Made by a program: the position numbers and the translations under genes. The notes under the pieces were generated by a model. The model had not been told where the DNA came from, ran no database searches, and saw only the letters and a list, made by a program, of their open reading frames with translations. DNA of 64,000 bases from Bacteroidetes bacterium HGW-Bacteroidetes-3. GTDB lineage: Bacteria > Bacteroidota > Bacteroidia > Flavobacteriales > Flavobacteriaceae. Below, in pieces: positions 1-64,000 of the stretch (position 1 is its first letter; every line of letters begins with the position of its first letter). The stretch is taken from the NCBI GenBank assembly GCA_002842505.1, contig PHDE01000001.1, positions 3,683 to 67,682 on the forward strand, written 5' to 3'.

Positions 1-1007
1 AAGCAGCCTCTGTCACTAGTTGTATAAGGGCCTCCCCAAGGATAGGTGGCATTTTCAAGACCGCCACGTGCGGCATATTCCCATTCCGCTTCTGTCGCCA
101 ATCTAAATTGAGGAATTACGGTCGGATTTTTCTTTGTGCTTAAAAAATCATTTTTCTTTTTTGTTCTCCATCGGCAAAAAGCTTTTGCCTGCATCCAAGA
201 AACCCCAACAACCGGATAATCATTATAGGCCTGGTGGTAAAAATAATCTTGGTGCATTGGGTCGTTGTACGAATAATTGTAGTCTTTAATCCAAACAGTT
301 GTGTCAGGATATACTGAAACCACCTCTGTTTTAATAAAATCTCTTCTATTCGCGTTATTTCTTCCTGCGCCTTCTTGGTCTAACCAGGAATATTTAAACT
401 TTAATTTTTTCGGGTTTACCATTCTTCTGCCTTCAAAACTATCTTCAATAGGCATTAAAATGGAATCGATCATTACTTCCGCATATTCTTCACTTGGAAA
501 TTTATTGACATCCCAAACTATTTTTTCTTTCCAGTTCAACATTTTACCTTGTGTAGGGGAATTAATATCTCCTAAACTTCCGTAAGTTTTCATCATATAT
601 TTTTGATAAGGAGACATTTTAGTGGTGTCTATATCCAAAAATTGATAATCTTCCAAAACAATATCTCCTTCCGAAGACATCAATTCAGAAAATAATGCCA
701 GTTCTGTTCTTACAATAGAATCACGAACCCAAAAAACGAATTCTTTGTACTCGCTATTGGTAATTTCAGTTTCGTCCATATAATACGGACGCACAGTTAC
801 GGTTCTGGTTGGTGAGTTTAAGGCTCCTGCAACATCTTCGCTTTGTTTACCCATCGTAAATGAGCCCCCGGGTATTAAAGTCATACCTAAAGGTTTTTGA
901 GAATGCCATTTACTGCCCGATCTCACTCCAACTAACTCCCCTTGATCGCTGGATCCACAACTATATATAACTAAGACTAGTAAAATATACAACGATATTT
1001 TCTTCAT
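1..1007 (-). CDS. gldK: Gliding motility/T9SS lipoprotein GldK (FGE-sulfatase/SUMF1 domain), 3' end runs off the window
   Basis: Manual translation from ATG at 1007: [17 protein letters not shown] (lipobox) [11 protein letters not shown]...[15 protein letters not shown]...[28 protein letters not shown]...[16 protein letters not shown]. Not in the ORF track because there is no stop inside the window. Confidence 0.93.
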
Positions 1008-1125
1008 ATTTTTTTTCTTAATCCTTTAAGGCAAACGTATTACTAATTATCTTAAAAAACAATATTTTATTTATGTGTTTAAAACAAAAATAAATGTATT
1101 TTAGTATACCGAGCACAATTTTTTA

Positions 1126-2286
1126 TTACACTAATTTTTTCAACGTTTTTAGCCACCTGTCTGGGATTTCCTGATTGGTGGCGCTAATATAATCTTGGTA
1201 TGTACAAGGTATTAACGCATGTCTTTTAAATTTATTACTTTCATTTAAATTAATTTCCATCCACCATCGACCGCTTTTGTTGCTTTTATAAAAATTCAAC
1301 ACTTGGTTTTCAATGGGAACTATATATTTTTGATAATTATCTTTTAGTCCGAAAGGATAATCATTTGCCCTATAATTATAGCCTTCCATAAAATACCATA
1401 TCATTTGTGAAATTAACTGAGCTGTTTGGTTTTTGACATCCAATGTTGGATTGTATTCATAAATGCCAAAAGAAGTCACTTTATCGCTAATGCCAGCATA
1501 TCTTGAAATAGCGCAAATTTCTGCGCCGGTAAATCCGTTGGGGGTCACATTATTGTTGGCGGGAGCATCTGCGTTTTTAACTGCCGATAAATCGATGCTT
1601 ACAATATCGGCATCGCGCAAAACAGGTTCAACCAATTGAATTGCGTTTGAAACTTCGCCCAATCTATAGGTTTCAAAAAACAAACCGTCCAATAAATCAA
1701 TTTCATTTTGCGAGTTAAAATAGGTCTGATAGCCAATATTGCAGTAATTGAACAAATTATTTGGCTGGTTCATTACAATTTTGCTTAAATAGGTTTGAGA
1801 AGTTAAATCGTCTTCAATGGCTCCCAAATCAAATTTATTGTCCACCGAAACTATATTTACGGTTTGCTCCAACTTGTCGTAAGCCCTGTAATTTGAATAG
1901 GTTAAATCCTGGCCGCCACCAATAATAATTGGAATTATTTTCTTTTTTATAAGATATGCCAATAATTCTCCCAGCGCAAAATAAGTGTCTTCTATAGTAT
2001 TTCCCTGCGGAATATTCCCTAAATCAACAACACTAATAGGCCAATTTCCCGGAAAAAGTTTGTATAATTCTTTTCTGATTTCATTTAAATTGGAACCTGT
2101 TTCATGATTCCCAATTGCGGCTCTGCCTTCTTCAACACCAATAATGGCTATTTTTTTATTTGCCAAATTTGGGAAACCGCCTTTTGCTGCATAGATTTCG
2201 ATACATTGGCCAAAAGATTGATCGGATTGCATTTTTGCATATTCCAATAATGCATCGTCAATAGGTATAAGATAATCGAAATTCAT
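1126..2286 (-). CDS. Arginase/formimidoylglutamase-fold protein with degenerate metal-binding motifs
   Basis: Ureohydrolase-like layout (DLGNI, IIGGGQD, VDNKFD, SIDLS, PNGFTGAEIC, GIYEYNP); position between topA and gldK is typical of Flavobacteria. Confidence 0.8.
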   Translation of the reverse strand: MNFDYLIPIDDALLEYAKMQSDQSFGQCIEIYAAKGGFPNLANKKIAIIGVEEGRAAIGNHETGSNLNEIRKELYKLFPGNWPISVVDLGNIPQGNTIEDTYFALGELLAYLIKKKIIPIIIGGGQDLTYSNYRAYDKLEQTVNIVSVDNKFDLGAIEDDLTSQTYLSKIVMNQPNNLFNYCNIGYQTYFNSQNEIDLLDGLFFETYRLGEVSNAIQLVEPVLRDADIVSIDLSAVKNADAPANNNVTPNGFTGAEICAISRYAGISDKVTSFGIYEYNPTLDVKNQTAQLISQMIWYFMEGYNYRANDYPFGLKDNYQKYIVPIENQVLNFYKSNKSGRWWMEINLNESNKFKRHALIPCTYQDYISATNQEIPDRWLKTLKKLV

Positions 2287-2335
2287 TTTTTAGGGGTTAT
2301 AAGATTTCTTTTTCGACGGCAATATAATAAAAAAA

Positions 2336-4819
2336 TTATTTTTTCGCTGTTTTTCCTTTTGTTGTTTTCTTTTTTGGTGCGTTTTTTTCTATGATCTCCT
2401 TTACATCCTCCAGCGTTAATTTAGTTGGGTCAACCGTTTTTGACAATTCAATCTTTGTTTTCCCTTTAAGTATATTGGATCTTCCCCAACGTGCTTTTTC
2501 AACAGAAATGCCTTCTTCTGGCCAATGATGAATGACTTTCTCAATATCTTTCCGTTTCTTTTCTTCAATCAATTCAACAACGTCTTTTTCAATCAAATTA
2601 TCAAAATCGTATTTTTTATTTACGTTGATGTAAATGCCGTTCCATTTCAAAAATGGGCCAAATCGACCAACGCCTTTTTGAACAGGCATATTTTCATAGT
2701 CACAAATTGGCGCATCGGCTTTTTGTTTTTCCAAAATCAATTCAATGGCGCGGTTTATATCAACCGACATCGGATTTTCGTCTCTTGGAATGGAAACATA
2801 CATTTCGTCATATTTAATATAGGGGCCAAAACGTCCAACGGCAACCACCACTTCTTTTCCTTCATAACCGCCAATTGTTTTTGGAAGTTTAAACAATTCC
2901 ATTGCTTCTTCAAAAGTGATGGAAGTTAAGGTTTGATCGCCTTGCAAACTTGCAAACTTTGGCTTTTCTTCATCTGTTGCTTCGCCAATTTGAACCATAA
3001 CGCCAAACCTTCCCAAACGCGCATACACATTTTTGCCGCTTTCAGGATCAATGCCTAGTAAACGTTCTCCTTTAGCCCTGTCGGCATTTTCGGCAACATC
3101 GGCAACCATAGGATGAAATGATTTGTAAAAATCTTTGATCATTTTAATCCAATCTTCTTTTCCTTCAGCAATATCATCAAATTCCGATTCCACTTTTGCG
3201 GTAAATCCAAAATCTAAAATATTGGAGAAATTCTCCACCAAAAAGTCATTAACAATATTACCAATATCGGTTGGCACTAATTTTCCTTTGTCGGAACCCA
3301 CTTTTTCTGTCAACTTTTTGACAATTACTTCGCCGCCTTTTAACTTGATCTCTGTATAACTTCTGTCTTCGCCTTCAATGGTTCCTTTTTCTACATATTC
3401 TCTTTTTTGAATGGTTGAAATTGTTGGTGCATAAGTTGACGGACGCCCAATTCCCAATTCTTCTAATCTTTTAACAAGTGCGGCTTCGGAATATCGGTAA
3501 GGAGCTCTTGTGTATCGCTCAGTTGCAATAATGGATTTATTGACCAATACTTCGCCTTTGGATAATTTAGGCAACATTCCTTCTTGTTCTTCATCTTCAT
3601 TATCAGTTCCTTCCAAATAAACTTTTAAAAATCCTTCAAACTTAATTACTTCACCGTTTGCGGTAAAAACCTCTTTATTATTTGTATTTGTAATTCTCAC
3701 ATTGGTGCGTTCCAATTGCGCATCACTCATTTGCGAAGCGATGGTTCTTTTCCAAATTAAATCGTATAACCTGTCTTGATCATAATCAACAGAAACAGAT
3801 TGCAAACTCATACTTGTTGGCCTGATGGCCTCGTGAGCTTCTTGCGCGCCTTTATCTTTGGTGTGAAAACTTCTTGGTTTGCTGTATGCTGCGCCATAAG
3901 AGGAAATAATTTCTTCTTGCGCCTCAATTTTTGCATCTTCAGATAAATTAAGACTGTCGGTTCTCATATAAGTGATCAAACCGGCTTCATACAAACGTTG
4001 CGCAATCATCATTGTTTTGGCCACCGGAAAATACAATTTTCTCGATGCTTCTTGTTGCAATGTTGATGTTGTAAATGGCGCTGCCGGAGATTTTGTGGCT
4101 GGTTTTGTTTGTAAATCGTCAACTTTAAATTTTGCGTTGATGCAAGATTTTAAAAATGAGGTTGCCGCTTCTTTGGTGTCGAAATTCTTTGGCAAAGAAG
4201 CTTTAAATTTCTTTTCTTCCTCTGTAATAAACTGCGCCATCACTTTATAGGAAGCCTGCGGAACAAAACTTTTTATTTCGCGTTCTCTGTCAACAATCAA
4301 CCGAACGGCAACAGATTGTACTCTTCCTGCCGACAAACCTCCTTTAACTTTTCGCCACAATACTGGCGATAATTCATAACCAACCAACCTATCCAAAACA
4401 CGACGGGCTTGTTGGGCGTTTACCAAATTATAATCAATACTTCGCGGATTTTCAACGGCTTTTAAGATGGCTTTTTTGGTAATTTCGTGAAAAACGATGC
4501 GTTTTGTGTTTGCTTCCTTTAATTTTAATTGCTCGTATAAATGCCAGGCTATTGCTTCACCTTCCCTGTCCTCATCCGAAGCTAGCCAAACCATATCTGC
4601 ATTCTTAGCCAAATCTTTCAATCTTTTTACCAAGGCCTTCTTGTCGGTTGGCACAACATATTTCGGACTAAAATTCCCTTCAACATCAATCCCAATTTCT
4701 TTGGAAGGCAAATCGGCAATATGTCCAAAACTGGATTCAACCTGAAAATCTTTTCCTAAAAATTTTTCAATGGTTTTTGCTTTTGCAGGTGACTCTACGA
4801 TTACTAAATTTTTCGCCAT
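2336..4819 (-). CDS. topA: DNA topoisomerase I
   Basis: LVIVESPAKAKTI TOPRIM start, DEDREGE, SAGRVQS, LITYMRTDS active-site motif, C-terminal GRFG repeats. Confidence 0.98.
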   Translation of the reverse strand: MAKNLVIVESPAKAKTIEKFLGKDFQVESSFGHIADLPSKEIGIDVEGNFSPKYVVPTDKKALVKRLKDLAKNADMVWLASDEDREGEAIAWHLYEQLKLKEANTKRIVFHEITKKAILKAVENPRSIDYNLVNAQQARRVLDRLVGYELSPVLWRKVKGGLSAGRVQSVAVRLIVDREREIKSFVPQASYKVMAQFITEEEKKFKASLPKNFDTKEAATSFLKSCINAKFKVDDLQTKPATKSPAAPFTTSTLQQEASRKLYFPVAKTMMIAQRLYEAGLITYMRTDSLNLSEDAKIEAQEEIISSYGAAYSKPRSFHTKDKGAQEAHEAIRPTSMSLQSVSVDYDQDRLYDLIWKRTIASQMSDAQLERTNVRITNTNNKEVFTANGEVIKFEGFLKVYLEGTDNEDEEQEGMLPKLSKGEVLVNKSIIATERYTRAPYRYSEAALVKRLEELGIGRPSTYAPTISTIQKREYVEKGTIEGEDRSYTEIKLKGGEVIVKKLTEKVGSDKGKLVPTDIGNIVNDFLVENFSNILDFGFTAKVESEFDDIAEGKEDWIKMIKDFYKSFHPMVADVAENADRAKGERLLGIDPESGKNVYARLGRFGVMVQIGEATDEEKPKFASLQGDQTLTSITFEEAMELFKLPKTIGGYEGKEVVVAVGRFGPYIKYDEMYVSIPRDENPMSVDINRAIELILEKQKADAPICDYENMPVQKGVGRFGPFLKWNGIYINVNKKYDFDNLIEKDVVELIEEKKRKDIEKVIHHWPEEGISVEKARWGRSNILKGKTKIELSKTVDPTKLTLEDVKEIIEKNAPKKKTTKGKTAKK

Positions 4820-4986
4820 ATTTTTTTATTAAAATTTTAAAACCTTCCAAATTTCATTTTCCGCTTCAAATAAAAACACCTTATATAATTCGGGTTTTGG
4901 ATTGCAAAAGTATATAGAATTTTTTTAATATGAATAATAACCTTAAAAAACGCTACTTTTTAGGCTTTAATCCTTTGTTAAATTTC

Positions 4987-4999
4987 TGCCAATCTGTCA
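4987..4999. promoter_or_regulatory. Candidate transcription-factor site TGCCA-N3-TGTCA in the topA/miaB divergent region
   Basis: TGCCAatcTGTCA; its reverse complement matches TGACAcgtTGGCA at 9487-9499 upstream of groES. Confidence 0.4.
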
Positions 5000-5019
5000 T
5001 ATTTTTAAAAAATTGGTTA

Positions 5020-5027
5020 TATCTTTG
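5020..5027 (+). promoter_or_regulatory. Bacteroidota primary-sigma -7 box upstream of miaB
   Basis: TATCTTTG matches TAnnTTTG, 17 nt before the ATG. Confidence 0.7.
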
Positions 5028-5044
5028 CCTTCCAATAAAAACTT

Positions 5045-6478
5045 ATGGGGAACGAAAAAATTATCGTAGAAAAAAATCAGGGACAACCTCTATTTACTGA
5101 ACTAATCGAAGGAAATTCCAAAAAATTATATATAGAAAGTTATGGCTGTTCTATGAACTTTAACGACAGTGAAATTGTAGCTTCCATTCTTTCAAAACAA
5201 GGATATAACACCACGCATTTATTGGAAGAAGCCGATTTGGTTTTGGTAAATACGTGTTCAATTAGGGAAAAAGCAGAACAAACTGTCCGCAAACGTTTGG
5301 AAAAATACAATGCGGTCAAAAAAATAAATCCGTCTATGAAAGTGGGCGTTTTGGGCTGTATGGCCGAACGGTTGAAAGCCAAATTTTTAGAAGAAGAAAA
5401 AATTGTTGATTTGGTTGTTGGGCCAGATGCATACAGAGATTTGCCTAATTTATTGGAAGAAATAAATGCCGGCCGCGATGCCGTAAACGTTATTTTATCA
5501 AAAGAAGAAACTTATGGCGATGTTTCTCCGGTGCGCTTAAACAGCAACGGCGTTTCCGCGTTTGTTTCCATCACAAGAGGTTGCGACAATATGTGCACTT
5601 TTTGCGTGGTGCCGTTTACGCGCGGTCGTGAACGCAGCCGCGAACCAAACAGTATTATTGAGGAAATAAAGGAATTAAGCGATAAAAACTTTAAAGAAAT
5701 AACGCTTTTGGGCCAAAATGTGGACAGTTATCTTTGGTATGGCGGCGGATTGAAAAAGGATTTTAAAAATGCTTCTGAAATTGCGCAAGCAACGGCAGTG
5801 TATTTTTCACAATTGTTGGATATGGTGGCGACGGCATTTCCTAAAATGCGAATCCGTTTTTCCACTTCAAATCCGCAGGACATGAATTTGGAAGTCATTT
5901 ATACGATGGCAAAACACGATAATATTTGCAATTATGTTCATTTACCTGTGCAATCGGGAAGCACTTCTGTGTTAAAAAGAATGAATCGCCAGCATACGCG
6001 TGAAGAATATATTGAATTGATTGACAATATTCGAAAAATTATTCCTGACTGTGGCATCTCACAAGATATGATGACCGGTTTTTGCGGTGAAACAGAAGAG
6101 GAACACCAAGAAACCTTGAGTTTATTGGAATATGTAAAATATGATTTCGGATTTATGTTCGCTTATTCTGAACGTCCGGGAACTTTGGCTGAGAAAAAAA
6201 TGGAAGATGATGTTCCTTTTGATGTCAAAAAAAGAAGGCTTGCAGAAATTATTTTATTACAACAAAAACATAGTTTATACCATACCCAACAATTTGTGGG
6301 ACAAACGGTTGAAGTGTTGATTGAAGGTGCTTCAAAAAAATCGGACAGCCATTGGAAAGGAAGAAATTCGCAAAATGCCGTAATTGTTTTTCCAAAAGGA
6401 GATGAAAAACTGGGCGATTTTGTAAATGTTTATATCGAAGATTGCACTTCTGCCACATTAATAGGAAAAAGAATATAA
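5045..6478 (+). CDS. miaB: tRNA-i6A37 methylthiotransferase MiaB
   Basis: YGCSMN...NTCSIRE...GCM UPF0004 domain, radical [13 protein letters not shown]-terminal TRAM domain. Confidence 0.97.
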
Positions 6479-6481
6479 TTC

Positions 6482-7717
6482 ATGGAATCATTGCAAGCCA
6501 TAAAACAACGTTTTGAAATTATTGGAAACGATCTGCACTTAAACAGGGCGCTTGAAAAAGCAATTCGCGTTGCGCCAACCGATATTTCGGTATTGGTTAC
6601 CGGCGAAAGCGGTGTTGGTAAAGAAAATATTCCAAAAATAATTCATCATTTATCACATCGAAAACACGCAAAATATATAGCAGTGAACTGTGGCGCAATT
6701 CCTGAAGGAACTATTGACAGCGAATTATTTGGCCACGAAAAAGGCTCTTTTACCGGTGCTACTGCTGCGCGAAGCGGCTATTTTGAAGTCGCTGACGGAG
6801 GTACTATTTTTTTAGATGAAGTTGGTGAATTGCCTTTAACCACCCAAGTACGGTTATTGCGTGTTTTGGAAAATGGCGAGTTTATTAAAGTTGGGTCGTC
6901 ACAAACGCAAAAAACCAATGTTCGTATTGTTGCCGCCACCAACATAAATATGCAACAAGCCATCAATAAAGGAAAATTTAGAGAAGATTTATATTATCGT
7001 TTAAGCACTATTGAAATAAATTTGCCGCCGTTGCGTGAACGTGTTGGCGATATTCATTTGTTATTTAGAAAATTCGCTTCGGATTTTGCCCAAAAATATA
7101 AAATGCCGCCCGTTAAACTTTCCGATAATGCCGTTAGAGCACTGGAAAATTACGGTTACCCAGGAAATATTAGGCAATTGCGAAATATTGCTGAAGAAAT
7201 TTCCGTAGTTGAAGAAAACAGACTGATTTCCTCTGAACGATTGCTGCAATATTTACCAAGTAAAGGCACTAATTTGCCATCGATAATCGAAAGCAAAAAA
7301 TCTACCAGTGAGTTTTCATCCGAACGGGAAATTATGTACAAGATTTTGTTCGATATGCGAAACGACATCAACGATTTGAAAAAATTGACCCTCGATTTAA
7401 TGCAAAGCGGCAGTATAGAAAAAGTTAAAGAGGAAAATAAAAATTTAATTCAGAAAATATACAAGGAAAATGTTTTAGATTCGGAAACAGAAAATCAGGT
7501 GGAGGTTGTCAGAATTAATGAAAAGTATAAAGATTCCGACTCTTACGACTTTGAAGAAACCATTGATGCCGACGAAAGTTTGTCCATTCAAGATAAAGAA
7601 ATTGAATTGATAAAAAAATCGTTGGAACGCAATAAGGGAAAACGAAAACTAGCCGCAAAAGAATTGGGAATTTCAGAGAGAACCCTATATCGAAAAATAA
7701 AACATTACCAACTCTAG
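6482..7717 (+). CDS. Sigma54-interacting AAA+ enhancer-binding protein with C-terminal Fis-type HTH and no N-terminal receiver domain
   Basis: GESGVGKE Walker A, ELFGHEKGSFTGA, LFLDE-type Walker B (IFLDEVGE), FREDLYYRL, PGNIRQL, AAKELGISERTLYRK. Confidence 0.92.
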   Translation: MESLQAIKQRFEIIGNDLHLNRALEKAIRVAPTDISVLVTGESGVGKENIPKIIHHLSHRKHAKYIAVNCGAIPEGTIDSELFGHEKGSFTGATAARSGYFEVADGGTIFLDEVGELPLTTQVRLLRVLENGEFIKVGSSQTQKTNVRIVAATNINMQQAINKGKFREDLYYRLSTIEINLPPLRERVGDIHLLFRKFASDFAQKYKMPPVKLSDNAVRALENYGYPGNIRQLRNIAEEISVVEENRLISSERLLQYLPSKGTNLPSIIESKKSTSEFSSEREIMYKILFDMRNDINDLKKLTLDLMQSGSIEKVKEENKNLIQKIYKENVLDSETENQVEVVRINEKYKDSDSYDFEETIDADESLSIQDKEIELIKKSLERNKGKRKLAAKELGISERTLYRKIKHYQL

Positions 7718-7775
7718 TTAAAATATTAACTTTGGCCTTAATTTTCAGATCCTTAAAAAATATTAAAATATCAAA

Positions 7776-8282
7776 ATGAAAAAATTCAGTTACCTTGTAT
7801 TGTTCCTTTTAACCTTCACCACACAAAGTTGCGGCATTTATTCATTTACGGGAACCAATATAAAATCAGATGTAAAAACGATTCAAATAGATTATTTTCC
7901 CAACAACGCCATTTTGGTTGAACCCACTTTAAGCCAGGAATTTACAACGCGTTTGCAGGACTTATTTTTACAGCAAACCAATTTAAGTTTGGTGAAAACA
8001 GGTGGCGATTTACAGTTTGAAGGAGAAATTACAGGTTATAAAATTAATCCGATGACCGCGACAGCGCAACAAACTGCTGCCCAAAACCGACTCACCATAA
8101 CCGTAAATGTGCGTTTTTTCAACAATAAATTTGAAGAAGACAATTTTGAACGGTCCTTTTCGCATTATTATGATTATGACGGAAATGCGCAATTAACCGG
8201 CGGAATTTTAGATGATGCTTTCAATGAAATTATTGAACGTATCACACAAGATATTTTTAATGCCTCAGTAGCAAAATGGTAA
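7776..8282 (+). CDS. lptE: LptE-family LPS assembly lipoprotein
   Basis: Lipobox QSC followed by GIYSFTG; NRLTITVNVRF; size and context typical of Bacteroidota LptE. Confidence 0.8.
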   Translation: MKKFSYLVLFLLTFTTQSCGIYSFTGTNIKSDVKTIQIDYFPNNAILVEPTLSQEFTTRLQDLFLQQTNLSLVKTGGDLQFEGEITGYKINPMTATAQQTAAQNRLTITVNVRFFNNKFEEDNFERSFSHYYDYDGNAQLTGGILDDAFNEIIERITQDIFNASVAKW

Positions 8283-8285
8283 ATT

Positions 8286-9104
8286 ATGAATTGTGCTGAA
8301 TTCACCTATTTATTGCAACACCCCAAAAATATTGATGCCTCAAATACGCAACGATTAAATGAAGTCATTTCTGAATTTCCTTATTTTCAATCGGCAAGGG
8401 CAATTCAATTAAAAGGACTCAATAAAACAAATAGCTTTAAATACAACTTAACTTTAAAAAAAACTGCCGCCTATACCATTGACAGAAAAGTGCTTTTTGA
8501 TTTTATAACTTCTCCCATATTTATGTCCGAGGCGAAAAAAGAAGCCGAAAACCTTGAAGAAATAGAAGTTATTGATGCAGAAAATGTAAAAGCGCTCCAT
8601 AAAAAAATAACTGATTCCTTTTTCAATAAAAGTTCAGAAATTAAAACGGATATACTTCAGAAACAGGAAATTGTTGAAGAAGAAAAAAATGTAACTGATG
8701 TTTTAGAACTGGGAAAACCAATTCAGTTTGTAAGTTCTGAGCCACACTCATTTAATGAATGGATGCAATTGATTGCCCAAAAGCCAATTGTAAGGGAGGA
8801 AAAACCAGTAAGCAAAATTGAAAAAATTGAAGAAAAGTTTAATTTAATTGATAAGTTCATTGAGTTAAATCCAAAAATAAAACCAGTAGACAAAAATGTC
8901 CTAAATATGGATATCATTTTGGAAGGTTCAACAGAAAATGAAAGTTTGATGACAGAGACCTTGGCAAAAGTTTACCTTGAACAAAAAAAATATGAAAATG
9001 CCATCAAAGCTTATCGCATTTTAATTTTGAAATATCCAGAAAAAAGTGGTTTCTTTGCAGACCGAATTAAAGCAATAAAAAAATTACAAAAAAATAAGTC
9101 ATGA
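8286..9104 (+). CDS. Conserved hypothetical protein with C-terminal TPR-like helices
   Basis: N-terminal FPYFQSA motif and C-terminal TETLAKVYLEQKKYENAIKAYRILILKYPEK; lies between lptE and secG. Confidence 0.75.
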   Translation: MNCAEFTYLLQHPKNIDASNTQRLNEVISEFPYFQSARAIQLKGLNKTNSFKYNLTLKKTAAYTIDRKVLFDFITSPIFMSEAKKEAENLEEIEVIDAENVKALHKKITDSFFNKSSEIKTDILQKQEIVEEEKNVTDVLELGKPIQFVSSEPHSFNEWMQLIAQKPIVREEKPVSKIEKIEEKFNLIDKFIELNPKIKPVDKNVLNMDIILEGSTENESLMTETLAKVYLEQKKYENAIKAYRILILKYPEKSGFFADRIKAIKKLQKNKS

Positions 9105-9448
9105 CATATACATTATTCTTAGTTCTGATTATGATCGTAGCACTTTTGCTCATATTAATTATCATGGTTCAAAATCCAAAAGGTGGAGGATTGTCATCTT
9201 CTTTTGGTGGCGGCGGAACACAAGCTTTAGGGGGCGTTCAAAATACAACCAACTTTTTAGACAAAAGTACTTGGACACTTTCCATTGTGTTATTAGCCCT
9301 AATTTTATTATCAAATTTTGCTGCTCCGAAAGCACACGTTGTTGACACTAGCTCAGAAATTGAAAACACTATCCAAAATCGTGAAGTTCAGGACGCGCCG
9401 GCACAACCGTTGACATCAACGCCTGCAACCCAAGATACTGTAAAATAG
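9101..9448 (+). CDS. secG: Preprotein translocase subunit SecG
   Basis: Two TM segments around VQNPKGGGLSSSFGG; FLDKSTW. Confidence 0.95.
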   Translation: MTYTLFLVLIMIVALLLILIIMVQNPKGGGLSSSFGGGGTQALGGVQNTTNFLDKSTWTLSIVLLALILLSNFAAPKAHVVDTSSEIENTIQNREVQDAPAQPLTSTPATQDTVK

Positions 9449-9470
9449 TTTTACTGAAAATATTCCCTTA

Positions 9471-9505
9471 AAAATGCCAATGTAAATGACACGTTGGCAT
9501 TTTTA
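9471..9505 (+). promoter_or_regulatory. Inverted repeat after secG and upstream of groES (terminator and/or operator)
   Basis: AAAATGCCAA...TTGGCATTTT arms enclosing TGACA, followed by a T-run. Confidence 0.5.
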
Positions 9506-9610
9506 TTTTTCTATAAATCCCTTAAAAAACACATTTGTCAGTTTTATTGAATTGGCATAATTTTGGAACACTTAATCCGAAGAATTAATAATTTTTAAAA
9601 TCAATTAAAA

Positions 9611-9889
9611 ATGAGTGAAATTAATATTAAACCACTATCAGATAGAGTTTTGGTAAAACCGCTACCGGCTGAAAAAACCACTGCTTCCGGACTTATTATA
9701 CCTGATTCAGCCAAAGAAAAACAACAAAAAGGAACTGTGATTGCAATAGGAAACGGATTAAAAGACGAACCTATGACCGTGAAAATTGGCGACACCGTTT
9801 TATTTGGCAAATATGCAGGCACTGAGCTTGTTGTTGATGGCACCGAATATTTAATAATGAGAGAAAGCGATATTTTAGCAATTGTTTAA
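9611..9889 (+). CDS. groES: Co-chaperonin GroES
   Basis: [36 protein letters not shown]. Confidence 0.98.
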
Positions 9890-9891
9890 AA

Positions 9892-11658
<1,767 letters not shown>

Positions 11659-11746
11659 TCTCGTACGTGCGGGATAACTTTAAAATTCCCATACGACATT
11701 TTAAATTACAATTGATATAAGATTAAATGTAATAAACACAAATTAT

Positions 11747-11778
11747 AAGCCGCTTAATTTTCATTAAGCGGCTTTTTT
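11747..11778 (+). terminator. Rho-independent terminator of groESL
   Basis: 12-bp arms AAGCCGCTTAAT / ATTAAGCGGCTT followed by a T-tract. Confidence 0.85.
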
Positions 11779-11785
11779 ATGCTTT

Positions 11786-11829
11786 AAAAGTAAAAAGGCT
11801 TCCCAAATTCGGGAAGCCTTTTTACTTTT
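11786..11829 (-). terminator. Terminator of pnp (bidirectional-type)
   Basis: 19-bp perfect arms AAAAGTAAAAAGGCTTCCC / GGGAAGCCTTTTTACTTTT. Confidence 0.85.
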
Positions 11830-11848
11830 TAGTTCAAAAGAAATATTG

Positions 11849-14074
11849 TTAATCTCTTCTTTCTCTAGGTTTTCTGTCTCTGTCGCCACCGCGATTGTCT
11901 CTGTCTCCACCTCTACTGTCTCTGCTACTGTCGCGTGGAGGTCTTTCCACAAATCCCTCTGGTTTCGGCAAAAGCGCTTTTCTGGATACTTTGTCTTTAC
12001 GCGTTTTTGGGTCTTTTCCAAAATATTTCACATCAAAAACATCGCCCATGTTTACAACATCAGTCACATTGTCCGTACGTTGCCAAGCCAATTCAGAAAT
12101 GTGCAATAACACTTCATTTCCGGGAGCGTCAAGATATTCCACAACGGCACCAAAATCGAGCATTTTAATTACTTTTACGGAGTAAACACCACCAACTTGT
12201 GGTTTAAACATTAAAGAGTCAATTTTAGCTAAAACAGCTTCAATTCCTTCTGGTTTTGTGCCTAAAATTTCAACAATGCCTTCTCCTGTTAAAGGATCTT
12301 CATTAATAACAATGGTACAACCTGTTGCTTTTTGCAATTCTTGAATTACTTTTCCTCCAGGTCCAATTAAAGCACCAATAAAATCGTTAGGGATTCTTCT
12401 GCTAATCATTTTTGGCGCATAAGGTTTCACCTCTGGTTTAGGAGCAGCAATTGCTTCTTTAAGAATTCCTAAAATATGCAAACGCCCCTCACGAGCTTGT
12501 TTTAAAGCTTTTACCAAAATTTCATAAGGAAGTCCTTTTACCTTGATGTCCATTTGACAAGCGGTAATACCATCAGCAGTTCCTGTAACTTTAAAGTCCA
12601 TATCCCCTAAGTGGTCTTCATCACCCAAGATATCAGAAAGTACAGCGAAACGATCTCCTTCAGAAATCAATCCCATTGCAATACCTGAAACTGGTTTTTT
12701 CATTTGAATACCTGCATCCATCAAAGCCATTGTACCGGCACAAACGGTTGCCATAGAAGAGGAACCGTTAGATTCCAATACTTCAGAAACAATTCTTATG
12801 GTATAAGGACATTCATCAGGAATCATTCCTTTTAAAGCGCGTTGTGCCAAGTTTCCGTGACCAATTTCTCTACGTGAAGTTCCTCTTAAAGGATAAGCAT
12901 CACCTGTACAAAATGGAGGGAAGTTATAATGTAAATAGAATTTTTCCTCACCTTGATGGGTTGGCATGTCTATCATATTTGACTCTCTTGAAGTTCCCAA
13001 AGTCACTGTTGCAAGCGCTTGAGTTTCTCCACGAGTGAAAATTGCCGAACCGTGAACAGATGGTAAATAGTCAATTTCGCACCAAATAGGGCGTATATCA
13101 GTTGTTTTTCTTCCGTCTAAACGAAGACCTTCCGTAAGTGTTAACTCTCTAACCGCTTCTTTTTCAATTTTAGAATAATAGGTTTTGATCAACGTTGAAT
13201 TTTCAGCCAATTCTTCTTCAGTAAATGAAGCCAAAACTTCATCTCTTACTGCTGAAAAAGCTTCTTCACGTTCTCTTTTTCCACTTCCAGCTTTTGCAAT
13301 GGCATAAACTTTATCATAAGCGGCTTCGCGCACTTTTAAAGCAATAGTTTCATCACTTTTTGCAGCTGGATATTCCCTTACAGCTTTTTTTCCAAAAGCC
13401 TCAGCCAAACTAATTTGTGCAGCGCACTGAATTTTAATGGCATCGTGGGCAAATTTTATGGCATCAGCCATTTCTTCTTCGGAAATTTCTTTCATTTCCC
13501 CTTCAACCATCATTACAGAATCAGCAGAAGCCCCAATAACCATATCTATATCGGATTCTAACAATTGTGCTCTACTTGGGTTTAAGATAAACTTTCCGTT
13601 TATTCTTCCAACACGTGCTTCTGAAATAGGGCATTCAAAAGGTACATCAGACAATTGGATTGCGCAAGATGCTGCCAAACCGGCCAACGCATCAGGCATT
13701 ACATCCTCATCATGAGACATCAACTGAATCATTACCTGAGTTTCAGTTTTATAATCTGATGGGAATAACGGACGTAAAACACGGTCCACAATACGCATTG
13801 TTAAAACTTCACCATCGCTTGGCCTTGCTTCTCTTTTGAAAAATCCACCAGGATAACGACCTGCAGCAGCAAATTTTTCTCTGTAATCCACTGTCAATGG
13901 AAAGAAATCCATTGTACTTTCTTTGTAAGAGGAAACCACCGTGCAAAGTAACATGGCATTTCCCATTTGAACAACAACAGACCCGTGAGCTTGTTTTGCT
14001 AATTTTCCGGTTTCAAGAGAGATGGTTCTTCCATCCCCTAAATCAATAACTTGTCTAAATACCTTAGGTACCAT
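11849..14074 (-). CDS. pnp: Polyribonucleotide nucleotidyltransferase
   Basis: [19 protein letters not shown] ([10 protein letters not shown]), [12 protein letters not shown] and S1 domains. Confidence 0.99.
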
Positions 14075-14175
14075 AAATAATTTTTAAATTTAATTAAACA
14101 ATTGGTTTGTGTTGTTGTGTTGTGTGTTGCCCAATGAAAAGTTTAATTGTTGCTTTTTTATTTTCAAATAAGTTT

Positions 14176-14207
14176 AAAAAAAAAGAGGCAAAATCAGCCT
14201 CTTTTTT
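14176..14207 (-). terminator. Terminator-like hairpin downstream of rpsO
   Basis: AAAAAAGAGGC / GCCTCTTTTTT arms with A and T tracts on both sides. Confidence 0.75.
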
Positions 14208-14214
14208 CGTGAAA

Positions 14215-14484
14215 TTATTTTCTTATGCCTAATTCTTTAATTACTTCACGATATCTTACAATATCTGTTTTAATTAAATAATCAAGTAAATTTCTTCTTT
14301 TACCTACCAATCTTACCAATGAACGCTCTGTGTTAAAATCTTTGCGATTTCTTTTTAAGTGTTCAGTTAAGTGATTAATTCTAAAAGTAAATAAGGCGAT
14401 TTGCCCTTCTGATGAGCCAGTGTTAGTGGCTGATTCACCATGTTTTGCGAAAATTTCTTCTTTTTTCTCTCTTGTTAAGTACAT
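14215..14484 (-). CDS. rpsO: 30S ribosomal protein S15
   Basis: MYLTREKKEEIFAKHG...TGSSEGQIALFT...LGIRK, 89 aa; start reset to ATG at 14484. Confidence 0.97.
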   Translation of the reverse strand: MYLTREKKEEIFAKHGESATNTGSSEGQIALFTFRINHLTEHLKRNRKDFNTERSLVRLVGKRRNLLDYLIKTDIVRYREVIKELGIRK

Positions 14485-14544
14485 GCTAACATTAATTTTA
14501 TTAATAATTTTTATGTATTGCTGAACGCTTTGTTCAACAGTCGG

Positions 14545-14552
14545 CAAATATA
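14545..14552 (-). promoter_or_regulatory. -7 promoter box upstream of rpsO
   Basis: TATATTTG on the minus strand (TAnnTTTG). Confidence 0.65.
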
Positions 14553-14756
14553 CTACTATTATTATTGATTTACAATTAATTACGCAGCGATATTTTATAT
14601 TTTTCACCTCACATTAAAACGCTGTCGATCAACATGGTGTCAATACAAAAAAATAATATAGTTTGAAGTAATTTTTTTGAAATATAAAATCTCCATCTAT
14701 TTTATTGAAGTAAAATCAGAAGAACAAAAAAGCGAGCCTTTAAAACTCTCTTCTGT

Positions 14757-15617
14757 TTAACTTCTTACCGGTAAGTTTTGAATTAAATCTATATATAGAT
14801 TGATTTGCTTTTTAAGGTGTTTTCGTTCAATTATTTTATCTAAAAACCCATGTTCCAACACAAATTCTGAACGTTGAAATCCTTCCGGCAAATCCTTTCC
14901 TGTAGTATCTTTCACAACTCTAGGACCGGCAAAAGCGATTAACGCATTTGGTTCAGCAATATTTACGTCGCCAAGCATTGCATAAGATGCCGTTGTGCCT
15001 CCTGTGGTTGGATCAGTGCATAAAGAAATATAGGGAATATTAACTTCTGCAAGCTGCGCTAATTTTGCCGATGTTTTTACCAGTTGCATTAACGAAAGTG
15101 ACGCTTCCTGCATTCTGGCGCCACCAGATTTTGAGATCATTAAAAAAGGAACTTTGTTTTCTATAGAATAATCAATGGCTCTCGAAATTTTTTCGCCTAC
15201 CACACTTCCCATAGAACCGCCAATAAAAGCAAAATCCATGGCGGCAATAACCAAATCTTTGCCATAAGATTTTCCAACAGCTGTTCTTACCGCATCTTTA
15301 AGCTTTGTTTTTTCATAAGCTTCTTCCAGCCTATCAACATATTTTTTGCTGTCGGTAAATTTTAAAGGATCTTTGGAAACCATATCTTTATCAAATTCCT
15401 TAAAGCTATTATTATCGAAAAGAATTTCAAAATATTCGGCACTTCCTATTCTAACATGGTAGCCGTCTTCCGGACTCACATAGTAATTTTGTTTCAATTC
15501 AGCGGCATCAACAATTTTACCGCTTGGTGTTTTATACCACAAACCTTTCGGCACGTCTTTTTTATCTTCTGTTGGGGTTTGGATTCCTTTATCTTTTCTT
15601 TTAAACCAAGATGACAT
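14757..15617 (-). CDS. accD: Acetyl-CoA carboxylase carboxyltransferase beta subunit
   Basis: [39 protein letters not shown]. Confidence 0.97.
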
Positions 15618-15723
15618 AACTATGTTGTTTTAGTGAAAATAAGTGGTGCAAATTACTAAAAAAAATAAAGAGAACATATAAAAATATGCTCTCTTTATGA
15701 AATTTTAGCCTTAAAACAAAGGT

Positions 15724-16791
15724 TTATAACGTATTAACGTTGTTTAAATCTTTAAAAGCCTGTATTAAGCGCGTTTTAAAAGTGACTTCACCTTCGCGTA
15801 ACCATTTTCTTGGATCATAATGTTTTTTATTTGGCTGGTCAGCACCATCAGGATTTCCAATTTGGGTTCTTAAATAATCTATGTTGTTCACCATATAATC
15901 TCTAATTCCTTCTGTAAAAGCAAATTGAAGATCGGTATCAATATTCATTTTTATAACACCATAACCAATAGCTTCCCTAATTTCTTCCAAAGTAGAGCCC
16001 GAACCGCCGTGAAATACAAAATCAACCGGATTTATGCCTGTGTTGTATTTATTTTGAATATATTTTTGGGAATTGTCCAAAATCTTAGGTGTTAACTTAA
16101 CATTTCCCGGTTTGTAAACGCCATGAACGTTTCCAAATGATGCCGCAATGGTAAAACAATCGCTCACTTTTTTAAGTTCCTCAAAAGCATAGGCAACTTC
16201 TTCAGGTTGTGTATATAATTTTGAAGAATCAACATCAGAATTGTCAACGCCGTCTTCTTCTCCGCCAGTAATTCCTAACTCAATTTCTAAAGTCATTCCC
16301 AATTTACTCATGCGTTGAAGGTATTTTTTACAAATTTCAATATTTTCCTCAATCGGTTCTTCAGATAAATCTAGCATATGCGAGCTGAAAAGAGGCACGC
16401 CATTTTCTTTATAAAATTGTTCGCCTGCATCCAATAAACCATCAATCCAAGGCAATAATGATTTTGCGCAATGATCTGTGTGCAAAATAACTGGAATTTC
16501 GTAGGCAGCAGCCAATAAATGTATGTGCTTTGCGCCTGCAATAGCACCAGCAATAGCAGCTTTTTGATTTTGATTGGACAATCCTTTTCCTGCATTAAAT
16601 TGCGCTCCTCCGTTCGAAAATTGAATAATTACAGGTGCATTTAACTCCTTCGCAGTTTCTAAAACAGCATTGATGGTGTTCGATCCTATAACATTAACTG
16701 CAGGTATTGCAAAATTTTTGGCCTTGGCCAATTTAAAAATTTCCTGTACCGTTTTTCCTGTTGCGACTCCTGGTTTAATTGTATGACCCAT
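15724..16791 (-). CDS. fbaA: Class II fructose-bisphosphate aldolase
   Basis: HTDHC, SSHMLDLS, GNVHGVY, VFHGGSG, KMNIDTD. Confidence 0.97.
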   Translation of the reverse strand: MGHTIKPGVATGKTVQEIFKLAKAKNFAIPAVNVIGSNTINAVLETAKELNAPVIIQFSNGGAQFNAGKGLSNQNQKAAIAGAIAGAKHIHLLAAAYEIPVILHTDHCAKSLLPWIDGLLDAGEQFYKENGVPLFSSHMLDLSEEPIEENIEICKKYLQRMSKLGMTLEIELGITGGEEDGVDNSDVDSSKLYTQPEEVAYAFEELKKVSDCFTIAASFGNVHGVYKPGNVKLTPKILDNSQKYIQNKYNTGINPVDFVFHGGSGSTLEEIREAIGYGVIKMNIDTDLQFAFTEGIRDYMVNNIDYLRTQIGNPDGADQPNKKHYDPRKWLREGEVTFKTRLIQAFKDLNNVNTL

Positions 16792-16905
16792 AATATTTTA
16801 TCTATAGTTATTGTGAATTATTCTAGCAAAATTAATCAATTATCCCTTTTAAATAAACTTATGAACCGAAAAAAAACGAAATCGAAATAGTAATAATTTT
16901 GAATT

Positions 16906-19434
16906 TTAAAAAGGGTAACTGATTCCAAAGTTATAAACGGTATTCGCTAAATTATAATTTTGAAACCATTTATTTCCTCCAGAAAGATAAGGTTCATACG
17001 TTTTAAATCCTAAATCCAATCGCAATAAAATAAAACTTAAGTCGTAACGAATCCCAAAACCCGAACCTATTGCAATGTCTTTTATGGCATTAAAGCCTTT
17101 AAATTTTGCTTCCGACGCTGTTACTGAAGCATTTGAAATGTCCCAAATATTGCCTGCATCAACAAAAAAAGCGCCATTTATACTGTTAATTACATTAAAC
17201 CTATATTCTAAACTATTGATAAATTTAAGATTTCCCACATTAAATTCCAAGCCGCTTTTTGTTGATCCTGGCCCTAAATCATAAATTTTCCAGGCCCTTA
17301 AATCATTGGGGCCACCAATAAAATAGCTTCGGCTGAACGGTATTGCACTTGAATTTCCGTAAGGCACTGCCACGCCCAAAAATGTTCTGAAAACCAGCAC
17401 ATTTTCACCCAATAAATCCCAGAATTTTTTGTATTCTAAATCCACCCTAACATATTGGGCAATTGGAATATTAAGGAGTGTTTTTACATTATTGGCATCT
17501 TTGCTTTGTGCCAACAAAGTGGTTAAATTACCTGATGAAGCCAAACGACCCCTAAAAAATGAAAAATCGGTATCTTTATAATTTACGCTGTTATTATAGG
17601 TAAATGTATAAGCCATTAAAGGTACCAAAACATCTTCAGTAATTATATTGTATCGATTTCTGATGTTTCTGACAATTTTAAATTCTGTCGGATTGCTTGT
17701 TTCAAAATTCGCATCAATATTTGTGTCTATAAAATCAATCGCATTATCGGGTGTTACCGTTTCATTGAAATAAGTGGTTGCAATATTTTGAATTTCTTTG
17801 AATTCAGATTTATAAATATTAAAGTAAGAATCAATATTTAAATTTTTTATAAACTGGGCGTTTAAAAGTTGAAAACTGTGGTTTTTTGTTTTTGACGATT
17901 CCCAGGTATAATCAATAATTCCGGTAAATTTTTGTTTATCAAGCCCAATATTTTTTTGAAGGCTTGTACCCAAAGTGAAAATTGTTTTTGGAGCCATGCT
18001 TTTTGGGATTAATTTTTCAAATTTAATTGGAAATATAAATCTTGGAAGTTCTAATGAAATATCCCCTCCAATTTCCCATGCATTCAATAATTTGCTGCTA
18101 TTGTCTGCCGCGTCTTTAGAATCTAAAAATGAGCCCTGTATTGAAAATTTCAATAATTCCGCCCCCCTAAAAATATTCCTGTCCAACAACGAAAGTTTTC
18201 CAGAAACGCCTAATTGCCTAATATTTGAATGGGTTAATTCGGTATTAATCCCTATGGAATACTTTTTTAGGGGCGATAAATAGATGGAAGCTTCCAACAT
18301 ATCATTTTCTAACTCCTCATACTTTATGTCAACCGTCTTAAAATTTTGAAGACCCCTAATATTTTTACGGGTCAATTCTCGAGTTTCATCTTTATAAATA
18401 TCATTGGGTTCAATAAAAATTGAATTCAGCAAATACTTCGGATTGTATTTTAACCTATCTTGGGCGTAAAATGAAAATCCGTTATAATTTATGCTGTCTT
18501 TGATAGTATTATCGCCAACACTGGAAAAAGAATAATCGGTGTAAATATTAACTTTTTGAATTTTCTGCACTTTAAACGGAACTGACCCTGTATTGCCGTC
18601 AATAAGAAGCACGACATCCGATTTATAATTGGTGGTTGACGTATCAACTTCAAAAGTGATGGCATTTTTATAAAACCTGTAAACTCCGGAATTTCTAAAC
18701 AAATTGGTCAACCTATTTTGCTCTTTAACAAAAGACGAAAGCCTAAATTGGTTTCCCTCTTTAATATAGGAGTTGCTTTTATGAATTTCATAAATAGAAT
18801 CCAAAACAGCCGATTGTATGTTGGTGGTAATACTGTCTAATTGATTAGGCTTGTCTGTATTTACGATATAATCAACGGAAGCTTTTTTATTTCTTAAATG
18901 ATGCTCCTCAAAATCGACCTTCACATTAAAATAACCTTCATTGTAATAATGTTGCGTTAAGTTTTTTACTGTTTCAGAAGCTTTTTTTGTGTCTAAAATT
19001 ACCGGAGCCTCACCGTTTTTAAGAATCCATTGATGCATTTTATATTTAAAATCCCTAACTCCGCGGGTTTGTTTTTCGGAAAAAACGCCCGTTGTGAAAT
19101 TATACCATCCCGGACTGTCCAATTTCCATTTATCAAAATCGGCTTCAAAATTTTTGTTCCCTAAATTATAAAAATGAAGCGGAAATGCCACCCCAAGCAC
19201 CAATTGATTGGGGCGCTGAACAATATAATCGTTTATTTCATTGCTGACATTTTTTTTGTCGTTAACAACAACCTTGTTTTTTACCAGTAAAAATTCATTT
19301 TCAGAAACGTATTTTACTGAATTACAAGATGAAAAACCAAAAATTATACTTGCGAGAATTAATAATATTATAAAATTGTTTTTCAATAAATAAGCGTTTA
19401 AATTTGTTTCAAAAGTATAACTTTTCAATGGCAT
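16906..19434 (-). CDS. Lipidated Omp85-family protein (TamL-like); true start may be TTG at 19386
   Basis: Lipobox FSSC, POTRA-like region, C-terminal barrel with LRAW loop motif (GGPNDLRAW) and terminal ISYPF. Confidence 0.85.
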   Translation of the reverse strand: MPLKSYTFETNLNAYLLKNNFIILLILASIIFGFSSCNSVKYVSENEFLLVKNKVVVNDKKNVSNEINDYIVQRPNQLVLGVAFPLHFYNLGNKNFEADFDKWKLDSPGWYNFTTGVFSEKQTRGVRDFKYKMHQWILKNGEAPVILDTKKASETVKNLTQHYYNEGYFNVKVDFEEHHLRNKKASVDYIVNTDKPNQLDSITTNIQSAVLDSIYEIHKSNSYIKEGNQFRLSSFVKEQNRLTNLFRNSGVYRFYKNAITFEVDTSTTNYKSDVVLLIDGNTGSVPFKVQKIQKVNIYTDYSFSSVGDNTIKDSINYNGFSFYAQDRLKYNPKYLLNSIFIEPNDIYKDETRELTRKNIRGLQNFKTVDIKYEELENDMLEASIYLSPLKKYSIGINTELTHSNIRQLGVSGKLSLLDRNIFRGAELLKFSIQGSFLDSKDAADNSSKLLNAWEIGGDISLELPRFIFPIKFEKLIPKSMAPKTIFTLGTSLQKNIGLDKQKFTGIIDYTWESSKTKNHSFQLLNAQFIKNLNIDSYFNIYKSEFKEIQNIATTYFNETVTPDNAIDFIDTNIDANFETSNPTEFKIVRNIRNRYNIITEDVLVPLMAYTFTYNNSVNYKDTDFSFFRGRLASSGNLTTLLAQSKDANNVKTLLNIPIAQYVRVDLEYKKFWDLLGENVLVFRTFLGVAVPYGNSSAIPFSRSYFIGGPNDLRAWKIYDLGPGSTKSGLEFNVGNLKFINSLEYRFNVINSINGAFFVDAGNIWDISNASVTASEAKFKGFNAIKDIAIGSGFGIRYDLSFILLRLDLGFKTYEPYLSGGNKWFQNYNLANTVYNFGISYPF

Positions 19435-19464
19435 AACAAATTACTATTTTTTATAAACAAAACA

Positions 19465-20193
19465 ATGAGTTTAAGTAAAAATCAATTAAAAACAATAACG
19501 AGCCTAAATCAGAAAAAGTACCGAACGGCGCATCATTTATTTGTTGCTGAAGGCACTAAAATTGTGGCTGAATTTTTAAACTCAAATTTCGAATTGGAAC
19601 AACTATTTTGTGTTGACAATTCCATCTATAAAAATTTAGGGGAAATTACGGATATTTCTGAAGCAGAATTAAAAAAAATAAGTGCGCTTGTTACTCCCAA
19701 TAACGTTTTGGCACTTTTTAAAATTCCAGCAACAACACTTTCCGAAAAAACGGGTTTGATTGTTGCTTTGGATGAAATTAACGATCCGGGAAATTTAGGG
19801 GCAATTATTAGATTGTGCGACTGGTTTGGCGTTGACCAATTGGTTTGTTCCACCAACACTGTAGATTGCTATAACCAAAAAGTGGTGCAGTCTTCTATGG
19901 GTTCACTTGCCCGGGTTTCCATAATTTATACGGATTTGGCTGCATATTTACAAAATTCCAATTTGCCAAAATTTGCCGCGGTTATGGATGGCGAAAATGT
20001 ATATAAAAGCAAATTGCCGGAAAATGCGGTTTTGGTGATGGGAAATGAGGCAAACGGAATTAGTGACTCCATTTTAAAATTAATAACCAATACCATTTCA
20101 ATACCGAGATTTGGCGCATTAAAACAAACGGAAAGTTTAAATGTAGCAACGGCTACCGCAATTTTATTGAGTGAGTTTAAACGATTGACCTAA
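19465..20193 (+). CDS. TrmH/SpoU-family RNA methyltransferase
   Basis: DPGNLGAIIRLCDWFG, VMGNEANGIS, ESLNVATA. Confidence 0.92.
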   Translation: MSLSKNQLKTITSLNQKKYRTAHHLFVAEGTKIVAEFLNSNFELEQLFCVDNSIYKNLGEITDISEAELKKISALVTPNNVLALFKIPATTLSEKTGLIVALDEINDPGNLGAIIRLCDWFGVDQLVCSTNTVDCYNQKVVQSSMGSLARVSIIYTDLAAYLQNSNLPKFAAVMDGENVYKSKLPENAVLVMGNEANGISDSILKLITNTISIPRFGALKQTESLNVATATAILLSEFKRLT

Positions 20194-20197
20194 ATGT

Positions 20198-20890
20198 TTA
20201 ATGAAAAGCAAATTTAATAAAAACGCCTCTTGTGCCAAAATAATCGACTTGTCCCGTCCATTGACTATTAGGGTCTTTGTCCCTCACCAATTCATCATTA
20301 ATGGCAAAAACACCTCTTATTGAAGGGGAAAAAATGAAGTACGGCAGGTATAAATCTACGCCAATACCCAATTCATAAGAAAAATTATTCTTTTTGGTCC
20401 TGAATTCACCATCGGAATTATCGTCGGGATTGTCCTGATTGCTGGAAAAATTATAATCATAAGAAACGCCGGCAATCACGTAAGGCCTCATATTGTCTAA
20501 CCTGTTTGCGTTAAATTTCAGCAATAAAGGAATTCTGAAATAAGTGGAATTCACTTGTCTGATACTGTCTTGGGCACCAAAAAGATTGGTAAAAGCCAAT
20601 TCCTTTGTGTTGCTGGAAAGCCCGGGCTCCAAACGCAAACTAAGATTGTTATGCAACCGCAAATCACCAATAAGCCCAACCTCAAAGCCAATACTTGGCG
20701 TGGAAACAATAAAAGTATTGTTTGATTTATAAGATATTTTATAATCCTTTTTGTTCAATCCTAAAAAATAACCCCAAAAAACCTGCTGTTTGTCCCAATT
20801 TTGCTTGTATTGGACAATATCCCTTTTTTGGGCTTTTAAATTGCTTATTGAAAAGATTATTAAAAAAATTACAACAAATACTTTTCCCAT
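20198..20890 (-). CDS. porT: T9SS outer-membrane beta-barrel PorT/SprT
   Basis: Signal peptide, WGYFLGLN, GFEVGLIGDL, LRLEPG, small barrel with terminal aromatic; located next to ubiE as in other Flavobacteria. Confidence 0.8.
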   Translation of the reverse strand: MGKVFVVIFLIIFSISNLKAQKRDIVQYKQNWDKQQVFWGYFLGLNKKDYKISYKSNNTFIVSTPSIGFEVGLIGDLRLHNNLSLRLEPGLSSNTKELAFTNLFGAQDSIRQVNSTYFRIPLLLKFNANRLDNMRPYVIAGVSYDYNFSSNQDNPDDNSDGEFRTKKNNFSYELGIGVDLYLPYFIFSPSIRGVFAINDELVRDKDPNSQWTGQVDYFGTRGVFIKFAFH

Positions 20891-20893
20891 ATA

Positions 20894-21622
20894 TTATTTT
20901 TTTGCAATATAAATTGAAGCAACACCAAATGTTTGCGGTTTATTTTCAATAGCTATAAACCCAATTTTATGCAAAATATTGTTGAAAGCTTCTCCGTAAG
21001 GAAATGAAGCAGCGGAATCTGATAAATATTTATAGGCAACTTTGTCTTTTGAAAACACTTTTCCAATGAAAGGCAGAATAAATTTGGCATAAAACTGATA
21101 CCCTTGTTTAAAAGGCGTTTTGGTTGGAATGGATGTTTCCAATACCACAAAAATTCCGCCAACCTTTAAAACTCTGTAAATTTCGGCCAAACCTTTCTCC
21201 AAATCTTCAAAATTACGAACGCCAAAAGCAACGGTAATGGCATCAAAAGAATTGTCTTCAAAAGGCATGTTTTCCGAATCAGCAAGTACCATTTCGATGG
21301 TGTTGTTTAACTGAAGTTTTTCAATTTTTTTTCGGCCAACATCTAACATTCCTTCAGAAATATCTAAACCAACTATTTTTGAAGCATTTGTTCTGGCTAA
21401 ATTAATAGCCAAATCGCCCGTTCCTGTGGCAATGTCCAAAATTGAATCCGGATTTGTTTTTCCGACGATTTCAACCACTTTATTACGCCATTTCACGTCA
21501 ATTCCAAAAGAAATAACCCGATTTAAACCGTCGTATTCCTTAGAAATGGCATCAAACATATTAGTGACTTGTTCCTTTTTGCTAAGATTTGAATCTTTGT
21601 ACGGTGTTACTTTTTCTGCCAT
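20894..21622 (-). CDS. ubiE: Demethylmenaquinone methyltransferase UbiE/MenG
   Basis: [28 protein letters not shown]; start reset to ATG at 21622. Confidence 0.95.
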
Positions 21623-21629
21623 AACCAAT

Positions 21630-22520
21630 TTAGTAATTAACCGCCACAACTTCGTTAATTTTTCCGGGAATAAGTTGTTTCAACATATTTTCAATCCCGT
21701 TTTTTAGCGTTATTGTTGATGAAGGACAACCGCTGCAAGCGCCTTGCAATATAACATTCACAGTTTTTGAAGATTTTTCATAGGACTGAAACAAAATATT
21801 TCCGCCATCTGCGGCAACTGCAGGTTTAATATATTCCTCTAAAATATCAATAATTTGTTTGGAAACATCGTCAAGTTCAATATCAGGCATATAAACTTCT
21901 GAAACTTTTTGATGTATGGCAGTTTCCAAAGCGATTGTTTTTCCATCAGCAATATATTGTTTGATAAAACTTCTTATTTCAATAGTGATTTCATTCCATT
22001 CAACAGTGTCATTTTTAGTGACTGAAACATAATTTTCTGAAATAAATACTTCTTTCGCATAAGGAAAATTAAACAATTCAATAGCTAAAGGCGCATTTTC
22101 AGCTTCTTCCCTATTTTTGAATTCCAAATCATTTTCCACCAATTTAATGTTGGCGACAAACTTTAAAACGGATGGATTTGGCGTTGACTCCGCATACACT
22201 TCAACCGGAATTTTTTTCGGGGCAATTTCTTCTGAAATCAAAACGCCGCCGTTGTTAAGGTAGTTTTCTATTTGTTCTTTAACTTCTTCTTGTACATCGC
22301 TCCATTCCACAATAGAAAATCGCTCAAGCGCAATAAAATTTGCAGAAATATATACTCGTTTTACAAATGGCAAATAAAATAATTGCTGTGCCAAAGGGGA
22401 GTTTTTAGCTTCATCAATATTATTATATTGGTGACTTCCGCTTGTTAAAATATCGTTTGAAGTAAACTTAAGTATCGTTGGTATATTTGTTTTTTCTATG
22501 TTAAGCGTTCTGTTTTTCAT
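21630..22520 (-). CDS. NfuA/NifU-family Fe-S carrier with two N-terminal scaffold domains
   Basis: Two T-PN/T-NP-x-x-L-KF scaffold repeats, [19 protein letters not shown]. Confidence 0.9.
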
Positions 22521-22714
22521 CTGTTTAAATTTTATTTTTTATTGGTACAGCTGCTGCCTGCCTTCCGGCAGATAAATTCGCCATTAATCATTCCTTCCTG
22601 TATCAAAATTTGTTATGCTCGTTTCATCTGTTTAAATTTTATTTTTTATTGGTACAGCTGCAGTTCGCCATTAATCATTCCTTCCTGTATCAAAATTTGT
22701 TATGCTCGTTTCAT
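22515..22714 (-). repeat. Two tandem copies (107 and 87 bp) of a start-codon-embedded element
   Basis: TTTCAT at 22515, 22622 and 22709 delimits the units; 45 nt are identical to the copy at 41596-41689. Confidence 0.9.
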
Positions 22715-22769
22715 TTTTTTAGTTTGTGCAAAAATACATAAAACATCCTTTATGTACTTGTTTAAAAAT

Positions 22770-22799
22770 AAAAAAACGCCTCAAAGCCTGAGACGTTTA
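22770..22799 (-). terminator. Probable terminator of the FadL-like gene
   Basis: AAACGCCTCA / TGAGACGTTT arms with one mismatch, preceded by an A-run on the + strand. Confidence 0.55.
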
Positions 22800-22820
22800 A
22801 TTTATGCTTTTTATTGTTAT

Positions 22821-24164
22821 TTAAATATTTAACACCAGTGTTGCCGTAAATTTTGAATTCTCAATATCCAACTCAGCTGAATTTACATTATTGCTTTGCG
22901 GATAAAAATTATATGGTGCTGTATTCGTTGCTCTTTGGTATGAAAAATCAATTTTACCACCTCTAAATTTATAACCTGCACCCAAAGAAAACCCTTCTAT
23001 ATTGTCAGAATTTACGGCGTTTTTGTATGGACTGTTTTCCAAGTGATAGCCACCTCTTAGCGAAAAATTGTCAAAACGCCATTCAGTTCCTATGCGCAAC
23101 TCGCCGGCACTCTCCAAATCGGTATCAAAAGCCTGGTTTTCTGCCACAAAATTTGCATTACTTAATTTAATGTTACTATAATTTTTATAGGTATAATCAA
23201 CACTTAAAAGTCCGTTATTGCCAAAAATATAAGCAAAACTTCCCGTTAATTTGCTTGGTGTCCTTAAGTTATAGTCGAAGGAATTTGTGCCCGAAAAATC
23301 TGTAATGGTTTCGTTGGTGTCACTAAAGTAAACTTCGTCATCAAATTCAACAAAATCTTCAGAAAGGTTATACCAAACCGGTGATTGGTAAGCCAAACCC
23401 AAACGAACATTTTCACTTGGTTTTGAAATTACACCAAGATTAAAAGACACCCCATTACCATAAGTTAACAATTCTTGTCGGGAAGACAAATCCAACGTAT
23501 TGCCATTTCCGTCGTTGTTGAATTCTTCAATCAATGTTCTTTGATAATGTTCAATATCATAAGTAGTTACGGAGGCGCCAAGGTATAAATTGTCGTTGTG
23601 CTGTGCGGCAAAAGTAAAAGAATATTTACTGTTTTTTCCGTCGGTGAAATTTTCAAAATATTGTCCTTCAGTAATTCCATAAACTGCCGGAAAAGGGTCA
23701 TAAAAGTCGGTTAATGGCGCAAAACCGCTATTCCCTTCCGCAATCCAAAAATTTTCAAAATCGTTGGCAATGCTGTAATTAAATCCCAATGCAATATTGC
23801 TCCATTCTGAACTGTTGGTAAATCCCCTAAAAACAAATACGCCACCGGCTTGCGATAAGTTGGTGAAATCATTTTCAAATTGTGATTTGTTTCCGTAAAA
23901 ATCAGCAATAGTTTTGGTATTTCTATTGTTAAACGAAACGGAGAATTCACTGTTCAAAAATACGGCTGCACCGGCAGGATTGATGTCCATGGCCGACAAA
24001 TCTCCACCCAAAGCTCCGAAAGCCCCGCTCATGGCATTATAACGGGCGGTACCGTTAATGTTTTCTTTTGAAAACAATACACCAATATCGTTATACCCTA
24101 AGGTTTGTGCATTTAAAAAATAACCAAAACACAATAATGCTGACGCTAAATATAATTTCTTCAT
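22821..24164 (-). CDS. FadL/OmpP1-like outer-membrane transporter
   Basis: Signal peptide, GTARYNAMSGAFGALGGDLSAMDINPAG hatch motif, beta-barrel pattern. Confidence 0.85.
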   Translation of the reverse strand: MKKLYLASALLCFGYFLNAQTLGYNDIGVLFSKENINGTARYNAMSGAFGALGGDLSAMDINPAGAAVFLNSEFSVSFNNRNTKTIADFYGNKSQFENDFTNLSQAGGVFVFRGFTNSSEWSNIALGFNYSIANDFENFWIAEGNSGFAPLTDFYDPFPAVYGITEGQYFENFTDGKNSKYSFTFAAQHNDNLYLGASVTTYDIEHYQRTLIEEFNNDGNGNTLDLSSRQELLTYGNGVSFNLGVISKPSENVRLGLAYQSPVWYNLSEDFVEFDDEVYFSDTNETITDFSGTNSFDYNLRTPSKLTGSFAYIFGNNGLLSVDYTYKNYSNIKLSNANFVAENQAFDTDLESAGELRIGTEWRFDNFSLRGGYHLENSPYKNAVNSDNIEGFSLGAGYKFRGGKIDFSYQRATNTAPYNFYPQSNNVNSAELDIENSKFTATLVLNI

Positions 24165-24196
24165 ATTAATTCCGAATTGTTTAAACCTAAAAATTA

Positions 24197-25426
24197 TTAA
24201 TTATTTCTTCTTGAACTGCCTCTTGATGAGGAAGAATTTGAAGAAGAGGATTGCGATGAACTGCTTCTGCTGGTTGTATTTGAACTTCTGTTTGCTGAAG
24301 AATTTTCATTCCCAGAACTTCTTGTATTGGATGAATTGTTATTATTGTTATTATTGGTATTGTTGGTGCTGTTATTCGTATTATAATTTCGTTGCACGTT
24401 ATTTGATTGGGTGTTATAATTCCTGTTCACGTTACCGGAAGAATTTTCACGATTCGTTGAATTAGGCCTTGCAATAACCGAAGCCGATCTTTGATTTGCA
24501 TAATATCGCTCTAAAGATTGCCCAAAATAATTTGCTGAATTTCTTCTGGCGGAAGAAGATCTTTGACCAGAATTTGAGCCTCTTTGAATGTTATTGTTTG
24601 ATCCTCGCTGAATGGTATTGTTTGATCTTGTGGATTGCCTGTAAATATTGTTATTTCTGTTGCTATTATTGCTTCTGTTTATATTTCCATCAGTGGATCT
24701 TCTTGTGGTTGTATTACCATTTCTGCTGGTTGAATTGGCAGTTGTACTGCTTCTTCGGCTTAAAGTTGACGAATTATTTGTATTGCCATAATCTCTTCTG
24801 CCTGTATTGTAACTTGATCTTTTTCCATAACTGTCATAGTTTCTTCCATAATAATAAGGGTAATTATAGCCGTAATTGGAATAACCCGAATAATAATTAC
24901 CATAATAGCCGTAAAATTCAAAATAGTAAGGATTATAATATCCATAAGAATAATATGGATTGTAATAATTGTATCTGTATGGATTGTAATAATAAGGATA
25001 ATAATTATAATAAGATTGGTAAAATGGGTTGTACCAATAATAATTAGGGCTCATATAGCCATAACCGCTGTTTATGTTAATGACAACATCACCATCATAT
25101 CCCCAAGGCTCGTTGTAATTTGTGGATAATTCGTCATCTTGTACAGCTGCATCATCATATAAATAATCATCAATGTCCGTAAAAGTATCTTCTTGCTTTA
25201 AATTTTGTAAATCGTCAAGTTGTCTGGAAAAATAATTCTGGTCAAAATTAGATTGATTTTCAACAATTACCACCTTATTTGTAGGTTGATTATTTGAAGC
25301 ATAAATGCCGTCATTATCTCCATTGTAGGTACTTTGATAGGCACCACAAGAAAATAAGCTCACGGCCAATATCAAAAAAAGGCCAATTTGTAGATTTTTT
25401 CGGTTAATTATTTTTGAAGCTTTCAT
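24197..25426 (-). CDS. Lipoprotein with Tyr/Asn-rich centre and Arg/Ser/Asn-rich low-complexity tail
   Basis: Lipobox LFSC; YYNPY repeats; C-terminal S/R/N runs. Confidence 0.8.
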   Translation of the reverse strand: MKASKIINRKNLQIGLFLILAVSLFSCGAYQSTYNGDNDGIYASNNQPTNKVVIVENQSNFDQNYFSRQLDDLQNLKQEDTFTDIDDYLYDDAAVQDDELSTNYNEPWGYDGDVVININSGYGYMSPNYYWYNPFYQSYYNYYPYYYNPYRYNYYNPYYSYGYYNPYYFEFYGYYGNYYSGYSNYGYNYPYYYGRNYDSYGKRSSYNTGRRDYGNTNNSSTLSRRSSTTANSTSRNGNTTTRRSTDGNINRSNNSNRNNNIYRQSTRSNNTIQRGSNNNIQRGSNSGQRSSSARRNSANYFGQSLERYYANQRSASVIARPNSTNRENSSGNVNRNYNTQSNNVQRNYNTNNSTNNTNNNNNNNSSNTRSSGNENSSANRSSNTTSRSSSSQSSSSNSSSSRGSSRRNN

Positions 25427-25531
25427 AATCAGTTGTGGTTTTTATTGTTGAACTATTTAAAAAAAACTAATTTTGTCGAAATTAATAATTTTCATTAAAA
25501 TAGGCGCAACATTTATGCCAAACTTTTGATT

Positions 25532-27010
25532 ATGGGCAAGAATTTAACAAAGAGAGAAACCGACTATTCCAAGTGGTATAATGAACTTGTGGTTAAGGCC
25601 GATTTGGCTGAAAACTCCGGGGTTAGAGGCTGTATGGTTATCAAACCTTATGGCTATGCAATTTGGGAAAAAATGCAGGCTGAATTGGACAGAATGTTTA
25701 AAGAAACAGGCCACGAAAACGCTTATTTTCCGCTTTTTGTCCCTAAAAGCATGTTTGAGGCCGAAGAAAAGAATGCAGAAGGCTTTGCCAAAGAATGTGC
25801 CGTAGTAACTCATTATCGATTAAAAAATGATCCGGACAAACCGGGAAAATTAATGGTCGACCCCAATGCGAAATTAGAGGAAGAATTAATTGTTCGACCT
25901 ACAAGCGAAGCCATTATTTGGAGCACTTATAAAGGATGGATCCAATCTTATCGCGATTTACCGCTATTAATTAACCAATGGGCAAATGTTGTGCGTTGGG
26001 AAATGCGCACCAGGTTATTTTTGCGCACTGCAGAATTTTTATGGCAAGAGGGCCATACCGCCCATGCACTTAAAGATGAAGCCATTGCAGAAGCGGAATT
26101 GATATTAAATGTTTATAGCGATTTTGCCGAGAATTTTATGGCAATGCCCGTGATAAAAGGGTTAAAAACCGAAAGCGAACGATTTGCGGGTGCTGAAGAA
26201 ACCTATTGCATTGAGGGGTTAATGCAGGACGGAAAAGCGCTACAAGCAGGCACTTCGCACTTTTTAGGCCAAAATTTCTCAAAAGCATTCGATGTAAAAT
26301 TTACCTCAAAAGAAGGAAAACAGGAATACGTTTGGGCCACATCTTGGGGGGTTTCCACGCGATTGATTGGCGCTTTAATTATGACACATTCCGATGATTT
26401 GGGATTGGTGCTTCCCCCAAACCTTGCGCCAATTCAAGTGGTTATTATTCCTATTCATAAAACGGACGAGCAATTGGACGCCATTTCAGCCAAAATTGAT
26501 GAAATTGTAAAAGATTTACGCAAAAAAGGCATTTCAGTAAAATATGACAATAGAACCACTTATAAACCCGGCTGGAAATTTGCGGAATATGAACTTAAAG
26601 GCGTTCCTTTAAGAATTGCCATGGGACCAAAAGATTTAGAAAATGGCACTTTGGAAATTGCGCGAAGAGACACCCTTGAAAAGCAAAATATAGCTCAAAA
26701 TTCTGTTGTTGAGTATGTTGAAAAAACGCTAAAAGAAATTCAGGAAAATTTATTTCAGAAAGCGCATCTTTTTAGGGAAACACATATTACAGAAGTCAAT
26801 TCTTTTGAGGAGTTTAAAGAAGTGTTGGAAACTAAGGGCGGATTTATTTCAGCCCATTGGGACGGCACCGCTGAAACGGAAGAAAAAATTAAGGATTTAA
26901 CAAAAGCAACGATAAGATGTATCCCTTTAAATAATAAAATTGAGGCAGGAAAGTGCGTGTTTACTGGGGAAACTTCAGCCCAAAGAGTATTATTTGCGAA
27001 AGCCTATTAA
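25532..27010 (+). CDS. proS: Prolyl-tRNA synthetase (archaeal/eukaryote-like type)
   Basis: [34 protein letters not shown]-terminal domain ending FAKAY; start set to ATG 25532. Confidence 0.97.
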
Positions 27011-27026
27011 TTTTCTACAGAAATAT

Positions 27027-27056
27027 TTTGTGGTATTAAAAATAGTTGTATTTTTG
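27027..27056 (+). promoter_or_regulatory. Canonical Bacteroidota promoter for tRNA-Glu/rpsT
   Basis: TTTG (27027-27030), 18-nt spacer, TATTTTTG (27049-27056). Confidence 0.7.
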
Positions 27057-27097
27057 CATCCGCATTGACAAAATAGAATTGTCAATAAATACATAAT

Positions 27098-27169
27098 GGT
27101 CCGTTCGTCTAGGGGTTAGGACGCCAGGTTTTCATCCTGGTAACAGGGGTTCGATTCCCCTACGGACTA
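27098..27169 (+). tRNA. tRNA-Glu (TTC)
   Basis: Acceptor GGTCCGT/ACGGACT, anticodon arm CCAGG-TTTTCAT-CCTGG, T-arm GGTTCGATTCC; CCA not encoded. Confidence 0.97.
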
Positions 27170-27193
27170 CAAAAAAGTAAAAAAAATATAAAA

Positions 27194-27445
27194 ATGGCAA
27201 ATCACAAGTCAGCATTAAAGAGAATTAGAAGCAATCGCGCTAAGCAATTAAGAAATAAATATCAGCATAAAACAACTCGTAATGCTGTTAGAAACTTACG
27301 CGCAGCAACCGAAAAAGAAGAAGCTGTAGCGTTATTTCCAAAAGTAGTTTCAATGCTTGACAAATTAGCAAAGAAAAATGTTATCCACAAAAATAAAGCG
27401 GGTAACTTAAAATCTAAATTGGCCAAGCACGTAGCTGCGTTATAA
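27194..27445 (+). CDS. rpsT: 30S ribosomal protein S20
   Basis: [12 protein letters not shown]...[14 protein letters not shown]. Confidence 0.98.
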
Positions 27446-27463
27446 TTTATTTAAATACAATTT

Positions 27464-27493
27464 AAAAAGCATCCCTTATGTGGATGCTTTTTT
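27464..27493. terminator. Bidirectional terminator between rpsT and rodA
   Basis: AAAAAGCATCC / GGATGCTTTTT arms. Confidence 0.8.
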
Positions 27494-27526
27494 ATTTGGG
27501 ATAATTTTGGCTTATTTAAAGAAAAA

Positions 27527-28804
27527 CTACCACTCATAAGTTTTGTTGGCATCTAGCCTAACAAATATAAAAAGCAATATCGTGAATCCCCAAAGTGCCG
27601 AACCGCCGTAGCTAAAAAACGGCAAGGGAATCCCAATAGTGGGCACCAATCCAATCACCATTCCTATATTTATGGCGAAATGCATAAAAAATATAGCGAC
27701 AATGCTATACCCATAAATTCTGCTGAATTTAGATTTTTGCTGTTCCGCCTTATTGATAATTCTCAATAAAAAGGCAACGAACAACAGTATGACAAAAGCG
27801 CTGCCGAGAAAACCCCATTCTTCACCAACTGTGGTAAATATATAATCTGTATTTTGTTCAGGCACAAAATTTCCCTGCGTTTTTTCACCATCAAGGAATC
27901 CTTTCCCAAAAAGACCTCCAGAAGCTATTGTGGTGACCGATTGGTTGGTATTGTAACCAATACCTTTTATATCAACAGTTTTGCCAAGTATGATATCAAA
28001 TCTGTCTCTGTGGTGTTGTTTAAATACATGGTTAAAAACAAAATCGATACTAAAAATAAACAAAGCCGACATCAAATAAATACCTGTTATTTTAATCCAT
28101 CCCTTTTTAAAAGCTCTTGGGCGGTAAAAAATAAAAAATACTAGAATACAAATAAACAGAATTAGGGAGCTAATTAACGTCACTTTGTAGCCTAAAAAAA
28201 GGGTAATTACAAATAGAAATAAAGCTATAAACCCAACTGTGATGTAATAAAAAGGCAATCCTTCTCTGTACAGCACAAAAATAAATGCCAAATAAACCAA
28301 TGCTGAACCCGGATCGGGTTGCATTATTATAAGAGCTGCGGGAAAAAATAACACCAATAATGCCTGTGCCTGAACTGATCGCTTTTTTAAATTGAATTGT
28401 TTATCACTTACCATTTTGGCAATTGCCAATGCTGTTGCGGCTTTGGCAATTTCAGAAGGCTGAAAACTAAAATTTCCTATGGCATACCAAGAGGTTGACC
28501 CATTAATGTTTTTGCCCAGAACAAAAAGTCCCGCAAGCAATATTAAAGTGATAACATAAATAATTGAGGCGTATTTTTCGTAAAATTTAGCTTCAAACAT
28601 CAATATCAGTAAAATAATGGGAAGGCTAAGCCCAATCCAAATAAGTTGTTTTCCATATTCAGTTGAAAAATTTAATAGGTCAAATTGAATCTCATTAATT
28701 GTTGCGGCATAGATATTAATCCATCCCAAAAAGATAAATACGAAATAGAATAAAACCAAGATCCAATCAATTCCGTGAAATATATTGTCTTTTCTACTTC
28801 TCAA
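27527..28804 (-). CDS. rodA: Rod shape-determining SEDS protein RodA
   Basis: FQPSEIAK, QPDPGS, PEQNTDYIF, GIPLPFFSYGGS. Confidence 0.96.
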   Translation of the reverse strand: MRSRKDNIFHGIDWILVLFYFVFIFLGWINIYAATINEIQFDLLNFSTEYGKQLIWIGLSLPIILLILMFEAKFYEKYASIIYVITLILLAGLFVLGKNINGSTSWYAIGNFSFQPSEIAKAATALAIAKMVSDKQFNLKKRSVQAQALLVLFFPAALIIMQPDPGSALVYLAFIFVLYREGLPFYYITVGFIALFLFVITLFLGYKVTLISSLILFICILVFFIFYRPRAFKKGWIKITGIYLMSALFIFSIDFVFNHVFKQHHRDRFDIILGKTVDIKGIGYNTNQSVTTIASGGLFGKGFLDGEKTQGNFVPEQNTDYIFTTVGEEWGFLGSAFVILLFVAFLLRIINKAEQQKSKFSRIYGYSIVAIFFMHFAINIGMVIGLVPTIGIPLPFFSYGGSALWGFTILLFIFVRLDANKTYEW

Positions 28805-30662
28805 CTTTTAATGTTTCTTTTAATGTTTCTTTTAATTGTTTATCATATTCTTCCTGAATACTTCCTTCAAACATTCTTTCTTCCACCAACGGCCTTGAGG
28901 TTTTTCCGTTTAAGTATTTTTCTATCATTAATGTTGCAATTGGTCCCGCCCATCTGGCTCCCCAATAGCCGTTTTCAACAAAAACCGCAATGGCAATTTT
29001 CGGATTGTCTTTTGGCGCGAATGCGATAAATATGGAATGGTCCTGCCCATGTGGATTTTCGGATGTTCCTGTTTTCCCGCAAATCTGGATACCTTCCACC
29101 ATGGAACCCCTTGCAGTTCCTCTCGGATTGTCAAATACATCAAATAATCCTTCAATTACAGGCTTAAAATTTTTTTTATCTATAGTCGTGTAAACAGGTG
29201 TAGTGAATTTTTTATCCAGCGGTCTCCCTTTAATTTTTTTTGCAATATGTGGAACATAATAAAATCCTTCATTTGCTATTGCCGCAGTCATATTTGCCAA
29301 TTGAATTGGTGTGGTTAACACTTCTCCTTGCCCAATTGCATTAGATATGGTGGCAGTGGATCTCCATCGTCCGTTTGGGTAAATTCTATTATATAAATTA
29401 CCGTCGGGAATATTTCCCTTTTGGCCAACAGACAAATCGTTGTCTAAGTAATTTCCCAAACCAAAACTTTTGGCATGCTTGCTCCAAACATTCATTCCCT
29501 CTGTTGGGGTGGGAAATTTTTCTATAACCTTTCTGTAAGCCGTGGCAAAATAACTGTTGCAGGAACGATAAATTGCTTTATTTAATGCAACAGGGCTGCC
29601 GCCAGTTTCGCAATGACATCGCATAAAGGAACCTTTCCCTGATCCATATTTATAACCGCCAAAACACTGAATGCTGGTTTCCGTGGTAATAACATTTTCT
29701 TGCAAAGCAGCCAAGGCAGAAATAACCTTAAAAGGCGATCCAGGCGGATATTGGGCCTGCAAACCTCTATCTAACAGCGGTTTATTGACACTGTCGAGAT
29801 AGAATTTTGTGAAATTTTTTGAACGGTCTCTGCCAACCATTAAATTTGGATCATACGTTGGTGTGGAAACCATCGCCAATATTTCCCCAGTTGAAGGTTC
29901 AATCGCAACAATGCCTCCCCGTTTATTTGCCATTAAAGCCTCTCCATATTGCTGCAATACCGCATCAATGGTTAAGGTAATGTCATTTCCGGAAATTGGA
30001 AGCGTATCGTATAATCCATTTTTAAAAGAGCCAATTTCCTTGTTAAATCTATCGCGCTGGATAAATTTAACGCCCTTAATGCCTCTCAATTCCTTTTCAT
30101 AAGTTTTTTCAACTCCTGCCGTACCGATTAATTCACCCAAATGATAATTTGAATTTTTATTAATCATCATTTCATTTACCTCGCTTATATAACCAAGCAC
30201 ATTTGCCGCAGAATTTTTGGGATACTCTCTCAATGAACGTTTTTGAATATAAAACCCCTTAAACTTGTACAATATTTCCTGCAAAGAAGCATAATCATCT
30301 TTAGAAACCTGCGCTAAAAATGTAGATGGAATTCGCGTGGAATAGTGTGATGCCCTAGCAATTTTGTCAATAAATTCCTGTTTTGTAATTTTAAGCAAGG
30401 TACAAAAAGCAGTGGTATCTAAAGGTTTCACTTCCCTTGGAATAACCATAATATCATACGATAATTGATTGGCTACCATCAAAACACCATTTCTGTCGAA
30501 TATATATCCTCGTTCAGGATAATCGTACATTACTTTAACGGCCGAATTATTAATTGTGGGCGTGTTAAACGAATTGTTAAGTACCTGCAAATAAAATAAG
30601 CGCGCAAGATATACAACTGCTATAAAAATAATTAAAAAAGATAATAAGCCCGTTCTCTTCAT
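28794..30662 (-). CDS. mrdA: Penicillin-binding protein 2
   Basis: PPGSPFK (SxxK), SCN, GKTGT; lies within the mre operon. Confidence 0.96.
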   Translation of the reverse strand: MKRTGLLSFLIIFIAVVYLARLFYLQVLNNSFNTPTINNSAVKVMYDYPERGYIFDRNGVLMVANQLSYDIMVIPREVKPLDTTAFCTLLKITKQEFIDKIARASHYSTRIPSTFLAQVSKDDYASLQEILYKFKGFYIQKRSLREYPKNSAANVLGYISEVNEMMINKNSNYHLGELIGTAGVEKTYEKELRGIKGVKFIQRDRFNKEIGSFKNGLYDTLPISGNDITLTIDAVLQQYGEALMANKRGGIVAIEPSTGEILAMVSTPTYDPNLMVGRDRSKNFTKFYLDSVNKPLLDRGLQAQYPPGSPFKVISALAALQENVITTETSIQCFGGYKYGSGKGSFMRCHCETGGSPVALNKAIYRSCNSYFATAYRKVIEKFPTPTEGMNVWSKHAKSFGLGNYLDNDLSVGQKGNIPDGNLYNRIYPNGRWRSTATISNAIGQGEVLTTPIQLANMTAAIANEGFYYVPHIAKKIKGRPLDKKFTTPVYTTIDKKNFKPVIEGLFDVFDNPRGTARGSMVEGIQICGKTGTSENPHGQDHSIFIAFAPKDNPKIAIAVFVENGYWGARWAGPIATLMIEKYLNGKTSRPLVEERMFEGSIQEEYDKQLKETLKETLKVEK

Positions 30663-31168
30663 TATTTCTTTTTTGTAAAAAGAACAATTCCCAAAGCACT
30701 AATAAGTATTGTAAAAATACTTGTTAAAATGGTATTGGAAATAACCCTTGTGATTGCATCAAAACTAAAATATTCCAAACCAAAAACAATAAAATGATGC
30801 ATCATTGTAAGTATGGCAATAAATAAAAACGCTTTGTTAAATGAAATGGTTCTCAAATTAAATTGCGCATAGTCCAAGTCCGATTTTCTTAAAACAGTTT
30901 TTAATATTGGAAGTCTAAAATAGGCAATAAACGTTATGGCAAAAGCATTTATTCCACCTGAATCCGAAAAAAAATCTATGGAGAGACCCAACAAAAAACT
31001 TAATATTAACAATAAACTTTTTGATTTTCGAACAGGAAATAAAAATACCCATACAATATAAACCATCGGATTGATATAGCCAAATATATTCACATGGTTA
31101 AATATCAAAACCTGTAAAAACAGCAATGCTATAAAACGAATGATATTATTTAGCGCTACATTATTCAT
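30662..31168 (-). CDS. mreD: Rod shape-determining protein MreD
   Basis: Hydrophobic multi-TM protein between mreC and mrdA, GLSIDFFSDSGG; start set to ATG 31168. Confidence 0.85.
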   Translation of the reverse strand: MNNVALNNIIRFIALLFLQVLIFNHVNIFGYINPMVYIVWVFLFPVRKSKSLLLILSFLLGLSIDFFSDSGGINAFAITFIAYFRLPILKTVLRKSDLDYAQFNLRTISFNKAFLFIAILTMMHHFIVFGLEYFSFDAITRVISNTILTSIFTILISALGIVLFTKKK

Positions 31169-31991
31169 TTTCAATGCTTTGTTCAAGAATTACTTGTTCA
31201 TTCTTATGAAGATTTTTAACAATTTGAACCTCGCCAATGGCACTCATATCATTAAACAACAAGATATTTATAACTTGGTATTTGTTCTGTTCGTATTTAA
31301 AATCTTTTATGACACCAACTTCTATGCCTTCAGGAAAAATTGACGATTTACCTCCAGTAACAATGGTGTCACCCTCTTTAACCAAGGCCTGTCGGGGAAT
31401 ATCAATTACTTGGGTGATGTTGTAATCTTTTCCGTCCCAAACCAAAGTGCCAAAATAATTGCTGTTTTTAAGACGAACATTGATTTTAGAATTGTTGTTT
31501 AAAATGGATAACACCGTAGCGTAATTAGAAGACACATTTTTAATGACCCCAATAATTCCTTTGCTGTTTATAACCCCTAAATCTTGCGTTAACCCATGTT
31601 TGGAGCCTTTGTTCAGCGTTAAAAAATTATTTCTTTTGGCATAATTATTATTGATAACTTTTGCGACGGAATATTCATATTTTTGGAAATATTGGGTACT
31701 GTCAATAACAGTGAAACTGTCTAAATTATAGGTGTTTCCCCTTCTTTCCAAAAGATTTTTTAAACGCGCATTTTCTTCGCTTAAAAGTTCATTGTCTTTT
31801 TTTAAATGAAAAAACGCATTGATGGAATTCACTTTATTATAAACGCCACCGCTTATGAAATTGGCGGAATTGACAAATTTACTTTGATGGTAAGAATTGT
31901 CTTGAATTATAATTATAAAAGCTAAAATTTCTAAAACTATAAACAGCAGAAAGTATCTGAATTTTTTAATAAAATAAATGATTTGCCGCAT
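31161..31991 (-). CDS. mreC: Rod shape-determining protein MreC
   Basis: N-terminal TM, coiled coil, GDTIVTGG...IFPEGI. Confidence 0.93.
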   Translation of the reverse strand: MRQIIYFIKKFRYFLLFIVLEILAFIIIIQDNSYHQSKFVNSANFISGGVYNKVNSINAFFHLKKDNELLSEENARLKNLLERRGNTYNLDSFTVIDSTQYFQKYEYSVAKVINNNYAKRNNFLTLNKGSKHGLTQDLGVINSKGIIGVIKNVSSNYATVLSILNNNSKINVRLKNSNYFGTLVWDGKDYNITQVIDIPRQALVKEGDTIVTGGKSSIFPEGIEVGVIKDFKYEQNKYQVINILLFNDMSAIGEVQIVKNLHKNEQVILEQSIENE

Positions 31992-32011
31992 ATAAACAAT
32001 AGAAAATTAAC

Positions 32012-33040
32012 CTATTTCATTAATACATTTTTGAATTTTTCAAGATCTTTTAATGCTATTCCCGTTCCTCTAACTACGGCTCGTAAAGGGTCTTCGGCAA
32101 TATACACAGGCAAATCTGTTTTCCTTGACAAACGTTTGTCCAACCCTCGAAGCATAGAACCGCCACCGGCCAAATAAATTCCGGTATTGTAAATGTCGGC
32201 TGCCAATTCAGGCGGTGTTTTTGAAAGCGTTTCCATAACGGCATCTTCAATTCTCAAAATGGACTTGTCCAATGCTTTTGAAATTTCTCTGTATGAAACC
32301 TGAACCTGTTTTGGTTTTCCGCTCAATAAATCGCGCCCTTGCACAAGCATATCTTCTGGCGGAACTTCCAAATCTTCCGTAGCGGCACCAACTTGAATTT
32401 TTATTTTTTCGGCAGTGCGTTCCCCAACATATAAATTATGTTGCGTTCTCATATAATAAGCAATGTCATTGGTAAAAACATCACCGGCAACTTTAATGGA
32501 TTTATCGCAAACAATACCGCCCAAAGCAATCACCGCAATTTCGGTTGTTCCGCCTCCTATATCAATAATCATATTTCCTTTTGGTTGCATAATATCAATG
32601 CCAATACCTATGGATGCTGCCATTGGTTCATGAATTAAAAATATTTCTTTGGCATTCATGTGTTCTGCAGAATCAATTACGGCACGTTTTTCAACTTCAG
32701 TAATTCCCGACGGAATACAAATTACCATGCGCAATGAAGGTGCGAAAAAGCGTTTTTTAATGCTTGGAATATTTTTTATAAACTCTTTTATCATTTGTTC
32801 CGAAGCTTCAAAATCGGCAATTACGCCATCTTTTAGCGGTCGGATAGTTTTAATGTTTTCGTGGGTTTTCCCTTGCATTAAACTGGCTTTTTTTCCGGTT
32901 GCAATAATTTTACCGGTGCTTCTGTCTCTTGCAACAATAGAAGGCTCATCCACAACCACTTTACCCTCATGAATAATAAGTGTGTTGGCAGTGCCTAAAT
33001 CAATAGCAATGTCCTCGGTCATAAAGTCGAAAAAACCCAT
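32012..33040 (-). CDS. mreB: Actin-like MreB
   Basis: IAIDLGTANT, PLKDGVIADF, DIGGGTTE, LAGGGSMLRG. Confidence 0.98.
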   Translation of the reverse strand: MGFFDFMTEDIAIDLGTANTLIIHEGKVVVDEPSIVARDRSTGKIIATGKKASLMQGKTHENIKTIRPLKDGVIADFEASEQMIKEFIKNIPSIKKRFFAPSLRMVICIPSGITEVEKRAVIDSAEHMNAKEIFLIHEPMAASIGIGIDIMQPKGNMIIDIGGGTTEIAVIALGGIVCDKSIKVAGDVFTNDIAYYMRTQHNLYVGERTAEKIKIQVGAATEDLEVPPEDMLVQGRDLLSGKPKQVQVSYREISKALDKSILRIEDAVMETLSKTPPELAADIYNTGIYLAGGGSMLRGLDKRLSRKTDLPVYIAEDPLRAVVRGTGIALKDLEKFKNVLMK

Positions 33041-33087
33041 ATTCTTTTATTGTTTATTAAATTTGAAATCTTACAAAGTTACTTAAA

Positions 33088-34614
33088 TTAGTGTTTGAAA
33101 TGACGCGTACCCGTAAATATCATAGACATTTTGTGATCATTGCAATAATCAATTGACAATTGGTCTTTAATTGAACCTCCCGGCTGAATTACGGCCTTAA
33201 TTCCTGCTTTGTCAGCAATCTCCACACAATCGGGAAACGGGAAAAAAGCATCACTTGCCATCACTGCGCCATTTAAATCGAAATTGAAATGTTTTGCTTT
33301 TACAATCGCTTGTTCTAAAGCATCCACTCGGCTGGTTTGGCCGGTTCCGCTAGCAAAAAGTTGTTTATTTTTGGCAAATACAATGGTATTTGACTTGGTA
33401 TGTTTACAAATTTTTGAGGCAAAAAGCAAATCTTCCAGTTCTCTGTCGGTTGGTTTTTCCAACGTCACAAAGGCTACAACGTCGAGCGAATCGGTTTTGT
33501 TGTTTTTATCTTGAAAAAGAACGCCATTTAATGCAGTTCTATATTGCGTGTTTGGCAATTCAATGTTTTTTTGCACTAAAATAATGCGGTTTTTCTTGCC
33601 TTTCAAAAGTTCCAAAGCCTCATTATTGTAGCTAGGCGCAATCACAACTTCACAAAAAAGTTGGTTAATTTCTTCGGCAGTTTCCAAATCAATCTCTTTA
33701 TTTGAAATTAAAACACCGCCAAACGCAGAAGTTGGATCAGCAGCTAAAGCGTCCAAATATGCTTGTTTTAAAGTAGTTCTTTGCGCAATTCCGCAAGCGT
33801 TGTTGTGTTTTAAAATGGCAAAAGTTGGTTCGTCATTTTTAAACTCACCCATTAAATTTATGGCTGCATCAACATCCAATAAATTATTATAGGAAAGTTC
33901 TTTACCGTGAAGTACATCAAAAAGTTCATCTAAATTTCCAAAAAAGTAGCCTTTTTGATGCGGATTTTCACCATAACGCAAAACGGAAACTTTGTCAAAA
34001 CTTTGACGGAATGCCATTTCGCCTTCATTCAAATAATTGAAAATCGCGCTGTCGTAATGGCTGGAAACCCCATAAGCTTTTGCCGCAAAACTTTTGCGTT
34101 GCGCCAACGTTATTTCTCCATTTCCTGTATTAAGTATTTCTAAAAACTCATCGTATTGGTTTATGGACGACACACAAATTACATCATTGAAATTTTTTGC
34201 CGCGGCTCTTATCAACGAAATTCCGCCTATATCAATTTTTTCAATAATTTCCTCTTCTGAAGCGCCACCGGAAACTGTTTTTTCAAACGGATATAAATCG
34301 ACAATTACAATATCAATTTCAGGAATTTCATATTGCTCCAGTTGCAAAATATCATTTTCATTTTCTCTTCTTGATAAAATTCCGCCGAAAACTTTTGGAT
34401 GCAATGTTTTAACCCTTCCGCCTAAAATTGAAGGATAGGAAGTTAAATCTTCAACAGGTATCACATTAATACCCAATTCTTTAATAAATTTTTCGGTGCC
34501 TCCGGTAGAATAAATTGTAATATTAAGGTCGTTTAATTTTTGAATGATTGGAGCCAAACCGTCTTTGTGAAATACTGAAATCAGTGCCGATTTTGCTTTT
34601 TTTGTAGTGCCCAT
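33088..34614 (-). CDS. purH: Bifunctional AICAR transformylase/IMP cyclohydrolase
   Basis: GRVKTLHP, IDIGG, LRYGENPHQ, ASDAFFPF, IQPGGS. Confidence 0.98.
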   Translation of the reverse strand: MGTTKKAKSALISVFHKDGLAPIIQKLNDLNITIYSTGGTEKFIKELGINVIPVEDLTSYPSILGGRVKTLHPKVFGGILSRRENENDILQLEQYEIPEIDIVIVDLYPFEKTVSGGASEEEIIEKIDIGGISLIRAAAKNFNDVICVSSINQYDEFLEILNTGNGEITLAQRKSFAAKAYGVSSHYDSAIFNYLNEGEMAFRQSFDKVSVLRYGENPHQKGYFFGNLDELFDVLHGKELSYNNLLDVDAAINLMGEFKNDEPTFAILKHNNACGIAQRTTLKQAYLDALAADPTSAFGGVLISNKEIDLETAEEINQLFCEVVIAPSYNNEALELLKGKKNRIILVQKNIELPNTQYRTALNGVLFQDKNNKTDSLDVVAFVTLEKPTDRELEDLLFASKICKHTKSNTIVFAKNKQLFASGTGQTSRVDALEQAIVKAKHFNFDLNGAVMASDAFFPFPDCVEIADKAGIKAVIQPGGSIKDQLSIDYCNDHKMSMIFTGTRHFKH

Positions 34615-34875
34615 AAGTTATCTTTGTAAATATTTGGCAAAGCTACTAATTATCAATAGCCTAAACAACACAAAATAGTCATAAAATTTAATTAACTATT
34701 TTTAATTTTTTGCTCAAAATTTGAGACCATTTCGTTATAGTTCAGGGAAGTATTTTTAGGTTGATTTTTTTCAAAAATTTTGTTCAAAAAAGAGATTTTG
34801 TCTAATAAACGCTTTCTTTTGGTATTGCTTTTTGCGAATTTTTTTAACATTGAAAAATATATTTTTTAAAGATAT

Positions 34876-35328
34876 TTATTTTAATTGCGCCACTTTTTCA
34901 CACACAAATTCTAGAAATTGCTCATCGGCTTCCGTAAAAGGATTTGTAATGTGAGAATCAATGTCAATTTGTCCCACATTTTCACCATTCACAAAAACGG
35001 GAATCACAATTTCACTTTTCACTTTAAATCCGCACGAAATATAATTGTCTTGGGCGCTAACATCGGGAACCACGAAGTTTTTATTGCTGATGGCCACTTG
35101 TCCGCAAATGCCTTTTCCAAAAGGAATGATGGTGTGTTCGGTTGGTTCACCGGCAAATTCGGCCAATTTCAATTCGGCTTTGTCGCCATTTTTAAAATAA
35201 AAACCCACCCAATGGTAATAATCGATTTCTTGTTTTAAATAATCGCAAATCGCTTGTCTTTTTTCCGAAACCGATTGGTTGCTTTCTGCAATGGCAGTTA
35301 CCGATTCTTTTAATTGAGAAATATTCAT
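34876..35328 (-). CDS. Stand-alone GAF protein (free methionine-R-sulfoxide reductase-like)
   Basis: WVGFY, GKGICG, YISC...SEIVIP, IDIDS. Confidence 0.85.
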   Translation of the reverse strand: MNISQLKESVTAIAESNQSVSEKRQAICDYLKQEIDYYHWVGFYFKNGDKAELKLAEFAGEPTEHTIIPFGKGICGQVAISNKNFVVPDVSAQDNYISCGFKVKSEIVIPVFVNGENVGQIDIDSHITNPFTEADEQFLEFVCEKVAQLK

Positions 35329-35369
35329 ATTAATTTGTAATTTTATGCAAAATTAAAATTCTTTTTTTT

Positions 35370-35906
35370 GTGAAAGGCAATAAAACGGTAGTATTATTTT
35401 TAATAAAATTTTTTGGCACTTATTTGCTGTTATTTTTGGGGTATTCCTATTATTTAGAAAAAACACAGCAAGAAACATCTCCGTTTACTTGCGCGCCAAT
35501 TACCAAAACCGTTGCTGAACAAACAAAATATTTGTTAACTATTTTTGGTTATCCAACGGAGATAGCACAAGATACTGAAACTGTTTCCGTTAAATTATTT
35601 ATAAACGGCAAATTTACGGCTTTTATCGTTGAAGGCTGCAATGCCATTAGCATTATCATTTTATTTACTGCATTTATAGTTGCTTTTGCAGGGAAATTTA
35701 AACCGACTGTTTTGTATATTTTGTTCGGCAGTTTGCTTATTTATTTTACAAATATTGTTAGAATTGTAATTATTACGATAGCGCTTTATGAATATCCGCA
35801 ATATCAACATGTGTTACACGAAATTATATTTCCGGCTATTATCTACGGAATTACCTTTTTGCTTTGGTTTGTGTGGATTCAGAAATTTTCAAAATTAAGA
35901 AAATGA
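35370..35906 (+). CDS. xrtF: Exosortase family protein XrtF
   Basis: IVEGCNAIS (Cys), NIVRI (Arg), HEIIFP (His); GTG start. Confidence 0.88.
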   Translation: MKGNKTVVLFLIKFFGTYLLLFLGYSYYLEKTQQETSPFTCAPITKTVAEQTKYLLTIFGYPTEIAQDTETVSVKLFINGKFTAFIVEGCNAISIIILFTAFIVAFAGKFKPTVLYILFGSLLIYFTNIVRIVIITIALYEYPQYQHVLHEIIFPAIIYGITFLLWFVWIQKFSKLRK

Positions 35907-36379
35907 GGAAATCGGTTCGAATAGGTTTAATTATGATGCTTTTTATGATGCTGATTTTAGTTCGCGCAGTAGTTCAGCCTTATTTTTACGATCCGCTTTT
36001 GGCCTATTTTAAACACGATTTTTTAAACGCTTCTATTCCCGAACTGAATTTCGGCGTTTATTTTTTGAATATTTTTTACAGATATGCCATAAATACCGTT
36101 ATTTCTTTGTCCATTATTTATTTGGGTTTTTATGATGTGAAATCACTTTATTTTTCGATAAAATTTTACGTGCTGGCTTTTGCGGTGTTGAGTTTGATGC
36201 TTTTTATATTGTTGAAATTTAATGGGTCACAAAATTATTTATTGATTTTTTACATTCGCCGGTTTTTAATTCAGCCTTTGTTTGTGTTTATTTTATTGCC
36301 TGCTTTTTATTATCAGAAGCTGAGAAGTCCGAAGACCGAAGACCGAAGACGGAAGTTCAATAAGTTTATGAAAAAATAG
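35903..36379 (+). CDS. Exosortase F system-associated membrane protein; C-terminus read through a heptamer repeat
   Basis: ATGA overlap with xrtF; FYDPLLAYFK, FYIRRFLIQP, LPAFYYQK. Confidence 0.85.
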   Translation: MRKSVRIGLIMMLFMMLILVRAVVQPYFYDPLLAYFKHDFLNASIPELNFGVYFLNIFYRYAINTVISLSIIYLGFYDVKSLYFSIKFYVLAFAVLSLMLFILLKFNGSQNYLLIFYIRRFLIQPLFVFILLPAFYYQKLRSPKTEDRRRKFNKFMKK

Positions 36380-36461
36380 TTTCAAGTTTCAAGTTTCAAA
36401 AAATTCAAAAATCTTAATTCATTTTGCATTTTCTAGGATAAAAAGCAAATTTATCAATGCA

Positions 36462-36494
36462 AAACCTAACAGGTTTTTAAAACCTGTTAGGTTT
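36462..36494. repeat. Perfect 16-bp-arm palindrome (REP-like)
   Basis: AAACCTAACAGGTTTT-T-AAAACCTGTTAGGTTT. Confidence 0.85.
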
Positions 36495-36520
36495 ATTAGG
36501 TCGGTTTTTTCGCAACTACT

Positions 36521-36597
36521 CCGCTGTCGTGAGCGTCACGCTCGTGCTTTTGTTAATCCTTAATTTGCGTAGTCACGAGCTGGAAACTCGCGCTAGC
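36521..36597. repeat. Inverted pair of REP-like CACGAGC...CTCRCG units
   Basis: Minus strand GCACGAGCGTGACGCTCACGACAGCGG; plus strand TCACGAGCTGGAAACTCGCGCTAGC preceded by GTAG. Confidence 0.6.
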
Positions 36598-36757
36598 TGA
36601 GGAAAGTCCGAAGACCGAAGACCGAAGTCCGAAGACGGGAGTTCAATAAGTTTATGAAAAAATAGTTTCAAGTTTCAAGTTTCAAGTTTTAAAAAATTAA
36701 AAAATCTTAATTCAAAAATCGTAAATCATAATCCCGATAGCTCGGGTCGAAATTGAA

Positions 36758-36885
36758 TTTGCGTTAAAGATTGCAGTGGAAATCCCGGCGTTGCGAGCTT
36801 GTTTAGAATATGTTCAACAGATTGCCACGCTCCGCTCGCAATGACGGATTGCAACGGAAAGCTTGACCCGAAGGGAACGCCAAAA
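36758..36885 (+). ncRNA. Flavo-1-like structured repeat with nested hairpin insertion
   Basis: GCGTTAAAGATTGCAGTGGAAATCC...GGATTGCAACGGAAAGCTTGACCCGAAGGGAACGCC; assignment to Flavo-1 is from recall, not from a search. Confidence 0.6.
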
Positions 36886-37013
36886 TATTGCTTTTAATGA
36901 AGCTGTTTTTGAAACTAAAAAAAATGTTTATGATTTATTTTGTAACATTCTTAAGAATACAACGTATAATATTGTAGACCTTAACTATTAACAAAAAAAT
37001 TTATAGCTACTTC

Positions 37014-37877
37014 ATGAGACAACTTAAAATAACGAAACAGGTTACCAATAGGGAAACCGCATCATTAGACAAGTATTTACAGGAAATTGGAAAAGTGGAT
37101 TTAATTACCGCCGAGCAAGAAGTGGAATTGGCGCAAAAAATTAGGGCCGGTGACCAAGCTGCTTTGGAAAAATTAACAAAAGCAAACTTGCGTTTTGTGG
37201 TATCTGTGGCAAAACAATATCAAAATCAAGGATTGACATTGCCCGATTTAATTAATGAAGGGAACTTGGGATTGATTAAAGCGGCGAAACGTTTTGATGA
37301 AACTCGTGGATTTAAATTTATTTCTTACGCCGTTTGGTGGATTCGCCAGTCTATTTTACAAGCGTTGGCCGAACAATCGCGTATTGTGCGTTTGCCTTTA
37401 AACAAAATTGGCTCGATTAATAAAATTAACAAAATGTATGCGTTTTTGGAGCAGGAAAACGAAAGACCGCCATCTGCCGAAGAAATTGCGAAAAAATTGG
37501 ATATGACCGTTAATGACGTGAAAGAATCGATGAAAAATTCTGGCCGTCACGTATCAATGGATGCGCCTTTAATTGAAGGTGAAGACTCTAACTTGTATGA
37601 TGTTTTAAATACAGGCGAATCTCCAAATCCAGATAAAGCCTTGCTTCACGAATCGTTAAAAGTAGAAATTGAACGCGCTTTGGAAACTTTAACGCCAAGA
37701 GAAGCGGATGTTGTTCAATTGTACTTCGGCTTGGGCGACACACACCCAATGACGTTGGAAGAAATTGGGGAAACTTTCGATTTAACGCGAGAACGTGTTC
37801 GTCAAATTAAAGAAAAAGCCATCAGAAGACTGAAACATACGTCGAGAAGTAAAATTTTAAAAACATATTTGGGATAA
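37014..37877 (+). CDS. rpoD: Primary sigma70 factor of Bacteroidota (lacks region 1.1)
   Basis: [60 protein letters not shown]; 287 aa. Confidence 0.93.
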
Positions 37878-37903
37878 AATCTATTGGTTTTATTTTTAAA
37901 TTT

Positions 37904-37939
37904 ATTAAAAAGCGCGGTTTCAACACCGCGCTTTTTAAT
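37904..37939. terminator. Bidirectional terminator after rpoD
   Basis: 15-bp arms ATTAAAAAGCGCGGT / ACCGCGCTTTTTAAT. Confidence 0.85.
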
Positions 37940-38002
37940 TATGATATTTTAAAGTTTAAAATTATTGCATTTAAAACTAAAGTAATCCTAAAAACAAAAA
38001 TA

Positions 38003-38905
38003 CTATTTTACTCGGCTGTATATTTTATCGCCAGTTTCATCCTCTACTTTTAAATTGCCTTGCAGGTCTAATTCGAGCAATCGCGGTTGTTTAAAGGCCG
38101 TCCATTTTATAATAAATAAATTGGGAATGGATGTTTTGTAAATAACTGCAAATTCAAATTTTTCATCGCCGCCCACGAAAGAATAATAACCTTCTTTTGC
38201 TGAAATGTTGCATTCGCCCCATTTATCGACAAAATATTTGCCTTCTATTGAATTTGCTACAGGAACAACATAGGTTTTCACAGGCTCGTTCTTAGCTTCA
38301 TTGGCTTCTTTTTTAACAATTTGCTTTGCCACTTCCATCGGCTTATTTTCCTTAACTTTCGGTTCTTCCGGAACTTCTTTTTTCTCAACAACCGGTACTG
38401 TTTCCTTTACGGTCAGTTTCGCAACTTCCGCCTTATTATCCTCATTAATGTTCGCGTTGGTTACTGAAGTGCCGTCATAAGCATAATTTAATTCATCAAT
38501 ATCTTCAAAAGCATTTCTGATGGATTCCTGATAAGCCCTTTTATAATCCTTTTCTTTTGATCGCCCTTCTTTTGTTGAAAAAACCTTCGCGTTGTAACAA
38601 TCCAATAAATCAATGGTGAGTTTTGTGCTCAACATTCCGGAAGCGTTATTTACGGAAGCGTTCAAAGCCAAACACCTGTTATTCGCTAAATCGACAGGAA
38701 AACTTTCATCGGTAAACAATACCGTAAAACCGGCGCGTTCAAATAAAAATTTTGTCAGTGAATTTAATTGATACTGATCAGCAGATTTTTGAAATTCAAA
38801 TTGTTTCGGAACGAGAATATATTTATAGGAATTGACGCTTTTTTGTGCAAATAAAACAGCACAACTAAACATTAAAAATAAGCTGATTGAAAAAGATTTG
38901 TTCAT
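38003..38905 (-). CDS. Exported hypothetical protein
   Basis: Signal peptide ending LFAQ, YKYILVPKQFEFQK N-domain, charged linker. Confidence 0.75.
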   Translation of the reverse strand: MNKSFSISLFLMFSCAVLFAQKSVNSYKYILVPKQFEFQKSADQYQLNSLTKFLFERAGFTVLFTDESFPVDLANNRCLALNASVNNASGMLSTKLTIDLLDCYNAKVFSTKEGRSKEKDYKRAYQESIRNAFEDIDELNYAYDGTSVTNANINEDNKAEVAKLTVKETVPVVEKKEVPEEPKVKENKPMEVAKQIVKKEANEAKNEPVKTYVVPVANSIEGKYFVDKWGECNISAKEGYYSFVGGDEKFEFAVIYKTSIPNLFIIKWTAFKQPRLLELDLQGNLKVEDETGDKIYSRVK

Positions 38906-38965
38906 AATTGTAAAAATATTGTGGCTATTAACGTATAAATTATTTGGTTAATTTTTGTAAATGTA

Positions 38966-40336
38966 CTAATTATTATCTTTAAAAATAAAATTAATGCCGA
39001 GTTGAAAACTTGCGCTTTTTGCATCATAAACATTGCGAAGACCCAATAAATTATCCGCCGTAAAATAAGCGTTAAATACGCCTATTTGGGTTGACAATCC
39101 CAAACCAACATTTGAAAACGAATAAGGATCTACTGTATAAGTGAGTTTAGTTTGCAAATATTTGTTGATCCAGCGCTCATAAAACAAGGTTCCCGCCATA
39201 TAAGAATGTACTGCACCAACGGTTGAGAACCACTGAAAACCTAGTTTATTTACGTACAAATCTGGATCTATCAAAAATCTGCAATCATCATATTTCCTCC
39301 CAAAGGAATAACTGGCGGCGCCGTTTAATTTAACCGGGCGAAAAGAAATATAGCTTTTGTATAAAGTATCCAAAACAATGCTGTTGTCAAACTCCTCTTT
39401 TAAATCGGTCCAATAGTTTTCCGGATTATTGGGATCAAAATTTAGTTGAAGTCCATCCAATTCAAAATTGCCTTTTAAACGATAGGATCTCACGTTTTTT
39501 GTATTGTTTATAAAGCCAAGATCTAAAATGCTTCCGGTAATTTCCCATTGTTTTTTTAGGTAATGCGTAAATCCCACATCAATTCCCAAACCAAGATTTC
39601 CTCCAAAAAGCAATTTGCTTTTAACATAAGACGCATCAAATTTTTCGCCACTTTCAAAAAATACGCCTGAAGTTTGCATCAAAAAACCAATGTTATCCAA
39701 ATGTTGTTTGTAAATATTTTGAGTGCCTTCTTCTGTGAAAAATGAGCCGGAATTGGACTTTGAACTTGCGTTAAAAACACTTGAATATATTTTTGCGCGT
39801 GCGCCAACATTCCATTTTTCATTTATTTTTTTCGACAAGCCTACGTGAAGAACGCCCAACAATTCTGTTCTAAAAGCCATTTTTTTGATGGAATAATGCC
39901 TGTTAATTTCCGAATTTCCCGCATAATACAAATCGACCAAATCACGCGGTATTTTTGCCAATAAATCAAATTCCTGGTAATAACCAAAACTTAAATAGTT
40001 ATTGTTTTTCAATCTGAATCCGCCATTAAAGACTTCCAATTGCTCATTAATTGCCACAAATTCCGTTTTTCCAAAATTGTTTACGGCTTTCCTAATTTTA
40101 TCATTGATGTCAATTCCGTTATCGGCAAAAATATCGTAAGTTGAAAATCCGGTAAAACCGCCTTGCACGCTTAATTGCGTGAACAAAGGCATTCCGAAAT
40201 GAAATTTTTGGCTCACCTCCGCTCCCGGATTTAACATCAATGTTTGTGGCAAACCCGCAAAATCGTATAAAACCTGTTTGTTTTGAGCGTAACCTATTGT
40301 GCTAATGAGAAAAATAAAAAAACCTAATTTTCTCAT
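38966..40336 (-). CDS. DUF5723-like outer-membrane beta-barrel protein
   Basis: Signal peptide, LPQTLMLNPG motif, alternating barrel strands, QLGINFIF terminus. Confidence 0.75.
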   Translation of the reverse strand: MRKLGFFIFLISTIGYAQNKQVLYDFAGLPQTLMLNPGAEVSQKFHFGMPLFTQLSVQGGFTGFSTYDIFADNGIDINDKIRKAVNNFGKTEFVAINEQLEVFNGGFRLKNNNYLSFGYYQEFDLLAKIPRDLVDLYYAGNSEINRHYSIKKMAFRTELLGVLHVGLSKKINEKWNVGARAKIYSSVFNASSKSNSGSFFTEEGTQNIYKQHLDNIGFLMQTSGVFFESGEKFDASYVKSKLLFGGNLGLGIDVGFTHYLKKQWEITGSILDLGFINNTKNVRSYRLKGNFELDGLQLNFDPNNPENYWTDLKEEFDNSIVLDTLYKSYISFRPVKLNGAASYSFGRKYDDCRFLIDPDLYVNKLGFQWFSTVGAVHSYMAGTLFYERWINKYLQTKLTYTVDPYSFSNVGLGLSTQIGVFNAYFTADNLLGLRNVYDAKSASFQLGINFIFKDNN

Positions 40337-40884
40337 ATTTTGCGGTAGTTAAAAAATAATTTGGCTGCCGATTTTAATGCTAAAGTTTCGCTGTCATTGA
40401 TGGAAATTACGCTACCGTCGTCACTTGGCAAAAGCAAAAAATGAAAACCGAAATATTGGGTATTGTAAATAACGGAAATATCTTCTGTCGGAATTTCAAT
40501 AATTGTGGTTATTTCGGGTGAGTTTGGCGGCACGTTAATCATGGGCTGCAACACATAAATAGCTTGGCCAAATGCGTCATAAAAAACAATGCTGAGCGTA
40601 AAATTTCTGTTGAAACTGTTTTTGGTTTTAACAGTAAATTCAACTTTTTCCAAATAAGGCTTAGATTCATTCGTAATTGGAGCCTCAATTAAATCGGAGG
40701 TTATGTTAATTTCCCGGTTAAATTCATCCAAAAATTTTGGCGCGGTTAAATTTAAATAAACCAACGTTGAAATATAGGTTGAATGAATTGTTGCATCATC
40801 CAACTGGTTAAAATCGACCTCTTTTGTGCAACTTTGAAAAAATAACAGCACCAATGCCGATGCAATAAATTTATTGATTTTCAT
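40333..40884 (-). CDS. Hypothetical lipoprotein
   Basis: Lipobox FQSC; overlaps the downstream barrel gene by 4 nt. Confidence 0.75.
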   Translation of the reverse strand: MKINKFIASALVLLFFQSCTKEVDFNQLDDATIHSTYISTLVYLNLTAPKFLDEFNREINITSDLIEAPITNESKPYLEKVEFTVKTKNSFNRNFTLSIVFYDAFGQAIYVLQPMINVPPNSPEITTIIEIPTEDISVIYNTQYFGFHFLLLPSDDGSVISINDSETLALKSAAKLFFNYRKI

Positions 40885-40917
40885 AAAAAATGATGCTTTT
40901 GCAAATTATTCCAACGT

Positions 40918-41601
40918 TCACAAATAGCGCTTTATTTCAATTAAATTAGTGACCGATTTAATATTTTCGGAAACAGGCTGTGCATTAAAATTACAGAAAA
41001 TAACATCAAATCCTGCATCCTTGGCGCCCATAATATCGGCTTCCCAGCTATCGCCAATCATCACCGATTCAGCAGAAGTCGCTTTTGTTTGGGACAAGGC
41101 ATATTCAAAAATAATTGGATTCGGTTTTTTAACGCCGGCATCTTCCGAAGTAATTATTTTGTCAAAATATTTGCTTAATCCTGAGTTTTCCATTTTTTTA
41201 TACTGAACTTCATTAAATCCGTTGGTGATTATATGCAGTTTATAATTTACATACAAATGCTCCAAAATTTCATGAGTTCCTTCAAAAAGTTGATTATTGT
41301 GTGGCAAAACATTGATATAATCTACCGACAAACTTTCCAAAAGCTGTAAGTTTACAGTTTGTTTTATTTTTACAAAAGTATCTTTTAACCTGCCTAAACG
41401 AAGTTCTTCTTTGGTTATTTTTTCTTCGCGGTATAATTTCCAATACTGCTCATTAATTCCCCTGTAATAATTCAAAAACTTTTGGACATCAACTTTTACC
41501 TCATGTTTTTTAAAAATAGTCTCAAAAGCGATGTCAGAATTTGTTTCGAAATCCCACAAAGTGTGGTCCAAATCGAAAAATATATGCTTAATAATTTTCA
41601 T
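40918..41601 (-). CDS. yjjG: YjjG-family HAD pyrimidine nucleotidase
   Basis: FFDLDHTLWDF, IITNG, KKPNP, MIGDSWEAD. Confidence 0.9.
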   Translation of the reverse strand: MKIIKHIFFDLDHTLWDFETNSDIAFETIFKKHEVKVDVQKFLNYYRGINEQYWKLYREEKITKEELRLGRLKDTFVKIKQTVNLQLLESLSVDYINVLPHNNQLFEGTHEILEHLYVNYKLHIITNGFNEVQYKKMENSGLSKYFDKIITSEDAGVKKPNPIIFEYALSQTKATSAESVMIGDSWEADIMGAKDAGFDVIFCNFNAQPVSENIKSVTNLIEIKRYL

Positions 41602-41689
41602 CTGTTTATATTTTATTTTTTAGCGGTAACAGCTGCTGTTCGCTATTAATCATTCCTTCCTGTATCAAAATTTGTTATGCTCGTTTCAT
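41596..41689 (-). repeat. Third copy (88 bp) of the start-codon-embedded element
   Basis: Flanked by TTTCAT at 41596 and 41684; aligned by eye with 22622-22714. Confidence 0.9.
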
Positions 41690-41783
41690 TTATATTATTT
41701 TGGACAATTTACTTAAATTGCGGCTAAAATTATAACTTTTGGACCAATTTTTATGTCCACATTTTTGCTGTGACTAAAAAAAA

Positions 41784-43079
41784 TTATTGAATTACGGTAG
41801 TTTTATAAATATCCATCCACCCTTTCCATGTCTCATTTTCCGCTAAAGAGTCGTTATGAAAAACCGAAATAAAAGTTCCGTTTACTTTTTGCACTTCATT
41901 TTTTATTTCTAAAATCTTCGCTAGGCTTTCTTTATTGGAAAGTTCCATATATTGTTTTAAAGTGGTATCCATAACCGCAAAAGGAAATATTTTTAAAGGT
42001 GTCTGAATCTCAAAATCAATATCGTAAAAGTAAAATGGCGTGCAGGTACTTGCCCTAAAACCAACCGATTTTTCAAAACCCATAGTATAATCTTCCTTAA
42101 CGTCTAAATCAATTAAATTTTGATAAGTATCGGGTAACCCTAATCGCAAATAATGCTGCCGCGTACAAGTTACTGGTCTATTTATAATATATTCAAGCCG
42201 CAATTTTTCCTTTTTTAATTTTTCCGCATTTTTAAAAGTAAAATAAGAAGGTCGTAAACCAACTATTGCATAATCGGCAACCGATTTTATCAAGGATTTA
42301 AAATTGATATTTGAAGAGGAAATATTTTTGTCGAAAGTGGTATAATCTCCTATAGAAAAGAAAAAAATAGTGTCAACTTTATGTGCTTCCTTAATTTTCA
42401 ACAGGGTTGAAAAAGTATTAAAAGGATCTTCTTTTAAGCCTAAAATGGTTAACAATCTGTTGCGGACATCAGTGAATTTAAAATTCAAAAAATCGTTCAG
42501 AAAACCTCCAATAGTTCTCACTACTCCTTTATGTTTATATACGAACGCCGTATTAACATCAATTGTTGAAATTATTTTGAATTCCCTAGTGCCATAATTG
42601 TAATTTGGAAATTTACTTTTTAACAGTTCCAAAAACTTAGATGCCCAAATATCAATCACTGGTTTTTCCAAAAATCCATTTTTAAAAGCCAAACTCTCTT
42701 CGGCTGTAAAACGTTCATGAACGTCTTGCACGTGAGGCAAATATTCTTCATACCTGCTCATTAAATAAAAACTGGCGGCAAAAATATCATACGGAATGGT
42801 TGAAGTTTCACCCGCAGGAAAAAAACAGGGAGTATCATCCCAATGATAGATGGTGATGTCAATATCATTGATGCCTTGCTCAAATAACAAATCATGGCTT
42901 CTTATAAAAAATTCGGTGCCCAAAGGTGATTTTGAGTAGGTTATTTTCGGCCCGTTATGCGCCACAAAATCATTGACTTTGTCGGTAAACGTAATGGGAA
43001 TTTTAAGAATTCTCACAAAAAAATGCTTGAATATATAGTTGAGCCTTGGTGTTATTTTATGGGTATAAATGAGCAGCAT
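41784..43079 (-). CDS. Polysaccharide deacetylase-like protein (TIM-barrel CE4-like C-domain)
   Basis: TIDV, RQHYLRL, DYTMG, VFHN motifs. Confidence 0.75.
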   Translation of the reverse strand: MLLIYTHKITPRLNYIFKHFFVRILKIPITFTDKVNDFVAHNGPKITYSKSPLGTEFFIRSHDLLFEQGINDIDITIYHWDDTPCFFPAGETSTIPYDIFAASFYLMSRYEEYLPHVQDVHERFTAEESLAFKNGFLEKPVIDIWASKFLELLKSKFPNYNYGTREFKIISTIDVNTAFVYKHKGVVRTIGGFLNDFLNFKFTDVRNRLLTILGLKEDPFNTFSTLLKIKEAHKVDTIFFFSIGDYTTFDKNISSSNINFKSLIKSVADYAIVGLRPSYFTFKNAEKLKKEKLRLEYIINRPVTCTRQHYLRLGLPDTYQNLIDLDVKEDYTMGFEKSVGFRASTCTPFYFYDIDFEIQTPLKIFPFAVMDTTLKQYMELSNKESLAKILEIKNEVQKVNGTFISVFHNDSLAENETWKGWMDIYKTTVIQ

Positions 43080-43213
43080 TAATTATTTAGTTGTTTAATC
43101 GTTTATTTGTGTAATTGTTTTCCTATCCCCAACCCCTTTCTCAGTAGGTAAACTTTCCATCCTGATAGATTTGGAAAAAAGGGATTTTGATTTGAAATTT
43201 TAAAAACTTTTGA

Positions 43214-52707: not shown

Positions 52708-52818
52708 GTGGCGTTACCGCAAGGATCGGGCCTTTTATTCCAAACTTTTTTCGCTGAAAAAGCTCAAAAAAAGATGTGTTTATCCTGAGGTAGCCGAAGG
52801 GCTTCAGTCCCTAACGCG
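52708..52818 (-). ncRNA. Second Flavo-1-like structured repeat with nested insertion
   Basis: Minus strand GCGTTAGGGACTGAAGC[insert]ATCTTTTTT...AAAAAAG...GGCCCGATCCTTGCGGTAACGCC, similar to 36758-36885. Confidence 0.55.
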
Positions 52819-53052
52819 CATTTTTCCAAAAGAAAGGCAATCCTGATTTAACTTAATATTAATGCTGTAATTTTAAAAATATTGCCAAAAATAACCTTAA
52901 GTTTTTCTTCCAAAACTCTTAACAACTATGTTTATAACTTCTGTCAAAGCAAGCGGTTTTATTGAAAAAATTGACTTTATTTTATATGATTAAAAACATC
53001 ACATTTAAAATTATTGCTTATCGTTTAAAAAATTAACCAACCTTTACATTTA

Positions 53053-56000
53053 ATGGAAAAAGAAATATTGCTCTTACCGAAAAAAATTACCGTTTTTGTC
53101 TTATTTATCTTCTCGCTAACTTATAACTCAACTTTTGCGCAATGCACCAACTTACCCCCAACAGGAAGTACTTCTCAAGTATTTTGCAAAACGGCTAACA
53201 GCACTATTGCAAGTTTAGTTGCCTCTGGAGGAACAATTGTATGGTATGATGCCCCTTCCGCAGGAGTTTTATATGGCGCTTCAGATATTCTTGTCAACGG
53301 TACTACGTATTACGCCGATGATATTTCCGGCGCAAGTTGCAGCACTAGCAGATTGGCTGTAACCGTCACTATTTATGGTGATTTCCCAAAAAACGTTGAT
53401 GTCTCTGTTGGAAAATGTGCCATTGACAATCCAACAATCGGCAATTTAAATGCAACCGGACAAAATTTAGCATGGTATGATGCCCAAACTGGCGGAAATT
53501 TTCTTCCGCTTTCAACAGTCCTTGTGAGCGGGAAAACCTACTGGGTGCAACAAACTGAAAATGGCTGTACCAGCGATCGTCTACCAACAACTGTTACTTT
53601 AATTGATCCAATCACTCCAACAACAGCTCCCATACAATCATTTTGTTATCCACCAAACCCAACAATTGCAAATTTAATTGCTTCGGGAGGCACCATACTT
53701 TGGTATGCGTCAGAAACCTCCACAACGCCCTTAAAAAATAGCGAACTATTAATTAATGGTGAAGATTATTGGGCTGCCGCAGTTACTTTTCCTTGCGTAA
53801 GTTCTAAAAGAGCTCAAACAACAGTGGTTTTAGATGCAGCTCCAAATGCCGGAATTAGTGGTTCATTATTGGTATGTGAAGTGGATTTGGTTACAACAAA
53901 TTTATTTGATTTATTGGGAGGAACTCCCGATACCACAGGAATTTGGACAGGACCAAGTAATTTAGCAAATGGTTATTTGGGAACTTTTGAGCCAGGAACA
54001 AATATAGAAGGAACTTATACCTATACTGTTGCAAGCGTTTTAGGAATTTGCCCAAATGATTCAGCAACTGTTGCCGTGACCATCACTGTGGTTCCACCGC
54101 CAACAACCGCTAATAATGCTCAGGCATTTTGTGAAATTGCAAATGCCACCATCGCCGATTTAAGCGCGACCGGAAACAACATTGTTTGGTATGATACCGA
54201 AACTTCAACAACAGCGTTAAGCACTTCAGAACCACTTGTTGACGGTGAAGATTATTGGGGAGCGCTGCCTGATCCTGCATCAGGCTGTGAAAGTGCCATC
54301 AGATTAAAAATAACGGTAACTATTGCCGTAACTCCTCCGCCAACAACGGCTGAAGTCAATCAAGTTTTTTGTGAAATTGAAAATGCGACTGTTGCAGATT
54401 TAAGCGCAAGCGGAACAGGAATACTTTGGTATGATACGGAAACTTCCGTAACGCCTTTAAGCACCTCAGACCCTTTAATAAACGGCGAAGATTATTGGGC
54501 AAGCCAAGCGGATCCAATTACAGCTTGTGAAAGCGCAACACGATTAATGGTGAATGTTTCTATCATTGTTACGCCTTTGCCAACAACAACCCAAACCACC
54601 CAAACTTTTTGTGAAATTGAGAACGCAACTGTTGCAGATTTAAGCGCAAGCGGAACAGGAATACTTTGGTATGCCACAGAAACTTCCACAACACCTTTAA
54701 TTACAACTGATCCGCTGATAAATGGCACAATTTATTGGGCAACACAAACAGCACCGGCATCAAGCTGTGAAAGCGCTTCAAGATTGGCGGTAACAGTTAT
54801 TATAAATACAACTCCTCCTCCAACTGCGACGCAGACCAATCAATCTTTTTGTGAAATTGAAAACCCTACGGTCGCTAATTTAAGCGCAAGCGGAACAGGA
54901 ATACTTTGGTACGCATCTGAAACTTCAATAACACCTTTAACCACAACGGATTCATTAATAGACGGAACAGCTTATTGGGCTTCCCAAACTGATGCAACTT
55001 CAAACTGCGAAAGTGCGAACAGATTGGTGGTAAATGTTTCAATTATTGCACCGCCACCGCCAACAACAACTGTAACAAACCAAATTTTCTGTGAAATAAA
55101 CAATCCGACCGTCGCCGATTTAAACGCTTCTGGTACCGGAATACTTTGGTATGCCACTGAAACTTCAACAACAGCATTAAACACAACAGATCCATTAGTG
55201 GACGGCTCATCTTATTGGGCTTCCCAAACCGAAGCTTCAGGTTGTGAAAGCGCCAGTAGATTGGTTGTGAATGTTACCGTTATTACGCCAGCTCCACCAA
55301 TTACAATTAATCAAAATAAGACTTTTTGTGAAATTGAAAACGCCACCGTCGCTAATTTAAGCGATTCCGGAAACGTTTTGCTTTGGTACGCCAACGAAAA
55401 TGACACAACTGCTTTAAATACAACAGATTTATTAATTGATGGCGAAGATTACTGGGCAACACAAACCATTTCAGGCACTGGTTGCGAAATTGCCAACAAA
55501 TTAAAAGTAACGGTAAGCATTACCATAACGCCACCACCAACAACATCACAAGCCAACCAAACTTTTTGTGAAATTGATAATGCAAAAATTGCCGATTTAA
55601 TTGCAACCGGAACAGGAATTCTTTGGTACGCCACGGAAACTTCCGCAACAGCTTTAAATTCAGCAGATTTATTGGTAAATGGCACATATTGGGCAACGCA
55701 AACAGCACCGGCATCAAGCTGTGAAAGTGCTTCAAGATTGGCGGTGACAGTTGTTATAAATACCACGCCTCCACCAAGCACAACAAATGTAAATCAGGCT
55801 TTTTGCATAAAAGATTATTTGCCAAACGCACCAATAATTTCCGATTTAAGCGCAAGCGGAACCAGCATACAATGGTATGCTACCGAGACTTCCGTAACGC
55901 CTTTAAATTCAGCAGACTTATTAAGTAATGCATCCTATTGGGCAACGCAAACTGATGCAACCACTGGTTGCGAAAGCGCCTCAAGATTGGTGGTTAACGT

Positions 56001-57033
56001 GAGTATCATCAATCCGGCGACCCCAACGACCACGGCTATTAATCAGACCTTTTGCGCAACAGATAAACCAACAATAGCAAGTTTACAAGTGAGTGGCACC
56101 TCAATTGTTTGGTATGCCGACGAAACTGCCACAACGCCATTAATCAGCACCGATTTAGTTGTAAACGGCACATCTTATTGGGCTGCGGCTTCCGATGCTT
56201 CAACAGGATGCGAAAGTGTTGCGCGTTTAATGGTAACAGTTACCATTACCGATGTTGCTCCGGCAACAATTGCCAATGTTTCACAAACTTTTTGCGAGTC
56301 AGATTTTCCGACAATTGTAAATTTGGCGGCAACAGGAAACGGCATTCTTTGGTACGCTTCGGAAACAAGCACTACACCATTGGCTAATACAAGCTTGTTA
56401 ATGAACGGCACAGCTTATTGGGCAGTTCAAACAAACGCAATAACAGGATGCGAAAGTTCTGTGAGGGTTGTCGCCAATGTTACGCTTACAAGTATTGCAA
56501 CGCCAACTTTAATTTCACTTGGAAACGAATTTTGTATCATCGACAAACCAACAATTGCCGATTTAAACCTGAATGTTTCCGCGAACAATGGCGGCTCAAT
56601 TACTTGGTATGACGCTTTTCCTAACGGAAATCTTTTAAGTGCTTCTTCAGCATTGATTGAAGGTGAAACTTATTATGCCATAGAAACTGACGTTAATGGA
56701 TGCAAAACTATTAACCCGCTTGAAGTAACCGTTTCGTTGGAAGCTTGCGATGCGTATGATGTTGTAATTTATGACGGATTTTCACCAACCGGAAACGGCG
56801 TGAATGACACGTTTAAAATAACAAATCTTCGTGAACTTTATCCGAATTTTAAAGTGGAGTTTTTTAATCGTTGGGGGAATTTAATTTATACCGCCAGTGC
56901 AGCAAAATCAGATTGGAACGGCAGATTGAATGGTAATGGGGAATTGTCGCCGGCAGGCGTTTATTACTTCGTTATTTATTTCAACAAAAACGACAGAAAA
57001 CCGATTCAACGAAGATTATATTTAAGCAGATAA
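53053..57033 (+). CDS. SprB-like T9SS type-B CTD cell-surface protein with 14 Cys-paired Ig-like repeats
   Basis: Signal peptide ending FAQ; ~80-aa repeats FC...WY...YW...C; C-terminal FSPTGNGVND...FNRWG CHU_C-type domain. Confidence 0.92.
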   Translation: MEKEILLLPKKITVFVLFIFSLTYNSTFAQCTNLPPTGSTSQVFCKTANSTIASLVASGGTIVWYDAPSAGVLYGASDILVNGTTYYADDISGASCSTSRLAVTVTIYGDFPKNVDVSVGKCAIDNPTIGNLNATGQNLAWYDAQTGGNFLPLSTVLVSGKTYWVQQTENGCTSDRLPTTVTLIDPITPTTAPIQSFCYPPNPTIANLIASGGTILWYASETSTTPLKNSELLINGEDYWAAAVTFPCVSSKRAQTTVVLDAAPNAGISGSLLVCEVDLVTTNLFDLLGGTPDTTGIWTGPSNLANGYLGTFEPGTNIEGTYTYTVASVLGICPNDSATVAVTITVVPPPTTANNAQAFCEIANATIADLSATGNNIVWYDTETSTTALSTSEPLVDGEDYWGALPDPASGCESAIRLKITVTIAVTPPPTTAEVNQVFCEIENATVADLSASGTGILWYDTETSVTPLSTSDPLINGEDYWASQADPITACESATRLMVNVSIIVTPLPTTTQTTQTFCEIENATVADLSASGTGILWYATETSTTPLITTDPLINGTIYWATQTAPASSCESASRLAVTVIINTTPPPTATQTNQSFCEIENPTVANLSASGTGILWYASETSITPLTTTDSLIDGTAYWASQTDATSNCESANRLVVNVSIIAPPPPTTTVTNQIFCEINNPTVADLNASGTGILWYATETSTTALNTTDPLVDGSSYWASQTEASGCESASRLVVNVTVITPAPPITINQNKTFCEIENATVANLSDSGNVLLWYANENDTTALNTTDLLIDGEDYWATQTISGTGCEIANKLKVTVSITITPPPTTSQANQTFCEIDNAKIADLIATGTGILWYATETSATALNSADLLVNGTYWATQTAPASSCESASRLAVTVVINTTPPPSTTNVNQAFCIKDYLPNAPIISDLSASGTSIQWYATETSVTPLNSADLLSNASYWATQTDATTGCESASRLVVNVSIINPATPTTTAINQTFCATDKPTIASLQVSGTSIVWYADETATTPLISTDLVVNGTSYWAAASDASTGCESVARLMVTVTITDVAPATIANVSQTFCESDFPTIVNLAATGNGILWYASETSTTPLANTSLLMNGTAYWAVQTNAITGCESSVRVVANVTLTSIATPTLISLGNEFCIIDKPTIADLNLNVSANNGGSITWYDAFPNGNLLSASSALIEGETYYAIETDVNGCKTINPLEVTVSLEACDAYDVVIYDGFSPTGNGVNDTFKITNLRELYPNFKVEFFNRWGNLIYTASAAKSDWNGRLNGNGELSPAGVYYFVIYFNKNDRKPIQRRLYLSR

Positions 57034-57069
57034 ACAATAGTTTAAACAAATACATTTTATACTTAGAAA

Positions 57070-58005
57070 ATGAGAAATATACTAATAACATTTATTGCAC
57101 TTATGACAACCGTAGTGATGTGGTCTCAACAAGATGCACAATACACACAATATATGTACAATATGAGTGTCGTAAATCCCGCCTATACCACCGGAAATAT
57201 TGGAGTTGTAAATATGGGCGCCTTGCACAGAACCCAATGGGTTGGCGCAAATGGAGCACCTAAATCATCCAATATTTTTGTGCACACGCCAATTAATGAG
57301 AAAGTTGAAATCGGATTTAGCCTAGTGAACGATAATATTGGCGATGTGGTAAAAGAAAATGACCTTTATGCCGATTTTGCCTATAAATTAGATTTCGAAG
57401 AAAATGGCAAATTATCTTTCGGTTTAAAAGCCGGAGTCACTTTTTTTGATGTCAATTTTAACGGATTCGTTTTAGAATCGGGCGACGTATTTACCGATCC
57501 TGATTTTGCCGAAAACATCAACAGATCGTTCTTTAACGTTGGCGCCGGAGTTTATTACAATACCGACAATTATTATATAGGATTGTCTATTCCCGCCTTT
57601 TTAAATGCAGAACATCTCGACAGAAATAACGGTAAATACCAAGGCACTGAACAGGCTCATACCTATTTAACTGGAGGCTATGTTTTTGAACTCAATGATT
57701 TGTTCAAATTTAAACCGGCATTTATGGCAAAAGCCGTAAAAGGAGCGCCTATTACACTAGATTTAACCGCCAATGTTTTATTCGACAATAAAATTGAATT
57801 TGGTGTTGGCTACAGATTGGAAGATGCTTTTAGCGGCATGGTAAATTTTAAAGCCACGCCTGAACTTCGAATTGGCTATGCTTACGACCATACTATTTCC
57901 AATCTTGGTCCATTTAGTTCTGGCTCACATGAAATATTTATTTTATATGATTTAGACATTTTAGGCCTTAATAAAGGTTATGATAAATCACCAAGATTCT
58001 TTTAA
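57070..58005 (+). CDS. PorP/SprF-family T9SS membrane protein
   Basis: QDAQYTQYMYN, NPAY, QWVG, GYAYD, GSHEI; directly downstream of a type-B CTD protein. Confidence 0.92.
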   Translation: MRNILITFIALMTTVVMWSQQDAQYTQYMYNMSVVNPAYTTGNIGVVNMGALHRTQWVGANGAPKSSNIFVHTPINEKVEIGFSLVNDNIGDVVKENDLYADFAYKLDFEENGKLSFGLKAGVTFFDVNFNGFVLESGDVFTDPDFAENINRSFFNVGAGVYYNTDNYYIGLSIPAFLNAEHLDRNNGKYQGTEQAHTYLTGGYVFELNDLFKFKPAFMAKAVKGAPITLDLTANVLFDNKIEFGVGYRLEDAFSGMVNFKATPELRIGYAYDHTISNLGPFSSGSHEIFILYDLDILGLNKGYDKSPRFF

Positions 58006-58022
58006 TAAAAACGACTGTCAAA

Positions 58023-59921
58023 ATGAAAAAAATACTACTTATACTTTTAATGCTGCCTCTTTCTATTCAACTTTCCGTAGCGCAAAATTTAAAACGCGCG
58101 AATCATTTGTTTGAAAAAAGAGCGTATTTAAATGCTGCCGAATTGTTTTTAAATGAAGAGCCTAAAACACAGGAAATTTTAGAAAAATTGGCCGACTGCT
58201 ATTATTTTAACACTAAAATGAAAGAAGCTGAACTCTATTACAAAATATTGCTTCAAATTCATGAATCCAATGTTGACCCAACCTATTTATTTCGATATTC
58301 CCAAGCGCTAAAAGGCGTTAAAAATTTTACTGAAGCTGATAAATGGTATCAAAAATATTTGGAGAAAAAACAAATGGCGCCTGCTGAAAAGCAAGAAACA
58401 TTGCCTTTCTTTTCTTCACTGAACAGTGAAATCAGAAAACCGTATGTTGTTGATAAAGTTTCCGTAAATACAAAATATTCCGACTTTGGGGCATCTTATT
58501 TTGGGGAAAAAGTGGTTTTTTCCTCTTCAAGAAATAAAGGAAAATTATACATTTGGAACAATCAGCCTTATCTTGATTTATTTCAGGGTGACATCGCCGA
58601 CAATCAGGATTTAAAAAATGTTGTTCCTTTTGATGGAAGCATAAACACCGAAATGCATGAATCAAATGCCGTATTTACAAAAGATGGAAAAACAATGTAT
58701 TTCACACGAAACAATTCCGATTCAGGCAAAAAGAAGCGTAATGAAAACAAAATATCGACCTTAAAAATTTACAAAGCGCAATTTGTAAACAATAAGTGGA
58801 CAAACATTACGGAACTTCCCTTCAACAGTGATAATTATTCTGTTGAACATCCTGCGTTGAGTTCGGATGAAAAACAGCTTTATTTTGCGTCCGATATGCC
58901 CGGAACCATTGGATCTTTCGATTTATTTGTAGCGGATATCAATGCTGATGGCACTTACGGAACACCAAAAAATTTAGGTTCAAAAATAAATACGGAACAT
59001 AGGGAACAATTTCCTTTTGTAAGCAGTGACAATATTTTATATTTTGCTTCTGACGGACATTTTGGAATGGGTGGATTGGATATTTTTAAAAGCGAAATTT
59101 CTGATGAAAAGTTTTTCACCCCCATAAATTTAAGCAACGTCATTAACAGCAATTTAGATGATTTTGCTTATGTGATTAATGAAACAAACGAAAAAGGTTA
59201 TTTTTCTTCAAACAGAGAAGGCGGAATGGGTGATGACGATATTTACCGTTTTACCAAAGAGAAAACTTATGTGATCCATGGTTTGGTGCAGGATAAAAAC
59301 AGCCTAGAAATTCTTCCGGGTTCGTTAGTGTCTTTGTTAGATGAAAATAACAATTTAATTAATGAAATGGTTGTTGGCGATGACGCTAAATATTCCTTTG
59401 ATATTGAGAATAATAAATCCTATAAAATTAAGGGGACGCTTAAATTATATGTTCCTTCTGTTGTGGAATTTTCTTCAGATGCGAAAGGCGACATCAATAA
59501 AAATATTCAATTATTGATTGAATCTTATGATGATGCCGAACAAAACATTGTTACGGAGGCTGGCAAAACCCAAATTAAAATCAACCCTATTTATTTTGAT
59601 TTCGACAAATGGAATATTCGTCCGGATGCCGCTTTAGAGTTAAACAATGTGGTTACCCTGATGAATAAATATTCAGGAATGCAATTGGAAATTGGTGCCC
59701 ATACAGATGCAAGAGGAAGTGATGCCTACAATTTAAAATTATCATATAAACGTGCAAAATCGGTTTTGGACTATTTAACAAGCCAAGGAATTTTGGAAAA
59801 GAGATTAAAATCTGAAGGCTTTGGAGAATCTCAACCTTTAAATAATTGTGTTGAGCCAAATATGTGCACAGAAGAAGAATACAGCATTAACAGACGATGT
59901 GAATTTGTGCTTACGAACTGA
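58023..59921 (+). CDS. PorE-like OmpA-family protein (TPR, PD40 propeller, carboxypeptidase-regulatory-like, OmpA_C)
   Basis: FASDMPG/FASDGH/FSSNREGG propeller repeats; IYFDFDK, HTD-RG, NRRCEF. Confidence 0.9.
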   Translation: MKKILLILLMLPLSIQLSVAQNLKRANHLFEKRAYLNAAELFLNEEPKTQEILEKLADCYYFNTKMKEAELYYKILLQIHESNVDPTYLFRYSQALKGVKNFTEADKWYQKYLEKKQMAPAEKQETLPFFSSLNSEIRKPYVVDKVSVNTKYSDFGASYFGEKVVFSSSRNKGKLYIWNNQPYLDLFQGDIADNQDLKNVVPFDGSINTEMHESNAVFTKDGKTMYFTRNNSDSGKKKRNENKISTLKIYKAQFVNNKWTNITELPFNSDNYSVEHPALSSDEKQLYFASDMPGTIGSFDLFVADINADGTYGTPKNLGSKINTEHREQFPFVSSDNILYFASDGHFGMGGLDIFKSEISDEKFFTPINLSNVINSNLDDFAYVINETNEKGYFSSNREGGMGDDDIYRFTKEKTYVIHGLVQDKNSLEILPGSLVSLLDENNNLINEMVVGDDAKYSFDIENNKSYKIKGTLKLYVPSVVEFSSDAKGDINKNIQLLIESYDDAEQNIVTEAGKTQIKINPIYFDFDKWNIRPDAALELNNVVTLMNKYSGMQLEIGAHTDARGSDAYNLKLSYKRAKSVLDYLTSQGILEKRLKSEGFGESQPLNNCVEPNMCTEEEYSINRRCEFVLTN

Positions 59922-59940
59922 TGTAAACATCCAATTTATA

Positions 59941-59972
59941 TTAAAAAAAGTCGCTATTCGCGGCTTTTTTAA
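59941..59972 (+). terminator. Terminator after the OmpA-family gene
   Basis: TTAAAAAAAGTCGC / GCGGCTTTTTTAA arms. Confidence 0.7.
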
Positions 59973-60082
59973 TTTCCCTTTCCTAATCAACCCAAAATAT
60001 TTCTTTAAAAATAATAACTTCAAGCGATTCACTTAATTTTAGGTATAACTTTTGTTAACTTTACAGGAACAAATTATGTATT

Positions 60083-63000
60083 ATGAGAAAAATTGCACTT
60101 ACACTTTCGGTTATCATTTTATTTTCTTTAAACGTAAAAGCCCAACAAGTTTATCATAATTACGACGATTTATGGAAAAAAGTCATAAAATTTGAAGAAA
60201 GCAATCTACCAAAATCTGCTTTAACTGAGGTAGAAAAAATATATGCAACCGCAAAAAAAGAAAACAATGCACCGCAACTTATCAAAACATTGCTTTTTAA
60301 ATCCAAATATGCTTTAATACTTGAAGAAGATGCACAACTGAACATCATCAATTCCTTCAATACAGAAATTTCAACAACCGAATTCCCGGCTAAAAATATA
60401 CTGGAAAATATGCTGGCCAATTTATACTGGCAATATTATCAGCAAAACAGTTATAAATTTTACAATAGAACCACTACGGAATCTAAAGTTGACGCAGCCG
60501 ATTTCAGGACTTGGGATTTACAAACCATTTTTGCTGAAATTCATTTACATTTTCAAAATTCGTTGCAAAATGAAGTATTGGAACAAAAAACAGATTTGGT
60601 CAAATTCGATGCTATTTTAGAATTGCAAAAAGATTCAAAAATATTTCGTCCGACACTTTATGATTTCTTATCGCACAATGCTTTAGATTTTTATAAATCA
60701 TCCGAAACTTCCATTGCAAATCCGGTTTACAAATTTGAAATTTCTAACGAAAAGTATTTGGCGAATTTCAAAGAATTTTCAACCATCAAATTAGAAACTA
60801 AAGACAGCTTGTCCCTTCAATTCAATGCCTTAAAAATTTATCAAAAATTATCGGCATTTCACCAAAAGGAAAATAACCACAACGCTTTTATTGCCGTTGA
60901 ACTTGAAAGACTTGAATTTGTAAAGCAAAATGCAACTTTCAGTGAAAAAGAAATTATTTATCTAAATTCATTAATCAGCTTAAAAAATGAATTTAAATCA
61001 TCTGAAAGTTCCACTTTAATCGATTTTGAAATTGCTGCCGTTTATAACAACCTAGCGAATGATTATGTGCCTTTAACGAAAACCGAAAATCAATTTAAAC
61101 GCTTAAAAGCACTTGAAATTTGCGAGGAAGCCATTGCTAAATTCCCGAATAGTTTGGGGGCGCAAAAGTGCAATTTGCTAAAACAGCAAATTCTCAACTT
61201 GTCCTTAAATATGGTGGCTGAAAAGTTTGTACCCAATTTAAAAGACAATAAAATATTGGTTTCCTATAAAAATGTACCCGAATTGTATTTCCACATTTTT
61301 AAAATCAGTGAAAAAGAAAAGGCGGAGTTTGCACTAACTTACAACGATTCAGCCAAAATAGCATTCATTAAAAAACTTGAATTAGTAACAAATTTCCAAC
61401 AAAACTTAAGAACGGAAAACGATTATCAGCAGCACAGCACAGAAATTTTAATTCCGCCTTTTGCCAACGGAAATTATTTAATTTATGCATCAACTTTTGA
61501 AACCTTAAATGCCAACAGCATTTACGCCACGGCAATTGTTCAGGCAACCGATATTGCAGTCGTTGAAAACCGACAAAACAATACTAACATTTATCAATTT
61601 GTGGACAGAAATACCGGAAAACCATTGGTTGGCGCCAAAGTGAATATCAAAAATTACGATACCGGAAAATATAACACGCCCATAAATGAGAATTTTACCA
61701 CCGATAACAAAGGCCAAATAAATTTCAATGCAAAAATTACTTATAGAAATGTGGTAATTACTGCCACCTATAATAAAGAAATTGCCACTTATGGCGACTA
61801 TTATTTGAATGAAAACAGGGCTATAACTCCAGAAATTGAAAGCGCCAACATCAAATCTTTTTTATTTACCGACCGCAGCATTTACAGGCCAGGACAAACA
61901 GTTTTTTACAAAGGGATTTTGCTTAAAACCCTAAAAAATAAATCGGAAGTCGTAGCCAATGAATTTGTGGAAGTCACTTTGTACAACGTCAATCAGGAAA
62001 TCGTAAAATCTGTTGAATTAAAAACCAATGATTATGGCTCGTTTAGCGGAGAATTTATTTTGCCAACCACTGGTTTAACAGGGATTTATTCCATTGATGT
62101 TGAAAAAGGTTCAAAAGAAAGCACGTTGTATGATTTGGCAGTTGAATTTAATTTTTCTTCCACAGAAATATTGGTGGAAGAATACAAACGCCCAAAATTT
62201 GAAGCCGCATTTAAACCAATTACAGAAACCTTTAAAATTAACGATTCCGTTACCGTAAAAGGAAGCGCTATTGCTTTTGCCGGAAGCAATATTACCGATG
62301 CCAAAGTGACGTATCGCGTGCACAGAAAAGTGCAATATCCCAAATGGTTTTATGGATATCGGCCAATTTTTCCGGGCTCAAAAGGACAGGAAATTAGCCA
62401 CGGAGAAACCATTACCGATGCACAGGGAAATTTCAGCATCACTTTTAAGGCCATTCCCGACAAAAGCGTTGACGCACTAAATTTATCGATTTTTATTTAT
62501 GAAGTTACTGCCGACATTACGGATATCAGCGGTGAAACGCGCAGTGCCGCCACCGAAATAAAAGTTGGTTACCACGCAATAATTGCCGAAATTAAAATTG
62601 CCGACGCAATCGACAAAAACAAAAAGGAAAACGCAGTTACCGTTGAAACCAAAAATTTGAACAATGAAATTGTTTCGGCAAAAGGAAACCTGAAAATTTA
62701 CAAATTGCAGGCGCCAAAAAACGTGTTGAGAGTGCGGCCTTGGAATGCACCCGATTATCAGGAAATAAGTGAAGAAATCTTCCGGAAAAAATTTCCAAAT
62801 GAAGCTTACACCAATGAAAATGAAGTTAAAAACTGGCCAAAAGGCACTTTGGTTTTTGATGAAAATTTCGACACTTCAAAAAACACCAAAATTCAGCTGA
62901 AAAATATTCAGAAATGGACATCGGGCCAATATGTTATTGAATTGGAAACCACAGATAAATTTGGACAAAAAGTCACCGATAAACAGTTATTTACTGTTTT

Positions 63001-64000: not shown

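Follow-up and report, generated by a model that had tools for sequence, protein, structure and literature searches.

Neisseria REP2 and the Correia (NEMIS), ERIC and RUP elements are short repeats without genes, found just before ORFs; they are transcribed together with these and may serve as a source of leader or ribosome-binding sequence. Correia elements have terminal inverted repeats and a TA duplication, and among the members of this group without Correia-type ends we know of none that targets the start codon. The start-codon element described here resembles these repeats in being short, gene-less, dispersed and placed directly upstream of ORFs. It is unlike them in that it lacks terminal inverted repeats, lies exactly on the ATG, is strictly oriented with the gene, regenerates an ATGAAA hexamer and belongs to another phylum.

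With the REP/REPIN-RAYT and IS200/IS605 elements, the start-codon element shares a hairpin-based, strand-specific organization, a short specific target and ends without inverted repeats. IS608 has a 4-nt non-canonical internal 'guide', by which the target and the two cleavage sites are recognised. By contrast, the putative guide of the start-codon element spans 9-10 nt and is complementary to the joined ends in Watson-Crick fashion, and there is one complex hairpin only. Unlike REP-RAYT and IS200/IS605 elements, it is not flanked by any cognate Y1 gene, and Y1 is absent from some element-rich genomes.

The integron attC site, the attP(+) of CTX phage and the Xer-exploiting IMEX have in common a pseudo-duplex core on a folded strand, a conserved mismatch and a variable terminal hairpin. 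Like attC and attP(+), the start-codon element has a core paired with an internal complement around a conserved mismatch (as judged from covariation and from the excess of G-U over A-C pairs given below), a variable terminal hairpin and a fixed orientation, and its target core is regenerated, leading to head-to-tail arrays (21 junctions in this genome; two to three or more copies at yjjG in relatives). Unlike attC and dif, its core is ATGAAA and not GTTRRRY or dif, and it occupies approximately 100 dispersed chromosomal sites instead of one platform. Also unlike attC and attP(+), it carries no gene, and no tyrosine recombinase is linked to it; enzymes of this kind (IntI, XerCD) are ubiquitous in the phylum.

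Three further comparisons are worth making. Pneumococcal BOX is likewise modular, with hairpin modules in varying number between conserved 5' and 3' ones, but has neither a start-codon target nor a regenerated hexamer. The Rickettsia palindromic elements are, similarly, selfish repeats built so that the interrupted gene keeps working; they lie in-frame inside ORFs and are translated, whereas the start-codon element lies before the ORF and would stop upstream frames and restart translation. Finally, unlike a classical MITE derived from a DDE transposon, the start-codon element has no terminal inverted repeats, and no autonomous partner was found, a weak negative in a metagenome-assembled genome (MAG). 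A literature search by topic and by sequence strings returned no description of the element, within an incomplete coverage that makes an earlier description possible. The family, which in kind belongs to the small non-autonomous bacterial repeats, is apparently undescribed so far.

The yjjG-like locus and the other copies in the window

The window is a stretch of 64,000 nucleotides from a Lutibacter MAG (3.55 Mb, 271 contigs, 34.9% G+C, contamination 3.95%). The features discussed below are the following:

41689..41602, minus strand: element copy C, 88 nt, which opens with ATGAAACGAGC and closes with ATAAACAG, within the R1 match 41596-41689
41684..41689, minus strand: left ATGAAA, the former start hexamer of the gene, after a native A-rich leader, as judged from empty orthologous sites
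41642..41683, minus strand: 5' hairpin (P1 plus inner hairpin), bracketed by CGA...GA, with phylum-wide covariation
41629..41639, minus strand: guide-equivalent segment ACAGCAGCTGT, the canonical form of which is R-TT-N-CAT-nnn elsewhere
41602..41621, minus strand: A-rich tail plus AAACAG, kept in nearly all copies
41601..41596, minus strand: right ATGAAA, the working start codon and Lys codon of the HAD gene
41601..40918, minus strand: host gene for a HAD-superfamily hydrolase (yjjG-like), 227 aa, Pfam HAD_2 and Hydrolase
22628..22714, minus strand: copy A, 87 nt, first of the tandem pair before the nfuA-like gene
22521..22627, minus strand: copy B, 107 nt, with an extra CTGCCGGAAGGCAG hairpin module, abutting the ATGAAA start of the NfuA-like ORF
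22520..21630, minus strand: NfuA-like ORF, Pfam Nfu_N and NifU

The full 88-nt unit of copy C is ATGAAACGAGCATAACAAATTTTGATACAGGAAGGAATGATTAATAGCGAACAGCAGCTGTTACCGCTAAAAAATAAAATATAAACAG, and its layout over 41602..41689 of the minus strand is ATGAAA-CGA-GC..GC-GA-ACAGCAGCTGT-TACCGCT-A-rich tail-AAACAG. The original prediction had described an 88-bp copy, oriented with the gene and bounded by ATGAAA at both ends, and this agrees with our reading in coordinates and letters. It had also held that the 5' 45 nt are identical to those of the nfuA-like tandem pair 19 kb away. Indeed, this core has three exact matches in the window (41645-41689, 22583-22627 and 22670-22714, all on the minus strand) and no others, with 0 expected by chance from shuffled sequences. 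R1, a covariance model built from 33 diverse copies, none of which comes from Lutibacter, recognises copy C at 41596-41689(-) with 45.8 bits (E = 2.4e-5) and also finds 22622-22714(-). No terminal inverted repeats join the ends at 41689 and 41602, where only internal palindromes and AT-runs in the flanks were seen, and the consensus of the other copies is likewise without them.

R1 gives one more, weak match in the window at 49170-49220 (-), with 19.2 bits and E = 0.42. It reads AGGAAATGA..AATTACATTTGAC..ACAGATGGAG, has the canonical guide and junction motifs without the P1 hairpin, falls within the span of a giant membrane-protein gene, and may be a chance match or a relic.

The ORF downstream of copy C matches HAD_2 (1.8e-26) and Hydrolase (1.7e-24). 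Since the Pfam profile begins at residue 4-7, the ATG at 41601 is the true N-terminus of the HAD protein; the name yjjG, assigned at family level, is plausible. The left ATGAAA of copy C now begins a mini-ORF, MKRA-stop. The A-rich tail together with AAACAG would represent a replacement translation-initiation leader brought by the element, the A-richness of the tail resembling that of native Bacteroidota start regions. Inside the unit, CAGCTGT is complementary to the 3' ACAGATG except for one mismatch, and there is a local palindrome AACAGC/GCTGTT too.

Two further functions were considered for the element and set aside. A promoter is suggested by AAATTTTG, which fits 7/8 of the Bacteroidota -7 box (TAnnTTTG, which goes with a -33 TTG), but no properly spaced -33 TTG was found by eye. 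Conserved micro-ORFs (MKRA-stop, MINSEQQLLPLKNKI-stop) are contradicted by a C insertion that shifts the frame in many copies and by the ATG-AAA-TGA of most other taxa.

The 3' half of copy C does differ from that of the nfuA copies. It had been described as drifted, but the cause is variation between sub-families and modules, not random drift: it holds a guide-like segment and exchangeable hairpin modules, and the apparent drift follows from the derived state of the Lutibacter lineage, in which TT-N and CAT-nnn have been replaced (see below). The proposal that the 5' half is a functional core fared similarly. A core is supported, but what is conserved throughout the phylum is a covarying hairpin and not a sequence.

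Copies and target sites in the Lutibacter genome

A search of the whole MAG with the 5' module (nhmmer) yielded 170 copies, and 139 of them are complete. Their sizes form classes of 87/88, 98/99 and 107+ nt. The 98/99-nt class carries the TCCCGAAttTTCGGGA hairpin, which is found almost solely within the element, while the 107+ nt class has one to three CCTGCCGGCAGG-type hairpins. Head-to-tail arrays account for 21 internal junctions or members, leaving 118 array-terminal copies. Many contigs terminate within a copy, which indicates that the repeat breaks the assembly. Truncation is rare (4 solo tails versus 126 complete copies), and a retroposon-like origin, with an A-rich tail and 5' truncation, is thereby ruled out.

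Some additional observations concern the internal modules and the assembly. Many copies hold one to three palindromic CCTGCCGGCAGG units, sometimes with GCAGG runs, in their middle (22521-22627 (-) in the window; C209:8198, C193:6191 and C146:30907 elsewhere), and a few such units occur outside the element as well (C21:285, C227:4489, C239:13094). These units may represent another very small hairpin, mobile or prone to slippage, that lands in the centre of the element. At C92:31369-31607, a copy is broken after GGCGAAC by another tandem repeat of ~70 nt with a GTGCTCGTCTGCGACGAGTAC hairpin, and the contig ends inside it. MutS fragments 90% identical to each other lie on two contigs (C144:8-1264 and C258:33240-34496), which, together with the contamination of 3.95%, suggests strain heterogeneity in the MAG.

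ATGAAA directly follows the 3' end in 127/139 complete copies and stands on both sides in 116/139. When these flanks are compared with a fixed-length target-site duplication, it should be kept in mind that empty sites have one hexamer and that in 21 copies the left and right hexamers are unlike each other. The left hexamers decay (ATAAAA, ACGAAA, TTGAAA), while the right ones remain ATGAAA, as is expected if only the right hexamer still serves as a start codon. The upstream flanks are unrelated host sequences. Across the genome they carry the A-rich -13..-10 signature and the composition of native start regions; these left flanks are the original leaders of the genes.

Directly before an ORF of at least 50 aa at the right ATG we found 88 of the 118 array-terminal copies (75%), and 85 of these ORFs have at least 100 aa. 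By our crude gene calls (ORFs of at least 90 aa; short genes and mis-called starts are undercounted), the MAG contains 5306 ATGAAA hexamers in coding sequence, 863 in intergenic regions and 686 at gene starts. Among the tolerated hexamers, 686/1549 (44%) would therefore be expected at starts, compared with the observed 75% (binomial p = 4e-11). Before the left ATG, the open frame extends back for a median of 6 codons, the same as at native starts, and only three copies fall on the final codons of the gene preceding them.

The remaining ~30 copies (~25%) lie at non-start ATGAAA or CTGAAA sites: some are 9-40 nt upstream of a real start, some are beside terminators or at the 3' ends of genes, and two arrays are at CTGAAA. 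Such a distribution indicates that targeting follows sequence, not translation. Thus, of the two options raised in the original prediction, sequence- or translation-start-directed targeting, the former holds, the target being the hexamer ATGAAA, and the latter has to be given up. Formally, the non-start copies also go against that prediction's expectation that no further copies would be found outside start contexts, though starts are still occupied in 75% of cases versus the 44% expected.

The excess at starts beyond what the hexamer and purifying selection provide could reflect extra target context, a benefit to the host or undercounted starts. An alternative would be that targeting senses translation initiation or the context of start regions in addition to the hexamer: 75-86% of copies are at true starts versus 44% among tolerated sites, and 81% of copies have a purine at position -1 of the left flank, versus 50% in the background. 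However, the copies located 9-40 nt before starts, by terminators, at gene 3' ends and at CTGAAA speak against it, the ORF-based background undercounts short genes and mis-called starts, and selection against antisense or terminator-proximal insertions could give the same excess. Overall, we consider such sensing improbable and retain the hexamer as the target. Functional bias among the genes that bear the element was not found. A bias towards signal peptides was ruled out, with signal-like N-termini in 52% of element-bearing genes versus 59% of other Met-Lys genes.

The two CTGAAA loci (C224:23119-22919, and C108:15841 joined to C106:16108) are not at gene starts. In both, a long copy is followed by a short copy flanked by CTGAAA, and the CAGCTGT guide matches ACAGCTG perfectly. 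These loci give the best hint that the flanking hexamer might be copied from the target, with the guide reading it. On the other hand, some copies with a left ATGAAA are followed by GTGAAA or TTGAAA, and these do not favour target duplication. The hexamer found on each side after insertion would then be either duplicated from the target or regenerated by the element. Joint retargeting of guide and target within Lutibacter was dropped as a claim: all four CTG junctions have CAGCTGT, yet they represent two loci, which is too few. In our genome and among the loci of other taxa examined, there were no variant families combining another hexamer with a matching guide.

Orthologous sites, distribution and folded structure

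Orthologues of the HAD gene are present in 37/41 genomes of the genus, and we fetched them from 30 Lutibacter genomes to compare the site. Five close relatives are empty: AAAATAA(T/G)ATAA is followed immediately by ATGAAACA, with nothing between. Our genome and four others have one copy at the same point, and further genomes have two, or three or more. The net difference between filled and empty sites is one unit plus one ATGAAA. The occupants also differ in sub-family: our genome and G009 carry AGCGAACAGCAGCTGTTACCGCT, whereas G017 and G012 carry GGCGACTGCATCTGTACCAAT. In the gene tree, the clade of our copy otherwise consists of four empty members, and the other clade is filled but holds a well-supported empty pair. 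Such a topology indicates that the yjjG site was invaded more than once, or was cleanly vacated. The original prediction of an independent insertion at yjjG is therefore borne out, the sites of sister Lutibacter species being empty or occupied by other copy numbers and sub-families. Movement of the element is thus inferred from presence and absence between species.

Within Lutibacter, a DNA search detected the element in 37/63 genomes, with a very uneven load: ~22 genomes have at least dozens to more than 100 copies, ~15 have a few, and the rest have none. In the other Flavobacteriaceae, 25/200 genera were positive, at 73-81% identity. Among the matches listed from a pattern scan of public genomes are Tenacibaculum, Arenibacter, Maribacter, Aquimarina, Gelidibacter, Kordia and Muricauda; Marinilabiliales (Carboxylicivirga, Saccharicrinis, Prolixibacteraceae), Chitinophagales, Vicingaceae and Ohtaekwangia are also among the matches listed. 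R1 found the family in 30/401 sampled Bacteroidota genomes (18/180 genera), including other orders and classes. At the loci from the pattern scan, 98/114 terminal copies stand directly before an ORF of at least 60 aa at the right ATG, versus 24.5% of all ATGAAA at these loci. At the old start, most non-Lutibacter copies read ATG-AAA-TGA, which means that a ribosome initiating there would stop at once.

The same housekeeping genes carry the element at their start in distant taxa, namely those for the PduO-type adenosyltransferase (MKIYTKTGDKG), DapB (MKIALLGYGKMG) and NAD-dependent epimerases (MKKILITGGAGFIG), as seen when C195, C200, C146:6490 and C183 of our genome are set against loci L107, L091, L116, L070, L006 and L094 of others. 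This points to hot-spot targets or very old insertions.

Throughout the phylum, the 5' part of the element has the layout ATGAAA - Y-GA - GCnnn ... variable hairpin(s) ... n'n'n'GC - GA - R, and the 3' part continues as TT-N-CAT-n1n2n3 - ~25 A-rich nt - n3'n2'n1', followed by ATGAAA. The Y-R pair is UA in 23 cases, CG in 8 and UG in 2, and is never unpaired. The P1 pairs covary (CG19/AU10 and AU18/UA9). In the controls, 0/500 column shuffles attained the observed score, and slid alignments collapsed. Alignment A1 was selected by a pattern that fixes both hexamers and most of the guide, and the covariation evidence is limited to P1, the Y-R pair and the right helix as scored on model-collected copies (A2), in which the right-hand helix was not imposed as a pair. 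In that set, the base after CAT and position -1 of the right ATG form CG 10, AU 9, GC 8, UA 1 and UG 1, i.e., 29/31 are paired. This covariation indicates that the internal segment is complementary to the head-to-tail junction n'n'n'-ATG-A-AA-Y.

In minimum free energy folds (RNA parameters), the guide holds the left AAY beside the right n'n'n'AUG in 44/64 copies. There, the left AAY stacks on tandem G-A pairs and P1, and the always-mismatched N lies between the two helices. In the left helix, G-U pairs outnumber A-C pairs 26 to 9, which suggests that the sense strand folds; in the right helix the two counts are close (10 versus 7).

The Lutibacter lineage is a derived form of the family, with a C-A mismatch at the Y-R pair and CAG or CTG in place of TT-N. 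Its commonest sub-family, which is also the most uniform one (98 nt, with the TCCCGAAttTTCGGGA hairpin), has lost the CAT-nnn guide and has another hairpin instead. Thus, the guide is not indispensable in cis.

Probable mode of spread and its consequences

Overall, we believe it to be very probable that the start-codon element is a non-autonomous, orientation-specific mobile repeat of 87 to ~130 nt that inserts at ATGAAA. Such a conclusion brings together the hexamer target, the hexamer on both sides, the fixed orientation, the arrays, the presence and absence in relatives, and the covarying fold with its junction-complementary guide. ATGAAA is the commonest gene start in these AT-rich genomes. 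The element would bring stops in all frames as well as a new A-rich leader and start context, and owing to these an insertion at a start codon would neither break the gene nor prevent its translation. Selection would purge insertions at ATGAAA sites within genes; such purging, together with hexamer specificity, might account for the association with start codons.

The guide would probably present the ends of the element and check the target hexamer for a recombinase supplied in trans, which would act on a folded single strand, by analogy with attC, CTX attP(+) and the IS608 guides. No transposase or other enzyme linked to the element was found. A long, autonomous version was not found either, every 5' module having a 3' module within 254 nt except in copies at contig ends and in the C92:31369 copy with the nested repeat. 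A search of the MAG for repeated transposase ORFs (long copies, repeated ORFs, self-BLAST) returned only paralogous genes, in an assembly type that can lose IS copies.

One could go further and speculate that R-UU-N-CAU-nnn is a true guide or splint, that the target is read by nucleic-acid pairing with strand exchange in ATG^AAA, and that the system is reprogrammable through changes in the guide and even removable from mRNA. The segment would pair with nnn-ATG on the right and with the left hexamer's 3' half, which brings the two ends together around the conserved mismatch (hexamer position 4). If strands were exchanged inside ATG^AAA, the unit would be cut out exactly, and the reverse reaction would insert it at any ATGAAA; with the same geometry in RNA, the element might be removed like a tiny intron and the native start restored. 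We regard this extended scheme as unlikely.

A different interpretation would give the element a chiefly regulatory role in the host: it would be a cis-acting RNA that switches translation from within the 5' UTR and sets the expression of a dispersed regulon, its CAU-nnn pairing with the start codon or being held elsewhere, and mobility would be secondary. A conserved covarying structure, a start codon within a 6-9 bp helix, the excess of G-U over A-C in the sense strand and the location of the element between native leader and ORF, presumably inside the transcript, would all suit such a switch, as would its presence at the PduO-type adenosyltransferase, DapB and NAD-epimerase genes of distant taxa. 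However, the same gene is filled or empty in sister species, with copies ranging from 0 to 3 or more, and the 170 copies stand before unrelated genes without functional bias. Moreover, ~25% of the copies are at non-start sites, left hexamers decay, and the dominant Lutibacter sub-family is without the start-pairing segment. Nor did any family of Rfam 15 match the element, with the gathering score as threshold for the window, E of 10 for the nfuA copies (22400-22800) and E of 1 for eight loci of other taxa. All this makes a primarily regulatory role quite doubtful.

Equally doubtful is the possibility that the repeat is of the REP/REPIN or IS200/IS605 type and is moved by a Y1 HUH transposase (RAYT/TnpA). 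Its hairpins, strand specificity, short target and lack of terminal inverted repeats would be in line with single-strand 'peel and paste', and PF01797 genes are found in 19/22 element-rich Lutibacter genomes versus 12/41 others. However, this correlation is confounded by phylogeny, and PF01797 is near-ubiquitous in the phylum (291/401 genomes). Furthermore, the three RAYT-like genes of this genome are flanked by other hairpin families (GTCCCnnnnGGGAC, AGCCCACGG..CCGTGGGCT, CAACGGATTTCAATCCGTTG) and not by this element. Among the genomes rich in the element, G353 (at least 9 copies) has 0 PF01797 matches, and G626 and G501 (at least 9-10 copies) are outside the 291 positives. As a requirement, Y1/RAYT is ruled out by these Y1-free genomes and by the other repeats flanking the RAYT genes.

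The RAYT-like Y1 genes (~150-170 aa, with an HxH motif) are located outside the window at C215:1-1240, C55:20650-21990 and C72:3710-5050. Their flanking hairpins are, in contig order, GTCCCnnnnGGGAC / GTGCCTTTAGGTAC, then AGCCCACGGTTTAAACCGTGGGCT, then CAACGGATTTCAATCCGTTG. These three loci are classical REP-RAYT arrangements, unrelated to the start-codon element.

Returning to the mobile repeat that inserts at ATGAAA, we would like to comment on what it means for its hosts. Start codons would be a safe harbour for a selfish element that brings its own replacement leader, which represents a different mode of coexistence between repeat and host. The family explains many of the 'leaders' and 'micro-ORF cassettes' of similar appearance that precede unrelated genes in Bacteroidota, as well as the tendency of MAG assemblies of these organisms to break at gene starts. 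For ~12% of the Met-Lys genes in the genome studied here, the 5' UTR is second-hand, and their expression could be retuned by it. Finally, if the guide model were true, the start-codon element would represent a new sequence-programmed insertion system.
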